Shown here one piece after another: positions 1-64,000 of a stretch of 64,000 bases of DNA. The notes under the pieces were generated by a model that worked only from the letters and a program-made list of their open reading frames with translations, did not search any database and was not told where the DNA came from. The position numbers were made by a program, and so were the translations under genes. The first letter of the stretch is position 1, and each line of letters begins with the position of its first letter. Origin of the DNA: a virus; the IMG/VR virus record IMGVR_UViG_3300009103_000015, positions 1 through 64,000 of that record. The stretch is one strand, 5' to 3'.

Positions 1-1143
1 GAATCATTAGCAAAAGAAGATATTCATTTTGGAATAAGCGATTACACTTCAGGTGGTAGTCCATCAGAACAACAAGATGCATTCAATAGTGCATTTGGTG
101 TAAGCACTCCAGAAGAAGAAGAACAGATAGAAGATTCCATTGATGATAAAATGAATCCAATCGAATCAGCATACTTTGATATTAAAAGTGAATATTGGGA
201 ATCGTTTATTGATGATCCAGTAAAGTTAGATGAATTTTTACAACGTGTTGAAAGTTTGAGAGCAGATGCAGAGCAAGCTGTCGCAACAATTCCAAGACGA
301 AGATCAGGTTTCTATACTCGCAGAAACTTTGACGAAGTGGAATGGCTTAACACTGTAATTAATGATATGCAAGGAATCATAAGACAAGCAGAACCAATGA
401 AGAATAACGGTTTATTTGAATCATTTCCAAGAGGTAATGTAGGCGAATCATTAGCAAGAGAAGATCAAATTCACACACAAGATGGTTGGTGGAGAAATGT
501 GCAAGATGTTGATTTTAACTTTGAATCATTACAGAAAGCAATAGCAGATATAGAATCTGCAATGAATGGTGCATCAACTTCAGAGATGATACAATTACAG
601 CAAGAATATGATTACTATAATGAACTTCTTGCAAAATTCACAGAAGATAAAAGTAATTTAGATAAATATGGTATTGTTAATCAAGACACACCAGAATATT
701 CAACTGCACCTTGGGGAATATACGAATCAAACGCAAAAGCAGTATGGAAATCTTATGAAATGGAAGATGAGTATGAAACTCAAATGCATGGACAAGGTTG
801 GAATACTGAAACAGATGAAGAAGAAGATGATCAATCTAAAGTATCACTGAACATAAATAGTGGAACTTTAACAGACAAACAAATAGAGACAGAAGAACAT
901 CATACTAAATCAGATAAAGATTCTACATCACCAGATGATGAAGGATTTTCAACTTCAAACATAGTATCAGGAAACTATGAAAAGGTAATTGGCTACAATC
1001 CTGATCCAAACCACAATCTAGGAGATCACAAATTGAAATCCAAGAAAGGAGAACGTCGTTCACAAGACAATCCAGCTAGCGAAACTCAAACATTTTATTC
1101 AAACATAATTGGTAAACTATCTGGCTTAGAAAGTGACGAATGA
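1..1143 (+). CDS. Acidic ES(K/L)AxE-motif protein 1, 5'-truncated (candidate internal head protein)
   Basis: Frame 1 is open from base 1 (ESLAKEDIHFG...) into the 151 ORF. D/E-rich; ESLAKE at 1, ESLARE at 445. Confidence 0.75.
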   Translation, partial: ESLAKEDIHFGISDYTSGGSPSEQQDAFNSAFGVSTPEEEEQIEDSIDDKMNPIESAYFDIKSEYWESFIDDPVKLDEFLQRVESLRADAEQAVATIPRRRSGFYTRRNFDEVEWLNTVINDMQGIIRQAEPMKNNGLFESFPRGNVGESLAREDQIHTQDGWWRNVQDVDFNFESLQKAIADIESAMNGASTSEMIQLQQEYDYYNELLAKFTEDKSNLDKYGIVNQDTPEYSTAPWGIYESNAKAVWKSYEMEDEYETQMHGQGWNTETDEEEDDQSKVSLNINSGTLTDKQIETEEHHTKSDKDSTSPDDEGFSTSNIVSGNYEKVIGYNPDPNHNLGDHKLKSKKGERRSQDNPASETQTFYSNIIGKLSGLESDE

Positions 1144-2720
1144 TGACCAGACAATGTCCAGAATGTTCAAGGGTTTTTGAAGACGAAGATACATTATTTG
1201 ACCACTTATTAGATACACATGGATATTCAATGGATCAAGCTGAAGATACTATTGATCTTTTGGATCTTTATGCCACACCTTCTGTAAATAAAGAATCAAA
1301 AGCAAAAGAAAGTATGGAAGATGAAGCTGGTCTTTGGTGGGATTCATTATCTATAAGCGATAGAGAAAATCTAATTGGTGGTGGTGCACAATCAGATTCT
1401 TGGCATTTAGATAAACATCTAAGTTGGAGTGAACTTCAAACAAGACCTAACTATGATCCAAGTCAACCTTTCTTTGATTCATCTACTACTGTTAATGATA
1501 TTCTCACAATCTATGTGTCAAGTTTCTATAAAGCACAAGGATTAGATGATGAACAATGGGATGAAACTGGTGGAGATTGGGATGGAAACATGAGACCAGA
1601 TTGGTCAGATACAGGTGGTCAATCAAATACTTGGTTTGGTTCAGTATTGAATCCTACATTAACTACAAGAAGTGGAAACATATTAAACTATGAATCAAAA
1701 GCAATAGAAGATGGATATTCAACAGCAAGAAGAATAATGAAACAACAAATTAGAGTTATGAGAGAAGACGGTGATACTGATGGTGCAGATGATCTTGAAT
1801 GGAAATTAGAAAATGGTTATTATGATGAATTTGGTGCAACTGGAACGCAGAATCCTGATCTTGCTGAATCCCATGCAATAGAAGTTTCATCAGAGGAAGA
1901 AGAAGTTGGTTCAGATCTATGGCAAGCTCTAGCAGAAGGAAATTTGTTAGGCGATTATGTTTTCGGTGGTATATTCAACTTTGAAATAACAATGCCTGAA
2001 TGGGCAACAGATCCACAGATAGATGTTGGTTCTATTGGTTGGTTTGAACTTTCAGATGCAGACAAACAAAATGTTGTTAATCATTTTGGTGGAGTAGATG
2101 GAATGAAAGAAAAACTATGTGATGAAGGTTGGAGTAGTTATTGTGAAGATGAAGATGGTTTTGAATCAAAAGCTAGAGAAGATAAATTAGACAAAGCACA
2201 ATTAGATATTGATGACGAAGAAGAATTTATGAATCAGGTAGATATAGCACAGAAATCAGATAATCAGAATCCATTGTTTGATATGGAAGCATTACAAAAG
2301 AAATATTCAATGTGTAATTCATGTATGGATAAAGCTTTCAAATCATTAACAAATGAATCACAAATGGCAGATGCAATGTATTCACAATGGCGTGGAACTG
2401 CAATAGGTGATGAAAGAAATTATGAGAATTGGGAAACTTTTGCATTAGCTAATGGTGTATCACAACAAGAAGCAATAGATACTTGGGAAAAATTGAATCC
2501 ATCATACGGATTTGAATCAAAAGCAATCGAAGAAATTGTTGATGATGATGGAATAAATGCAATTTGGAAATGTTCAATATGTGGAATATCTATAAGTATT
2601 CCTTCTGATTACATGGGAGATTCTGAAATACCAACACAACATCTAATGATTGATCATGGTATGACAAGAGATGAAGCTAATGATCTTGCAGAAAAAGAAA
2701 CAGATTATGGTGATTATTAA
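1140..2720 (+). CDS. Acidic modular protein 2 with N- and C-terminal C2H2-like fingers and five ESxAxE motifs
   Basis: CPEC..HLLDTH and CSIC..HLMIDH; ESKAKE, ESKAIE, ESHAIE, ESKARE, ESKAIE. Confidence 0.8.
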   Translation: MMTRQCPECSRVFEDEDTLFDHLLDTHGYSMDQAEDTIDLLDLYATPSVNKESKAKESMEDEAGLWWDSLSISDRENLIGGGAQSDSWHLDKHLSWSELQTRPNYDPSQPFFDSSTTVNDILTIYVSSFYKAQGLDDEQWDETGGDWDGNMRPDWSDTGGQSNTWFGSVLNPTLTTRSGNILNYESKAIEDGYSTARRIMKQQIRVMREDGDTDGADDLEWKLENGYYDEFGATGTQNPDLAESHAIEVSSEEEEVGSDLWQALAEGNLLGDYVFGGIFNFEITMPEWATDPQIDVGSIGWFELSDADKQNVVNHFGGVDGMKEKLCDEGWSSYCEDEDGFESKAREDKLDKAQLDIDDEEEFMNQVDIAQKSDNQNPLFDMEALQKKYSMCNSCMDKAFKSLTNESQMADAMYSQWRGTAIGDERNYENWETFALANGVSQQEAIDTWEKLNPSYGFESKAIEEIVDDDGINAIWKCSICGISISIPSDYMGDSEIPTQHLMIDHGMTRDEANDLAEKETDYGDY

Positions 2721-2722
2721 TC

Positions 2723-3955
2723 ATGGCAGATTTGAGAGACTTAGTTTATTCAGAATGGACTGATGGTTCACATTCAGCAAATCAAATGAATGAGATTGCA
2801 GATGTTTTGAATTTAGATTATGAAAATATGTCTATTGATGACTTAGATTATTTATTAGATGATGAATTAGAAGACATTAATCTTTTTACAGAAGATGAGG
2901 TAGAACAGATAGCACTTATACTCGGAGTGAAAGCAACAGAAGATTATGAAACTCCACAAGAATTAATAGTAGATGATGAAGAAGAAACAGGAATAATTGA
3001 TGCTGAAGATGTTGGTAGTGAAGATCCATTCAATGTCAAAGGTTTAACAGACAATCCATTATTTGATTATGAATCAAAATCAAAAGAAGTAAGAGATCCT
3101 CCACAACATTTACAAGATTTAATCCCAACGACAGGGACAGTTCAAGATTCTCATTTGAATCCAGAGTTAGAAAAATTAAGAATACTACTCAATCTTAATT
3201 ATGAAGTTAGTAATAATGGTGGAGATAATTGGCAATGGGGTGGTAATGATGAAGATCTAAATATAATCAATAATTTTGGTCTAAGTGCTGTTAGAGAATT
3301 ATACGAAACCCAAGTAGAGTTTGGAGAAACCGATGATGAAGAATTAGATGATTTAGTTAATGGAGAATTATTTGATAAAGCATTAGCAGAAGTTGAAGCT
3401 AAATTAGATGAACAGATTAGTTTAGCAGAACAAGAATATGAACAGAACAGACAGAAAGAACAGGTAGATGCTTTTGGTTTTTGGGGTAATGAATCTAAAG
3501 CAATAGAAGATTCAGCTTTGCCTGCTGGTTGGACACAAGATCAAGTTGATTTATTTTATGATGGTGGCGACATTGACGAAGAACCTAATGATGACGAAGC
3601 AGAACTCTATGATCTAATTAGAGATAGAGAAGATTCAAAAGAAACAGAACCTCTAACAATGCCAGTCGAAGAGATTCCAATAGAACCAATGTCTCCAGAA
3701 GAATTGAAAAAATACAAAGGCAAACTTGGTGGAGATGAATTAGGATATTCAGATGATATGAAAGATTATCAAGCAAAAAAAGAAGAAGAAGAAGATGAAG
3801 AAGAGGTAGAAGAAACAGGTGTTAGTTCTGATGAATACCCACAAGATAGAAAAGATAACACAGTAAACATTCCTTTTACAGAAGCACAGCTTTTGCAGAA
3901 AGGAAGTGAATCTTATAAAGTATTAGAAAATAATGCAAGCATAAGGTTTGAATAA
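2723..3955 (+). CDS. Acidic modular protein 3
   Basis: 410 aa, very D/E-rich; KATE, ESKSKE, ESKAIE, KGSE. Confidence 0.8.
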   Translation: MADLRDLVYSEWTDGSHSANQMNEIADVLNLDYENMSIDDLDYLLDDELEDINLFTEDEVEQIALILGVKATEDYETPQELIVDDEEETGIIDAEDVGSEDPFNVKGLTDNPLFDYESKSKEVRDPPQHLQDLIPTTGTVQDSHLNPELEKLRILLNLNYEVSNNGGDNWQWGGNDEDLNIINNFGLSAVRELYETQVEFGETDDEELDDLVNGELFDKALAEVEAKLDEQISLAEQEYEQNRQKEQVDAFGFWGNESKAIEDSALPAGWTQDQVDLFYDGGDIDEEPNDDEAELYDLIRDREDSKETEPLTMPVEEIPIEPMSPEELKKYKGKLGGDELGYSDDMKDYQAKKEEEEDEEEVEETGVSSDEYPQDRKDNTVNIPFTEAQLLQKGSESYKVLENNASIRFE

Positions 3956-3957
3956 AA

Positions 3958-5385
3958 TTGTTATCTGACGAATCAATAAATTATTGTCCAGAGTGTCAAA
4001 AATATTTTGATGACCCTGATGAATTAGAAGTTCATAAGAATGTAAAGCATGGTGGAAAACAGAATACTTTGTTTGAGCAATTAGTTCCACAATACTTAGA
4101 CCAACAGAATATTATGATTGAAGATCAAAGTTTTTCATTACCACCTCCTAGAAAACACGCAGATTATAATGAAGCAAAAGCAAATTGGGAAGGTATGTGG
4201 GAAGCTGAAAGAATTAAAGTTTTGAAAGATGCAATGTTAGATACAGAATACTGTGAATATTCTTTCTCTGAATTACCTGAAGATGTTCAGAATAAAATCT
4301 ATTTCACTTTACAGAAATATGCTACCACTAGAAACGCATCTGGTTTTGAAAATGAGCAGAATATAACAGATGATGGAGTAGATTCTACTTCTGTTGATGG
4401 TCAATTTGATGATCATGATTCTGTAAAAGATAACGAGTTTGATTTTGGTGTTCTACCTTTAGCAAGTATTGGATTAGATGTTGCAAAGAGTTTAGAACCA
4501 TCTATTAGACTTAAGGCAAAACAGTATCTGAAACAAGATGAAGCAATTCCATTAGATTGTCCACAATGTAAAAAATTCAGGGGAAGACCACATGAACTTT
4601 ACATTCATCTAAGAACTCAAGGATTTGATAATGAAAATGCAAAACGTATAACAGATAGACAAATTAGTGATTGGAAAAGAGAACAGATAGACAAGATACA
4701 GAAACAAAACTCTGCTGATCAGATTAAACAAAAGAAAGGACTTCTTTCTGGTTTATTTGAATCTAAATCAGATGAATACATAATGCAATGGAATGGATTA
4801 GAAGACTTAGCAAACAGTTTAACTTCTGAAATGTTAGATAATTTATCTTACAAAGAATTACAAAGTCTAATGATTCAGGTAGAAAGAAACATAGAATTGA
4901 TAAAAGATTCATTGAATGAACCAGAGCATTTAGGAATACAGAATGATAACAGTAAAGCAAGATTAATTCTATCACAACTTGAGTTAGGAGTTGCAGAAAT
5001 AGAAAGTAAATTCTTTGATGCTAAGAACAGAGAAGATAAGAGAGAATACTTTTCTCCATTAGAAGATTACATGAATAATCCACGTTATACTTTTGAATCC
5101 ATGTTAAAGTCAGAAATTCTAAGTCCTTATGAAATCAGTAATAGAAATGGAGAGGTTATTTCACAACACGTTGAGACTGAAGAAGAAGTTCAAGAAATAA
5201 TTAACAGATATCAATCAGAATATGTTGAGAAACACTATGGTAGTCAAGATGCGATTATAGTTAGAGATTCAATAGGAAATGATGTAAGTAGAATGTTTAA
5301 GAACGCAATTCAAGAATGGGAAACTACTTCCATAGAAAATATTGATAAGCAATTAGAATATACAGAAAGAGGGTTAGGAATTTGA
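3958..5385 (+). CDS. Acidic modular protein 4 with C2H2-like fingers
   Basis: CPECQKYF..HKNVKH, CPQC..HELYIH; ESKSDE; TTG start. Confidence 0.78.
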   Translation: MLSDESINYCPECQKYFDDPDELEVHKNVKHGGKQNTLFEQLVPQYLDQQNIMIEDQSFSLPPPRKHADYNEAKANWEGMWEAERIKVLKDAMLDTEYCEYSFSELPEDVQNKIYFTLQKYATTRNASGFENEQNITDDGVDSTSVDGQFDDHDSVKDNEFDFGVLPLASIGLDVAKSLEPSIRLKAKQYLKQDEAIPLDCPQCKKFRGRPHELYIHLRTQGFDNENAKRITDRQISDWKREQIDKIQKQNSADQIKQKKGLLSGLFESKSDEYIMQWNGLEDLANSLTSEMLDNLSYKELQSLMIQVERNIELIKDSLNEPEHLGIQNDNSKARLILSQLELGVAEIESKFFDAKNREDKREYFSPLEDYMNNPRYTFESMLKSEILSPYEISNRNGEVISQHVETEEEVQEIINRYQSEYVEKHYGSQDAIIVRDSIGNDVSRMFKNAIQEWETTSIENIDKQLEYTERGLGI

Positions 5386-7829
5386 AAATATCACAAGAAA
5401 AAATGAATGATAGGATAAACTCTTGGAATAGAATGGATTCCAATATAAGATCAGATACTCTAAGACAAGCTGGAGTTCCTGAAGACTTTATTGATCCAGT
5501 AAGAAGATTAGACTTTTGGGAGATAGAATCAAACTATCCAGAGATAGCAGAATGGCTAATAGAAACTCAAGGTTTGTTTAACGAATCTCCATTTGAAAGT
5601 AGTTTAGATGAATGGCAAAAGAAAACTCAAAACATTTCAATCAATGATCCAAATCAGTATTGGGATCTAACAGATATCATTGGAGAAAGAAAAGCAAGTG
5701 AATATCTCTTACCTGAAGCAATAGATGATGAAATAGATCATCATCCATCTGGTGTTGCATTTACTTGCAATCTATGTGGAGAAGATTTAGCTGACGATGA
5801 TAATGGAGATGGGGATATTAGACCTGAAGATAAAGATTCAATATTAGCTCATTTTCGTGACCAACATGGAATAACAGAATCAAAAGCAAGTGAAGATGAC
5901 AAATCAGATTGGGTATTGAATACAGGACTTCCTCATGTTAAGTATGATGCAGATAATCCTATTCCAGAAGATATGTTAGGACAGGCATTCAAACTTGCTA
6001 ATCAAACTGACAGAGAGGGTTTAGAATGTCCACGATGTCATGAAAAAACAATGTTCATGTTAATTCTACCAGAAATGTTATGTTCTAACTGTGGTCTAAG
6101 ATATTCTCTTGAATCTTTTGCAAAAGAAATACTAGGATTCGATGAATTACAAACTGAAGATTTAACTTATGAAGAAATTGTAGAATTAACAAAAGGAATA
6201 CCAATAGATGAGATACCTGAAAAGTTAAGACACGCTGGTATGAAATTACAATTTGATAAAGATTTCAAAGCAGGGGATAATCCTTACGTTGGAAATTGGG
6301 AAAACTTTTCAAAAGAACGTGAATTATATTTACCAGATCATTTTGATTTAGACGAACAGAGATTAGAAGATATTGATGATGGTTATGCAACAGCAGATCT
6401 AATTAAGTGTAATATTTGTGGAATGAAATTTGATTTGGAAGATTCTAATGGAGAAAGAGATGCAATACGTCATTTGAAAGATCATAATATTACAGAATCA
6501 GGTTTCAACTTTGAAGATATAGTAGAAGGTGAACCAATGAAAGAAACAGGTAAACTAAGAGAAAGATTTCCTAGAGGATTTGTAAACTTTAATAAAAAAA
6601 GAGAAGAAGAAATCCAACAAGAAATAAGAGATGCTGGTGGAATAGACGGTATCATTGCAAGATCTCAAGTAAAACCAATAGATTCCTATCAAGATTGGCT
6701 TAGAAAAAATGCAAAGAATAATTCATGGAATAAAATTGGAAGGGAAGGTTCATCACAAATAGACATACTATACGCAGAGAAAGAATCAATAGAGCAAGAA
6801 ATCAATCAATTAGAAAATGATTCAATTAGAATTGGATTGGTTGGAAGCGATCAAGAATTAATAGCAATAGATGATGAGATAATAAAAAAGCAACAAGAGT
6901 TAGAAAATATAGAAAAAGAAATAGATAATTTTGCAGGGGAGACTGATTGGAAACAATTCACTAAGGATTTTTTTTTACATCAAGAAGACGACATACATGA
7001 CTTATTAGAAAGACAGAGAAATAACGATAAGAATCTAAAGGACTACATTAGAAAAGAACAGGTTGAATCAACAGATAGTGAAGAAGAAAAGAAATTCCTA
7101 GATGATTATGGTAAGAATGTAAATTGGGATGAATCTAGTTTTTGGGATTTATTCAAAGACAACACAAAAGAAGTAGATCTATGGGATAATAATGATTACA
7201 ATAAATACAAACAAAAGTTTCTAAAGAAATATCCTAACTCAACAGAAGATGATTTTAAGAAACAAATACAGGGAAGTGATTACTATTCAAAAGAAGAATT
7301 GAATTGGTCAAGACAAAGACCATTGAATGATATTGAAAAAGAAATCTATCTGAAACGTGATGGAGATGATAGATATTTTTGGGAGAGAGATTTAGGAAGT
7401 TCAGATCCTTTCAATCCAAATAAGAAATCAGATGATGAATCAAAATCAAACGAAGGTTGGGAAGTTGAAGAAGAATTGTATCAACAATTATTAGATGGCG
7501 AAATTGGTTGGCATGAATTAACTCCTGAAATGAAAGCTGACATTAACAATTACATTGAAAAAAACAATCTAAGTGTAGAAACAAAATCAACCGAAGGTGG
7601 TTATGGAAGTGGAAAGAATAGACATGGATTCGGTCACAAGAAATGGATGAAAGATGCAGAGATTAATGATAGTATAATTAAATCAGAAGATATGAATAAA
7701 GATGCAATTCCATTAGAAGAATACACATATCATTCTAGAAAAGAAACTGATCATCACAAATCAAATCCAGAGATACGAAGGTTGAAAGATAGAATACGAA
7801 AGTTAGAACGCCAACTTGATGACGAATGA
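5382..7829 (+). CDS. Acidic modular protein 5 with Zn-finger modules and coiled coil
   Basis: CNLC..HFRDQH, CPRC..CSNC, CNIC..HLKDH; KASE, ESKASE, ESFAKE, ESKSNE, ETKSTE. Confidence 0.8.
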   Translation: MKISQEKMNDRINSWNRMDSNIRSDTLRQAGVPEDFIDPVRRLDFWEIESNYPEIAEWLIETQGLFNESPFESSLDEWQKKTQNISINDPNQYWDLTDIIGERKASEYLLPEAIDDEIDHHPSGVAFTCNLCGEDLADDDNGDGDIRPEDKDSILAHFRDQHGITESKASEDDKSDWVLNTGLPHVKYDADNPIPEDMLGQAFKLANQTDREGLECPRCHEKTMFMLILPEMLCSNCGLRYSLESFAKEILGFDELQTEDLTYEEIVELTKGIPIDEIPEKLRHAGMKLQFDKDFKAGDNPYVGNWENFSKERELYLPDHFDLDEQRLEDIDDGYATADLIKCNICGMKFDLEDSNGERDAIRHLKDHNITESGFNFEDIVEGEPMKETGKLRERFPRGFVNFNKKREEEIQQEIRDAGGIDGIIARSQVKPIDSYQDWLRKNAKNNSWNKIGREGSSQIDILYAEKESIEQEINQLENDSIRIGLVGSDQELIAIDDEIIKKQQELENIEKEIDNFAGETDWKQFTKDFFLHQEDDIHDLLERQRNNDKNLKDYIRKEQVESTDSEEEKKFLDDYGKNVNWDESSFWDLFKDNTKEVDLWDNNDYNKYKQKFLKKYPNSTEDDFKKQIQGSDYYSKEELNWSRQRPLNDIEKEIYLKRDGDDRYFWERDLGSSDPFNPNKKSDDESKSNEGWEVEEELYQQLLDGEIGWHELTPEMKADINNYIEKNNLSVETKSTEGGYGSGKNRHGFGHKKWMKDAEINDSIIKSEDMNKDAIPLEEYTYHSRKETDHHKSNPEIRRLKDRIRKLERQLDDE

Positions 7830-7862
7830 TATACTTTTAAAGTGTAATATAGAAGATTAGTT

Positions 7863-8078
7863 ATGCCAACAGATTCTGGAACTGGAACTCGTATTCTAGC
7901 ACAGTTAACAGGTGGAGATAAAACCGTTCAACAATTACTAGATAATATTACAGTTCCAAGTGGAAAGAAAACAAAAAGACATCAGTTGAAACATTGGTTA
8001 GAATATATGCTAACGAATGGAACAGTTAGTATGGCAAGTGGAACAAAATGGCATTCAGCTACATGGCATAAGGAATAG
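7863..8078 (+). CDS. Small winged-helix-like protein
   Basis: Pattern RILAQL-GGDKTVQQLLD...LEYMLTNGTV; own TATA-like box at ~7831. Confidence 0.5.
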   Translation: MPTDSGTGTRILAQLTGGDKTVQQLLDNITVPSGKKTKRHQLKHWLEYMLTNGTVSMASGTKWHSATWHKE

Positions 8079-8192
8079 AAATAGAATTGACACGTGGTAA
8101 AGTTTTAATTTGTTTAGAGTGTGGTGAATCTCCACGCCAGTGTGAATGTTTAACAACAAAACCTATATGGATCACATTGAAAGAAAAGATAG

Positions 8193-8630
8193 TTGCCAAA
8201 CAAAAACAAGATCAAAGGCACACGATTTGAATACGAATGGATGTATTACCTAATCTATCATCATTTTGATAATGTAAGATCATACGCAAGTAAAGGAGTT
8301 GCAGATGTTAGATCAGTTCCTCCAAGATGGGCTACAACAAAATTAGCATTGGCAAGTCAATGTAAGAATACAAAGAAAGGAGATTACATTGATCCAGCAG
8401 AACGTAGAAGATTGAAAGCATTTAATGAGAAATTTGCATACATAACAATAGAACCTTTCAAAGTAAATAGAACTTGTTTAGTGAAAATAGAACCTTGGTC
8501 ACTGAAAGGTAAACATCTACCACCTGATGAGTTTCTTAGAAAGTTCTATGGAATAAGTGCAGACAGTTGGTATGAATATAGAAGAAATTGGAAACGTGGA
8601 ATAAAACGACAACCGATATCAAAACGATAA
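8193..8630 (+). CDS. hjc: Archaeal-type Holliday junction resolvase (Hjc-like PD-(D/E)XK nuclease)
   Basis: KGTRFE, VRSYASKGVAD and SQCK match the Hjc motif order. Confidence 0.65.
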   Translation: MPNKNKIKGTRFEYEWMYYLIYHHFDNVRSYASKGVADVRSVPPRWATTKLALASQCKNTKKGDYIDPAERRRLKAFNEKFAYITIEPFKVNRTCLVKIEPWSLKGKHLPPDEFLRKFYGISADSWYEYRRNWKRGIKRQPISKR

Positions 8631-8670
8631 TCATCAATACATATTTTAGGTGTAAGACTGCGTTTAATGT

Positions 8671-9270
8671 ATGGTCAAAATACCAAAACCTGAAATGTTA
8701 GATCCAGAATCTCTTAAACCTTATGAACAGAATATCAAAGTTCATACTGAATCTCAAGTAGAAGGTATAATGAACAGCATGAAGAAATTTGGATTCTATG
8801 CTCCTATCGTAGTAGATGGAAAGAAGAATGTCATAATAGGACATGGAAGGTTAGAAGCTTCTAAGAGATTAGGTCTGAAAGAAGTTCCTGTTGTTAAACA
8901 GAAAAACATTTCAGAAGCAGATGCAAAGGCACTAAGAATTATTGATAATAGAATATCAGAAGTTGATTGGGATATTGATAACTTGAAATTAGAAATGGAT
9001 GATTTGAAAGAGTTTAACTTTGATGATTTCCATGTAGATTTAGAAGATCTATACACACCTAAATTACAAGACATTAACATTGACATAGATACTACTGACG
9101 AAAAGATGAAAGCATATCTTGAAGGTAGTGTTAAACAAATTACTTTGATATTCAGCAACGAAGAGTTTGAAAGAACAATATCACGAATGGAAAAGGCAGG
9201 TCAAGAATTAAAAGCTGAATCAAATACTGAAGTTCTGTTAAAACTACTAGATCATTACGAATCTCAATAG
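8671..9270 (+). CDS. ParB/Srx N-terminal domain protein
   Basis: LKPYEQN..H...SMKKFGF.APIVVD...IIGHGRLEA.K.LGLKEVPV...DNRISE. Confidence 0.85.
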   Translation: MVKIPKPEMLDPESLKPYEQNIKVHTESQVEGIMNSMKKFGFYAPIVVDGKKNVIIGHGRLEASKRLGLKEVPVVKQKNISEADAKALRIIDNRISEVDWDIDNLKLEMDDLKEFNFDDFHVDLEDLYTPKLQDINIDIDTTDEKMKAYLEGSVKQITLIFSNEEFERTISRMEKAGQELKAESNTEVLLKLLDHYESQ

Positions 9271-9303
9271 AATACTTAATAACATTATAAGACGATTAAA
9301 TTT

Positions 9304-10320
9304 ATGAAACTTAAAGAAATTCAACTGGAAAGAAATGAAATTACTAACTGGAAAGAATATGTAAAGCGACCAGCTAGAGATGATGACTATGAAACAATGT
9401 TAACAGAATCTTGCAAACTTATGGAAGGCGAAAAATTAATTGGTGTCTATATTGTATTACCTAAAACAAAAGAAACTGAATTATTGAGAGAAGTTGTGAG
9501 AAGAATAAATTATAATAGAAACAAAAGAACCTCTGGTTTGACTACAAATTCAAAGGTATTTGGATATCTTCCTAGAGAGATAATTAGAAAAGATTATTGT
9601 TCTTCTGCTGATTTAGCTACAACGAATGCAAAATATCATGCAGTTATTACACAGTTCGGAGAAACTCTAACTAAGAATTACAAAGAAAGTTGTCCAGAGA
9701 TGTTTGAATATCATAATGGAATAACAAAAGAAAAAATAAAAAAGGAATGGGTTATCAATAATACTCCATACACTTCAGGTATAATTAACAAAGATTCTCA
9801 ACTTAATTATCATTGGGATAGAGGAAACTACAAGAAAGTATTTTCAAACATGGTTGCTTTCAAAAACAAATGTGAAGGTGGACATTTAGCAATACCTGAA
9901 TACAATATTGGTTTAGAAATAGCAGATCTATCATTAACTTTCTTTGCTGGTCAAGAAGTTTTACATGGTGTCACTCCATTCAGAAATAATCAAGGTGGTT
10001 ATAGATACACTCTAGTTTATTACACAATGAATCAGATGTGGAAATGTGAAGATGTTTCAAAAGAAGTTGCTAGAATAAGAGAAAGAAAAACTCAACGTGA
10101 AAAGAACAGAGTGTTAAGATTACAGGGAAAGTTATCTGAAGAAGATGATCCAATAGGACAGCTTAGACAGAAAGTGAAAGATCCAAAACAATATATGAAT
10201 TATAATATATTTGCAGAATTAGGTATAGATAGAAAGTATCTAGGAGTTCCATTCACAAGGCTTCCAAAATACATACAAGAAAAATTAGTTCATTACAAAC
10301 AGAAGGAAAGAAAAGAATAA
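9304..10320 (+). CDS. TET/JBP-like 2-oxoglutarate/Fe(II) dioxygenase
   Basis: HxD (YHWDRGN), GG.L.IPEY, distal His (VLHGVTP) and 2OG-binding Arg (YRYTLVYY); adjacent to ParB as in viral TET/JBP loci. Confidence 0.8.
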   Translation: MKLKEIQLERNEITNWKEYVKRPARDDDYETMLTESCKLMEGEKLIGVYIVLPKTKETELLREVVRRINYNRNKRTSGLTTNSKVFGYLPREIIRKDYCSSADLATTNAKYHAVITQFGETLTKNYKESCPEMFEYHNGITKEKIKKEWVINNTPYTSGIINKDSQLNYHWDRGNYKKVFSNMVAFKNKCEGGHLAIPEYNIGLEIADLSLTFFAGQEVLHGVTPFRNNQGGYRYTLVYYTMNQMWKCEDVSKEVARIRERKTQREKNRVLRLQGKLSEEDDPIGQLRQKVKDPKQYMNYNIFAELGIDRKYLGVPFTRLPKYIQEKLVHYKQKERKE

Positions 10321-10460
10321 TGTTTACAGGTTTGGCAGACATTAATTCATTCTGGTCTATAATATCAATTTGTTTTTTCATTGGTGGTCTAACTATTGGT
10401 TGGGTTGCTAAAGATTGGAAGAAATCAGAAAAGCGTAGAGGTGATGGAAGATGGGATTAG
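10320..10460 (+). CDS. 46-aa single-TM membrane peptide (not in ORF track)
   Basis: MFTGLADINSFWSIISICFFIGGLTIGWVAKDWKK...; TAATG coupling to the upstream gene. Confidence 0.6.
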   Translation: MFTGLADINSFWSIISICFFIGGLTIGWVAKDWKKSEKRRGDGRWD

Positions 10461-10732
10461 GTAGAAAGTTCTTTTCAAATGTTTGGGGAAAACCTGAATG
10501 GAGTTTACCAACAGAAGATGAAGTCACTAAAAATATTATTAAACTTAGAAAGGATATAGAATCCATGCCCAACTCTCCTGAAAAAACAAAAGCAGTTTAC
10601 ACTTTAGCAAATCAAATGCAAATACTTAGATTAATTCTACATGAAAAGAAGAAGCAGAAATACAGACCTGATGCAAAAGGAAAATGGGTTTGGATAGATG
10701 AAGAAGAATATCAGGGAAGAAAATATGAGTGA
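10451..10732 (+). CDS. Hypothetical protein
   Basis: 93-aa ORF overlapping its neighbours. Confidence 0.6.
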   Translation: MGLGRKFFSNVWGKPEWSLPTEDEVTKNIIKLRKDIESMPNSPEKTKAVYTLANQMQILRLILHEKKKQKYRPDAKGKWVWIDEEEYQGRKYE

Positions 10733-10844
10733 CGTAGATGAATTTCATGAGAGGGCATGGGTTTGTAATCACCCAAACTTATTCTTCAAAGAGTTCAAAT
10801 TTTATTGCAGAGTTTGTGGAAAGGAAGTTCCGAATGGAAAATGA
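10725..10844 (+). CDS. 39-aa Zn-binding microprotein (not in ORF track)
   Basis: MSDVDEFHERAWVCNH...YCRVCGKEVPNGK. Confidence 0.55.
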   Translation: MSDVDEFHERAWVCNHPNLFFKEFKFYCRVCGKEVPNGK

Positions 10845-10935
10845 TGAAACAAAATACTGTATCGAGTGTGGACATTATTATAATGAAAATCATAACGGTG
10901 AAAGAATAATGTGCGAGTGTGAATGTCATGGTTGA
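10834..10935 (+). CDS. CxCxCH microprotein
   Basis: MENDETKYCIECGH...CECECHG; start re-assigned from 10738. Confidence 0.55.
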   Translation: MENDETKYCIECGHYYNENHNGERIMCECECHG

Positions 10936-11191
10936 AGCTCCAACGTGTGGAGTTTGCTTAGCAACAGCAGAAGGAGAACATCAATGGATTCCATCACATC
11001 TAAAGAATGATGATAGATTTACTTTTACCTGTAAATGTAAATGTCATAATGGTAAAGAAGAATTTCAAGAAGCACATAGAAGTAAAGCTTACAACATAAA
11101 ACATTGTATCTACTGTGGGAAGAAAGATTTTAAAGACTTTGATGAGGTATTAGATCATGTCAGAAGAGAATGTAAAAAAAGAAACGTGTGA
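10919..11191 (+). CDS. CxCxCH plus C2HC Zn-finger protein
   Basis: CGVC..H..CKCKCH and CIYC..HVRREC. Confidence 0.6.
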   Translation: MNVMVEAPTCGVCLATAEGEHQWIPSHLKNDDRFTFTCKCKCHNGKEEFQEAHRSKAYNIKHCIYCGKKDFKDFDEVLDHVRRECKKRNV

Positions 11192-11291
11192 GAGATGTGG
11201 TAATGAAATGGATAATCTAAGTGCCTGTCACTTGAGATGTTCAAACTGTGGTGTTGAATACGATTGTTCAGATAAGGGAACTACATGGTAA
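11157..11291 (+). CDS. 44-aa Nitrosopumilus-like CxxCG Zn-ribbon microprotein (not in ORF track)
   Basis: MSEENVKKETCERCGNEMDNLSACHLRCSNCGVEYDCSDKGTTW; recalled as resembling a thaumarchaeal small-protein family. Confidence 0.65.
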   Translation: MSEENVKKETCERCGNEMDNLSACHLRCSNCGVEYDCSDKGTTW

Positions 11292-11842
11292 AAATAATTG
11301 CTATCGGTGGAGTAGCTGGAACTGGAAAGACAAAGATAATTCAAGACTTTATCAAGAAATCAAAAGATTGGAAGGTATCAAAGCCTGAAAAGACATTGGA
11401 TTCTATTTACAGTGAAAAAATGAATTGTTTTGTTCTAGGAAAATATGATCCATTCTATGAAGGTGAAGGTTATGCACAGGGAACTGATAGATTAAGTATG
11501 TCAGTTCAACCACACGCTAAAAAATTCTTCAAGAATCTAAATTCAAACTGTATTTTTGAAGGAGATAGGTTATACAATCAAAAGATGTTAGAGTTTCTAC
11601 TAAATGAAACCAATCACGAATGTTTATTCCTAATTCTAGACTGTAAATCAGATATGCTAATTCAAAGATACAGAAAAAGAAATAGTGAACAGTCTGCTAA
11701 ATTCATTCAAGGTAGATTTACAAAGTATAACAACATAATACGCAACATGAAATCAAACATAACAATAGTAAAGAATGAAACAGAATCAGATTCCAAGAAG
11801 ATTTCTAAGATAATCAACAACTTTATATTGAATGTCAACTAA
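11285..11842 (+). CDS. P-loop nucleotide kinase of the viral DNA-hypermodification type (5-hmU DNA kinase-like)
   Basis: Walker A GGVAGTGKT; LGKY....GTDRLSMSVQP; IFEGDRL. Confidence 0.7.
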   Translation: MVKIIAIGGVAGTGKTKIIQDFIKKSKDWKVSKPEKTLDSIYSEKMNCFVLGKYDPFYEGEGYAQGTDRLSMSVQPHAKKFFKNLNSNCIFEGDRLYNQKMLEFLLNETNHECLFLILDCKSDMLIQRYRKRNSEQSAKFIQGRFTKYNNIIRNMKSNITIVKNETESDSKKISKIINNFILNVN

Positions 11843-11914
11843 TACAATGCATAGAGATCCCTCCGTCAATATACTCTCATTCCGAAAGTAATGGGCGAAC
11901 AAACCATTACCAAA

Positions 11915-12802
11915 TTATTCTAGATTAGAATTATATTTTTCCATTAAATGTTCAACAGAAGCATTAATTATTTCTTCTATTGAAACTTTGTTTGGCATTA
12001 AACCGTTTAGACCACCAAACCCATCTGTATTGTAAATCTGTCTTAACATTTCTCTATCTGCAATAGGTATATCATCGTAGATAACTGGAGCAAAAGGATT
12101 CATTATTGGAAACATCAAACTTGGTAAATCATTTCCAAACTCTTGATCTTCTATATAATGACCAACTCCTAATGCGTGAGCATATTCATGTCTAATTATT
12201 TTTTGAATTGCTTCAGTTGGCATTGGTTTTGCTGTAAGATCAATCTTGTATTCTTCTTTCTTTTCATCACTACATCCTATACAAAAAGTAAAGTTCTGAC
12301 CAATTTCTATACTATCTAGATAAACCATAATGAAAGCCCATTGATGTTTAGAATGAGAAAAGTCAATAGAAGTATAACCTAGTGCTTTTTGATTTGGAAT
12401 GTGTTGACCTGTATTCTCTTTTGCAAATTCTATGAAAATACTACATTCAGAAAAATCTAATACATTCTTATCAAAATGGTTTTCATAATAGACTAATTTC
12501 ATTGGAATATCCCAACCACCTTCTTTATAGAATCTAGTATCTTGAGAATAACTATCCATAGCATCACTCCATTCTTGAACTGTTAGAATAGTCATAGTTA
12601 AGATTCCATCATAGAATCTATCTTGAATTTCTGGAGCTGGTTCCATGATACAGGTCATAGGATTATCTTTATGATATATTCCAGAACCCATAGTTTCTAT
12701 GAAATCTGCGTGGGCTATACCTAATGGTAAAGTGGTCACAGTAGTAGATAGAATGAGTAGAGTAATCAAGAAAATAGAAAGAATCTTCATCATTATTATC
12801 AA
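11915..12802 (-). CDS. Secreted metzincin (matrixin/M10-like) metallopeptidase
   Basis: N-terminal signal peptide ending AHA; HEYAHALGVGH; Met-turn SLMFP; only convincing minus-strand gene. Confidence 0.8.
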   Translation of the reverse strand: MIIMMKILSIFLITLLILSTTVTTLPLGIAHADFIETMGSGIYHKDNPMTCIMEPAPEIQDRFYDGILTMTILTVQEWSDAMDSYSQDTRFYKEGGWDIPMKLVYYENHFDKNVLDFSECSIFIEFAKENTGQHIPNQKALGYTSIDFSHSKHQWAFIMVYLDSIEIGQNFTFCIGCSDEKKEEYKIDLTAKPMPTEAIQKIIRHEYAHALGVGHYIEDQEFGNDLPSLMFPIMNPFAPVIYDDIPIADREMLRQIYNTDGFGGLNGLMPNKVSIEEIINASVEHLMEKYNSNLE

Positions 12803-12865
12803 GGATTTCTAGTTTTTATGTATAAAATTCTAAAACATTATATTCAAATAACAATTATCACTAGT

Positions 12866-13040
12866 ATGGGATTAGGAAAAGCGTTGTTTACTGAAGTTTT
12901 GCAACAGTCTTGTCATTCAGATGGTTTTCTAGCCACTAATCCCAAACACAGTTCTGTGCTTGAACTTGTTTACTTGGAAGTTGGGCAGACTGCTTTCTGA
13001 GACACATCGCAGTTTGGGGAATGTTCAACTTCCATAGTTT
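12866..13040 (+). ncRNA. Candidate structured ncRNA (three consecutive hairpins)
   Basis: Stems 12867-12875/12936-12944, ~12944-12954/12962-12971, and 12975-12987/13022-13034 (two G-U pairs) with inner 12988-12993/13009-13014. Raised GC, TATA-like box at ~12834, T-rich 3' end. Confidence 0.6.
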
Positions 13041-13061
13041 TATTAATTCCAATGACCTAGA

Positions 13062-13367
13062 ATGAACGTGTCAAAAGAAGAAAAAAGCGTAGATGAATTG
13101 GAAGAAATATCAGAAGAGGATTTAGAATTAGATACAATTCTGAAATTATTTGATGAGAAGAGAACAACTAAAGTTTTCAATGCAATAGATTTAGCTTTGA
13201 ATGAAGTTGTGACAGAATTGAAACCAACTCCATACGAAGTAGAAGTTGCATTGAAATTAATAGATTTGAAACTAAAAGATTTAGAAACTCGTTCTGCAAT
13301 AGCTGGTATGCAAGAAACATACAAACCAGAAGATGTAAAAGAAGAACATGAAATGATGTATAAATGA
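13062..13367 (+). CDS. Hypothetical acidic protein
   Basis: 101-aa ORF in operon. Confidence 0.6.
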   Translation: MNVSKEEKSVDELEEISEEDLELDTILKLFDEKRTTKVFNAIDLALNEVVTELKPTPYEVEVALKLIDLKLKDLETRSAIAGMQETYKPEDVKEEHEMMYK

Positions 13368-13630
13368 CAAACACAGATAAGAAAAAAGATCACATCTTTG
13401 TTCCAAATCCAAATCCAGAATGGAATATTAAGATAGCCAATAAAGATGCTGTTGCAGAAAATTATGGAAGTAAGATAGGAAGGGAACAGTATGATGATGT
13501 AGAAACAGGTGCAGTTGAATGTATTCAGAAATCATGTAATAAATTTCCACAGACTGTTTGTCAAGAATGTTTTGAATATGTTTGTGAAGATCACCTTTAT
13601 AGGCATCCAAACTGTAATCAAGGTAAATGA
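13364..13630 (+). CDS. B-box/AN1-like Zn-finger protein
   Basis: CIQKSC....CQEC...VCEDH...H.NC. Confidence 0.55.
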   Translation: MTNTDKKKDHIFVPNPNPEWNIKIANKDAVAENYGSKIGREQYDDVETGAVECIQKSCNKFPQTVCQECFEYVCEDHLYRHPNCNQGK

Positions 13631-13690
13631 TAAGGAAGGAACTCTCTATGCAAAAAAAACTTAAAACGTTTTGTTGTTGGAGAGAATATT

Positions 13691-14011
13691 ATGCTTAGAG
13701 AAAAATGGGAATGGGACACAGTGTTAAGAAAGATGGTAAGAGTAATGGCTATTCAAAAAGAAGAAGATCCTATTACAATCTATGTTCTGATTGACGAAGA
13801 ACAAGAAGATAATACTTTAGATGGAGTAATAATAAATGAATTGAATGAAGAATTAATGAGTATGATAAATTATGAAGTTAAGTGCCCACAATGTAAAACA
13901 ATAACAAAAATAATTGGAGATGTAAAAGCAGAAAAGTGGAGTGAACCTTCATTCAGATGTCCTGATTGTCATATAGAAATACCATTATTAATTAGAAAGG
14001 GAGCTTTGTAA
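13691..14011 (+). CDS. Zn-ribbon protein
   Basis: CPQC...CPDC. Confidence 0.55.
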   Translation: MLREKWEWDTVLRKMVRVMAIQKEEDPITIYVLIDEEQEDNTLDGVIINELNEELMSMINYEVKCPQCKTITKIIGDVKAEKWSEPSFRCPDCHIEIPLLIRKGAL

Positions 14012-14012
14012 T

Positions 14013-14435
14013 ATGTTGCATCCTGAAAAGAAAGAAAAGAAAAAAGAAGTTGATGATAGAAGGGATATGGTAAATAAAATGTTGATAAAGGGAGCAACTC
14101 AATTAGAAATATCAAACCAACTAAAAATTTCCATTAGCACAGTTGAACGTGATGTTAAAGTAATAAAAGAAAATGCTAGTAAGTGGTTAGATGATTTAGC
14201 AAAGAAAGGTATTGTCCATGAATGGAAACAGGGATTAGAAAAGTTAAGAGAAACTGAAAGAAAACTAAATCAAATATTGCAAGAAAAGGAATTATCAAGA
14301 GATGATACACTTAGAATTTTAAAACAAAGAGATGAAAACATAGCATTACAAACTCAATTCTTAATGGATGGTCCAGCACTTCACGCCATAAAATCTCACA
14401 TGAATGATATAGGTGAAATTGATGACCACTTATAG
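14013..14435 (+). CDS. terS: Terminase small subunit (HTH)
   Basis: HTH ATQLEISNQLKISISTVERDV plus helical C-terminus; immediately upstream of TerL. Confidence 0.65.
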   Translation: MLHPEKKEKKKEVDDRRDMVNKMLIKGATQLEISNQLKISISTVERDVKVIKENASKWLDDLAKKGIVHEWKQGLEKLRETERKLNQILQEKELSRDDTLRILKQRDENIALQTQFLMDGPALHAIKSHMNDIGEIDDHL

Positions 14436-16206
14436 AAGTAAGATTCAAACCTTCGTTAAAACAAATACGAATTGGTTAGATGACGAAGAAGAACTTCCAG
14501 AATTACCAACTGATATTAAACAATGGATTAACGTAGCAAGACCTTTTGTTGAAGGTCAACAGATGAGAAGAAGTTTTCTAACGATTCCATTTTGGGAAGC
14601 AATCTATGAAGATAAGACACAAGACATAATGGTTGTCGCTGGAAGACAGGTTTACAAATCTACATTCGCAACAGATATTCTAGCAAATTATACTACCAGT
14701 AGAAACAATATTTCAGTTTGTTATGTAAGTTATGATGATGTTAACAGAAACGCTTTCAGTAATCAGAAATTAAGAGTTGGAACGTTTCTAACAAATCCTA
14801 TTCTACAAAGATTTCCACGTTCTGGAAAGAGTGCTGGAAACGTAGGAGAAGTTCCACTGAAAAATAATTCTACAATATATGTGACAACAGATCATTGGGG
14901 TTATAGACACGTAGAAGGAAAGTCACTTCAGGTTTGTATTCTAGACGAAGCACAATATCATGATATACAATTCTTACCTAAATTGCAAGAAGCTATGACT
15001 GCAACGAAAGGAAGATTATACATTCTAGGAATTGGTGGAGAAGCTGGTTCTCCATACGAAAGATTATGGAATGATACTGATCAAAGAGAATGGATTTACG
15101 AAGATGAGAATTGGAGAGATAAGTTGAAGTTTGATAAACATGGGTTAGTGATTGGAGATTATATGAAAGATATTTTGAAAGGTAAATGGAAATCAAATAA
15201 ACCTCACAATAAACTCTTTCATGGTTATCATATTCCACAATACATAGTTCCAACAATACCTTTGACAATAGATGATGCTGTTAAGAAATACAAACTACAT
15301 CCAAAGTTCTCGATAGAATGGAAGAAGAAACATAATCCAACTTCAATATTCAATTCTCATGTTCTTGGTGGATTCTTCCACGCTTTGAGAAGACCTGTCA
15401 CTAGGGAAATGGTAGAAGCTTGCATGGAATCTGATAAAGTATTGTTAACTCCAAGCCAGATAGCTCAAATCAAAGACAAACAACAAAACAAAGTTAAGAT
15501 TGCATTAGGAGTTGACTTTGGTAGCAGTCCTTCAAAAAGTGCAACAGTAATCTGTATTCTAATTCATTGGAGAGAAACTGATAGATATCAAATGGCATTT
15601 ATGGAAAAAAGACCAGCAGAAAATCAGATGGATCAAGCACAATACATAACAAAGTTGTTTGGTAAATGTAAATGTGATATAGGATTCGGAGACTTAGGAT
15701 ATGGAGCAATTCAAGTTAAAACAATTCAAGATGGTGGAGCAGATAGAACTTCTGGAGAAATATTTGAGGGAGTGACATCTCAAAGATTTGTAGGTTGTAG
15801 AACCGTTGGAGATGAAAGTAAACCTATGATGAGATATGATAAGAAAGTAGATGAACATGGAGAGGTCACAGGTATGATTAAACTAGACAAGACAACTATA
15901 ATCCAAGAGTTCATAGATTTGTTAGAAACTCAAGTTCCAGATAAGAAAGAACCTGAAAATGAAAAGCTAGCAAAAATGAAGTTAAGAATACCTAGTAAGA
16001 AGGATTGGGAAACAGATTGGTTGATTGATGAATTTTGTGAGATAACTCGTAGAGATCTAGATGAAATGGGAGATGTCGAGACAGGTGTTGATAAACGCAT
16101 GAAAGTCAGGAAACTCTTCAACCATCCTAGAGATTCTACAATGTCTGTGATTTATGCAATGAAAGCTCTAGAATTTACGAGTGAATGGCATTGGGTTTCA
16201 GCATAA
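14413..16206 (+). CDS. terL: Terminase large subunit
   Basis: Walker A AGRQVYKS, Walker B VCILDEAQ, RNase H-like ALGVDFG, GFGDLGYG, C-terminal HPRD. Confidence 0.85.
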   Translation: MKLMTTYRSKIQTFVKTNTNWLDDEEELPELPTDIKQWINVARPFVEGQQMRRSFLTIPFWEAIYEDKTQDIMVVAGRQVYKSTFATDILANYTTSRNNISVCYVSYDDVNRNAFSNQKLRVGTFLTNPILQRFPRSGKSAGNVGEVPLKNNSTIYVTTDHWGYRHVEGKSLQVCILDEAQYHDIQFLPKLQEAMTATKGRLYILGIGGEAGSPYERLWNDTDQREWIYEDENWRDKLKFDKHGLVIGDYMKDILKGKWKSNKPHNKLFHGYHIPQYIVPTIPLTIDDAVKKYKLHPKFSIEWKKKHNPTSIFNSHVLGGFFHALRRPVTREMVEACMESDKVLLTPSQIAQIKDKQQNKVKIALGVDFGSSPSKSATVICILIHWRETDRYQMAFMEKRPAENQMDQAQYITKLFGKCKCDIGFGDLGYGAIQVKTIQDGGADRTSGEIFEGVTSQRFVGCRTVGDESKPMMRYDKKVDEHGEVTGMIKLDKTTIIQEFIDLLETQVPDKKEPENEKLAKMKLRIPSKKDWETDWLIDEFCEITRRDLDEMGDVETGVDKRMKVRKLFNHPRDSTMSVIYAMKALEFTSEWHWVSA

Positions 16207-16232
16207 TAAACAATGGATATTTATTTATCAAC

Positions 16233-16246
16233 TTAATTAATTAATT
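16233..16246. promoter_or_regulatory. TTAATTAATTAATT element, copy 1
   Basis: Same 14-mer at 23011-23024 and 53747-53760; partial copy at 18261; all intergenic. Confidence 0.45.
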
Positions 16247-16522
16247 ATGGATGAAATCCTAGAAAATAAGATATGTCCTAGATGCAACAAGAATGAATTA
16301 GAAGAAGATGGCAGAAATGCTGTTTCTAGAAGAGATAACAAAACTCAAATTTGTTCGAGTTGTGGGGAACGAGAAGCTTTCTGTGATTATTTCAAATACA
16401 GTTCGCTTCCAATATCAGAAATAAATGTGGAAAGAAATTTCCATAAGAAAATAGAAAGACCATATTCTAAATATAGAAGCTGGCATAGAAAAATAGATGA
16501 GGGAAGACAATGTCAAGTGTGA
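16247..16522 (+). CDS. Zn-ribbon protein
   Basis: CPRC...NAVSRRDNKTQICSSCG. Confidence 0.6.
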   Translation: MDEILENKICPRCNKNELEEDGRNAVSRRDNKTQICSSCGEREAFCDYFKYSSLPISEINVERNFHKKIERPYSKYRSWHRKIDEGRQCQV

Positions 16523-16845
16523 CACTTCCTGAATACAAAGTCTATTCAGATAAAGGATATGGAGTGACAGAAGAAAGTATTCAATACTTAGAAACTCTGA
16601 AAGGGAAACTTGGTTCTATACGAAACATAAACATTGATCAGAACAGAGAAATGTCTATGGAAATTGTATGCGAAGGTGGATTAGTTCTTCTTTCAGGTTG
16701 CAACTGTGGTTATGGTGGAACTGGTCCACATGGTTCAATAAAAGTTCTAAAGATACTTGGTTTCAAAAACCCAAAAAGATACGAAGAACAAATCTTTGGA
16801 GAAGGGTGTGTAAGAATTGAAGTCAGAGAAAATGTCAGATACTAA
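16510..16845 (+). CDS. Hypothetical protein (GYGGTGPHG motif)
   Basis: 111-aa ORF with a conserved-looking Gly-rich loop. Confidence 0.55.
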   Translation: MSSVTLPEYKVYSDKGYGVTEESIQYLETLKGKLGSIRNINIDQNREMSMEIVCEGGLVLLSGCNCGYGGTGPHGSIKVLKILGFKNPKRYEEQIFGEGCVRIEVRENVRY

Positions 16846-17446
16846 CCCACTTCCAAAAGATTACGAAGTTCATGTGATTGGAACTCCTGAAGGAGCAGAT
16901 AAAGTAATTGCTCTAGATAAAGAAGGAAATCAACTCAATGATATTGAAGATGGAAGTGTAGAAGGTTTCTGTTTCATAAAAAAACTTAGAGATGAATCTC
17001 CAGAGTATGATAGAAAGTTATGGAATGAATTAATTCGTATTGGTAGAAGAATTGAACCAAGAATTGAAGGCGAAACTTTTGGTCAAAACAATCTAAGTAA
17101 ACCTTTCATCAATGCAATCATGGGAACTCTACAATATTATGGAGCATCTGAAAAACAATTAAACCAAACCTTTCAAGACTTAGCAATCGCAAGATATAGA
17201 ATATGGGATTGGCTTGGAATGTGTTATACTGGAGCTCTATGGGCTAAAGGTCAAACTTTCAAATGTATAGAGAACATGGTTAAGTTATACATCTGCCAAG
17301 AAAATGTTGGTGGTTTCTGCTGGTGGTTGAGAGGTCATGACTTAGACATTGAAGAACCTCACAGATGTGGAGATTGTATAAACCAATATAGAAATTGGAT
17401 GAAAGATGTCAAGACTAAAGGTTTAAACCCAAATGACTTTAACTAG
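16817..17446 (+). CDS. Hypothetical protein
   Basis: 209-aa ORF; probable start at the second Met (MSDTNP). Confidence 0.6.
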   Translation: MKSEKMSDTNPLPKDYEVHVIGTPEGADKVIALDKEGNQLNDIEDGSVEGFCFIKKLRDESPEYDRKLWNELIRIGRRIEPRIEGETFGQNNLSKPFINAIMGTLQYYGASEKQLNQTFQDLAIARYRIWDWLGMCYTGALWAKGQTFKCIENMVKLYICQENVGGFCWWLRGHDLDIEEPHRCGDCINQYRNWMKDVKTKGLNPNDFN

Positions 17447-17454
17447 ATATAGAA

Positions 17455-18042
17455 ATGGGAACTGATATTTACTTACATTGGGATAACCAATCCACAGACG
17501 AAGCAGATAAACAGATAACAGGTTTCAGTATCGGTCATGGAAATGTAGGTTATCTTCGTGCATCAATAGGAATGACACAAGAAAATCAATTTCTTAGAAT
17601 GATATTCCCTGAAATATATTGGAAGGGAGAGATATCTGAAGCTGATAAATGTGAATACTGTCAAGGTGATGGTTGGAATGAAACCAGAAAAGAAGAGTGT
17701 AGCGAATGTAAAGGAAGTGGTCAGAAAGATGGTGTATCAGGAATTAGATTTCAATTTAATTCTGCTTCTATGATGGCACTAGCAATATCATCTAGACTAT
17801 ATCTTGCACATGGAATAATGGGAAGTAAAATGCCTGAAGAAGATATTCCTAACAGTAAAATGTTAGAAGCTATACTACACGCAGTTGCAGGCAAAGATAC
17901 AAAAGTTGAAGTTGCTGACATGAATCAACCTGAAGATTTCTTTTCTAAGATAACTTGGTTGAAATCTGTAATAGATTTCTTCTATTTAGGATTGGAAAAA
18001 GAAGAACAAGGTTTGAATCCGAAGGTGTATATCTCATGGTAG
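17455..18042 (+). CDS. Hypothetical protein with DnaJ-type CxxCxGxG Zn-finger insert
   Basis: CEYCQGDG and CSECKGSG. Confidence 0.6.
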   Translation: MGTDIYLHWDNQSTDEADKQITGFSIGHGNVGYLRASIGMTQENQFLRMIFPEIYWKGEISEADKCEYCQGDGWNETRKEECSECKGSGQKDGVSGIRFQFNSASMMALAISSRLYLAHGIMGSKMPEEDIPNSKMLEAILHAVAGKDTKVEVADMNQPEDFFSKITWLKSVIDFFYLGLEKEEQGLNPKVYISW

Positions 18043-18167
18043 AACAAATACAAATACAACGTAAGAGTGGTGGTGGAAAAGATAGAACACTTTCCTACCT
18101 CTGCTTTCGTGGTGGTCACATAAAGTGTAAAGGAAGATCATGCACTTGTGATTGCCACACCCAATAA
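18036..18167 (+). CDS. CxCxCH microprotein
   Basis: MVEQIQ...CFRGGHIKCKGRSCTCDCHTQ; followed by a T-run. Confidence 0.55.
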   Translation: MVEQIQIQRKSGGGKDRTLSYLCFRGGHIKCKGRSCTCDCHTQ

Positions 18168-18186
18168 TTTTTTTTAGATAATTTCA

Positions 18187-18210
18187 CACGAATTGAAGAA
18201 CCAATTCGTG
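18187..18210. repeat. Perfect 9-bp inverted repeat
   Basis: cacgaattg-N6-caattcgtg, just after a T-run. Confidence 0.6.
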
Positions 18211-18310
18211 AACCAGAACCAAAGATCATCAATACATATCATTTTTCAAATTCGTGCCTATTAATTAATAAAGATATTTATAGAAAGAATACATAAATAG
18301 ATTGAAGGAA

Positions 18311-18439
18311 ATGTCCGACCAGATATTGACTACACATGAAGCAGAAGTGTGCGAAGTATGCCAAGATCATTGTGAAATGAGCTCGATGGGTCAACTTCTA
18401 ATCTGTAAAGAGTGTGGTTCTGTCAAAGATGCTGAATGA
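18311..18439 (+). CDS. 42-aa Zn-ribbon microprotein (not in ORF track)
   Basis: MSDQILTTHEAEVCEVC...ICKECGSVKDAE. Confidence 0.55.
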   Translation: MSDQILTTHEAEVCEVCQDHCEMSSMGQLLICKECGSVKDAE

Positions 18440-18613
18440 GATAATTCATTCTCAATACTAATATGACACAAAGTCGTATAGTATTCTAGTGGCAACCATA
18501 CTTAAATTTGAAGATAAGAAAGATTTTGTAGTCTATTTAGAATACATACTTAAATATGAAAACTTGGATTGATCACGAACATTATATAGAAGTAATTTAT
18601 TTAGAAATTAAGT

Positions 18614-19093
18614 ATGGCAAACGCCAAGACACGCAAACACAAAAGACAGAAGAATAAGCAAGACTATATTAGACAGTTTGATGATTTAGATTTAGAATTA
18701 ATCCACACTCTAATAAGATCCTATTCAAAAATACTCAAAATAAATAAACCTGTTTCCTTAGTAGATAAGGAACAAATGGCATCATTATTTTATTTTCACA
18801 TGAATAAAGTTGAAAGAGAAAAGAATGTTAAAGAATTAGACTATATTTTTGGTTCAACATATCCTGATGATAGAGTAGTTTATTTGAACCCAAGACTTTG
18901 TAAGAGAAATTATCAAAGTTTAGTTGATACATTAATACATGAATTATTACACATCAAATATCCTGAAAAAACTGAAGAACAGATACTTGAATTAGAAAGA
19001 CAGTATTCTGGAAGGTATGATTATAACATAAAGAATAATGAAATTTTAAAGAAAGAAGGCTTAACTCAAAACTGCAAGGTGATTAAATTTTGA
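18614..19093 (+). CDS. Zincin-like metallopeptidase (HExxH)
   Basis: DTLIHELLHIKYP, preceded by VYLNP. Confidence 0.65.
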   Translation: MANAKTRKHKRQKNKQDYIRQFDDLDLELIHTLIRSYSKILKINKPVSLVDKEQMASLFYFHMNKVEREKNVKELDYIFGSTYPDDRVVYLNPRLCKRNYQSLVDTLIHELLHIKYPEKTEEQILELERQYSGRYDYNIKNNEILKKEGLTQNCKVIKF

Positions 19094-19932
19094 AATCTGC
19101 TAAAGTAAAAAGAACAGTTTTCATAAACGATACTCACGTTGGAAGTAATGTAGGGTTAATGACAGATAGTGCAGAACATGAAGGTGGTAGAAGTGTTGGT
19201 ATGACATATCAACAAGGATTAATGTTAGATCATTGGAAAGAAGTAGCAAAGAAATGGAGAGATCCTGATTGTATAGTTTTGAATGGAGATTTGATTGATG
19301 GTCCAGCAAAAGCAGATAGAGGAAGTTCTGTATGGACAGTTGACATGGATAATCAAGCTCAAGAGTTCAAGAAACTTTTCAAGATGTGGGGAAAGCCTAA
19401 AAAAATCTATGCAGTAATTGGAACTCCATATCACGTAAACATTGATGCAATTAAAATTGAAGAACAAATAGCAAGGGATATTGGTGCTGAAAGAGAAAAC
19501 AGTAGATATGCAACTGAAGCTAAACTAATCAATCTTGCTCCTGATTCAACTTTCAAAACTGATAAAGAAAGAATAGTTCACGTAGCACATCACATGGGTT
19601 CAACTAAAGTTTGGATGTATCGTGGAACTGCTCCTAGTAGAGCAATGGCTATGATGATGTTAAACGAATCACATTTCCTAGAACGTTCAAGAAAGATATT
19701 CGGAATTATAAGAGCTCATGTTCATCATTATTGGCAAGAGAAATCTTCTAGTAGATTAATGCAAGTATTACCATGCTATCAATTACAAACGCCTTTCATG
19801 TATAAGATAATGCCTGAATCACCTCCTGATTTGGGAAGTGTTCAATTCAACTTTCATGAAGATGGAACTTGGGAAGATGAGTATGCTCCATTGAAAACTA
19901 AGATTACTAGAATGAAGGTGAACCAAGCTTGA
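19090..19932 (+). CDS. Calcineurin-like metallophosphoesterase
   Basis: DTHVG, NGDLIDG, GTPYH, AHH, RAHVH. Confidence 0.8.
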   Translation: MKSAKVKRTVFINDTHVGSNVGLMTDSAEHEGGRSVGMTYQQGLMLDHWKEVAKKWRDPDCIVLNGDLIDGPAKADRGSSVWTVDMDNQAQEFKKLFKMWGKPKKIYAVIGTPYHVNIDAIKIEEQIARDIGAERENSRYATEAKLINLAPDSTFKTDKERIVHVAHHMGSTKVWMYRGTAPSRAMAMMMLNESHFLERSRKIFGIIRAHVHHYWQEKSSSRLMQVLPCYQLQTPFMYKIMPESPPDLGSVQFNFHEDGTWEDEYAPLKTKITRMKVNQA

Positions 19933-20150
19933 ATACTGATGGACCTTCTTTCATTGATCCAGAAACAGGATTATTTGTTCTAACATTACCAGATTGGGAA
20001 GCTCTTGTCACTAAAGTTAGAGAATTAGAAATCAAAGTTCAGACTTTGGAGAAAGGAATTGGTTCCAAGTAGATGTATGTGTGAATGTGGTTGTATGTCT
20101 CCCTTAGAAGATTCAAATAAATTGTTATGTGAACATTGTAAAAAGAAGGA

Positions 20151-20372
20151 GTGTCCATTATGGGAATAGGAAGATGCAAAGGAATTTGTGATTCTCATAG
20201 AATACCAAAGACTAAGTATCATACTCATCATTATTGCAGATCATGTGAATGGTGGATTAAACAAGATGATTGTCATAGTTCAAGATGTCCTTGCTGTGGA
20301 AGTTTAGTTTCAACAAGACCAAGAAATTCAAAGGCAAAAGAAAAATACAGGATGTTAGAAATTGAAGGGTAA
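20151..20372 (+). CDS. Nitrosopumilus-like Cys-rich Zn-binding protein, copy A
   Basis: CKGIC...CRSC....CPCCG...TRPRNSK; paralog at 60256. Confidence 0.65.
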   Translation: MSIMGIGRCKGICDSHRIPKTKYHTHHYCRSCEWWIKQDDCHSSRCPCCGSLVSTRPRNSKAKEKYRMLEIEG

Positions 20373-20667
20373 AACAGAATACATTTCAGGAAAGGTTTTG
20401 ACATACGTTCCAAAGGAAGCTATAACAGCTCAATATACTGAAAATCAAATATTAGAAGCAATAGATTATTTTGAAAAGAAAGATATTCTACCACTTAGAC
20501 AAAATATACAGAAGAAAACAGGGTTTGGTAAATCATCTTGTAATGAACATCTAAGAAAATTATTAAAGTTAGATAAGATAACTGTCCAATATGCTAAAGT
20601 TCAACTAGAACATACAGTAGCAATAAGTGGAATATACCATTCAAAAGGTTTTAAACCAAAAAAATAA
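20362..20667 (+). CDS. Winged-helix DNA-binding protein
   Basis: IQKKTGFGKSSCNEHLRKLLKLDKI. Confidence 0.6.
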   Translation: MKGKTEYISGKVLTYVPKEAITAQYTENQILEAIDYFEKKDILPLRQNIQKKTGFGKSSCNEHLRKLLKLDKITVQYAKVQLEHTVAISGIYHSKGFKPKK

Positions 20668-20677
20668 TTCTAATATC

Positions 20678-20932
20678 ATGTGGAATAGATTCTGGTCATG
20701 GTATGATAAACATACAACAGAATCATTATTGATGACAGCAATAATTTTGTTTATGCAAATTCCTCACATGGTCTGGGCAGGAGATGCTATTTTACAGAGT
20801 GGAGTTGTATGGGGAGCAAATCCAATCTTAGATTTCTTTTTGTATGGAATTGATTTGGTTGAAATTATTCCAATGATAAATGTTGGAATGTTAATTTATA
20901 ACAAGTTGAGAAAGAATGGCAAAACTGTGTAA
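20678..20932 (+). CDS. Small two-TM membrane protein
   Basis: MWNRFW... with two hydrophobic segments; start re-assigned from 20627. Confidence 0.6.
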   Translation: MWNRFWSWYDKHTTESLLMTAIILFMQIPHMVWAGDAILQSGVVWGANPILDFFLYGIDLVEIIPMINVGMLIYNKLRKNGKTV

Positions 20933-21049
20933 GAAATGTAATGAGTGGAAACCATACTCGTATTATTTTGATGATAGATTTAGAATGTGTGTTGACTGCT
21001 ATGATTCATTGAAAATTATACTTAAATAAATTACTTCTAAGAACATATT

Positions 21050-21334
21050 ATGCTAGACTTCTTAACAGAGAACGTTTTAATAGTTCTAATAGGTTTGATA
21101 ATAACTGCTGGATTTACAGGAATTACAGGTTATTTCAAGAAAAGAACAAATTGTTTGCAGAAAGTAGCAGATGAAGTAGAAGACTTAAGAAAAAGAGCAT
21201 ATAGAATTGAAAAAGCTTTGGTTATTCTCACAAAAATGCAAGAAGATGTTATAGAAAAAACACACCCTGAATTGAAACCTGAATGGGAAGATATAGTAAA
21301 AGAATTATTAGATAAAGGAAATGGTCACAGATGA
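21050..21334 (+). CDS. Single-TM plus coiled-coil protein (holin-like)
   Basis: N-terminal TM VLIVLIGLIITAGFTGI followed by an amphipathic coil. Confidence 0.5.
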   Translation: MLDFLTENVLIVLIGLIITAGFTGITGYFKKRTNCLQKVADEVEDLRKRAYRIEKALVILTKMQEDVIEKTHPELKPEWEDIVKELLDKGNGHR

Positions 21335-21417
21335 GTAGAGGTTATTGTTGTTTTCAATGTGGTTGTTGCACAGATGAACCAGAAAAAACCTGTTCATGCA
21401 AGTGTCATGGTCATTGA
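21331..21417 (+). CDS. 28-aa metallothionein-like CxCxCH peptide (not in ORF track)
   Basis: MSRGYCCFQCGCCTDEPEKTCSCKCHGH; ATGA overlap with the upstream gene. Confidence 0.5.
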   Translation: MSRGYCCFQCGCCTDEPEKTCSCKCHGH

Positions 21418-21452
21418 AAACATAAATAGATGTATAATGGAGTAATTTTGAA

Positions 21453-21704
21453 ATGGATCCATTAATTATGGTAGCAGGAGCATCAGTAATTGGTGCTGGA
21501 CTGAATACATTGAGAGGATATTTGCACAGCAAAGAACCTTACAGTGCTAAGAAATTAGCTGGTTCTATAATCATTGCAACATTTGCTTCTTTGGCTTTAA
21601 GTCAAAGCATCATTGTTGACGGATTATCTGAATCAGGAATTATTCTTGTAGGTCTAGTCACAGGTTTTACTGCTGATTATGCTATAACTAAAGCAAAGAA
21701 ATAA
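21453..21704 (+). CDS. Three-TM holin-like protein
   Basis: 83 aa, three hydrophobic segments, basic C-terminus (KAKK), upstream of a peptidase. Confidence 0.55.
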   Translation: MDPLIMVAGASVIGAGLNTLRGYLHSKEPYSAKKLAGSIIIATFASLALSQSIIVDGLSESGIILVGLVTGFTADYAITKAKK

Positions 21705-21779
21705 TCGTAGTTTTCTCTGATTTTTTGAAATTCAGTTAGTGAAAACTATAATCTATATTTTTTTATACTCATCATTAAT

Positions 21780-22658
21780 TTGATATACATGGTAATTCTT
21801 TCAAAGAAAGATGGAATCACAGATATACCTTCTTGTGTTATAACAGATACCTATGCAAATGAAGGATTAGTTTACAATGAAGGAGTTCAATTTTCAACAG
21901 ACTTAGAAATAGATGAATGGAAACATAAATGGAATCCTGAAAAAAGAGAGGGAAAAGATTACGGATATGTCACATACAAATTATTGAAAGGTAGAGAATC
22001 AAAATCATTTCCAAATTCTAGTTTTGAGCATAAAGCATTAACCGTAGCATTGAGAACATGGGGATTGAGAACAAAGAATATTAGATTCAAAAGAATTTAC
22101 AATGAAAATGAAGTTGCAGATATTGAAGTAAAATTTGAAACTAGGGAAGAGAATGATTATTTCAGAGATAAACCAACTGTTCTAGCATACGCATATTTTC
22201 CTAATGGAAAAAAGATTGGTGGAGATATGGTATTCAATGATTCTATTTGGTGGTCAGAAGATGGAGAATCAGTAAATGCACATGAATTAGATCCTGATAA
22301 TTATCCAGCAGATACTAAAACCCAAATAAAGACATACAATCTAGTTCACGTAATGATACACGAAGCTGGTCACGCATTAGGCTTGAAACATCAAACCAAA
22401 TGTAAAGAATGTGTAATGTATCCTTATTATTCTGGAAAGGTTGTTCTTCATGATGATGGAGATAGAATGTTTAGAGTTCATGGTTCAGAATACCCATTGA
22501 CCAAAAAAGCCTACGATTATTATGTAAAGAATGGATATACTCCAGAACCAATAGAAATGCCACACGATGTTGATAGAATACAAAGTTTCTATGGAAAAAG
22601 AACCTTAAGTCAAAGAATTATTGATTATTTTAGACGTAGAAATGAAAGGAAGTATTAA
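21780..22658 (+). CDS. Matrixin-family (M10) zinc metallopeptidase, no signal peptide
   Basis: ADIEVKF, VLAYAYFP..IGGD, HEAGHALGLKH, Met-turn VMYPYY, DVDRIQSFYG. Confidence 0.9.
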   Translation: MIYMVILSKKDGITDIPSCVITDTYANEGLVYNEGVQFSTDLEIDEWKHKWNPEKREGKDYGYVTYKLLKGRESKSFPNSSFEHKALTVALRTWGLRTKNIRFKRIYNENEVADIEVKFETREENDYFRDKPTVLAYAYFPNGKKIGGDMVFNDSIWWSEDGESVNAHELDPDNYPADTKTQIKTYNLVHVMIHEAGHALGLKHQTKCKECVMYPYYSGKVVLHDDGDRMFRVHGSEYPLTKKAYDYYVKNGYTPEPIEMPHDVDRIQSFYGKRTLSQRIIDYFRRRNERKY

Positions 22659-22704
22659 TAGGAACAGAATAAACTAATTAACCAGACAATTCTTTAGAAG
22701 ATCA

Positions 22705-23010
22705 TTGCCAAATAGAAATAAGAAGACATTCGGAGAGCATAATGGTAAACATAAATACATCTCCAAGAATTACCAACGGAATTGGAATGTAAAAGATGAT
22801 TCTCTAGAAGTTAAAACTGATGTTGAAATTGAAACTGGAGAGAAGGTTGTAGTAGATACAGAAGTTAAAATAGAAAAGGCAGATTTACCAAAAGAAGTAA
22901 AGAAACAAAGAAGAAAGTTGATTAAGAAACATCATCCAGATAAGAATCCAGACGATCCATCTTCTGCTGAAAAATTAAAAAAAATATTAAAAGACTATGA
23001 CGGAAACTGA
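22705..23010 (+). CDS. Protein with C-terminal partial J-domain
   Basis: EVKKQRRKLIKKHHPDKNPDD...AEKLKKI. Confidence 0.65.
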   Translation: MPNRNKKTFGEHNGKHKYISKNYQRNWNVKDDSLEVKTDVEIETGEKVVVDTEVKIEKADLPKEVKKQRRKLIKKHHPDKNPDDPSSAEKLKKILKDYDGN

Positions 23011-23074
23011 TTAATTAATTAATTTTATTTATATAGAAAAATATACTTATTAAGACAATAATTGTAGAACTACT

Positions 23075-23383
23075 ATGCCAAGTCGAGGAAGATACTGGAA
23101 ACAAGGAGGACTAAAAGATAATGTAGTCACTTCAGCAGATATTAAAGATGCTTCAATCGTATCAGCAGACATCAAAATTTTTGTATCATCAGAACAAACT
23201 GGAAATGGTTCAGCACAAAACATTGCTCATGGATTAGGTTCAACTCCTACCAAAGTAATTGTTGCTTTGACTGAATTTGGTGGTTCAACAGCAGTAGATG
23301 TAGCAGAGGGAACTCATACATCAACTAATTGTGTTGTCACAGTTTCATCAGGTGTAAAATACAAAGTATGGGCACAGGTGTAA
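23075..23383 (+). CDS. Small virion/fibre-associated protein
   Basis: VTSADIKD repeats and a NIAHGLGSTP beta domain typical of fibre tips. Confidence 0.55.
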   Translation: MPSRGRYWKQGGLKDNVVTSADIKDASIVSADIKIFVSSEQTGNGSAQNIAHGLGSTPTKVIVALTEFGGSTAVDVAEGTHTSTNCVVTVSSGVKYKVWAQV

Positions 23384-23388
23384 GCGAT

Positions 23389-24165
23389 ATGAAAATCATT
23401 GACAACTTTGATTCAGTTGAAGAAAGAATTGAGAAATTCAATTCATGGAAAGATAGCTCTCCAAAATACCATTATGGTAAAAAGAAATTAAATCCAAACG
23501 ATAACATTGTTATTGCTAAAACAACACAACCAACAGCAGATAATGGATTTATGACCAAAGCAGGAGAAAACAAACCATACACACAATATATGTTAACACA
23601 CAATCTCGTCACATCAGATGGAGATATTTATTATGCTAAGAAAATTACTTTAAAGAAATCAGATGGAACTGCATACGGTGATACCGATTTTGCAACTGAC
23701 GGAATATTCTTCCATCACATCAGTGGAAGTGTAAGTTCATCAACAACTTATGGTGCAATGATATTGGGAAGTGCCAACGTCACAACACATCAATCAGATA
23801 CTTATGGAGTTTCAGGAAACTCTGGAACAACTTTCCAATCTGGAGCTTATGATGCTTCACATGGTTCAATTAATACAACTAAAGTCTTAACAGCAAACTA
23901 TCCTCGTCATAATGACGGAGATGGAGATAACTCTGGTGGTGCAAACGATCAGGTCACATGGGCTTATTCATGGACTACTGGCGACTTTGATACAACAGGT
24001 GCTACTGATTTGAACGGTGGTGTTATTGTTGACAGAGCAACCAACGCAACTCCAGCAAACTCTGCAAAACTGTTATGCCACTTTGAATTTTCAAGTGCCT
24101 TCGAGAAGACTGGAAACGATACTTTGAAAGTGTTCGTTAATCATACCTTCGAGGGTGGAGCATAA
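23389..24165 (+). CDS. Virion structural protein (fibre-attachment/collar-like)
   Basis: HNLVTSDG...FEKTGNDTLKVFVNHTF; Gly/Thr/Ser-rich; start re-assigned from 23329. Confidence 0.5.
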   Translation: MKIIDNFDSVEERIEKFNSWKDSSPKYHYGKKKLNPNDNIVIAKTTQPTADNGFMTKAGENKPYTQYMLTHNLVTSDGDIYYAKKITLKKSDGTAYGDTDFATDGIFFHHISGSVSSSTTYGAMILGSANVTTHQSDTYGVSGNSGTTFQSGAYDASHGSINTTKVLTANYPRHNDGDGDNSGGANDQVTWAYSWTTGDFDTTGATDLNGGVIVDRATNATPANSAKLLCHFEFSSAFEKTGNDTLKVFVNHTFEGGA

Positions 24166-24296
24166 TGAGATTCCACGAACTTAAAGAAGCTTATTTCAAT
24201 AAGAATCCTAATAAGAAATCTGATAAGAGAGAACCAGATTCTAAAGAACATATCGGAGAAAATATTAAAGTAGTTCTAAAGAGGAGTGATAACTAA
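24165..24296 (+). CDS. 43-aa hypothetical protein (not in ORF track)
   Basis: TAATG coupling at both ends. Confidence 0.55.
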   Translation: MRFHELKEAYFNKNPNKKSDKREPDSKEHIGENIKVVLKRSDN

Positions 24297-25147
24297 TGGC
24301 ACGAAAAGCTATCTATAAACACGCAACTCAAGTAGATGCAACTGCTTATCCTGATGATCCTTCAGCACCAATCGGAACAAACGAATGGAATGAAGATCCA
24401 GATAGTGCAGGAATGTTAGGTTTCACAGCACAAACCGTAGCATCAGCAACAAGTGTAGCAGTATCAAATTCAGTATTATCATTAACAGGTTCAACAGATG
24501 TAGCAACTTTCGCAACAGGTGACACAGCAGAGAATGATTTGCTTTGGGTCACAACAACTGGAACTGTCACATTAAAACATGGAACAGGAAATATTTATAC
24601 TAAATCAGGAGCAGATACAGATCTATCAACAACAGAACCATTAATCTTCATAAGAAAAGGTTCTAATTGGTATCAATATGGTGGAGCACCTTCTGCAAGT
24701 CCATCATTCACTGGAACAATAAGTGGAGCAAACATGACACTATCAGGAAATCTAATTGTAAATGGAGCAACATCAACTATCAATTCTACTACAATAACAG
24801 TAGATGATAAGAACATAGAATTAGCTTCAACTGCTAGTCCTTCAGATGCTTTGGCAGATGGTGGTGGAATAACAATCAAAGGAACAACAGATAAGACTAT
24901 CATATATACAAACGCAACAGGCGACTTTGATATTTCAGAGAATGTAGATATTGCAAGTGGTAAGAAATTTAAAATTAACGGAAATGACGTATTCAGTCCA
25001 ATAGACTTAGACAGAGTAGGTTCAGCACCAGCAGATCCTTCTGCAAACAAATGTCTTGTATATGTAAAATCATTAGATGCAAATAATGATGGAATATTTA
25101 TTAAGATCAAGAAAGCAGGTCAATATAACGAGGTTCAGGTGGCTTAA
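24296..25147 (+). CDS. Tail-fibre-like protein
   Basis: GNLIVNGATSTINSTTITVDDKNIEL...ADGGGITIKG resembles marine phage fibre segments. Confidence 0.65.
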   Translation: MARKAIYKHATQVDATAYPDDPSAPIGTNEWNEDPDSAGMLGFTAQTVASATSVAVSNSVLSLTGSTDVATFATGDTAENDLLWVTTTGTVTLKHGTGNIYTKSGADTDLSTTEPLIFIRKGSNWYQYGGAPSASPSFTGTISGANMTLSGNLIVNGATSTINSTTITVDDKNIELASTASPSDALADGGGITIKGTTDKTIIYTNATGDFDISENVDIASGKKFKINGNDVFSPIDLDRVGSAPADPSANKCLVYVKSLDANNDGIFIKIKKAGQYNEVQVA

Positions 25148-25149
25148 AC

Positions 25150-28125
25150 ATGGCAATTAAATATCTAGCAGGCAATAGAATAACAGGTTTATCAACAGAT
25201 ACAAAACCAACTAACGTTCCAACAGATTCAGAATTTACTGAAACAGATACTAAGAAACAATTTATCTGGAGTGGTTCAGCTTGGGTTGCTTCAGGAACAG
25301 GTGGAACAGTAGAAGGTTCAGAAATTACAGTAGCAACAATTCCATTAAACAGATTAGCAAACGGAACAGCAAACAAGACCATCGGTTATGATTCAAATGG
25401 AGCTATCGCAGAATTAGCTTCTAGTTCAGGTGTAGAAGCATCAAGTGCAGTAATGACTTATGATACAGTCGGTAAATATGGAACTTACAAACCAATCTTG
25501 GGAGCAAATACAGATTATAGAACAAGACATGGTAAAGCAACATACTGGTCTGACTTTTCAGATTCAACAATGACTTCTGGTTGGCAACATAATGGAGATG
25601 GTGCTTATGTATCAGGTGGAAAACTTCATGCACAAGCAGATGATTCAACATCAACTTATGATTTATACACATTATTAGGAGATGCAAAAGTAGATGTAAG
25701 AAATTGGTGTCTTAGATTTACATTCCAGCCAAAACTTTCATCAAGAACACAAGGTTATTGTGGATTTGGTTTATCATCAAAAGATAATTCAAAAGAATTA
25801 GATCAGTCACAAAACTGGGTAGGATTTATTTATCAAGCTGACACTGGTGCAGGTGGTTGGTCTTGGGGAAGTTGTTATGGTTCACAGAATCCAGTTTCAC
25901 ACGCAAGAGATGATAGTATGGGTGGTTCAATTAACTATTCACAAACAAATAATGCATGGGCACACAAAACAAGAGTTTACATTGAAATTATCAGAGAAGG
26001 AAACAGATTCATTTTCAGAAGATATTCAGATAATGACTTTAGAGAATGTGTAGATGAATATGAACAAAACTCCGATGCAAAGAACTATTTCACAGATCCA
26101 GATGAATCTGAAGATGGAAATGCAACAACTCAAAACGACCAAAGATTAAGATATTTGAAAGCATCAGGTCAAGGTGGAACAACATCAGGACAAGGAATGA
26201 TGGATGCAGTTATTGACTATGTTCAATTCTGGAATGGTTCATGTGGATTATCATCAGCACCTTATTACTTAACAAGAAGAGCATGGGAAAGAGATGTCAC
26301 TGGAACAAAACCAGCAGGTGAAAACATTGGTGGTAGAGAACATACTCATGGAACAATCTTTAGAAACTTCCCTGTCACAGGAACTGAAAACGTAGCTTCT
26401 GACCACAAATGTATTGGTAATGAAGCATCAACATATTGGGATGCAGTAGGAGTAAAGATAGATTCTCAAGAACATCCTATTGTAATCAATAGATGGAATG
26501 GAGAAAGAGATAATGAACAGGTTTGGGTTAGACATAATGGTTATCCACTTAGAAGTGTAAAATTCTGGTTATGGAAAGAAGGAAGTCCAACTGGAAGACT
26601 TAGATTAGTTGTCTATGGACAATCATCAAACTCACACTTTAGATGTCGTTCAAAGAACTGGATAGATGCATCAACATTATCATCAACAGCAGGTAAAGCA
26701 AATGCTACTGCATGTGAATTTTTCATTGACGGTTATTTACCAAGACATGACGACCACTTTGTTGTAGAATTGGAAGCACCAACTAAGACAGATGATGCAG
26801 ATGGTTATACTATTCCAGCACCACACTATCGTGGACAATCACACGCATCAACAGCTAGAGTTCATATCTGTTGTAGAAATGATGCTAACAATGATACAGA
26901 AGATAATTGGTCAGGACAATATATGAGATTAGGTTATTGTTATAATAGACAAAGCACTGGTTCTAGTGGAACAGGTGTTCCAAATATGTCAAGAACAGGA
27001 ACTACTAACACAAGCCACTATTGGTATGATGTTGGTGGAATTACAAGTGATGATTCTTGGACACCATACGTTGAATGGAAATGGGGAGCAGATGCTTACA
27101 TATCTCCACCAGAAGCAAACACACACATTGACTGTTTCGTAGGAGAAGATCAATGGAAGTATGAACAATATAATCAAGGTAGAAGTAATTATGATGATTG
27201 GCAAAGTGAATTATCAAGTAGTGACCCATTGACAATGTCATGGTCAACAACTCAACACAGTAATGGTTGGGAAACTGGAAACAGCACAAACCACGCATAT
27301 TTCTGGGATAACGATTCAGATTCATTGACATCAAACACAGAAACTTACAATTCTAGAAGAATGAACATGGAAAATATGGAATTTGACCAATATCGTGAAT
27401 GTGACTTTAGTAGTGCAAAACACAGAACTATCATCATGAGAGTTTATTACAGATATGGTTCAATTATGTTCTTTGGAAGAGGAAACAATTCTAACTCATG
27501 GGAACCAAATGATAAAGGTGAGAAAGAAGCATTAGGAACAGGTAATCCATACATCAGAGATAGATACAATGAATGGAAAGAACTATGTTATGATGAGAAC
27601 TATTATGGTTCATGGGATCACAGAGTAATTGTAATAAGTGGTTATTGGAGATACCTAAGAATGTATTTCCGTTCAAGATCAAACGACCAACAGATGAATA
27701 CACAATTCTACTGGTATGCAAACTATCCAAGAAAGATTGTATCACATATTGATATCACTCCATTAAAGAAAGACTATACACATAACGCATCATCAGCAAA
27801 TGCATCAACTGATATCATGACTGCAACACAGTTAGAGATACAGAAACAAGATATTGATGAAACAACTACTAACGAATATCCATTATACACAACTGTAAGA
27901 ACAATTAACGTATCAGCATTAACAGATGGACAATCTAACTATATCAGAGTTCCAGTAGCAGATACAACTTGTTATCGTATCAGAGTAAAAGATTCAGGAA
28001 ACAAAGTATTAGCATTATCACAAGTTAGGGTAAAGTATCATGACAGTAATGATATCTCATTCAATCATGGACATCAACCTATGACAGCAACAGATGCAAG
28101 TTTGCAGTTGTCTGGAGAAGCATAG
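25150..28125 (+). CDS. Putative receptor-binding/tail-fibre protein (991 aa)
   Basis: N-terminal GLSTDTKPT...ETDT...WSGSAW module; W/Y/G/N-rich beta domains. Confidence 0.6.
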   Translation: MAIKYLAGNRITGLSTDTKPTNVPTDSEFTETDTKKQFIWSGSAWVASGTGGTVEGSEITVATIPLNRLANGTANKTIGYDSNGAIAELASSSGVEASSAVMTYDTVGKYGTYKPILGANTDYRTRHGKATYWSDFSDSTMTSGWQHNGDGAYVSGGKLHAQADDSTSTYDLYTLLGDAKVDVRNWCLRFTFQPKLSSRTQGYCGFGLSSKDNSKELDQSQNWVGFIYQADTGAGGWSWGSCYGSQNPVSHARDDSMGGSINYSQTNNAWAHKTRVYIEIIREGNRFIFRRYSDNDFRECVDEYEQNSDAKNYFTDPDESEDGNATTQNDQRLRYLKASGQGGTTSGQGMMDAVIDYVQFWNGSCGLSSAPYYLTRRAWERDVTGTKPAGENIGGREHTHGTIFRNFPVTGTENVASDHKCIGNEASTYWDAVGVKIDSQEHPIVINRWNGERDNEQVWVRHNGYPLRSVKFWLWKEGSPTGRLRLVVYGQSSNSHFRCRSKNWIDASTLSSTAGKANATACEFFIDGYLPRHDDHFVVELEAPTKTDDADGYTIPAPHYRGQSHASTARVHICCRNDANNDTEDNWSGQYMRLGYCYNRQSTGSSGTGVPNMSRTGTTNTSHYWYDVGGITSDDSWTPYVEWKWGADAYISPPEANTHIDCFVGEDQWKYEQYNQGRSNYDDWQSELSSSDPLTMSWSTTQHSNGWETGNSTNHAYFWDNDSDSLTSNTETYNSRRMNMENMEFDQYRECDFSSAKHRTIIMRVYYRYGSIMFFGRGNNSNSWEPNDKGEKEALGTGNPYIRDRYNEWKELCYDENYYGSWDHRVIVISGYWRYLRMYFRSRSNDQQMNTQFYWYANYPRKIVSHIDITPLKKDYTHNASSANASTDIMTATQLEIQKQDIDETTTNEYPLYTTVRTINVSALTDGQSNYIRVPVADTTCYRIRVKDSGNKVLALSQVRVKYHDSNDISFNHGHQPMTATDASLQLSGEA

Positions 28126-28148
28126 ATAGTTTTTATGGGTAGTCCTCA

Positions 28149-31100
28149 TTGGCTATCCTCAAGGTATTCCAGAATAGTATATTTGATTCTGACTTATTTC
28201 AAGCTCAAACAATAGGTAAGACATTCCAATCTAACATATTTGATAGTGATATCTTTCAACAAATACCTACCTTAACAAGTATAGATAATGTATTTCAAAC
28301 TGATATCTTTCAGAAAGTTTATGGTGGAAAATTATTATTCCAAAAACAATATACAATATCAACGAGTTCTGAAATAGCTAAAGTATTTCAATCTAGTATA
28401 TTTGATTCTGATTTATTCCAAACAACTTCATTCACTCCAACGATATATCCTAAGAAAGTATTCCAGAATAACATATTCCAGAATGTATTATTCCAAACAA
28501 AACAATTAGCTAATGCTGGAAAGTATATCTTCCAAAGTGGATTATTCCAAGCAGATGTATTTGATGTTCCAAACCTTATCAAGATTTCAATAAGTGAAAT
28601 GATGAGTATCATTGAAGTTCAACCTGAAAAGGTCATGGGATTTGTAAACACATTCAATGATTCTGCAATAGAAATTCTAATGACTATATACAAAGTCATG
28701 GGTAAAACCAAGACTGCTGGTCTTGATGCTGTATCAACTACTGAACTTCAATATCATACAAGAGCTCGGAAGAATCACATCCAAGAAGTTTTAGATTTAT
28801 CAGAGTTTATTAGTTTTAGTAAGAAGACAGATAATACAAGTGTAGAAAAGGTATTTCAGTCTAACATATTTCAATCATCAGTATTCCAAAAGAAGTATAA
28901 GAGAATTAGAGAATCAGCAGATAAAGTATTCAGTTCAATATATCAAAGTGATGTATTCCAAACATTAGGTTTCAAGTTATTAGATATTCCAAATGTATTC
29001 ACATCAATATTTCAGAAAGATATATTCCAAGTTGCTCACACAGTATCAAACCCAGCACCATTCCAAACAAACATCTTCCAATCTAACATATTCCATATCA
29101 CAGTAAAGATAAAACACGCAATCAATGAGAGTGTTGCAATTTCTGAATCAGTTTCATTCGCTAAAGGTAAACCACAAACAATTTCAGATAATGTAGGAAT
29201 TAGTGAACAGAATAATTATATTGAAAACGCATTAGGACAGGCAAAGTCTGAAACAAGAAATGAATCACTATCAATCACTGAATCAATTTCATTCGTAAAG
29301 AAGAAAGTAAAAACAGTTAGTGAAGATGTTTCAGTAGTAGAAGTATTAGATGCAGAAGCAAAGAGAGATCCAAATGTAGTTGCTAAATTATTCCAAACCA
29401 ATATCTTTGATCAGGACATATTTCAAAAGAGATTCCTACTCAAACGACTACAAATATCCAAAGTATTTCAGCTTAACATATTTGATACTGATATTTTCCA
29501 ACAGGTTTTCAATCCTGATGTTATCACTAAGATATTCCAGACAAATGTATTCTCAACTAAATTATTCCAGCAAGAAACAAAGCATAGTGCATTAGGAATT
29601 ATTCAATCAATATTCCAAGTAGGACTATTCCAATCTGATACTTTCCAAACTATTGTTCCAATTCCAAAGATACCAGCACTTGATAGTGTAGGTATAACTG
29701 AAACAATTTCTACAAGAAGAATAAGAAAGAATCCAAAGAGTGTTTCAGAAAACATTTCAATCTCTGAAGGTTTGGTTAGCAGAAAGGGAGATGTTAAAAC
29801 AATCTCTGAATCTATTGGAGTATCAGATTCATTATCATCACAATCAGGTTTCGTTAGAACCACAACAGAAAATGTTTCTATTTCAGAATCAATATCATTC
29901 AAGAAACATAAACAAATTGATGAAACAATTAATGTTTCTGAATCTGTAATAAGACCAAGAGGAATAGTTAGAACAATTTCTGATGGATTAGGTATCACTG
30001 AATCAATAGTAAGACCAAGACCAATAACTAGAATAATTAATGAAACAATATCAATCACTGAATCATTAGTTAAACCTTGGTTCAAGAGAATAGATGAAGC
30101 AGTTGGAATTACTGAATCTGTTCAAAGAGTGAGAAAATTAATCAGGACTTTCAACGAGAATATTTCAATCACAGAAACAGGTAAACCTGAATTTTATAGA
30201 TTATCAGAAAAATTCTTTGAGAAAGTTTTCCAAACAAACGTATTCCAACAAGATGTATTCCAAAAGAAGTATGATGCTAATGCAATTAAGAAAGCAATAT
30301 TCCAATCATTCTTCCAAAGTGATATATTCCAACAGGCATATCAACCATTAGCAAGAACAAAGAAAACAGTATTCCAAACTGACATATTCGATTCTAAATT
30401 ATTCCAATTTGAGTATAATGTTGAAAAACCACTTGCAAGATTATTCCAAAGAAGTGTATTCCAAAATAATATATTCCAAGCAAGAAAATTATTCAAACCA
30501 TCTACAAGTGTTAAGAAATTATTCCAAACGAATGTATTCCAAACAGATTATAGAAAGAGAGTATTCCAACAGGCATTTGATACTGCTGTAATTAAGATTA
30601 GAAACGTATTCAGTGGAATATATCAATACCCATTATTCCAAGCACCTGAACCAATAAGAAAACCAATAGAAGAGATAGAAGGAATATCAGAATCATTAGT
30701 TGTAATTGGTGGAAAACCACAGAGTATTCCTGAAACAATTAATGTTGTTGAATCAACTTCAAGGTCCAGAACATTAGTTAGAAGTATTTCAGATTCAGTT
30801 GGAGTATCAGATACAATTCCATATTACAAACAAAGAACATGGAAGATTCCTCAATCAGATACCATTGGTGTCACAGAAGAAATTACTACAAAGAAAAGAC
30901 AGGTCACATACTTTGTCAATAAAATATTCCAAACTGATATCTTCGACCAAGACATATTCCAAAAGAAATGGGATCAACATAAACTCATTACAAAAGTGTT
31001 CCAATCTAATATCTTTGATACTGACATATTCAGTCAAGGTTTCAATAAGTTCATCATTCCATCTATATTCCAAACGAATGTATTTGGTGGAAAGTTCTGG

Positions 31101-34100
31101 CAGAAACAATATGATACTAGAAAACTTGGTAAGTATATCTTCACAACAGTATTCCAAAGTGATGTATTCCAAGCACCATTCAAGAAAAAGAAATCAGTTG
31201 TTGATACAATAGGAATATCTGAATCATCTTCAAAGGTTAAAGGATTTGTTAAGAAGGTAGATGAATCTCTAGGAATTACAGAAACATTATCTAAGATTGT
31301 TAGAAAGACAATTACTAAATCAATATCAGAAACAGTTGGAATATCTGAAATAAAGAAGTTCGCTAAATCATTACAGGTCACAGTCACAGAGAATGTAGAA
31401 ATCATAGATCTAACCAGAAAGAAACTAGAGAGAGTAATCTTTACAATTCCACGTATCTTCCAAACGAATATTTTCGATCAAGATGTATTCCAAAAACTTT
31501 GGGATCCAACTGCTACTGCAATATCTAAAATATTCCAAAGTAATGTATTTGATACAGATGTTTTCCAACAAGCATTTAGCACTAACATTAAACCAAAGAT
31601 ATTCGACCAAGATATATTCCAAGTCAATGTATTCCAAACTAAATCACATGACATACTAAAGAAATCTAAATCAATATTCACAGGTGGAATATTCCAAGTT
31701 AATGTATTCCAAACTCCACAGAAACTAACAAAATCCGTATATGATAATGTAGGAATTGTAGAATCTGCAATAAAGAAAGTCATTCCACAAATTAGTAAAT
31801 CTATTTCAGAATCAGTAGGAGTTGTAGAATCATCATCTAAATCAGTAGGAAAGACAAAGACAGTTCCATTAGATAATGTAGGAATTACAGAAACAACAGG
31901 TTATGCAAAACTCTTAAAGAAATCTATATCGGACAGCGTATCAATATTAGATCTAACAAGAAAGAAATTAGAACAGGTCATATTCACTATTCCAAGAATA
32001 TTCCAAACCAATATATTCCAACAACCTACAAGCAGTTATCCAAAATACATATTCCAAAAGTTGTGGGATCCATCATCTACATCTATTGCTAAAGTATTTC
32101 AATCAGATGTATTCGATAACGATCTATTCCAACAGGCAAGTGACACGAATATCAAACCTAAAGTGTTCACAAGTATATTCCAGCACAACATATTCCAAAC
32201 CAAACAACAAGATTTGGCAAAGAAATCAAAGGTTGTATTCCAAGTTAAAGTATTCCACAGTAATGTATTCCAAAGTGCAATACAGGTTAAGAAAACAATC
32301 TATGATACTATTGGAGTTGTTGAATCAACAGTAAGAAAGATAATTCCACAGATAAGTAAATCGATATCAGAGAATCTTGGAATCGTTGAAAGTATCAGTA
32401 AGAGTATTGGTAAGACAAAGACCGTTCCAACTGATAGTGTAGGAATTACTGAATCAACTGGATTCGCTAAACTATTGAAGAAATCTGTAAGTGATACAGT
32501 TGGAATTATTGATCTAACTAGATACAACAAAGAACAAACAATATTCACAATTCCGAGAGTGTTCCAAACTAACATATTTGATAATGACGTGTTCCAACAA
32601 CTATGGGATCCATCAAGCACTTCGATTAGTAAAGTATTCCAGTCTAACATATTTGATACCGACGTATTCCAGCAAGGATTCTTCACTAATATCAAGTCAA
32701 AGGTATTCCAAAACATATTCCAACACAATGTCTTCCAAACAAAGATATTTGATATTAAGAAGAAAGCAACAAAGATATTCCAAGTCAAAGTATTCGACTT
32801 CAAAGTATTCCAATCTCCAATCGGAATATTCAAGGCAATATACGATACAGTTAATGTCGCAGAATCTACTGTTAAGAAGATTATTCCTCAAATCAGTAAA
32901 TCAATTAATGAGAATGTAGGAATATCTGAATCAGAGAATAAATCAATAGGAATTACTAAGACTGCTCCAACTGATTCTGTATCAATATCTGAAACAACAC
33001 AGTTTGCTAAGAAATTAACAAAGACTATTACTGAATCTGCAATCACAATCTATGATTTCACAAAACATTTCAAGAAACAAACCATCTTCACGATACCAAA
33101 GGTTTTCCAATCAAATGTATTCGATACAGACGTATTCCAAACTCTATACAATCCACTTGCAACTGCATTTAGTAAAGTATTCCAATCCAATGTGTTTGAC
33201 CAAGATGTATTCCAGAAGGCATACGATAGTGTCATAAGACCAGCAGTATTCACTTCGGTATTCCAGTCTAAAGTATTCCAGAAGGCAGTTGATACGAGAA
33301 AGATTAGAACAAAACCATTCCAGTATAAAGTATTCCAATACAATGTATTCCAAGCACCTCAACTACTCAAGGAATCAATCTATGAAACTGTTAATGTTAA
33401 CGAATCAATCGCAACAAGAAAAGAGAATGTAGTAAGAGCTCAAAAGACAGATACAGTTGGAATAACAGAATCCGTCAGCACAGTAAAAGGAATTGCAAAA
33501 GATACAACAGAAAGTGTTGGAATAGTTGAAACTGTTTACAAATCAATCGGTGTAGTAAAATCTGTCACTGAACCTGTAAGTGTTGTAGAAGTCTTAACCA
33601 AATTCGATTGGAGAAAGATTACATTTATCTATAAAGTGTTCCAAGACTTCTTCCAAGAAAATGTATTCCAACAACAGTATAACATATTCCCATTCAGTGG
33701 AAGAAGAACTGCAAAGATAAAGAAACTATTCCAATCCAACGTCTTTGACAATGATGTATTCCAATCTAAAGTATTCGATCTAGATATAATTCCAAGAGTA
33801 TTCAATCAATGGGTATTCCAACAACCTAGTGATGAATATCCATATCCTGTATTCCAGAGATTATACAAACTATCAGAACATGAGGAAACAAGGACAAAGA
33901 TATTCCAACAGAACATATTCCAGTCCAATCTATTCTCTGTAAGACTACCATTACACATAGAGTATAAACAAGAATATGGAACTGATCCACCAATCGCAAT
34001 CAATGAATCTATAAGTATTGTTCTCGGTAAGAACCAAAGAATCAATGAGAATATTGGAATCAGTGAATCAATATCATTCAATACTGCACAGAACCAAACC

Positions 34101-37100
34101 ATATCTGAATCAGTTGGTATTACAGAAAACTTCAGTAGATCTAGAAGTCTTGTAAGAATATTCACAGAAGAATTACCAATCTTAATGTTCAGAGATGGTT
34201 GGCTAACTCCAAGAAACCTAGTAAGAACGATAGATGAAACTGTTGGAATCACAGAAACAAAGACCTTCCTACAAGGAATGATTAAGACTATTTCAGAATC
34301 CGTATCGGTAGATGAATTTAGACAGAGATTAAGAAAGCCAATAGTTAGATCAATAGCTGAAGCAATTAGTATCGCTGAAAGTGTTGTAAGAGTTAGACCT
34401 GTAATACGTTCAATCTTTGAAGATGTATTCATAGATGGATTCTCATACGAGGGAATTGGAAAGGCAGTTAGAGATAGAACAAGAATCGTAAGTGAAACTG
34501 TTTCAGTAGATGAGTTTAGACAAAGACTTAGAAAGTTATTGGTTAGAACTGTATCTGATAATGTATCTATTGCAGATGTTCCAAACAAGGCAAGAGGTAT
34601 AGCAAGAACCCTATCTGATTCATTAGGAATAACAGATCTATCTGTAAGAACAAGAAACAGAATAAAATCTATTTCAGATTCAGTTTCAATTACAGAATCA
34701 ATCGTAAGAGTATTCACACTTGCTAGAAGTATCAATGAAACTGTTAACGTGGAAATGTTCAGAGATAGAGCTAGAGTAATTGCTAGATCAATTTCAGAAT
34801 CTATTGGAATTATAGAATCAACTGTTTATGCTAGAATACTTAACAGAATTTTATCTGAATCTGTATCTGTTGAAGAAGCATTATCCAAAGCAAGAACATT
34901 ATCAAGAATCATATCTGATAGTGTAGGATTAACAGAACTACCAAAGACAGCTAGAACAATTTCAAGAGCAGTAGCAGATTCAATAGGATTAACAGAATCA
35001 ATATCTAAGGCAAGAACTCTAGCAAGATCAATATCTGATTCAGTAGATATTTCAGAATTTAGAGGAAAGGCAAGAGATCTCATAAGAGTATTCGTAAACG
35101 AAACAGTTGGAATTGTAGAATCAACATCTAGAGTAAGATCACTAGCAAGAAGTGTAGTAGAAAACATTGGAATAACAGATGTCATTTCAAAGGCAAGAAC
35201 ATTAGTTAGATCTGTATCTGATTCTATTGGAATAACTGAATCATTAGTTAAAGCAAGATCTATCGCAAGAGGTATTGTAGAATCTACTGGAATTGTAGAA
35301 TCCATTGGTAGAGCAAGAGGTGTAGCTAGAACAATAACTGATTCATTAGAAATGTATGAGTTTGGTTGGTTAGGATTAAGATTACCATTAAGAGTATTAG
35401 GAAGATCTAGAATTGTTAACGAATCATTAGCAATATCTGAATCTCCAACATCTGTAAGAGGTAGATTAAAGAGAATAGCAGAAAGCATTGGAATCACAGA
35501 AGCCAAATCAAAGGCATTAGGTTTCGTAAGAACATTAACAGAATCTGCAATTTCAATAACTGAAACTTTGAATAGAGTTAGAGCAGTATCTAGACCAATT
35601 TCAGAATCAGTAGGAATTACAGATGCTAGAGATATACAAAGAGCATTATCTAGAATACTTTCAGAGAATGTTGCTGTATCAGAATCATTAGTTAAAGTAA
35701 GAACAATGATAAGAGTTCTATCTGAATCTGTTGCTATATCTGAAGTTCCAACGAAGGTCAGAATAATACTTAGAATGATATCTGAATCCATTGGAATAAC
35801 TGAAACAATATCTAGAGCAAGAGGACTTTACAAGATAATTAACGAATCTGTTGGAATCACTATGTTTAGAAATAGTGGTAGATTAATCGCTAGAATTATT
35901 TCAGATTCAATAGGAATTACTGAAGCAAAGAACATATTTAGAAATAGATTCAGAGCAATACAAGAATCAGTATCATTAACTGAAGCAATCGTAAGAATAA
36001 GAAGCCTAAGTAGAATAATCTCTGATAATGTAGCAGTCGCAGAAGTTTCAGAGAAGATTAGAATAATACTTAGATCTATTTCTGAATCAATCTCAATAGC
36101 AGAAACAGTAGCAAGATCTAGAACCTTATCTAGAATGTTATCAGAAAGTGTTTCAGTCACACAGTTTAGAAATAGTGCTAGAATAATTGCTAGAGTAATA
36201 ACAGAATCAATTTCAATATCTGAAACAGCAATAAGAGTTAGAGGAATTGCTAGAATATTACAAGAATCTGTTGGCTTAGTAGAATCAATAGATATTCAGA
36301 GAGCATTATCAAGAATAAGAGCAGAAACTATTGCTATCACAGAATCAACTTCTAAGTTTAGACTTAGATTACGATCTATTGTTGAATCAGTAGGTATAAC
36401 CGAAGTTCCAGTTAGAGTTAGAGGATTATCTAGAATCATATCTGAATCTGTCGGAATTACAATGTTCAGAAACTCTGCAAGATTAATTGCTAGAATAATA
36501 TCTGAATCAATTTCAGTAGCAGAATCTATCACAACATTAAGAGGAAGATTAAGAGCAATAATAGAATCCATTGGAATTACAGATGTTCCAACTAGAGCAA
36601 AGACTATCGCTAGAATAATACTAGAAACTGTTGCAGTAGAAGACTTTAGAGGTAGAGCTAGAGAATTAATCAGGGTTATTGTCAACGAATCAGTTGCTAT
36701 CACAGAAGCAATACACAAACAATTCTTCATCGCAAGAGCTATTTCAGAAGGAATTGCAATAGCAGAATCTATTGTTAGATCTAGAGGACTATCTAGAATT
36801 ATATCTGAATCAACTTCAATATCTGAATCATTAGTAAGACTAAGAACATTATCTAGAGCAATAGCTGAAGTTGTTAACACAACAGAATTTAGAGGTAGAG
36901 CAAGAGAACTATTAGCAAGAGTAATTTCTGAATCAATAGCAATTACAGAATCATCAATCAAAGTAAGAGGTAGATTGAAACGTATTGCAGAATCAGTAGC
37001 AATAACTCCTGAAACAACTTCTAGAGCAATAGGATTTGTAAGAACTGTTCCATTAGATGTAATAGGAATAACTGAATCATTCAGTAAGGTTAGAGGAAGA

Positions 37101-38129
37101 ATACACGCAGTATCTGAATCTGTTTCAATCACTCAATTCCAAGAAAGATTAAGAAAGATACTAGCAAGAATCATAACAGAATCAATCTCTATATCTGAAG
37201 TAGAACAACGTGTAAGAAATATCAGTAGAATTGATACTGCTTCAATCTCAATCTCTGAAACCAATGAGAGATTAAGAAAAGTATTAGCTAGAATCATAAC
37301 TGAAACTATTGGTATCACAGAAACATTAGATAGACTTTCAAACAAACGTAGAGTTGTATCTGAATCAATTTGGGTTTATGAGTTTAGAGGAAGAGCAAGA
37401 GAGTTAATCAGAGCAATAATAAATGAAACACTATCCATATCTGATTCTGCAATTAATGTAAGAGGTAGAATAAAATCAATAGCAGATACTGTCACAATAA
37501 CAGAACTGATTTCCAAATCAATCATTCTGATAAAGATGATTTCGGATTCAGTAGGAATAACAGAATCTACAAACATAAGAAAATTGATTTCTGTAAAGAT
37601 TGCAGAAGTAGTTTCAATCACAGAATCAGTGATACGAATAAGACCTGTAATAAGAGTAATCACAGAATCAATAGGAATCACAGAATCAGTATTATCATTC
37701 CTCATTCGTGATATAATCAAAGTCATATCAGAATCAGTTTCAATCGCAGAAGAATCTGTTGTTTCAAGATGGATTGGATTAGTATCTACAATATCTAGAG
37801 TTAGATTAGAAAGTGTAAGCATAAGCAGAATATTAACCGAGAAAGATTCAGTATCAAGAATAGTAAGAATCACAGAAGTTGTATCAAAGATATTCACAAT
37901 CGCAGAATTAGAAACAATATCAAGAATAATAACCTCAAAACTATTCACTTCCAGAATAGTAAGTGTGAAAGAGTTCAAATCTTACAGAAGAATATTTGAG
38001 TTCTTATCTAGAATATACTCACAGAAAGAAACATCTTCAGAAATAAAATCTAGTGAAATACAAGAATCAGTCGTGAGAAATGTTAAAAGTGCTGTATCTA
38101 GAATAAGAAATATCTTTAAATTTGAATAG
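28149..38129 (+). CDS. Giant 3326-aa repeat protein (FQ pentad blocks plus ~20-aa ISESIGITE repeats), putative virion fibre
   Basis: Uninterrupted 9.98-kb ORF with a TTG start, two interleaved repeat types, within the structural gene block. Confidence 0.75.
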   Translation: MAILKVFQNSIFDSDLFQAQTIGKTFQSNIFDSDIFQQIPTLTSIDNVFQTDIFQKVYGGKLLFQKQYTISTSSEIAKVFQSSIFDSDLFQTTSFTPTIYPKKVFQNNIFQNVLFQTKQLANAGKYIFQSGLFQADVFDVPNLIKISISEMMSIIEVQPEKVMGFVNTFNDSAIEILMTIYKVMGKTKTAGLDAVSTTELQYHTRARKNHIQEVLDLSEFISFSKKTDNTSVEKVFQSNIFQSSVFQKKYKRIRESADKVFSSIYQSDVFQTLGFKLLDIPNVFTSIFQKDIFQVAHTVSNPAPFQTNIFQSNIFHITVKIKHAINESVAISESVSFAKGKPQTISDNVGISEQNNYIENALGQAKSETRNESLSITESISFVKKKVKTVSEDVSVVEVLDAEAKRDPNVVAKLFQTNIFDQDIFQKRFLLKRLQISKVFQLNIFDTDIFQQVFNPDVITKIFQTNVFSTKLFQQETKHSALGIIQSIFQVGLFQSDTFQTIVPIPKIPALDSVGITETISTRRIRKNPKSVSENISISEGLVSRKGDVKTISESIGVSDSLSSQSGFVRTTTENVSISESISFKKHKQIDETINVSESVIRPRGIVRTISDGLGITESIVRPRPITRIINETISITESLVKPWFKRIDEAVGITESVQRVRKLIRTFNENISITETGKPEFYRLSEKFFEKVFQTNVFQQDVFQKKYDANAIKKAIFQSFFQSDIFQQAYQPLARTKKTVFQTDIFDSKLFQFEYNVEKPLARLFQRSVFQNNIFQARKLFKPSTSVKKLFQTNVFQTDYRKRVFQQAFDTAVIKIRNVFSGIYQYPLFQAPEPIRKPIEEIEGISESLVVIGGKPQSIPETINVVESTSRSRTLVRSISDSVGVSDTIPYYKQRTWKIPQSDTIGVTEEITTKKRQVTYFVNKIFQTDIFDQDIFQKKWDQHKLITKVFQSNIFDTDIFSQGFNKFIIPSIFQTNVFGGKFWQKQYDTRKLGKYIFTTVFQSDVFQAPFKKKKSVVDTIGISESSSKVKGFVKKVDESLGITETLSKIVRKTITKSISETVGISEIKKFAKSLQVTVTENVEIIDLTRKKLERVIFTIPRIFQTNIFDQDVFQKLWDPTATAISKIFQSNVFDTDVFQQAFSTNIKPKIFDQDIFQVNVFQTKSHDILKKSKSIFTGGIFQVNVFQTPQKLTKSVYDNVGIVESAIKKVIPQISKSISESVGVVESSSKSVGKTKTVPLDNVGITETTGYAKLLKKSISDSVSILDLTRKKLEQVIFTIPRIFQTNIFQQPTSSYPKYIFQKLWDPSSTSIAKVFQSDVFDNDLFQQASDTNIKPKVFTSIFQHNIFQTKQQDLAKKSKVVFQVKVFHSNVFQSAIQVKKTIYDTIGVVESTVRKIIPQISKSISENLGIVESISKSIGKTKTVPTDSVGITESTGFAKLLKKSVSDTVGIIDLTRYNKEQTIFTIPRVFQTNIFDNDVFQQLWDPSSTSISKVFQSNIFDTDVFQQGFFTNIKSKVFQNIFQHNVFQTKIFDIKKKATKIFQVKVFDFKVFQSPIGIFKAIYDTVNVAESTVKKIIPQISKSINENVGISESENKSIGITKTAPTDSVSISETTQFAKKLTKTITESAITIYDFTKHFKKQTIFTIPKVFQSNVFDTDVFQTLYNPLATAFSKVFQSNVFDQDVFQKAYDSVIRPAVFTSVFQSKVFQKAVDTRKIRTKPFQYKVFQYNVFQAPQLLKESIYETVNVNESIATRKENVVRAQKTDTVGITESVSTVKGIAKDTTESVGIVETVYKSIGVVKSVTEPVSVVEVLTKFDWRKITFIYKVFQDFFQENVFQQQYNIFPFSGRRTAKIKKLFQSNVFDNDVFQSKVFDLDIIPRVFNQWVFQQPSDEYPYPVFQRLYKLSEHEETRTKIFQQNIFQSNLFSVRLPLHIEYKQEYGTDPPIAINESISIVLGKNQRINENIGISESISFNTAQNQTISESVGITENFSRSRSLVRIFTEELPILMFRDGWLTPRNLVRTIDETVGITETKTFLQGMIKTISESVSVDEFRQRLRKPIVRSIAEAISIAESVVRVRPVIRSIFEDVFIDGFSYEGIGKAVRDRTRIVSETVSVDEFRQRLRKLLVRTVSDNVSIADVPNKARGIARTLSDSLGITDLSVRTRNRIKSISDSVSITESIVRVFTLARSINETVNVEMFRDRARVIARSISESIGIIESTVYARILNRILSESVSVEEALSKARTLSRIISDSVGLTELPKTARTISRAVADSIGLTESISKARTLARSISDSVDISEFRGKARDLIRVFVNETVGIVESTSRVRSLARSVVENIGITDVISKARTLVRSVSDSIGITESLVKARSIARGIVESTGIVESIGRARGVARTITDSLEMYEFGWLGLRLPLRVLGRSRIVNESLAISESPTSVRGRLKRIAESIGITEAKSKALGFVRTLTESAISITETLNRVRAVSRPISESVGITDARDIQRALSRILSENVAVSESLVKVRTMIRVLSESVAISEVPTKVRIILRMISESIGITETISRARGLYKIINESVGITMFRNSGRLIARIISDSIGITEAKNIFRNRFRAIQESVSLTEAIVRIRSLSRIISDNVAVAEVSEKIRIILRSISESISIAETVARSRTLSRMLSESVSVTQFRNSARIIARVITESISISETAIRVRGIARILQESVGLVESIDIQRALSRIRAETIAITESTSKFRLRLRSIVESVGITEVPVRVRGLSRIISESVGITMFRNSARLIARIISESISVAESITTLRGRLRAIIESIGITDVPTRAKTIARIILETVAVEDFRGRARELIRVIVNESVAITEAIHKQFFIARAISEGIAIAESIVRSRGLSRIISESTSISESLVRLRTLSRAIAEVVNTTEFRGRARELLARVISESIAITESSIKVRGRLKRIAESVAITPETTSRAIGFVRTVPLDVIGITESFSKVRGRIHAVSESVSITQFQERLRKILARIITESISISEVEQRVRNISRIDTASISISETNERLRKVLARIITETIGITETLDRLSNKRRVVSESIWVYEFRGRARELIRAIINETLSISDSAINVRGRIKSIADTVTITELISKSIILIKMISDSVGITESTNIRKLISVKIAEVVSITESVIRIRPVIRVITESIGITESVLSFLIRDIIKVISESVSIAEESVVSRWIGLVSTISRVRLESVSISRILTEKDSVSRIVRITEVVSKIFTIAELETISRIITSKLFTSRIVSVKEFKSYRRIFEFLSRIYSQKETSSEIKSSEIQESVVRNVKSAVSRIRNIFKFE
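31407..33600 (+). repeat. Four tandem ~545-560-nt super-repeats inside the giant gene
   Basis: Units begin D(L/F)T..K..Q.IFTIP(R/K).FQ at ~31407, ~31950, ~32511, ~33054. Confidence 0.75.
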
Positions 38130-38144
38130 ATTAATGAATAGAGT

Positions 38145-38495
38145 ATGGCAACTTATGAAGATGCAGTTATCAGAATCGGAAATAAAGGAACTGTAATAGA
38201 TGTGAAAATGTATTCAGTATCTGCCGATGGAAATACTCAAACTGCATTAGATCTATCTGCTGGAAATTCATATCAGATTGAGTTCAAAAGAAAAGATTCT
38301 ACAACTCAAGTTGTCACAGCAACCGTAAAGAATGGAAGTGGAACAGATGGTATTCTCACATATACTGACACAGGTGGAGCTGTCTTTGCTCACACTAGTG
38401 CAAAAAGAGGTAGATGGGAAGTAAGAGGAATCATTAATTATGCTTCAGGCAACGTTTTTAAAGGAAGCTGGGAAGGTTTTACTGTTGGCGAATAG
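38145..38495 (+). CDS. BppU-N-like Ig-fold virion protein
   Basis: GTVIDV...ALDLS...IEFKRKD...DGILTYT...GRWEV. Confidence 0.5.
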   Translation: MATYEDAVIRIGNKGTVIDVKMYSVSADGNTQTALDLSAGNSYQIEFKRKDSTTQVVTATVKNGSGTDGILTYTDTGGAVFAHTSAKRGRWEVRGIINYASGNVFKGSWEGFTVGE

Positions 38496-39165
38496 AGAAC
38501 CAGATGTTGAAATTCGAGGTGGTAAAGTTGTTAAAAGAAAATATGAATCAAAAGAAGATTTTGATAATAGAGATAATGAAGAAAAAGTTGTAAGTGGAAT
38601 TAATCCAAAATATATTCAAGGTAATAGAAAATACAGTCAAGAAGAACAAACAAAGAAAGCTTTAGCTGACTTGAAATCAATAGGAACTGAAAGAATAAAA
38701 AAAATTACCTGTATGTGTTGTGAGAAAACATTTGGAGATCATTCTCATAAAGACTTGTTAAGATGTGTTCAATTATTACAAAATACTAATTGTGCATGGG
38801 GTTATGAATTAGCTGAATACAAAGCAATAGAAAAAATGCAAATAGAAGAACTAAGATCAAAACAAACTTCTGAAATGCAAGAAGATAAAGGAGATATGGA
38901 AAATCCTGAATGGAAAGATGTAGATATGTCACAGGAAGGAGAGAAAGAAATGCTTGATAAAATAAAAGGGGATATGGATTCTCATGAATCAAATATAGAG
39001 AAAATTGACATGGATGAATTAGATGAGAAAGGTTCAACAATGTTTGAAACTAAAGATGAAGATGGAAATAATGTAGTAGTAGAAGCTATCGATCCAGAAT
39101 CAGATTTAGGTAAGAAAATACTTAAAGAAGAGAGAGAGAAGAAGAAACATGGCAAATCTAACTGA
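38485..39165 (+). CDS. Hypothetical protein with CxxC-H-C Zn site
   Basis: CMCCEKTFGDH...LLRC; probable TTG start at 38485. Confidence 0.55.
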   Translation: MANREPDVEIRGGKVVKRKYESKEDFDNRDNEEKVVSGINPKYIQGNRKYSQEEQTKKALADLKSIGTERIKKITCMCCEKTFGDHSHKDLLRCVQLLQNTNCAWGYELAEYKAIEKMQIEELRSKQTSEMQEDKGDMENPEWKDVDMSQEGEKEMLDKIKGDMDSHESNIEKIDMDELDEKGSTMFETKDEDGNNVVVEAIDPESDLGKKILKEEREKKKHGKSN

Positions 39166-39259
39166 AACAGCAGGTGGTAAGTGTGATAGATGTAATCATC
39201 ATCAGAAGTATCATAAGACACAACAATGTTCATTCGAGAACTGTTCTTGTGGCAAATAA
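39149..39259 (+). CDS. 36-aa Cys/His microprotein (not in ORF track)
   Basis: MANLTETAGGKCDRCNHHQKYHKTQQCSFENCSCGK. Confidence 0.5.
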   Translation: MANLTETAGGKCDRCNHHQKYHKTQQCSFENCSCGK

Positions 39260-39300
39260 AAGATTTTTAAGACATGATTAATCACTAATTTTGTGAGATT

Positions 39301-41337
39301 ATGGGTATTGTAAAAGCATTTGAAACTGCATTTCAAACTTTCAATAATTATCTAAGTAATATTACAAGAAAGAGAAACGCATCAATAGTCGGTCCGTCAA
39401 AACAGATTACAGGTGAATATCCACAGGTAGATTTTTCAAAGTTATATGATTATTATCATCATTGGGATCAGGTCAAAAAAGCAATAGATACAATGCATCA
39501 GAAATTTATGGGTGCTGGAATTAGAATTGAAATTGATGATGATTATTTACAAGAGTTTGTAGAGAAATGGATGGAAGTAGTAAACTTCCAAAAGAAGATG
39601 TCAGATTTCTTCTTGAATGTTATCGTCACAGGTAATGGAGTTCTAGAATTACAATACACAGATGAAAACAAACTTGGAAATATTGAAGTTATTCCAATGC
39701 AAACTATATGGAGAGTTTTCAGAGATGAATTTGGAAATGAAATCAAAATCGTTCAGAATATAGACGGTGTTTTCAAAGAATTAGATCCAGCAAACTATCT
39801 TCATTGGACAATCAATAATCCAGATAGACAGGCATTTGGAAAATCAGAATTTTTCACATTGGCAAGTCCAAGAACTGTTTCTGCAAAATTAGATCCAATC
39901 ACTGGAGAAGCAGTAAATGATGAACGTTCACTAATGGCTTTGTTAGATGCTCAAGCAGAACTTCAAAACGCAGAAGTTGAAATTAAAAAGTTAATGGCAA
40001 AACCTAGAATATTTGCTTCATTCCCAGCAATGCCACAAGATCAATTAAACAAATTACAAAAAGAATTACAAGATCCAAATACATCACAAACCATTTGGGC
40101 ATTTGATAGAGAAGCAAAAATGGTAGAAGCAAACGTATCTCCACAAGGAAAGTATAATGATTATGCACAGAACGTAGATGATCATATTGATATTGGAACT
40201 GGATTTGCTAGTAAAGTAATTAGAAGTCCACAGGGATTCAGTTATTCTTCAAGTCAAACTCCATTCGATGTCATGGATCAAAGAATGAATGATATGCAAT
40301 CTGATGCTAGAGAAATGATTCGTGATGATATACTAAGACCATTATTCAACTCTTGGGGATTCGAGGACTTTGATGATTATGATATTACAATTTCATTCAT
40401 GCCAAGTGTAAGAAGACTTGCTATGGAAGATATTAGAAATTTACCTTTAGATGCTGTATCTCCAGAAGAGAAAAGAGAACTTCTAAAGAACTTACATATT
40501 CCACTTAATGATGATTTGTGGGAAGAGTTTAATGCTAAGCAACAAGCAACAGGTTCGTTGACAGGCATTCAAGATTCAGGTCAAGGACAAGGACAGAAAG
40601 TTCCATTGACAAGTCCAAAGTCTGCAATATCTCCTATCGCTGGAAACCCAAGAACTCAAAGTGATGGTTCAACTAACTTAGATAAACCAGAACAAGCAGA
40701 TGCTCCAACTCCAAGTAGAACTGATGATAGACCTGTTCCAACAATCAAAAAGAAAACAGAATCATTTGATAATCATATACTAAGTAATCCAAAAGAATTT
40801 GAAGCTTATATTAAGAAAACAATCAGTGAGAGTATTAAGAAATCTATGGAAGATATTTCAACTCCTAGAAATAATTCATCTTGGAGAGGAGATGAAAAAC
40901 CAAAACCAGATCAGGAGAAAAAGAAATATGAATTGAGTCCTAAGATAAACACTAGTGATCTATATGTTTCAGGTGGTCTTAATGATGAAGATGGAAAACC
41001 ATCATTAACAGATCCTACAATAGAACAACATCTAAAAGATCAGTTAGGAAAACCAGATTCAATAATTCCAAAAGAAGAGAAAGAGAAGAAGGGTATAGAT
41101 GGAAAAACAATAGCATACAGAGGTAAGAACGCACCAAATCCAAACGACAATTATGACATAACTGGTCCTATTGATCCAAAGAGAGAAAAGACTGCTCCAG
41201 CTAATCCAGTTGGACAAGTTCCACAGAGTATGATAAAGAGAATTGAGAAAGAAATCCTAGACGGTGATCCAGAAAAGATTGACAAGTTGAGATCTCTATT
41301 GGAGACCGATGTTGGAGAAGAAGAAGAAAGAAGATAA
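39301..41337 (+). CDS. Portal protein with long disordered C-terminal extension
   Basis: VKKAID, IVTGNGVLE, YLHW....AFGKS, upstream of the capsid gene; ~270-aa P/K/D/E-rich tail. Confidence 0.8.
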   Translation: MGIVKAFETAFQTFNNYLSNITRKRNASIVGPSKQITGEYPQVDFSKLYDYYHHWDQVKKAIDTMHQKFMGAGIRIEIDDDYLQEFVEKWMEVVNFQKKMSDFFLNVIVTGNGVLELQYTDENKLGNIEVIPMQTIWRVFRDEFGNEIKIVQNIDGVFKELDPANYLHWTINNPDRQAFGKSEFFTLASPRTVSAKLDPITGEAVNDERSLMALLDAQAELQNAEVEIKKLMAKPRIFASFPAMPQDQLNKLQKELQDPNTSQTIWAFDREAKMVEANVSPQGKYNDYAQNVDDHIDIGTGFASKVIRSPQGFSYSSSQTPFDVMDQRMNDMQSDAREMIRDDILRPLFNSWGFEDFDDYDITISFMPSVRRLAMEDIRNLPLDAVSPEEKRELLKNLHIPLNDDLWEEFNAKQQATGSLTGIQDSGQGQGQKVPLTSPKSAISPIAGNPRTQSDGSTNLDKPEQADAPTPSRTDDRPVPTIKKKTESFDNHILSNPKEFEAYIKKTISESIKKSMEDISTPRNNSSWRGDEKPKPDQEKKKYELSPKINTSDLYVSGGLNDEDGKPSLTDPTIEQHLKDQLGKPDSIIPKEEKEKKGIDGKTIAYRGKNAPNPNDNYDITGPIDPKREKTAPANPVGQVPQSMIKRIEKEILDGDPEKIDKLRSLLETDVGEEEERR

Positions 41338-41545
41338 ATGGTGGAAAAGACCTCCTAGAAGTTCTAGAATCTGCTTAAGATGTGAGCATAAATACTCATC
41401 ACATATTGATGTTAGATGTTTGAAAATCGTAAGTAGAAAGCCTAGAGTTGAATGTGAATGTAGAGGTTTTATTGCTAATGAATACGAATTAGAATTAGCG
41501 AACAAGAGAGAAAAAAATGCTTTAAAAGGAGAAATCAATAAATAA
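41309..41545 (+). CDS. Small Cys/His Zn-binding protein
   Basis: CLRCEH...H...C....CEC. Confidence 0.5.
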   Translation: MLEKKKKEDKWWKRPPRSSRICLRCEHKYSSHIDVRCLKIVSRKPRVECECRGFIANEYELELANKREKNALKGEINK

Positions 41546-41553
41546 TCATAGTC

Positions 41554-44304
41554 ATGACTTTGAAAAAACGTGTCACAGAATACTTTGATGATGAAGACCT
41601 GAAAAGTATTAACTCTAAAGAAGTGAATCCAGATGAGAAAGAATGTGAGAGTTGTGGTTTCAAAACAGCAGATAATGAAGAATTTGAAGACCATTTACAA
41701 TCTCATAAGGATATTTCAGATGAGTTTTGGAATAACAATTATAATAATTTTGTAAATTATCAACTAGCAAATCTTAAGAAGAAAACAGGAACTGAAAGTG
41801 TTGATCTTCTCATGGGAAAGATTTCAGCACAAGAAGGTAAGAAAATCAAAGGAACTCTAGCTTATGCTGGTGTTTCATTAAACAACAGATTATATCTTCC
41901 AGAACAATTAGCAAAAGGCGATGGTCAAACATTACCACTTATAGTAAATCATGCTTCAACTTCAGGTGCTGAAGGAGAACTTCATAGACTTCCAGATACA
42001 TTTAGAGAAGGATTAGTAAATGGAAAAGAAATGAAAGTAGGAACTGTTAAACTTAATTGGGATCCAGAAGCATTAACATTGTATTATTCAGGAGAAGTAG
42101 ATGATGAGTTTTTCCAAAAAGAAATTGGAGAAGCTGATATGGCAGTATCTCTAGGAATGTATTATGATGCAAACTCGCCTCAAGTTTGTGATAAAGAATG
42201 TTATACAGTCATAAAAGGTGGAGAATTTTCTGAAGTTTCATTGGTCTATCATGCAGGTTTTCCAATAGCAACTATTGAAGCAAATGAAGCTGTTCTAAGA
42301 AAGAAAGGTATGGAAGCATTAAAGTTTTCAAGAACTGAAGATCCATTACCTTGTTCAAAGAAATCTGAAGAAGCACTCGGTCCTCACAGTCCAGAATATG
42401 ATCAGGTCATCAATGATCCTAATGAAAATCCAACAACTTCAGGTAGAGGAGTAGGAAATATTCAACCTGAAACTAGAGTAGCTCAAAGAAGAATGGATGA
42501 AAATGAAATTGGAGTCACATCATCTAATGATTTGGAAAAATCAAAAGAAGAAGTTTCTGGTCCACCAACTTCTACAACACCAACAGTTATTCGTGAAAAA
42601 AATACATATAAAGAGAGTTTAAATAGTAAGAACAAGATTATGTCTGACGAAATTGACAAAAACGAAATATCAGCCGAACCAAAAGCTGAAAACACAGAAA
42701 CCGAAGAAGAAGAAATAAAATCTAAAGATGCAGAATCACAAGCATCTGGAACTTTTTCTGATGGTGGCGGTGCTCAATGCGAAGACCAAGGTAAAATTTG
42801 GGATGCAGAGACCGAGAAATGTGTTGATGTAAACGGTTCAGTTCAAAAGGAAGTCCCTTCTGGCGTTAAGACTAACGTTTCAGATGGTGGCAAGTCAGGA
42901 GAAAACAGAAGAGTTAGACCAACATCTTATCGTAGAAGTTCTGTTCCAAACGCAGATATTGCTTCAGAAAAACGAAGAGTAAAAGAATATTACAAGAAAT
43001 TGGATAGACTTGAAGCTCTACGTGGTATGAAAGTATCAGAAGCAAGAATCAAAGCAAAAGAACAATACTTGAAAGAAAAACGATTAGATAGTTTAATTCG
43101 TGGTGCTAAAGAAAGTGCAAGACCAAAAGCTATTGTAAGTCGCAAGACAGCAAAAGCTGGTGAAGCATTTGGCAAAGTAAAAGCTGACGAGAAAGAAGTC
43201 ACTGGTCCAGCAAGATGGTATCAAGCCATCAAGAACGAAGAGAACGTTCCAAATTCATTTATCTGGCACGTTAACAAACAAGGAATCTTCGAGAACAGTG
43301 ATCAACGTTTCATCAAATCTTACGATGCTAACGAAAACACCCAATATGCTCCTTTGACATCAGACCAAAAGAAAGCTTCCGAAGCAGTGACTGGTCCAGC
43401 AGGTAATGATTTCATGAGAATCATGTCCGAGCAGGTTCTAGTATTGCCAAACGGAAAAGTAGTCACACCAATTCGTCAATTCTGTGAAACCAAAGTGTTG
43501 CCAACAGGCACAAAAGAAGCATTCTTCTATGACTTTGGTGCAGTAGGATTCAGCGACATCACTGAAGATGGTTCAACAGTTGTTGGAGAATCTGCAGTTG
43601 TTGTTAGATCTGCTGGTGGTCCAGCAGGTGCTAGAGGAACAAAACTCATTCTAGGTTATACTCAAATTGAGGAAAGCCCAATCGATTTGATTGCAAGTGC
43701 AAACAGATCATTCGCATTAGAATCAGTAAACGATGAATCAAAAGAAGTTGTAAACGTATCATACAACACAGATTCAGGTTCCGCAGGCGATGCTACAAAC
43801 AGAAAAGCAGTTGGTGGTGGTTCAAAAGCAAACAGATGGGTATCTCACAGTGGTTCACAAATCACAGCAGATGCATCTGGTCTTGGAAACTTAACTTTCG
43901 CTGGATTAGTTTCAGCAAAAGGAGTTATCGAAGATGAAGGTCTTGATCCTAGCAACTTAGTCACATACACAACAGGAAAAGCAATTCGTGATCTTGTATT
44001 TGATCCAGATCTCGATAGTTTCATATCCTTTAGTCGTCCAGCAATCATTACAGAAGCAACTGTCGAAAGAATCGCAGGAACTAATGTAGTAAGATCTTCT
44101 GCTTTAGCAAGTGGATCACAATCTGGATCTAGCAGATCCGTAATGTTTGTTCCAAACATTGCATTCGGCTTGATTTCAGGAAGAGATCTAACTATGGAAG
44201 CACAAAGAAGAAATGAGCTCCAATCAATTTTCTTGACTGGAACACAGAGGATTGCAGGATTCACAAAGAACGTGGAAGCAACCTGTCGTATATCTCACTT
44301 ATAG
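41554..44304 (+). CDS. Fused C2H2 finger - prohead protease - scaffold - HK97-fold major capsid protein
   Basis: CESC..HLQSH; protease-like motifs GVSLNNRLY, LIVNH, VSLG, FSEVSLV; charged linker; C-terminal ~306 aa with ERIAGTNVV and LISGRDLTMEAQR...TQRIAG. Confidence 0.8.
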   Translation: MTLKKRVTEYFDDEDLKSINSKEVNPDEKECESCGFKTADNEEFEDHLQSHKDISDEFWNNNYNNFVNYQLANLKKKTGTESVDLLMGKISAQEGKKIKGTLAYAGVSLNNRLYLPEQLAKGDGQTLPLIVNHASTSGAEGELHRLPDTFREGLVNGKEMKVGTVKLNWDPEALTLYYSGEVDDEFFQKEIGEADMAVSLGMYYDANSPQVCDKECYTVIKGGEFSEVSLVYHAGFPIATIEANEAVLRKKGMEALKFSRTEDPLPCSKKSEEALGPHSPEYDQVINDPNENPTTSGRGVGNIQPETRVAQRRMDENEIGVTSSNDLEKSKEEVSGPPTSTTPTVIREKNTYKESLNSKNKIMSDEIDKNEISAEPKAENTETEEEEIKSKDAESQASGTFSDGGGAQCEDQGKIWDAETEKCVDVNGSVQKEVPSGVKTNVSDGGKSGENRRVRPTSYRRSSVPNADIASEKRRVKEYYKKLDRLEALRGMKVSEARIKAKEQYLKEKRLDSLIRGAKESARPKAIVSRKTAKAGEAFGKVKADEKEVTGPARWYQAIKNEENVPNSFIWHVNKQGIFENSDQRFIKSYDANENTQYAPLTSDQKKASEAVTGPAGNDFMRIMSEQVLVLPNGKVVTPIRQFCETKVLPTGTKEAFFYDFGAVGFSDITEDGSTVVGESAVVVRSAGGPAGARGTKLILGYTQIEESPIDLIASANRSFALESVNDESKEVVNVSYNTDSGSAGDATNRKAVGGGSKANRWVSHSGSQITADASGLGNLTFAGLVSAKGVIEDEGLDPSNLVTYTTGKAIRDLVFDPDLDSFISFSRPAIITEATVERIAGTNVVRSSALASGSQSGSSRSVMFVPNIAFGLISGRDLTMEAQRRNELQSIFLTGTQRIAGFTKNVEATCRISHL

Positions 44305-44316
44305 GCTTAGAAAACT

Positions 44317-44345
44317 CATGGATAAAACCATGTTTCCCTTTTTTT
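44317..44345 (+). terminator. Short hairpin plus T-run after the capsid gene
   Basis: catgg-ataaaa-ccatg followed by tttcccttttttt. Confidence 0.5.
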
Positions 44346-44378
44346 ATATTTTTAAACAAGCAAGAGTGATAGTATAAT

Positions 44379-45023
44379 ATGTCACACTATGCAAGTTTAT
44401 CAATGGTAAAAGAAAAACTTAGAATACCAGCTTCTGATTCTTCAATAGATGATGAACTTAATATTTACATAGATGAAGTAGATGCTTACATAGATCGTAT
44501 ATTATTAGAAAGATTCGGAAAAACAGATGAATATGGTTATTCTATATCACTTCCATTAACTAGTTCAACAAGACCAGCTTTAACTTTTAGTTTGAAAGTG
44601 GTAGCATCAGATCTTGTAGAAGGTAAATTCAGATTGAAAACAACAGAAGAAAACGCATTATGGATGGAAGCAAATCAACAACTAGAGAAATATATCTTAG
44701 AAACTTTTGGATGGAATGAAGGTCATGGATTTAGAAGAGATCCAACAATTACAATAAGTCCTACGAATGGTAGTGCTGGTTCTACAATAACTATGACTGG
44801 AAAAGACTTCAAACCAAGAGGTGAAATATCAATTAAAATTGTAGATAAGAATGGAAATGGAGTAGCACAAACAACATCTCCAGCAGTAGTTCTAACAGAT
44901 GATAATGGAGATTTTAGTGGTGTCACATTTGCAACTGCCACAACAGATGCAGTTGGTTCTTATGAGATAGTAGCACATGATAAAGTTAATCATGTCATAA
45001 GAAATTTTACGGTGACTTCATAA
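44379..45023 (+). CDS. Head-tail adaptor with C-terminal Ig-like domain
   Basis: YASLSMVKEKL...D.EL..YI..V.AYID (adaptor-like) plus PTITISPTNG.AG.TITMTG.DF. Confidence 0.7.
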   Translation: MSHYASLSMVKEKLRIPASDSSIDDELNIYIDEVDAYIDRILLERFGKTDEYGYSISLPLTSSTRPALTFSLKVVASDLVEGKFRLKTTEENALWMEANQQLEKYILETFGWNEGHGFRRDPTITISPTNGSAGSTITMTGKDFKPRGEISIKIVDKNGNGVAQTTSPAVVLTDDNGDFSGVTFATATTDAVGSYEIVAHDKVNHVIRNFTVTS

Positions 45024-45241
45024 TGAATAAGTTTTGGATAGTTCCAGCAATTATCATAGTTGGTTTAATTTCATTTGTTTTTGTTTCAGATTATACTCCT
45101 AACATGAATAATTCTTTTGAATCTACATTAGGAAATCAACCTATTAGTGAATCAGAATATCCTAGTTGGGTAGATGAAGGATGCCACCCAGCAATATCTA
45201 TCAACGGAACATTCTATCAGGTGTGTAATCATGGCAAGTAA
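45023..45241 (+). CDS. Small membrane-anchored protein
   Basis: N-terminal TM; C-terminal Cys pair. Confidence 0.5.
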   Translation: MNKFWIVPAIIIVGLISFVFVSDYTPNMNNSFESTLGNQPISESEYPSWVDEGCHPAISINGTFYQVCNHGK

Positions 45242-45995
45242 AACTGCGAGTGATATTAAGACAACCTTAGAATCACAAACATACCCATATCCATTAAGAA
45301 TCTATACAACTAGACAAAAATTTCCAATCTATCCATACGTTGAAATCATAAAAGAACCACAAGGTTCAGATGAAAGTATAACTGATATAACAAAAAATGA
45401 TGGATTTAAAATAACACTTTTCGTTAGATACATAAGAGATTTTGATACAGAAGAAGCAAATCAAACTACAATAGAAAACACAATACTTTCAGCTTTAGAA
45501 GGACAAGATTTCGGAACTGCAAAACTGTATTCAGAAACAAAAACATGGTCAAGACAACCAATGCAAAAACCATTCGGAAGTCAATCTGTAATAACAATTA
45601 GAATTGTAGATAGAGCATCAAAATCTGGAAGTGGTGTTTTAGGTTCTGAAATGACTATGATGATAGGTAGAGGTTCAACCAATACTGTAATCACTTTACT
45701 TTCTATCAAAGAAGATATTGGTCCACAGATTGCATCGCATTATGATGATGAAAGAAAAAGATATCCTGACCCTGATAATTTCAATGAAGGAACATTTACT
45801 ATGGAATATGAAAATACAAGTTCATTAGAAACTGAAATAGATGGATATAGAGATTCAGGAAATAGTATTGCTTGTAGATTTGTAAAAAAGAATGTAAATA
45901 AAGACTTCAATGCTGTATTTGGAGCAACATCTAGAACAGGTCAATATGATAAAGTGGAACGTGCTGTGACTACGATATACCTTGTTCCTTCATAA
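45231..45995 (+). CDS. Tail completion/terminator-like protein, possibly fused to a tube-like domain
   Basis: Position; YPYVEI N-domain; C-domain GTFTMEY...FNAVF...G.YDKV...TTIYL; start re-assigned from 45174. Confidence 0.45.
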   Translation: MASKTASDIKTTLESQTYPYPLRIYTTRQKFPIYPYVEIIKEPQGSDESITDITKNDGFKITLFVRYIRDFDTEEANQTTIENTILSALEGQDFGTAKLYSETKTWSRQPMQKPFGSQSVITIRIVDRASKSGSGVLGSEMTMMIGRGSTNTVITLLSIKEDIGPQIASHYDDERKRYPDPDNFNEGTFTMEYENTSSLETEIDGYRDSGNSIACRFVKKNVNKDFNAVFGATSRTGQYDKVERAVTTIYLVPS

Positions 45996-46033
45996 AAATA
46001 TATTTTTAAAGCAAGAACAATGATTACTAGTGT

Positions 46034-46585
46034 ATGACTGATTATAATTGGAATAGTCCATCGCTAAGAACTAGAAAGTATAAAGGATATATTCAATTTT
46101 CAAATCCAGAAACACCAGCAGATTTCTATCGTTTGAAAGAAAGACAGTCATTAAACATAACATTCACATTTAATCTAACATCACATTATGATGATGCAGG
46201 TCTAAAATTTATGGATCCAAATGGTCATAACCATACATTTTCAACAACAATAAAACTAACATCAGATATGATAGATGATGCTTCAAGCGATTGGGATTCA
46301 TCTGCTACCAGTCCTAAAACAGCAGAAGGAACTTCATTATCATATTGGATTGAAAGATTACAAAGATATGAACCTGTTCTAATGACATTCGTGACAACAT
46401 CAGAAGCTTTGATTGGTCCTAACCACTCAACCATTGGTGGAGATAATGAATCTGAAAAAATGATTAAGATTAAATTCAAAGGTCAACCATCAGGTTTCAC
46501 TATTGATATGGGAACAGATGCAACTCAAAGTGTTCAGATTCAAGGAACTATCACAGACATAGTTCATATAAAACGAACTGCTTAG
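46034..46585 (+). CDS. Putative tail tube-like protein
   Basis: Beta-rich; FKGQPSGFTID....VQIQGTI; position in tail module. Confidence 0.4.
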   Translation: MTDYNWNSPSLRTRKYKGYIQFSNPETPADFYRLKERQSLNITFTFNLTSHYDDAGLKFMDPNGHNHTFSTTIKLTSDMIDDASSDWDSSATSPKTAEGTSLSYWIERLQRYEPVLMTFVTTSEALIGPNHSTIGGDNESEKMIKIKFKGQPSGFTIDMGTDATQSVQIQGTITDIVHIKRTA

Positions 46586-46595
46586 GAGATTAATT

Positions 46596-46781
46596 TTGTC
46601 GCAAGATGTATCTCTCAACGAGATTGATTATGGTAATATCATAAGATGGTTTGAATTAGCATTTGCAAAAACCAACAAACAAAGTGCTTCTGATAGAAAT
46701 ACATTTACTAAGTTGAGTGCTATGGCTTTAGGTTTTGCAGATGAAAAGATGAGAGATAAAACTGATGGAGATGAAATTTAA
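46596..46781 (+). CDS. Hypothetical protein
   Basis: 61 aa, coupled to the next gene. Confidence 0.5.
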   Translation: MSQDVSLNEIDYGNIIRWFELAFAKTNKQSASDRNTFTKLSAMALGFADEKMRDKTDGDEI

Positions 46782-47431
46782 TGGCAAACATAATGGGACA
46801 GACTTTAGATGCTACTGTTGATGATATAGAAGAGATGTTAGATTTTTTAGAAACAAGAGAAGTAGCAGTTGAGAAATTTGGTTTTGAATGGGAAGATTTT
46901 ATTCACAAGAAAACAACTGAAATAATCAATGAAGAAATAGTAGAAACAATAAAATGGAAAATGAAAATGTGGAAATACTCTCCAAAGATAATAGAAGCAA
47001 CATATTTAGATAAAGTAATTGTTAGAGGTAGAGGAGTTTCAGCTTACATAAAATCAGATTATATTTCAAAATCAGGTTTTCCAGTATCGGTTGCTAGAGA
47101 ATACGGAACAAAGAAACATTGGATTGAACCAAAAAGCACAGGTCAAACTTTCAAAATGGTTTGGAATACAAGCACTAAAGCTGGTTCTCCTTTAGCGAAA
47201 GCAAGAAGACATGGATATACATCATCTGCAAAAATGGTAAGAATACCACAACCAAAACCTGTATCATTACATTGGAAGAAGGGTGGAAAGAGTTTCTTTT
47301 CAAAAGGTCATTATGTATCTGGTATTAGAGCATTAAAATTAATCAATGGAACAATAAAAGAAAAAAGAAGAATAGTCAAAGAAAGACTAAAAGCTGAAAC
47401 TAAGGCGTGGATAGATGATCTTCTATCCTAA
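46781..47431 (+). CDS. HK97 gp10-like neck/tail protein
   Basis: EYGTKKHWIEPK...LHW...FFSKGHYVSG. Confidence 0.55.
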   Translation: MANIMGQTLDATVDDIEEMLDFLETREVAVEKFGFEWEDFIHKKTTEIINEEIVETIKWKMKMWKYSPKIIEATYLDKVIVRGRGVSAYIKSDYISKSGFPVSVAREYGTKKHWIEPKSTGQTFKMVWNTSTKAGSPLAKARRHGYTSSAKMVRIPQPKPVSLHWKKGGKSFFSKGHYVSGIRALKLINGTIKEKRRIVKERLKAETKAWIDDLLS

Positions 47432-47464
47432 AAGATTTTTAACAATGGTATGGTGTAAATAAAC

Positions 47465-48313
47465 ATGGCTGATGATGATATTATAGAAGAGGAAATCAAT
47501 CTAGATAATGTAGTAAATGAAAGAACCTACAAGAAAGCTATGGATGTAATTCATGGTGTCAAAAAAGAAACCAAAGCATTAAAGAAAGCAACTAAGGAAT
47601 TAAAAGAAGTCACGAAATCACAAAATCTAACTGGAAGTGGAAGTATGGATTTTGGTGCTTTTGGAGATCCAGATCAAGCAACATTACCAAAAGGAAAAAC
47701 AGAACAACCAATAGGTTTAGCTGAAGGATTAACAGGTGGTGGAGCTCGTGATATTTCTAGAGGAAACAAATGGAAACAAATGGTAGAAGATATAGAAAGA
47801 TTGAAAGCTGAAAGAGAATTAGCTGAACAAGAAAGACAAGCAAATACTTACAGATCAATAGAAAATCAAACAGAAAATGAATTACAAGGTATGCAATTAA
47901 GATCAATACAAGCTCAAATGGCAGGCATTAGAGCTCAAGCTCAAGCTGGATTGGGTATGGCAGGGAAAGGACTTGGAATAATAAAGAATCCATTAGGTTC
48001 AATGCAAAATATGTTAATGGGTGTAGCTGGAAAATTCTTTCCTGTAATGATGGCAATAACAGTAGCAACAACAGTATATAGTATGGTTGTCGCACAATTT
48101 GGTGATGGTGGATTATTTGATGTTAGAAAATTAGTGACAGATCAGGTGAAAGAATATTTTGATTTAGAGTTCGTTAACCAAGTTAATAGAGGAGAAGTTT
48201 TCTTTGGATTTGGTGCAGAAGCAGTCTCACAAGGAATTGGAACTAGTGGTAGCAATACGAGAGATAAGAGTTATGCTCATCTCACAGATAGACCACAGTT
48301 TCAGGGATTATAA
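47465..48313 (+). CDS. Short tape-measure-like protein
   Basis: Coiled coil plus Ala/Gly/Met-rich hydrophobic segment, upstream of Dit/hub-like genes. Confidence 0.5.
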   Translation: MADDDIIEEEINLDNVVNERTYKKAMDVIHGVKKETKALKKATKELKEVTKSQNLTGSGSMDFGAFGDPDQATLPKGKTEQPIGLAEGLTGGGARDISRGNKWKQMVEDIERLKAERELAEQERQANTYRSIENQTENELQGMQLRSIQAQMAGIRAQAQAGLGMAGKGLGIIKNPLGSMQNMLMGVAGKFFPVMMAITVATTVYSMVVAQFGDGGLFDVRKLVTDQVKEYFDLEFVNQVNRGEVFFGFGAEAVSQGIGTSGSNTRDKSYAHLTDRPQFQGL

Positions 48314-48315
48314 TC

Positions 48316-48864
48316 ATGGCAAACGCAGTTTTATTTTGGAGAAGCGATAGCACTTTGACAACAAGTGTTGCTAGTCTAATATCAGCAGATTCTTCAAAAA
48401 GCATAGCTAATCAACAATGTTTAGAATATGATGCTCCAGATAATATATTGGAAGCAGTTCAAGAAACTTATGGAAATAGAATTAATGAACAGGTTTCAGT
48501 AAATTCAGAAGGTAATAGACAGATATTCATTCGTGATGATGGACTTGCAACAAGATCAATAACAATACAGGGAATAATAAGAAAAGAATCAACAGATATT
48601 ACAAAGTTAAAACATTTCAGAATATTACAACAGACTACAACAAACTTAGTTCATGGTAGATTTGGAATTAGAATAGGAAATGCAACTCATTATCAAATAG
48701 ATCCAAGAAAAGATAATTACGATGGTTCAGGTGCTATTGGTAGAGGACTTATGATTAAAGACATGACAATAGGATATTCAGGTCAAGAGAAAACAAGATA
48801 CGCTTTTAGAATAACTCTTGCTTTTGGTGGAAGACACATAGCAGATGAATCAGGTAATATCTAA
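48316..48864 (+). CDS. Distal tail (Dit)-like protein
   Basis: G...RSITIQG...YAFRITL; position after TMP-like gene. Confidence 0.45.
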   Translation: MANAVLFWRSDSTLTTSVASLISADSSKSIANQQCLEYDAPDNILEAVQETYGNRINEQVSVNSEGNRQIFIRDDGLATRSITIQGIIRKESTDITKLKHFRILQQTTTNLVHGRFGIRIGNATHYQIDPRKDNYDGSGAIGRGLMIKDMTIGYSGQEKTRYAFRITLAFGGRHIADESGNI

Positions 48865-51773
48865 TGGCTAGAGATAACTATACAAAAGTTGTAAAACTGA
48901 TTAACAAGTATTCAGGTAATCCAATAACTGGTCCTTCAATCGGTGCTGTTTCAAATGGAGATTTGACAAATTGGTTAATCTCAATGGAGTTAGTAAACTC
49001 TAGTGTTGATAGAACTGATACTTGCACGTTAACACTTAGAACAGATCCACAAGGAACTTTTATCAGAAATGGTCCAATTCTAATTGATGAACTTGCAAAA
49101 TACAAATATCTAATTCAAGCACAGATAAGTCAAGGTTCAAAAGATGGAAAGTTATTTCGTTTTGAAATAAGTGATGCGACATTAAGAGAAGATCAAGCAA
49201 ATGGAGAGGTTTTAGTCATAACAGGTCGTGGTTTAGAATACATCTTCAAAGAAACTTTAGATTCAGAACAATTATTTTTCAAAACTCCAAAACAAGCATT
49301 CATACAAAGAATAAGAAATTACATGGACACTCCTAGTTTTGGAAGTGTAGAGGGTGTTAATCAAACAATAACTGCCACATATACAGATTCTAATATTGAT
49401 CTTCCAGATCAACATGACATAAAACAAGGTTGGGTTTCAAGCAGTCCTAGAACCGTCATGGATCAAATGAATAAGATAATCAAAACATTATCAGAAGCTG
49501 GTGTTTCTGGTGGTGTTATGACTGATTATTTTTGGGACACGAATCCAAATTCAACTTGGGCTAACACTTTTGATATATTTGCAAAAAAATATGGACATCA
49601 TAATTCAGCAGATGGTCTTGTCACAATATCTCCAATAGATATTGGTGGTGGAGAACAGAAAGATAAAGTTTGGAGAACTGATAATCAGAGATTCAAGAAT
49701 CTTGTTATAGTAAAAGGAGCAAGAGGTCAGGGAACATTACCAATGAATCATTGTAGATTTAGAAGTGAATTTGAACACGCAAGAAGAAGACCTGATTGGG
49801 TTCAATCAGGAACTTATACAGCAAACGAAAGTTATGTTAAATTTGAAGTAAGTGGTCAAGATAAATTTTACAAGTGTATTCAATCTAGTAGTGCATCAAA
49901 TCCTAAACAACCAAATCTATTCAGTAGTTATTGGCAAGAAGATGTGACTACAACTGCTGATGATTTGAACCCTTGGTTGAAGGATAGAAAAGATCAGATT
50001 AGAAGTCTAGCAAATCCAAGTCCTGATAAATCATTGTTTGAAAGTTCAAGTGGAGCAGGTGATGGTTATGTTGGTTTTGCTCCAGATTGGAATATAGTAA
50101 GAGGAAATTATGATAGAAACTTTAACAATGAATTTCAACACTTGAGTATAAAGTGGGTGACAAGAATTTCAAACACTCCTCCAACTGGAAAAGAATTGTT
50201 TCATGGTCAAAGAATTTTAGTTGGAACATCTCCTTCAGGAGATTTTTCAGGAAATGCAAACAAGATTGCACAGTATGATAGATATCCAGATCCAAATGCA
50301 CTTACAGTTGGATTAACAGGTCAAGGAACTCCTGTTTGGAGATTCAGTAATGCTCCACAGAATAATGATGTAGTTGTAAATCTTGATACAGGAGAACTTC
50401 TAAAATGGAATACAGCAAACAGTAATTGGGGAACTGGTTCAAACACTTCTACTGCAAGAAATGTTAACACAGACTTAGCAAATAAAAAAGCATTCAGTAT
50501 TCAAGATCATGGAACATCAGGTTATGGTAGTGCAGATGGAACTGCTCCATTACATTTAGTAAAAGATATTCAAACAGTTGAAGGAGCAACAAAGGGAGTT
50601 AATAGTGCATCACAATGGACTTTTGATTGGAGAATATTAAATGGTAGAGGTGAAAACAAAAACAGTAGAGGAGCATGGTGGTATATGATGTTTCCATATC
50701 CAAGAGTTGCAGATTCTAGTGCAACAAATTCAGATGTGGGAAGTGTTTATGGTGGAACTAATGTAGTAAAGAGTTGGTTGAATAGAAATAATTTAGATTA
50801 TAATTCTAAGGGACAGAAAGGTTGGAATCATGGAACAGATAGTGAAGATCTAGGAGTTATAACAGGTGTTAGTTTCAAAATAAAATTAGAAGTATTGTAT
50901 GATAAACTACAAAATGGAACTCTTTCATTAACTCCTAGTGGATTTCATAATACAAAACATACAATTTGGTTTATGGATATGTTTGATAGAATAATGTTTG
51001 CAAAATTTGAATTACGAAGAAATGGTGGTTGGCAATTTGTTAGAATACCATTAGGTCAAGGAATGAAAAGACACTTCAACAGATTAGATGAGCAATCTTT
51101 ATTCATGGGATATGATTTGGTTGGAGATGATTGGTATCTTCCAGAAAGAGAATATACTGGAATTGCTTTTGATTGGAGATTCATAAAAGCTGTTGGAATA
51201 CAATGGGATCATTCTTATGCTAAATCAGAATTTGGTCAATACACAGGTTGGCAATTAGCATTAGCAAAAGATGCAATGACTTCTGGAACTGGAGCAACAA
51301 CATCTTGGTGGCTAAGACCATTTCTTGGAATTGTAGGAACTGCTGTCACAGTTGCACAAACACAAGATGAATCACTTTATGATATTGACAAAGTTAGATA
51401 CACAATAGATGAGTTCAAGTTTGAAAAAGATTTGTATGTTTCATCATTAGAAGGAACAACTCCAGAATCAGGAGCAAGAACGTCAGCAGTAGAAGAATCA
51501 GCTCAAGCATACGATTATCTTACTGCAAAAAGAATAGCTCAAGGAAGAAGAGAGAGATTGAAATTCTTTCCACAAGATTATACTGTCACCTGTTTTGGAG
51601 ATGTAAGAGTTAGAGTTGGAGATAAAGTTAGAATAAAGGGAACAAAAGTTCCATCAACAACAACAGATGGTGGTGTTCCATATTTTGATATTGGTGTTCA
51701 AGAAGTAAAACATATTTTAGATGCAAACTCTTACAGAATGGTTATAACTGGAACAAGGAAATTCGTGATCTAA
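48864..51773 (+). CDS. Baseplate hub/tail-tip protein with inserted domains
   Basis: DTCTLTL, ITGRG, FKNLVIVKG, GDVRVRVGDKVRI...VQEVKH. Confidence 0.7.
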   Translation: MARDNYTKVVKLINKYSGNPITGPSIGAVSNGDLTNWLISMELVNSSVDRTDTCTLTLRTDPQGTFIRNGPILIDELAKYKYLIQAQISQGSKDGKLFRFEISDATLREDQANGEVLVITGRGLEYIFKETLDSEQLFFKTPKQAFIQRIRNYMDTPSFGSVEGVNQTITATYTDSNIDLPDQHDIKQGWVSSSPRTVMDQMNKIIKTLSEAGVSGGVMTDYFWDTNPNSTWANTFDIFAKKYGHHNSADGLVTISPIDIGGGEQKDKVWRTDNQRFKNLVIVKGARGQGTLPMNHCRFRSEFEHARRRPDWVQSGTYTANESYVKFEVSGQDKFYKCIQSSSASNPKQPNLFSSYWQEDVTTTADDLNPWLKDRKDQIRSLANPSPDKSLFESSSGAGDGYVGFAPDWNIVRGNYDRNFNNEFQHLSIKWVTRISNTPPTGKELFHGQRILVGTSPSGDFSGNANKIAQYDRYPDPNALTVGLTGQGTPVWRFSNAPQNNDVVVNLDTGELLKWNTANSNWGTGSNTSTARNVNTDLANKKAFSIQDHGTSGYGSADGTAPLHLVKDIQTVEGATKGVNSASQWTFDWRILNGRGENKNSRGAWWYMMFPYPRVADSSATNSDVGSVYGGTNVVKSWLNRNNLDYNSKGQKGWNHGTDSEDLGVITGVSFKIKLEVLYDKLQNGTLSLTPSGFHNTKHTIWFMDMFDRIMFAKFELRRNGGWQFVRIPLGQGMKRHFNRLDEQSLFMGYDLVGDDWYLPEREYTGIAFDWRFIKAVGIQWDHSYAKSEFGQYTGWQLALAKDAMTSGTGATTSWWLRPFLGIVGTAVTVAQTQDESLYDIDKVRYTIDEFKFEKDLYVSSLEGTTPESGARTSAVEESAQAYDYLTAKRIAQGRRERLKFFPQDYTVTCFGDVRVRVGDKVRIKGTKVPSTTTDGGVPYFDIGVQEVKHILDANSYRMVITGTRKFVI

Positions 51774-53315
51774 ATGGCATGGGATGAAATTGGTGAAAAC
51801 ATATACGATAAGATTTACAATCTTGAAAAACAGGTTGAGAATCTAAAAGAAGAACAATACACAACTTTCTATAATTCAGTAGAAGGTATAGGAGTTGATA
51901 GTTCTGCAACAGATAGTGGTGATGCTGGTGTTGGATTTGCAAATACATTGACAGGTGCAGTATCATTAACTAGAGAAGTTCAAGTAAGATCAAATAATGA
52001 AACCTTTAATGGTAGCACTATATATGATTCAATATTTGCTTTCAATCCATACATAATTGTAAAAGCAAAAGGAGATGAATCTACATCTAACATAATTGAA
52101 ATTAAATGGATTAGACAAGCACAACATGATGGTCAAATCTTAATTTTAGAACCATTCTACAAAGCTGGTGGAGATTCAAATACAACATCATATACTTTAA
52201 GATTGAAAACTGCTGGAAACATAAACATATCATCAGATACAGATGTTGCAAAAGATGAGAAAATATTTCTTCAATGGTCAGAAAACTATCCTATTGCAAA
52301 TTCTAGTTCAGGTTCATGGACAGTAATTTCTCAAACTTCAGGTTCTAGTGGTGGTGGAAGTGGAATGCAAAATCCAGCAACAGCACAGTTAGACATGGCT
52401 GATAAATCCATTAAAGGTGCATGGGATTCACAATCAAGCACAGTTGGAATTGAATCTCATTTAGATATGAATACATACAATATCAAAGATGTAGATCAAC
52501 TTTTGTTTGCAACATCAGCTAGTTCAAGCGATGTATTACCTAACAGTTCGTATGGTATTGAAGCTGATGGTGGAACTTCTCCAACAGGAATAAGATATAA
52601 TGTTCCATCAAGTAAATCACATAAATTTTATGTTAATGGTTCTTTGAAAGCAACTATTGATTCTAATGGTATAACTGCTGATTCTTTAGGTAGTAGTCCA
52701 AGTTCATCAAAATATCTTAGAGGAGATATGACATGGCAAACAATTAGTAGTGGTGGTTCTGATAACTTAGGAAATCATACTGCTACACAAACTTTGGATA
52801 TGGGTGGATATTATATTTCAAATGCTGGTCAAATAGAATTTGGAACAAGCTCAACTCAAGGTGGAGAAATTTCTAATTCAAGTTCTGGTTTAATTTATGA
52901 TACACATTCTTCTAGTGATGAACATTATTTCCAAACAAACGGAACAACAAGAATGACAGTTGAAACAGATTATATTAGAATGTATGAACCAATCAGTTTT
53001 CAATATGGTGGAACACAAATTGCATATACAAATACAGATTCAGGTGGTTTAGATTTCAAGATTACTTCAACTAGTGATACATTTGATTATAAAATTGGAT
53101 CATCAGGTGGTATGACATTATATAATGATGGAACAAGATTTAGAATAGAAGATGACAGAATTAAAATTTACAAGGTAATAGACATAAGAAATGGAACATA
53201 CACTTCACCAAGTTCATATATCAGTTCTAATTATTGGCAAGGAATGTTATATCCTACTGGTTGGGTTAAAATTATGGTTGATGGTGGTTCATACAAATTC
53301 CCTGTATGGTCATAG
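51774..53315 (+). CDS. Tail fibre/spike protein
   Basis: S/G-rich; DNLGNHTATQTLDM and YLRGDMTW fibre motifs; C-terminal GWVKIMVDG.SYKFP. Confidence 0.7.
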   Translation: MAWDEIGENIYDKIYNLEKQVENLKEEQYTTFYNSVEGIGVDSSATDSGDAGVGFANTLTGAVSLTREVQVRSNNETFNGSTIYDSIFAFNPYIIVKAKGDESTSNIIEIKWIRQAQHDGQILILEPFYKAGGDSNTTSYTLRLKTAGNINISSDTDVAKDEKIFLQWSENYPIANSSSGSWTVISQTSGSSGGGSGMQNPATAQLDMADKSIKGAWDSQSSTVGIESHLDMNTYNIKDVDQLLFATSASSSDVLPNSSYGIEADGGTSPTGIRYNVPSSKSHKFYVNGSLKATIDSNGITADSLGSSPSSSKYLRGDMTWQTISSGGSDNLGNHTATQTLDMGGYYISNAGQIEFGTSSTQGGEISNSSSGLIYDTHSSSDEHYFQTNGTTRMTVETDYIRMYEPISFQYGGTQIAYTNTDSGGLDFKITSTSDTFDYKIGSSGGMTLYNDGTRFRIEDDRIKIYKVIDIRNGTYTSPSSYISSNYWQGMLYPTGWVKIMVDGGSYKFPVWS

Positions 53316-53345
53316 GTTTATTAGAAAGATGTGATGTTGTTAGAT

Positions 53346-53477
53346 ATGTCTGAAGAAGTAAATGATCCAGCTCCACAAAACCCAAATTTTCCTAGAGATG
53401 ATGTAGTTGAAGATGAAGAACCAGAAGATGACGAATATGTAGAAATAGAAGAACCTGTTAAAACAGATGAAACATAA
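53346..53477 (+). CDS. 43-aa acidic microprotein (not in ORF track)
   Basis: MSEEVNDPAPQNPNFP...; TATA-like box ~30 nt upstream. Confidence 0.45.
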   Translation: MSEEVNDPAPQNPNFPRDDVVEDEEPEDDEYVEIEEPVKTDET

Positions 53478-53520
53478 TAATATCAGGAAAGTATAATAGG
53501 AAAAACATACTAAGTGAAAT

Positions 53521-53730
53521 ATGTCAGCAGAACAACAAAATCAGGGAACTAATGTTAACACCATTTTGAAAGATATTGCATATTTACGACAAAAAGCAGA
53601 TCAATTAGAATTGAATCTTGTCGAGTTATTGGTAAAAGAGAATCAAATGATACAACAACAACACCAGATGGCTATGATAAAACTACAAGAAATAGAAAAG
53701 AAACAAGAAAAATCAAGCAGAAAACAATAA
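53521..53730 (+). CDS. Small coiled-coil protein (possible fibre chaperone)
   Basis: Heptad Q/L/E pattern. Confidence 0.5.
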   Translation: MSAEQQNQGTNVNTILKDIAYLRQKADQLELNLVELLVKENQMIQQQHQMAMIKLQEIEKKQEKSSRKQ

Positions 53731-53772
53731 CAACGCTATACGTTTATTAATTAATTAATTCATTAATAGTTA

Positions 53773-53946
53773 ATGTCTCAACCAGTGTTAATAGGTGATT
53801 CCTATCACAGAGTTCTGAAGATGATGGCAAGTATGCCGAATGAAGAAAGAACAATGGGTGGGATCATTGAAGATCAACTCAAGCAACTTGGATTTTTCAA
53901 GAAAAAGTTGAATGAAGTTGAGAAACAAATGAGGAAAAAGAAATGA
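53773..53946 (+). CDS. Ribbon-helix-helix-like regulator (not in ORF track)
   Basis: MSQPVLIGDSYHRVLKMMAS...RTMGGIIEDQL; ATGA overlap with the next gene. Confidence 0.55.
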   Translation: MSQPVLIGDSYHRVLKMMASMPNEERTMGGIIEDQLKQLGFFKKKLNEVEKQMRKKK

Positions 53947-54344
53947 GTGAAACAGAAAAAAACTACGATCCAGCAAAAAAAGCTAAGTTTTCTGAATTGA
54001 AGACGGAATGGGCAAAACTAAAGAAAGAAAGTAGTGCTAGTGATTCTGAACGTGCAACAGCAAAACAAAGAATCAATGCAATACAAAGGGAACTTGATTT
54101 AGAAGTCACCGATTTCAATGCTCCAAAGAAAACGAATAATGCTTCAAATTCATCAGGATCTCCACAGAGATCTAACGAAGCAAGATTCACAGAAGTAAAA
54201 GCTTTCCATGATACAGCAGGGAAATTAGCCAATGATATATTGGATAGTTTCTATGCAAACAATGGATTGACACCTGAACCAAAAGAAAGACTAATCGCTT
54301 GGGAAGGACTTTTGAAAAGCTTTGCAATCGTGTGGAGTAGATGA
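53943..54344 (+). CDS. Hypothetical protein upstream of radA
   Basis: 133 aa, two helical domains joined by an S/N linker. Confidence 0.6.
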   Translation: MSETEKNYDPAKKAKFSELKTEWAKLKKESSASDSERATAKQRINAIQRELDLEVTDFNAPKKTNNASNSSGSPQRSNEARFTEVKAFHDTAGKLANDILDSFYANNGLTPEPKERLIAWEGLLKSFAIVWSR

Positions 54345-54381
54345 ACCACACTATCCTTCCCTTTTTTATGGAGATGTTAAA

Positions 54382-55674
54382 ATGGTAAAAGAAACAAAAA
54401 AGAAAGAAACAAAAAAGAAAGCAACGGTTAAATCAAAGAAAGAAGATAAAGAACCAATGACGGAAAATACAGAAGTAGAAACAACTGAAACCGAACTCAC
54501 TGAAACTGAAGTAGAATCAGAAGATGAGGTTAAGAAAAAACTACTTAGAGAAATGCTGACAACGAAAGAAACAAAAGATCCTGAAGAAGTTGACGAAATT
54601 AAAAAACAGGAACTTGAAATCGAAGAATTTGACATAGCAAAACTAGATGGAGTTGGAACTGTTCGTAAGAATAGATTGAACGAAGCTGGTATTCATACTG
54701 CTATGGATATTGTCACTGCTGGTCCAATGCCTTTGGCAGAACTAACTGGAATGGAAGTTGCTATGACAGAAAAGATGGTTAGAAAAGCAAGAGAATTTTT
54801 AGAAGCGAGTGGTGCTATTAGAAATTCATTCATGAAGGCAAGTGAACTCAAAGAATACAGAGACACAAAAATAAATTCTAAAAGATTGAAAACAGGTTCA
54901 TCAGCACTTGACAATTTGTTAGGTGGTGGAATAGAACCACAAGCTGTCACAGAGTTCTATGGAGTTTATGGTTGTGGAAAAACACAGATTTGTCATAGTC
55001 TTGCTGTAAGATGTCAATTACCTGAAGATCAAGGTGGTTTGAATGGAGAAGTTGTATGGATAGATACAGAAAACACGTTTAGACCAGAACGTATCGCAGA
55101 CATTGTTTGTGAGAACGAATTGATACCTATCAAAAAACGCAAGAAAGGTGAAAAAGCTATTCCAGAAAATCAAATGGATTTAGTAAAGTTTTTGGACAGA
55201 ATAACTGTCGCAAGAGCTTCTAGTGCATCTCATCAGGAATTAGTTTTAGAACAGATGGCACAACAACTCAAACTGGAATCTGAAGATAAGAAAGATGGAG
55301 ATCCAAGAATTGTTCTTGTGATTGTTGATTCATTAACAACTCACTTTAGATCAGAATATCTAGGTCGTGGACAACTTGCTCCAAGACAAGCAGAGTTAGG
55401 AAAGTTTCTACATAAAGTATCACGAATAGCAGAAGTGTATAACATTGCTGTTGTTGTGACAAATCAAGTATTATCTAATCCAGATCCCTTTGGAAATCCA
55501 ATTCGACCTGTCGGTGGAAACATCGTAGCTCATACTTCAACGTATAGAATTTGGTTAAGAAAAGGAACTAAAGGTAAAAGAGTAGCAAAGATGGATGATA
55601 GTCCAATGCACGCCCAAAACGAAGCAGTCTTTGAATCAGATGTTCGTGGAGTTGTGGATTCAGATGGAACTTGA
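54382..55674 (+). CDS. radA: Archaeal RadA recombinase
   Basis: HhH LDGVG; LDNLLGGGIE; Walker A GVYGCGKTQ; IDTENTFRPERI; IVDSLTTHFRSEY.GRG.L..RQ; VTNQV; GGNIVAH; start re-assigned from 54322. Confidence 0.95.
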   Translation: MVKETKKKETKKKATVKSKKEDKEPMTENTEVETTETELTETEVESEDEVKKKLLREMLTTKETKDPEEVDEIKKQELEIEEFDIAKLDGVGTVRKNRLNEAGIHTAMDIVTAGPMPLAELTGMEVAMTEKMVRKAREFLEASGAIRNSFMKASELKEYRDTKINSKRLKTGSSALDNLLGGGIEPQAVTEFYGVYGCGKTQICHSLAVRCQLPEDQGGLNGEVVWIDTENTFRPERIADIVCENELIPIKKRKKGEKAIPENQMDLVKFLDRITVARASSASHQELVLEQMAQQLKLESEDKKDGDPRIVLVIVDSLTTHFRSEYLGRGQLAPRQAELGKFLHKVSRIAEVYNIAVVVTNQVLSNPDPFGNPIRPVGGNIVAHTSTYRIWLRKGTKGKRVAKMDDSPMHAQNEAVFESDVRGVVDSDGT

Positions 55675-55880
55675 TATTCCTTTCCTTTTTTCTAATGGAG
55701 TAATGAAATGGTAGAAACAAATTGCAAAATATGTGAAAGAGAAATTTCAAAACATGATCCTTTAGCTTTGAGAGTTTGTTTATTGAAAGCTATAAGGGAA
55801 ATTGAAAGATTACAGTTATCTCGTAAGAAGGTTAGAAAACCAACGAATAACAAAAAACAATAGGAGGTGAAACAAAAAAA

Positions 55881-56585
55881 ATGAGAGTGAAAAACATAGC
55901 ACTGTTAAGTATGGTTGCATTGTTAAGTGCAATCACATTGACGGTCACAGCAAACGCAGAGCAGTATGAAATTACTGGAAGTGATATGCCTTTGATGTTA
56001 GAAGTAAAACAATCTGACAAACTACATTTCACAGGTGATCCATCAGGTGTAAAAGGCTTTGAAGCAATAGATAGAAATCATCATTGGTTTAATTGTCAAT
56101 CTGGTTGGGGTGCAGATGAATACGCAGTTTGTGTAATTGACTTTAGTGATTTCGATCTAGGATATCACGAATGGGTTGATAGAACAACAAAGATCACAGG
56201 TAAATTCTATGTGATGGAAGGTGAAACAGCAGAAGTAAAATCTAACACTTCACATCAAGAAGTATCAGCACAAGCAAAGAACTTCAAAACACAGATAGAA
56301 GCAAAAATCAGTGAGAGGATTACTCCCTTAGAAAAAGAAATTGCTGAATTGAAATTACATTTAGCAAATTCTAATGAGAGAGAAATACTTTATCAGAATC
56401 AAATTTCTACACTGAAATCGGAGTTAACAACTGCTAACAATATTGCAGAGGAAAACATAGGTAAGATAGAGGAATTGAATACTGCAAACGCAACAATAGA
56501 ACAATACAAGAAAGATGCTGAAAACTGGAAAGCTGTTGCATTAGAACAGTTGAAAGTTATGGCAGAGATTCTAGGATTGTTCTAA
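55881..56585 (+). CDS. Secreted protein: beta domain plus coiled coil
   Basis: Signal peptide ending ANA; C-terminal heptads; GGAGGTGA SD-like sequence upstream. Confidence 0.65.
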   Translation: MRVKNIALLSMVALLSAITLTVTANAEQYEITGSDMPLMLEVKQSDKLHFTGDPSGVKGFEAIDRNHHWFNCQSGWGADEYAVCVIDFSDFDLGYHEWVDRTTKITGKFYVMEGETAEVKSNTSHQEVSAQAKNFKTQIEAKISERITPLEKEIAELKLHLANSNEREILYQNQISTLKSELTTANNIAEENIGKIEELNTANATIEQYKKDAENWKAVALEQLKVMAEILGLF

Positions 56586-56732
56586 TCCCTCTTTCTTTTT
56601 TTTATGAAATGTCTGAAAAACAAAAATGCCCTCATTGTGCGTATGAACTTCTTGGAGAACAAAAATTGTTTTCAACTTGCCCTTATTGTATGAATCCAAT
56701 CAGATTAACAGATTATGACAAAGAGGTAAATA

Positions 56733-57158
56733 ATGATAATGAAAAATAAAACTATGGACAACGAGATTGTTATAGAGAAGGGAATGAGAGTAGAACTTCC
56801 ACCACAATTCGTAAAGTTCTGGAATCTAAAAGAAGGAGATAACGTAATTGTTTACAAAGGAAAAGAAACAGTTATGCTACTTCCACCTATCAAAACAAAT
56901 AGGAAAAGACAGAAAAGAGGAAACGTTTCATTACAAGAACAACTTCTTGCAATGATAAACAATGCTGACAAACCAATAGAAATGGAACAGCTAATGATTC
57001 CAGATAGAGCAAGATCTACAATTCGTGGAAGACTTTCTGAACTTCACAAACAAGGTAAAGTAATCAAGACGTTCAATAAAAGAACTGGATTAATTTACTA
57101 CAAAAAAGTTGAGGAAAAAAACTGGAACGAACCTATGGGAGTGAAAGTAAGTGAGTGA
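56733..57158 (+). CDS. AbrB/MazE-like plus winged-helix regulator
   Basis: RVELPPQFVKFWNLKEGDNV; RSTIRGRLSELHKQGKV. Confidence 0.65.
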   Translation: MIMKNKTMDNEIVIEKGMRVELPPQFVKFWNLKEGDNVIVYKGKETVMLLPPIKTNRKRQKRGNVSLQEQLLAMINNADKPIEMEQLMIPDRARSTIRGRLSELHKQGKVIKTFNKRTGLIYYKKVEEKNWNEPMGVKVSE

Positions 57159-58128
57159 TTCCTCAACTCTCGATTCTTTTTTTACAGAAGAAGAACAGAA
57201 AGAACAAAAGAAACAAGAGAAATTAAAAAGTATTGAAAAACAAATAGATTATCATAAGTCATTAGAAGAAGTATCTGATGTTCTCGATAATGATAAAAAT
57301 CCTCATTCTAAAATTATAGAAGAAAGAAAAGAAGCCTTTAAGGAATTAAAGAAAACAGATGAACAGAAAAAACTACCTGAAGAAAGATTGCATTATGATG
57401 AAGATACTAAAGAATGGAAAGAGATTATTCCAGTAGAAGAACAACCTAGTGAAACCAATCTCTTTGTAAATAATAATGGAACTCATATAGCAAAACAAGA
57501 ACTATTGAATTTGAAATGGGGATCAACTCATGTCTATAAAGTTGGAAGTAATTATTATGGATGGGGAGATATGATTCATAATGATGAAGATAACATAAAA
57601 CATAATCTAATTAGAATGAGAGAACTTGCAATTAAGAATAAATTTAGTGGATTATACAAAGCATACGATTCAGATATGGGAGAACATGAACCAACAATAT
57701 CAAATGATCTTAAAAAATTATTGAATGATCCACTTAGACAATTCAAAAATAAAGAAGATAAAAGATTGTTTTCAATAATATTAGAAGCAAACAAAGTGTA
57801 TGAAGAACAGGTTTATCAGATATTTGAAGATCATGTAGAATTATGTGATGAGAATATATTACAAAGTATAGAAAAATGTGAAGAATCTTTTCCAAAAGAT
57901 GATGATCAAGAAGATGAAAAACTATACGAAGATCAAGGTTGTGTAGTAATTGAAAGAGAAGAAGGTGAAAGAGTGACAGATTCAACTTCAGTAGATGAAA
58001 ACGGAAATGAGAGTAAAGTAGTAGAAGTAGATGTTGTAGATTACAAAGATGGTAAATTATTAGATAGAGTTATCGCTAAAAAACAACCAAAGATTCAAGA
58101 CTTCGATGCAGATTACTTTAATGAATGA
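57151..58128 (+). CDS. Hypothetical acidic protein
   Basis: 325-aa ORF. Confidence 0.65.
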   Translation: MSDSSTLDSFFTEEEQKEQKKQEKLKSIEKQIDYHKSLEEVSDVLDNDKNPHSKIIEERKEAFKELKKTDEQKKLPEERLHYDEDTKEWKEIIPVEEQPSETNLFVNNNGTHIAKQELLNLKWGSTHVYKVGSNYYGWGDMIHNDEDNIKHNLIRMRELAIKNKFSGLYKAYDSDMGEHEPTISNDLKKLLNDPLRQFKNKEDKRLFSIILEANKVYEEQVYQIFEDHVELCDENILQSIEKCEESFPKDDDQEDEKLYEDQGCVVIEREEGERVTDSTSVDENGNESKVVEVDVVDYKDGKLLDRVIAKKQPKIQDFDADYFNE

Positions 58129-58544
58129 TGGCAGGGAAGAAATCTTGGATGCACAGAAATTGTGATGCTAATCAATTTAGACCTGAACAATATTATTGCT
58201 ACAAATTACTGTTTGAACTAATGCCACCTAATTTTGAAATAACAATGGAATATCCAGTAAAAGATCTGAAAGATGTAGATGGAATACTTAGTAAAAATGC
58301 TCTATTAGATATCGCTGTAATTTCTAAAGAACATAAAGTTGCATTTCGTCTTAATGGAGAAGTTCATGAAAAGAAAAGACAGGCAATAAAAGATCAAGAT
58401 CAAAGAATAATCTTGGAAGGTAATGGTTGGAAAGTTTATGATTTGAATAAATATGATATTCCTGAATTGTGGGATAGGAAAGCATATACTAAAGAACAGG
58501 CAAAAGATGCTCTATTAAGAGAGATAAGAAATGCCAAAGTGTAA
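58125..58544 (+). CDS. Vsr/DUF559-like endonuclease
   Basis: EYPV...LDIAV....VAFRLNGEVH......D......LEGNGWKV. Confidence 0.7.
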   Translation: MMAGKKSWMHRNCDANQFRPEQYYCYKLLFELMPPNFEITMEYPVKDLKDVDGILSKNALLDIAVISKEHKVAFRLNGEVHEKKRQAIKDQDQRIILEGNGWKVYDLNKYDIPELWDRKAYTKEQAKDALLREIRNAKV

Positions 58545-58902
58545 AAAATGTGAAGATGGTAGAGATTACAAATGGGACACAGTCTATGGAGAATCAACAG
58601 GCAAATGGAGATTGTGGGATTCTGATAGAGAATTACCACATAAATGTTCAGGTAAGAAAAAACCCAAGTTTAAGATTAAAACTGAAACATTATGGAAGAA
58701 AGACTGGAAGCCTGAAATGGATTTACCTTCTGTGAGACTTTGTGGAATCTGTAATGATGGAACAAAATGTATCGTTAATGAAGATTGTGAGAGTTGTAAG
58801 CCAAGAAAACTATCATGCAAAGAATGGTGTCCTGTATGCAAGAAACATCCAAACATTATTCTCGTCACTTCTGATGAAAATTCTCGTCTAAAAAATGATT
58901 GA
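58531..58902 (+). CDS. Cys-rich Zn-binding protein
   Basis: CKKC...PHKC, CGIC, CESC, CPVC. Confidence 0.6.
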   Translation: MPKCKKCEDGRDYKWDTVYGESTGKWRLWDSDRELPHKCSGKKKPKFKIKTETLWKKDWKPEMDLPSVRLCGICNDGTKCIVNEDCESCKPRKLSCKEWCPVCKKHPNIILVTSDENSRLKND

Positions 58903-59062
58903 TTTTTTCTTGATTTTTTACTCATGAGATTCTTTACTTTATTTATTTTTAGACTGGTAATAAAAAAAATTTTTAAAATAAAATTATTATTATACAAAGG
59001 TTAAGATGCTACGAAGGTAATTTTAATAACTTGGTTAAAGTAAAAAGTAAAAAGTAAAAAAA

Positions 59063-59317
59063 ATGGTTGGCAGACGTAATGAAATCAGAATGATGCAAAG
59101 AATGATAAATCTCATAAAAGAGAAGAAGGTCATACATAATTATGATTTAAGAGAAAAGTTGAATATCTCAAAAAGTCAATATAATTCAATAAAGCCTGAC
59201 TTAGAACATCAATTCGATTGGCAGGTGAAGTATGATAAACAATCTAAATGCTGGAGATATGTTGGTGTTGAATCAACTTCAGAGATAGAGGAGAAGAAAA
59301 AAGGAAATGCATTGTAA
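59063..59317 (+). CDS. Winged-helix protein
   Basis: DLREKLNISKSQYNSIK...VKYD....WRY. Confidence 0.55.
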   Translation: MVGRRNEIRMMQRMINLIKEKKVIHNYDLREKLNISKSQYNSIKPDLEHQFDWQVKYDKQSKCWRYVGVESTSEIEEKKKGNAL

Positions 59318-59498
59318 GTATAAAGGGTGTAAGATAACTACAAGAAATGGTCATCGACATATTAATTGGGAGAAGTGGCAGTTGTGTAAAGAACACGCAT
59401 GGAAATTACACAAGAAAGAATTACCTAAGACATTCATTTCAGGAAGACTTGCAGAACCTAAAAAAATGCAATTCAAAAAGAAGGAGAATAAGAAATGA
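59307..59498 (+). CDS. Small Zn-binding protein
   Basis: CKYKGC...LCKEH. Confidence 0.5.
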   Translation: MHCKYKGCKITTRNGHRHINWEKWQLCKEHAWKLHKKELPKTFISGRLAEPKKMQFKKKENKK

Positions 59499-59641
59499 CA
59501 TATTGTTCAAATGTGGAACATTATATGTGTCCTGATTGTTTTTGTGTTTATACAAAAAAAGAACTTAGTATTGAAGAATTAGATCACTTACCTGATTTCA
59601 AATGTTGTTGTAAATGCCATGATGGAGATAATGAAGAATGA
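59495..59641 (+). CDS. CxCxCH microprotein (not in ORF track)
   Basis: MTYCSNVEHYMCPDCFC...CCCKCHDG; ATGA overlaps at both ends. Confidence 0.55.
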   Translation: MTYCSNVEHYMCPDCFCVYTKKELSIEELDHLPDFKCCCKCHDGDNEE

Positions 59642-60171
59642 TTACTACTGAAGATATTCAACACGTTATAATAACTAAAGAGATGTTAGATTATGCTAAA
59701 AGTTTAGAGAGAGCAATGCAAATGAACAGAACAAAAGCTTCAGAAGTTGACACTCTCACAGGTTTAATGGGAGAACTAGTATTTGCTGAATATTGGTATG
59801 GAAACTTTAAGATGGGAAATACGCATGATAACTTAGTAGATAATTTTGGTCAACCAGACTTTGAAGGAAGGTTTGAAGTAAAAGCATCTTGCTTTCCATT
59901 TAGTATGAAACTTAATTTACTCATTAGAGAAGATTATGCAAAGAAAAGAACTCCACCTTTCTATATTCAGATTCTATTTGATACAGACAAAAAGGAAATA
60001 ACAACAGATACATCTGCTTTAATCGTGGGCTACAAAGATGGGGAATTAGCACATAAAGGAGAACTAAAAGAGATGAGAGGTGTAGAAGGTTTCAAATGCT
60101 ATCATACAGAGTTTTCAGATCTAGATCCAATAGAGGATTTAGCATGGGTTTTGAAAGGAGGTAATGAATAA
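59638..60171 (+). CDS. PD-(D/E)XK nuclease-like protein
   Basis: GLMGELVF...PDF...FEVKAS. Confidence 0.6.
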   Translation: MITTEDIQHVIITKEMLDYAKSLERAMQMNRTKASEVDTLTGLMGELVFAEYWYGNFKMGNTHDNLVDNFGQPDFEGRFEVKASCFPFSMKLNLLIREDYAKKRTPPFYIQILFDTDKKEITTDTSALIVGYKDGELAHKGELKEMRGVEGFKCYHTEFSDLDPIEDLAWVLKGGNE

Positions 60172-60255
60172 TGGGTCAATGTCAATGTGGTCAATATGTC
60201 ATGTATTCAAAGATGTGTAGAAGATGTTATAAAAAACAAAGAAAGGAGAAAGATA

Positions 60256-60468
60256 ATGCCTTGCAAAAGTAAATGTGATAAGTGGAAAGCAAAAAAACCA
60301 CTTCCACCTTTGACAAGATATTCTGAAGGTCAAAAATATTGTAATACCTGTATGATATTTATTATGTGGAATGGATTATACTGTCCATGTTGTAATTACA
60401 GACTTAGAGAAAGTCCAAGAAATAGTAAAGTGAAAAGAGCACATAAGGAGTTAATGAATAATGTCTAG
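60256..60468 (+). CDS. Nitrosopumilus-like Cys-rich Zn-binding protein, copy B
   Basis: CKSKC...RY..GQKYCNTC.IFI.WNGLYCPCCNYRLR..PRN; start re-assigned from 60187. Confidence 0.7.
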   Translation: MPCKSKCDKWKAKKPLPPLTRYSEGQKYCNTCMIFIMWNGLYCPCCNYRLRESPRNSKVKRAHKELMNNV

Positions 60469-60724
60469 GCAATTAAGATTGTTTGATGAAGATCATCAAG
60501 ATCAGGTAGATGTTGTAAAGAGTATGTGGGATAACAAATATCCATGTCCATGTTGTGATGTAGGAAAATTACATTTCAGTAAGACTGGACCACAGATAGA
60601 CAATGATAAAGATTCATTCTTCTATGGTCAACTAGTTGTTAGATTATTCATAAGTTGTGAGAACTGCCATACGAGTTTTATAAGACATTATAGTAAAGGA
60701 GAGTATGATGGAAAGTTCGATTGA
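60461..60724 (+). CDS. Zn-ribbon protein
   Basis: CPCC...CENC. Confidence 0.55.
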   Translation: MSRQLRLFDEDHQDQVDVVKSMWDNKYPCPCCDVGKLHFSKTGPQIDNDKDSFFYGQLVVRLFISCENCHTSFIRHYSKGEYDGKFD

Positions 60725-60899
60725 TAGACCAGATTGGAAAAAAGAATGCTGTGGTGTAAAGTGGAATCTTAATCATGTCATAAGATGTCTTCATTGTGGC
60801 AACACTTTGAGAGAACAAAGAAAGTTTCCAAAAAAGGTTGTTAATAAAGATCTCGAAGATACTAAAGATACTGTAAATACTAAAGGCACAATAGAATGA
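60705..60899 (+). CDS. Small Zn-binding protein
   Basis: CCG...CLHCG. Confidence 0.5.
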   Translation: MMESSIDRPDWKKECCGVKWNLNHVIRCLHCGNTLREQRKFPKKVVNKDLEDTKDTVNTKGTIE

Positions 60900-61138
60900 G
60901 CTGGTTTCCTAGCGATTGGATAGCCAAAGAGAATCTCAAAAAACAGAAGAAAGAAGCAAAGCCTAAGAAAGCAAATTTTGAAGTTAAGCATAGAACCTCT
61001 ACTGAACTAAATAGCGATAAGATGAGATGGAAATACCATTGTCCAAATTTATGTCAGCAGAAACCTAATGGATCAAAAGGCAAAAAAACTTTTGATGGAA
61101 AAATTTGTAAAGCTTGCAAATATGAAAAAAAGTCCTAA
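60896..61138 (+). CDS. Small basic Zn-binding protein
   Basis: CPNLC...CKAC. Confidence 0.5.
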   Translation: MSWFPSDWIAKENLKKQKKEAKPKKANFEVKHRTSTELNSDKMRWKYHCPNLCQQKPNGSKGKKTFDGKICKACKYEKKS

Positions 61139-61139
61139 G

Positions 61140-61315
61140 TTTTATTTACTTAATTTTTACCATTTTTTCTTAAGTAATAGTTTGACAATTTAGGAATTTA
61201 TTAATTTACTAATTACTTAATTTATTACTTAAGAAATTAAGTATTACTTAATCGGTTGAATTTACGGAGGGATTTACGGAGTGGTCTTATATCTTACGAC
61301 CACGTAGTAGTTTTT
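61140..61315. promoter_or_regulatory. AT-rich iterated control region (origin or early promoter candidate)
   Basis: TTACTTAA x4 plus inverted copies; tandem ATTTACGGAG x2; GTGGTC/GACCAC flanking a TATA-like box. Confidence 0.5.
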
Positions 61316-61909
61316 ATGGCTAAGAAAATTACCATCCAGAATGCTTCCACGAAAACTTCAAGAAAACACGCCAAGAAAAGTGTTTTCGGTGGGAGAACAA
61401 TCGGTGATATTCTACTAGAAGCACAGCACAAAAAATCTAATGTCGTTGTCGCTTTTGATAAGCCAACTGAAAGTATCTCTGATACTCAAAGTTGTAATGT
61501 CAAACTCGTAGTAGAAAATAAATCATCTTCCAAAGTATTTTTTGAAAAGGCACAACAAGAAAAGCAGAAAGAAAAACTTAGACAAAAAGAATTGACTAAG
61601 TTTGCTAACGAACTGAAAAGAAAATCAATTCAGTTCCAAGCAATGAAAAGAAAACTTGCTAAGAAGAAATCACAAGAAGCAAGAAAACTTTTACAAGAAA
61701 CTTGTGAGAACGAAGCACGAAACCTAACCGTTCTATTTATTGCAACAAAGAACGTCGTATCAAGTGTTTCAAAAGTTGACAATCCATTTGATGTTGTTCA
61801 ACTAAGTGAAGTCGATGGTTTGATAGAAAACCAAAAAGAAAAGAAAGACGTTAAGAAAGTAGATAACTGTTTTACAGAAGTTGAACTTCTTAACGCTGGA
61901 GTTATCTAA
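61316..61909 (+). CDS. Lys-rich basic coiled-coil protein
   Basis: Start re-assigned to MAKKITIQ, ~25 nt after the TATA-like box. Confidence 0.6.
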   Translation: MAKKITIQNASTKTSRKHAKKSVFGGRTIGDILLEAQHKKSNVVVAFDKPTESISDTQSCNVKLVVENKSSSKVFFEKAQQEKQKEKLRQKELTKFANELKRKSIQFQAMKRKLAKKKSQEARKLLQETCENEARNLTVLFIATKNVVSSVSKVDNPFDVVQLSEVDGLIENQKEKKDVKKVDNCFTEVELLNAGVI

Positions 61910-62647
61910 ATGTCAGCTTCAGTTGTTTGTAATATGTGCAACAAGAAAACTAGTTGCAGAAATTACATGGAGATGGCAGTCCTTTGTGAGAAATGTATTA
62001 AGACAATCGAAAAGAGGGCTTCCAATAAAACAGCAAAAGAAAACTTAGAGAAGTCAAAGAAACTTTCTAAGTCAAATAAATCTTCTGAAAGAAAAGAAGG
62101 TAAGAAGTTGAAACAGAAAACTGAAAGAAAGGTAAAGAAAGAAGTCGCAAGAACTTCTAAGAAGTTATCAGATAAAGCACACAGCACAATATATGTTGTT
62201 GGAACTAAGGCTTCAGTAAATAAGAAAACAGATCGTGGTCTTAAAAGAAGCACTAGAGTTGCTGACAGAGTTAATGGTGTTAGCAAAAAGATAACAAGAG
62301 TTCAAGAAAGAATAGAGAAAGCAAAACTTCGTATCAAAGCCTACGAAGAAAAGATTGCTAAACTACAACAGAAGGGTCAGGCTTATTCAGATAAGTTGAA
62401 TAACTCTGGTAAGACACCTATCGTTATCGCTGGTCTAAATATGCGAAACATAGAAAAACTTTCTAAACAGAAAGTCACTCACTTCGGAGTTGATGGTGAT
62501 GGAACTCAATTAGTCAAAGTAGATGGAAAATGGTATCAATCAACTTTAACTAATGTTGGAGAAACCATGAAACTATTAGAACGAGGTGGAAAGATAACTG
62601 AAAAGAAAGCAAGACGATCTAACTTGAGAAAGATCGTAGAGGAATAA
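61910..62647 (+). CDS. Very basic protein with N-terminal CxxC-CxxC
   Basis: CNMC...CEKC; K/R-rich coil. Confidence 0.65.
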   Translation: MSASVVCNMCNKKTSCRNYMEMAVLCEKCIKTIEKRASNKTAKENLEKSKKLSKSNKSSERKEGKKLKQKTERKVKKEVARTSKKLSDKAHSTIYVVGTKASVNKKTDRGLKRSTRVADRVNGVSKKITRVQERIEKAKLRIKAYEEKIAKLQQKGQAYSDKLNNSGKTPIVIAGLNMRNIEKLSKQKVTHFGVDGDGTQLVKVDGKWYQSTLTNVGETMKLLERGGKITEKKARRSNLRKIVEE

Positions 62648-62659
62648 ACAATTAGAAAT

Positions 62660-63967
62660 ATGAAAGCAAAAACAAAAACAAAACAATCCACTCAATCAGG
62701 TGGAAGTAGTGGAGAAGTAATGCCTGAAAAGAAAGTGACAATAGTAAAAGAAGCCGAAAATAAAAAAGAAGTGATGGGCGATTATTTGAAAACCATCGCT
62801 GATACTATCTTCGGTGGTAAAGAACTTGATGGAAATGTAAAACGTTCTTGTCAAGCAATTTACCAACAAGAGTTGAAGAACGGTAGAAGAAAGAATCCTG
62901 TCGTTAGTAAAGATGGAAAGATATTAGATCCTTCCAAATTCAAAAGACTAGTGACACGATATACTAAGTTATTGAATACTGTTGACAAGACAGATCACCC
63001 AGCAGAAGTTTCAGTAGGTTCTTCTAATGGAAGTTCTTCTAATGGAAGTTTAATGTCAGTTCAAGTTCCAGTTGATCATACTAAGTATATTGAATTAAAC
63101 ATTCCACACTACGTTGAAGTTCATAGTGAGTTTAAAGTATTTGATGCTCACATGAAAAGTGGTATTCCACTTTTAATTCAAGGACCGAAAGGTATTGGTA
63201 AGACACTTGGCTTAGCAAAATACGCTGAAAAGAAAAGATGTCCTATCATAGAATATGATTGCTCTGAAGGAACTAAGAAGTATGATCTTCAAGGAACTAA
63301 GACTGGAGTTGCTGGTGGAGTGACTCCATTCGAGTTAGGATTCATTCCAAGAATCATAGAATGTGCTAATCAATTTGGTATGGCTATTCTTGTTCTCGAA
63401 GAACTTAACGCATTAACTCCAGCGATGCAAAAACTTCTAAACCCATTACTCGATTGGAGAAAAGGAATGTATATTCCAGAGATTGGAAAACGTTTCAAAC
63501 TTAATGATGGAGTTAAACTTGGTATATTTGCAACAACCAATCCAGCATCTTATCAGGCTTCCAATGATCTTAACGAAGATCTTCAATCAAGATTCAGTAT
63601 TTGGAAATGGAATTATCCTAACGTAAGACAAGAAAGAAAAGCAATTCAATGGCGTGGAGTTGATACTAGTATTCAGAAAGGTATCATGCTACTTGCAAAG
63701 AACACCAGAGACTTCGTAGAACAACAGAAGTTATCATACGCATTATCAACTAGAGATATTCAGAAGTTCATTGATGCCTATGTTTCTTACGAAGAAGATT
63801 CCGTAGAAATACTTAGGTTATGTTTAGACATGAATGTTATTTCCTTCTACGACGAAGTCGGTGAGATATCAACAGTGAAAAGTAGAATTGAATCTGCATT
63901 TGGTTCTAACATCTTTACTGCTAAAGGCGACGAAGCATTGGAAAATGCTTCAGATGAGGAATTATAG
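62660..63967 (+). CDS. MoxR/CbbQ/CobS-like AAA+ ATPase
   Basis: Walker A GPKGIGKT, Walker B ILVLEELN, IFATTNP, LNEDLQSRF, LSTRDI. Confidence 0.85.
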   Translation: MKAKTKTKQSTQSGGSSGEVMPEKKVTIVKEAENKKEVMGDYLKTIADTIFGGKELDGNVKRSCQAIYQQELKNGRRKNPVVSKDGKILDPSKFKRLVTRYTKLLNTVDKTDHPAEVSVGSSNGSSSNGSLMSVQVPVDHTKYIELNIPHYVEVHSEFKVFDAHMKSGIPLLIQGPKGIGKTLGLAKYAEKKRCPIIEYDCSEGTKKYDLQGTKTGVAGGVTPFELGFIPRIIECANQFGMAILVLEELNALTPAMQKLLNPLLDWRKGMYIPEIGKRFKLNDGVKLGIFATTNPASYQASNDLNEDLQSRFSIWKWNYPNVRQERKAIQWRGVDTSIQKGIMLLAKNTRDFVEQQKLSYALSTRDIQKFIDAYVSYEEDSVEILRLCLDMNVISFYDEVGEISTVKSRIESAFGSNIFTAKGDEALENASDEEL

Positions 63968-64000
63968 AAATGTCATACTTCACTGATTCAAACAACAACT

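Follow-up and report, generated by a model that had tools for sequence, protein, structure and literature searches.

A candidate structured non-coding RNA at the head of the gene run leading to the terminase genes of an archaeal tailed virus

The ocean is rich in viruses of ammonia-oxidising archaea, most of which are uncultured and known by little else than their protein genes. To our knowledge, the literature describes no structured non-coding RNA from any of them and only few from archaeal viruses as a whole. Full-text searches of the literature returned papers on thaumarchaeal proviruses and on archaeal tailed viruses, none of which describes an RNA such as the one considered here. Among the systems that invite comparison, the phi29-type pRNA (RF00044) is a two-domain folded RNA encoded by a tailed dsDNA virus, and its rings rely on complementary loops between molecules. 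Riboswitches and other cis-acting leaders place a conserved multi-helix junction, a variable hairpin and a T-rich stretch in front of a gene, and the expression platform of a riboswitch has a conserved pairing of the mutually exclusive kind. The archaeal C/D box sRNAs are 50–70 nt RNAs in which a C box (RUGAUGA) and a D box (CUGA) form a kink-turn at the ends, viral CRISPR-repeat mimics resemble a repeat of the host and often occur in several copies, and Rfam further contains orphan phage and marine RNAs such as the IMES motifs.

The locus analysed here lies at positions 12866–13040 of the window, by which we mean the whole stretch of 64,000 nucleotides of viral DNA that was analysed. The window covers the initial 64 kb of a tailed-virus record that is 77,876 bp long and has terminal repeats. 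In the reading that we favour, and that we hold to be reasonably probable, the element would be a gene for a folded non-coding RNA of ∼175 nt, with inferred ends, on the + strand of a tailed virus of Nitrosopumilaceae. The evidence consists of the fold, a homologue, the alignment z-score and compensatory pairs. Judged mainly from compensatory change and a conserved promoter, the element is a credible new orphan viral structured RNA of narrow distribution.

Genomic setting and predicted fold

The large terminase of the virus has hundreds of relatives, the named ones coming from Nitrosarchaeum and Nitrosopumilus, and 23 of the 25 terminase-family loci in prokaryote genomes are located in Nitrosopumilaceae or other Nitrososphaerota. 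This makes the host a marine ammonia-oxidising archaeon. Two terminase relatives (L083 and L105) come from contigs that had been assigned to a Flavobacteriaceae MAG and to a Neomarinimicrobiota MAG, placements that are most likely binning errors rather than signs of bacterial hosts.

The element is harboured by an intergenic gap of 259 nt (12803–13061). On its left, a divergent gene on the − strand (11915–12802) encodes a 295-amino-acid protein with a hydrophobic N-terminus, which has no Pfam or PHROG match and falls into no family. On its right, a + strand gene (13062–13367) encodes an acidic protein of 101 amino acids, also with no Pfam or PHROG match. The left neighbour has 91% identity to its counterpart in the related viral contig L004 and 52% identity to that in L003, a locus in which it is not followed by the RNA. 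The right neighbour gives tblastn matches only in the window and in the L004 contig, i.e. in the RNA-bearing clade among the fetched loci. From 13062 a long run of + strand genes leads to a helix-turn-helix gene, which is a candidate for the small terminase by its position, and then to the large terminase gene (14413–16206), such that the element is ∼1.4 kb upstream of the latter.

Some further features of this region were seen. A P-loop protein (11285–11842) matches a PHROG small terminase (5.7e-16) yet has a Pfam AAA_18 kinase-like domain, and the protein at 9304–10320 matches a PHROG queuine tRNA-ribosyltransferase yet a Pfam TET/JBP dioxygenase; both PHROG names look misleading. Between the left gene and the RNA, L004 contains an extra 34-codon ORF (2646–2750) with two CxxC-like pairs resembling a mini zinc ribbon and with its own TATA-like box. 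This ORF is missing from the window, and in L003 its place is taken by a 137-amino-acid ORF with a similar zinc-ribbon N-terminus. In the more distant locus L008, a gene-free stretch (5230–5450) upstream of the helix-turn-helix and terminase genes contains several GTTAAC-like palindromes; it may be a protein-binding (pac-like) region and is unrelated to the RNA.

An original prediction, made from the sequence alone, had described a GC-elevated segment with three hairpin domains and with G–U pairs that favour the + strand, and the element agrees with this description. Its GC content is 0.37–0.43, compared with 0.21–0.25 immediately upstream. RNAfold gives −54.0 kcal/mol for the + strand (z = −3.37), a value equalled by none of 200 dinucleotide shuffles, while the − strand folds less well (−42.8 kcal/mol, z = −2.37). 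The six G–U pairs of the element in the window correspond to A–C mismatches on the other strand.

All helix coordinates and pairings were verified by reading the sequence and by scripts. The 5′ domain (79 nt, 12867–12944) consists of the 9 bp stem H1 (12867–75 / 12936–44), which closes three hairpins: P1a (12883–87 / 12901–05), P1b (12907–10 / 12919–22) and P1c (12923–26 / 12931–34). It is followed by hairpin H2 (12945–12970), in which an outer stem of 4 bp and an inner stem of 5 bp are separated by one bulged C (strands 12945–48 and 12950–54 / 12962–66 and 12967–70). The long hairpin H3 (12975–13034) has an outer stem of 13 bp (12975–87 / 13022–34), an inner stem of 6 bp (12988–93 / 13009–14), a 15 nt loop and a 7 nt bulge on the 3′ side (13015–21). 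H1 had been proposed to continue through three further helices into a single long hairpin. The 9 bp stem itself stands, and the relative supports a four-way junction instead of the long hairpin: two of the three extension helices (12876–80/12925–29 and 12891–95/12916–20) are lost there. P1a and P1c are present in both independent minimum free energy folds (window and L004), and the whole junction is present in the RNAalifold consensus. Readings of H3 as a hammerhead, an H/ACA RNA, a bulge–helix–bulge or a pseudoknot were dropped by eye, either for absent defining motifs or for steric reasons.

In a GC-adjusted scan of the whole genome the element has a z-score of −3.1, which is in the top 0.3% of scanned segments, and about six other loci in the same genome score as well or better. 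Fold stability alone is thus not decisive for the element. The segments with GC-adjusted z-scores of −3.3 to −3.7 are 43471–43715 (+), within the capsid gene, 21491–21700 (+), and 61076–61320 (+), where the GC content is only 19–26% and a long AT-rich inverted repeat is probable; genome positions 72346–72520 (+) and 76967–77211 (−) are in the same range.

Conservation of the fold and distribution of the element

The comparison rests on two full nucleotide sequences, that of the window and that of the one full homologue (L004, positions 2791–2965), which is situated between the same two genes. The terminase of the L004 virus is 92% identical at the protein level and the neighbourhood is ∼80% identical at the DNA level. 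On its own, the homologue folds into the same layout of H1, three hairpins, H2 and H3, with z = −4.09 on the + strand and −1.93 on the − strand. Using a plain MAFFT alignment of the pair, RNAalifold yields −40.05 kcal/mol compared with −16.4 ± 3.8 for 300 column shuffles (z = −6.1), and the pair, which is 73% identical, has a structure conservation index of 0.74. Among the 45 base pairs that are homologous none is broken; 37 are the same, three show one-sided changes and five show double changes. H1 accounts for one of the double changes, and H2 and the inner H3 stem for two each.

Partial information comes from further variants. P0121, P0122 and P0124 are gene-caller peptides from three other assemblies that were found by a protein search with the 44-codon frame starting at AUG 12866, and back-translation gives the nucleotides of P0122 and P0124 in part only. 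A relative in a public sequencing run (X4) has 12866–12945 almost unchanged, 12946–13007 replaced by 67 unalignable letters and a match that resumes at 13008; the change G12876T listed for it is also carried by P0122. A near-identical strain is present in public runs as well.

The rate at which the 5′ domain evolves is about as low as that of the coding sequence next to it. One G–C pair of H1 is replaced by A–U through a double change in L004 and a G–C pair becomes G–U in P0122. In P1a a U–G pair becomes U–A in L004, the same type of change occurs in P1c in P0122 and P0124, and P1b is invariant across the variants. All definite changes in the 5′ domain of P0122 and P0124 are either in an unpaired linker or keep the pairing (U–G to U–A, G–C to G–U). 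A run of 39 nt that is identical in the window and L004 was considered as a sign of special constraint and rejected, as stretches of identity reach 80 nt in the flanking genes.

In H2, both double compensatory changes relative to L004 are located in the inner stem, the outer stem persists with its register shifted and the 7 nt loop sequence is unchanged. Two inner pairs of H2 are broken in their original register in P0122 and P0124, where a 4 bp helix shifted by 1 nt is still possible. In H3, two pairs of the outer stem have changed on one side relative to L004, two pairs of the inner stem show double compensatory changes, and the 3′ bulge is invariant. The minimum free energy fold of L004 prefers another inner helix for H3 that makes use of this bulge. 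P0124 keeps the 3′ strand of H3 and has extra bases in the 5′ strand, and P0121 implies a change of G12983 to T, the partner base of which is unreadable from the peptide. H2 and H3 are only 68–69% identical, below the 74% of third codon positions in the terminase gene, and the stem changes all keep pairing. Their helices thus survive in a fast-changing sequence.

The element is seemingly confined to a very small clade, with about four closely related variants so far. A covariance model built from the window/L004 pair (R1) found nothing credible in 73 terminase-related viral loci, and no further homologue came from blastn or nhmmer. Scans of viral and metagenome contig collections with exact core patterns returned only one relative, the known L004; the matches L079 and L081 are 21-mers that agree by chance and belong to a coding region from an unrelated organism. 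A phage collection gave AT-rich chance matches only. Model R1 has no match at E values up to 0.1 in 151 Nitrosopumilaceae genomes and a single weak match (E = 0.5) in five further ones, while a DNA search of 401 genomes of the host order gave only chance matches of 19–29 nt. The distant relatives L003 and L007, which keep neighbouring genes, lack the element, and the syntenic intergenic regions of L007 and L008 fold with z-scores of only −1.6 to −2.0 and with a different layout.

Transcription unit and alternative explanations

A TATA-like box is located at 12834–12846 (+), and a spacer of 21 nt separates it from the AUG at 12866. AT-rich TATA-like boxes are found 20–25 nt before the ATG of about 15 genes of the virus, as leaderless archaeal mRNAs would lead one to expect, and the box of gene 18614 is nearly identical to that of the element. 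The window and L004 share both box and spacing, P0124 agrees at every position that could be determined, and X4 has no listed difference across 12831–12849; the spacer between box and element is only 60% identical. Downstream, a T-rich stretch (13039–13049) follows H3, a possible termination signal for the RNA that is also the TATA-like box of the next gene. Box and T-rich stretch had both been noted in the original prediction, which proposed a separately transcribed viral RNA. Of that proposal, the archaeal-type promoter is upheld, being conserved and at the usual distance, and the transcript itself is a putative one. A metatranscriptome run with this virus, from the study to which the genome is probably owed, has a contig of the region only at 13207–13467 (261 nt, without differences), which spans the end of gene 13062–13367 and the start of gene 13364–13630; it hints at transcription there but could be DNA carry-over. 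RNA-library run X6 has no contig over the element and, consisting of assembled contigs, is uninformative in either direction. Scans for sigma-70 promoters and intrinsic terminators are uninformative for an archaeal virus.

According to our favoured reading, the host RNA polymerase would start ∼21 nt past the TATA box, as for the leaderless protein genes of the virus, and termination would occur within or close to the T-rich stretch, which also serves as the promoter of the next gene. The product would be an RNA of two parts, a slowly evolving four-way junction of 79 nt and two 3′ hairpins that change fast in sequence while keeping their helices.

The most serious alternative, although we regard it as unlikely, is that the element is the cis-acting 5′ leader of the gene block that runs from 13062 to the terminase genes, with the junction sensing a ligand or protein and with H3 and the T-rich stretch setting the read-through, as in a riboswitch, an attenuator or an antitermination RNA. 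The element ends only ∼25 nt before the next + strand gene, and a more conserved multi-helix 5′ domain followed by faster 3′ hairpins that retain their structure also speaks for such a leader. In L004 there is no run of at least four T residues after H3, and read-through into the next gene is therefore possible. However, a TATA-like box separate from that of the element precedes the start of the next gene by the usual 20–22 nt. This is clearest in L004, where a near-consensus box directly follows H3, 20 nt before the ATG. In the window, the spacing from the box at 13039–48 suggests that the leaderless GTG at 13068 and not the ATG at 13062 is the start; the L004 homologue of the acidic protein also begins with Met-Ser. 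No Shine–Dalgarno-like sequence precedes the start of this gene in the window or in L004, which fits a leaderless mRNA, and such an mRNA cannot carry a 195 nt leader. Together with the separate box, this favours two transcription units, and a unit of its own for the candidate RNA is the best reading of these signals. The alternative pairing between 13012–18 and 12941–47 that had been predicted exists in the window (7 bp), but only five of its seven pairs are left in L004, and the idea of a switch is unsupported, as the pairing is not conserved in the relative. Lastly, no riboswitch or leader family of Rfam matches the element, and archaeal termination is independent of hairpins.

A leaderless gene for a protein of ∼35–66 residues, either alone or in addition to an RNA role and with the RNA structure being secondary, is considerably less probable. 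The ATG is placed exactly at the leaderless-gene distance from the TATA box, the frame stays open for 40 (P0122), 44 (window), 62 (L004) and at least 66 codons (P0124), and gene callers have called it in other assemblies. Against this, the shared in-frame part comprises only ∼34 codons, a length that would be free of stops by chance in ∼12% of cases (a rough estimate from ∼6% stop codons at this composition). The tails are unrelated, and even P0122 and P0124, which belong to the same 90% cluster, are put out of frame by a single 1 nt difference. Substitutions in the shared part are nearly all non-synonymous, with at most about one silent change in 80 nt in the X4-type relative, and the frame in which conserved nucleotides of H3 and of the region near the 5′ end are read differs between the window and L004. 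The variable frame lengths, the unrelated tails and the mostly non-synonymous changes argue against a conserved protein; conservation of the 44-residue frame through synonymous changes that break the stems, which the original prediction had named as the outcome that would speak against it, was not found. In addition, the start codon is paired within H1, the frame has no Pfam or PHROG match and the five compensatory pair changes would be left unexplained.

It is very improbable that the element acts as DNA, be it as a pac site, a replication origin, a protein-binding site or an attachment site copied from a host tRNA gene. Its intergenic position between divergent promoters, ∼1 kb upstream of the helix-turn-helix and large terminase genes, would suit such a site, and the arms of its helices are also inverted repeats in the DNA. 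The six G–U pairs would nevertheless be mismatches on the other strand, the − strand folds worse in both genomes, and changes such as G–U to G–C and U–G to U–A are typical of RNA helices. There are no iterons or repeated boxes at the locus and no match to host genomes beyond chance; the attachment-site or tRNA-fragment idea was rejected, with the host matches of 19–29 nt being inside unrelated ORFs and with no tRNA nearby.

That a functionless fold arose by chance in a fast-evolving spacer, as might be suspected from the equally stable segments elsewhere in the genome and the restriction to a very small clade, is hardly to be entertained in view of the alignment-shuffling z-score, the conserved promoter and the fact that all eight of the pairs that vary relative to L004 are still paired.

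Candidate roles and comparison with known systems

The RNA of our favoured reading would act in trans as a protein-binding partner or scaffold rather than via long base pairing with a target. A search of the viral genome for antisense targets gave nothing of at least 13 nt, and 11-mers are at the level of shuffled sequences. With up to three mismatches allowed, the 24-nucleotide core has one match in 301 Nitrosopumilaceae genomes, which equals chance. The guide-like role that had been suggested for the RNA thus finds no support, as complementarity to the viral genome and to the 301 host-family genomes does not rise above chance. Capture of a host RNA gene likewise finds no support, with no homologue among the host-lineage genomes searched (151 by model, 401 by DNA). 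The lack of target complementarity and the placement of the host matches in unrelated ORFs leave the guide, antisense, captured host RNA and attachment-site ideas unsupported.

Most likely, the candidate RNA would act in trans through its shape, with a protein partner. This view follows from the location of the conserved parts in and around helices together with the lack of target complementarity. By its position at the head of the gene block that leads to the terminase genes, the RNA might take part in late expression or assembly. The packaging-associated role that the original prediction considered is a mere possibility drawn from the position ∼1.4 kb upstream of the large terminase gene. 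More specifically, the RNA might be the working part of a viral ribonucleoprotein, either as an assembly or packaging cofactor in the manner of phi29 pRNA or as a decoy that captures a host protein; this is a speculative proposal to which we give little credence. If true, viruses of Nitrososphaerota would thereby gain their first described functional structured RNA. In more general terms, the use of RNA-level tools by these viruses would become evident from a conserved folded RNA under an archaeal promoter of its own, and such an RNA would also offer a small, concrete target for probing, for pull-downs and for the mapping of metatranscriptomes. The distribution of the element in one small clade tempers the present weight of the finding.

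Archaeal guide RNAs (C/D and H/ACA) and viral CRISPR-repeat mimics are, like the candidate, small archaeal or viral non-coding RNAs with their own promoters. UGAUGA does not occur in 12866–13040, and weak matches to C/D models are found only outside the element, in the flanking genes. From reading the sequence, the element has no two-sided pseudouridylation pocket of the H/ACA type. For a CRISPR-repeat mimic, there are no repeats at the locus, and nothing core-like beyond chance is found in 301–401 host-lineage genomes.

The 5′ domain is reminiscent of the tRNA cloverleaf in its 79 nt length and in a closing stem around three hairpins that form a four-way junction. Unlike in a tRNA, whose acceptor stem has 7 bp, the closing stem has 9 bp, the loops are 13, 8 and 4 nt long, sizes whose order does not fit the D, anticodon and T arms, and there is no T-loop sequence. 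In agreement with the original prediction that the element is not a tRNA, a scan of the whole window with ARAGORN gives neither a tRNA nor a tmRNA and cmscan finds no tRNA at E values up to 10.

With riboswitches and cis-acting leaders the element has in common that a multi-helix junction of higher conservation is followed by a variable hairpin and by T-rich sequence just before a gene. It differs from them in matching no Rfam class, in an alternative pairing that is not conserved, and in a next gene that seemingly has its own promoter and a leaderless start.

The resemblance to phi29-type pRNA concerns a virus-encoded folded RNA of ∼170–175 nt with its own promoter and two domains in a tailed dsDNA virus. 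In contrast, the covariance model of pRNA has no match in 12600–13300 at E values up to 10, and the host of the element is an archaeon. Between the loops of H2 and H3 a complementarity of only 4 bp exists in the window and in L004, which is invariant in the two sequences.

From the orphan phage and marine RNAs of Rfam the element differs in that it matches none of the 4227 families on the + strand even at E values up to 10 in the Infernal search that had been proposed, and in that only about four close variants of it are known so far. Like the IMES motifs and their kin, it presents itself as a conserved structure in marine viral DNA that is brought out by comparative analysis.
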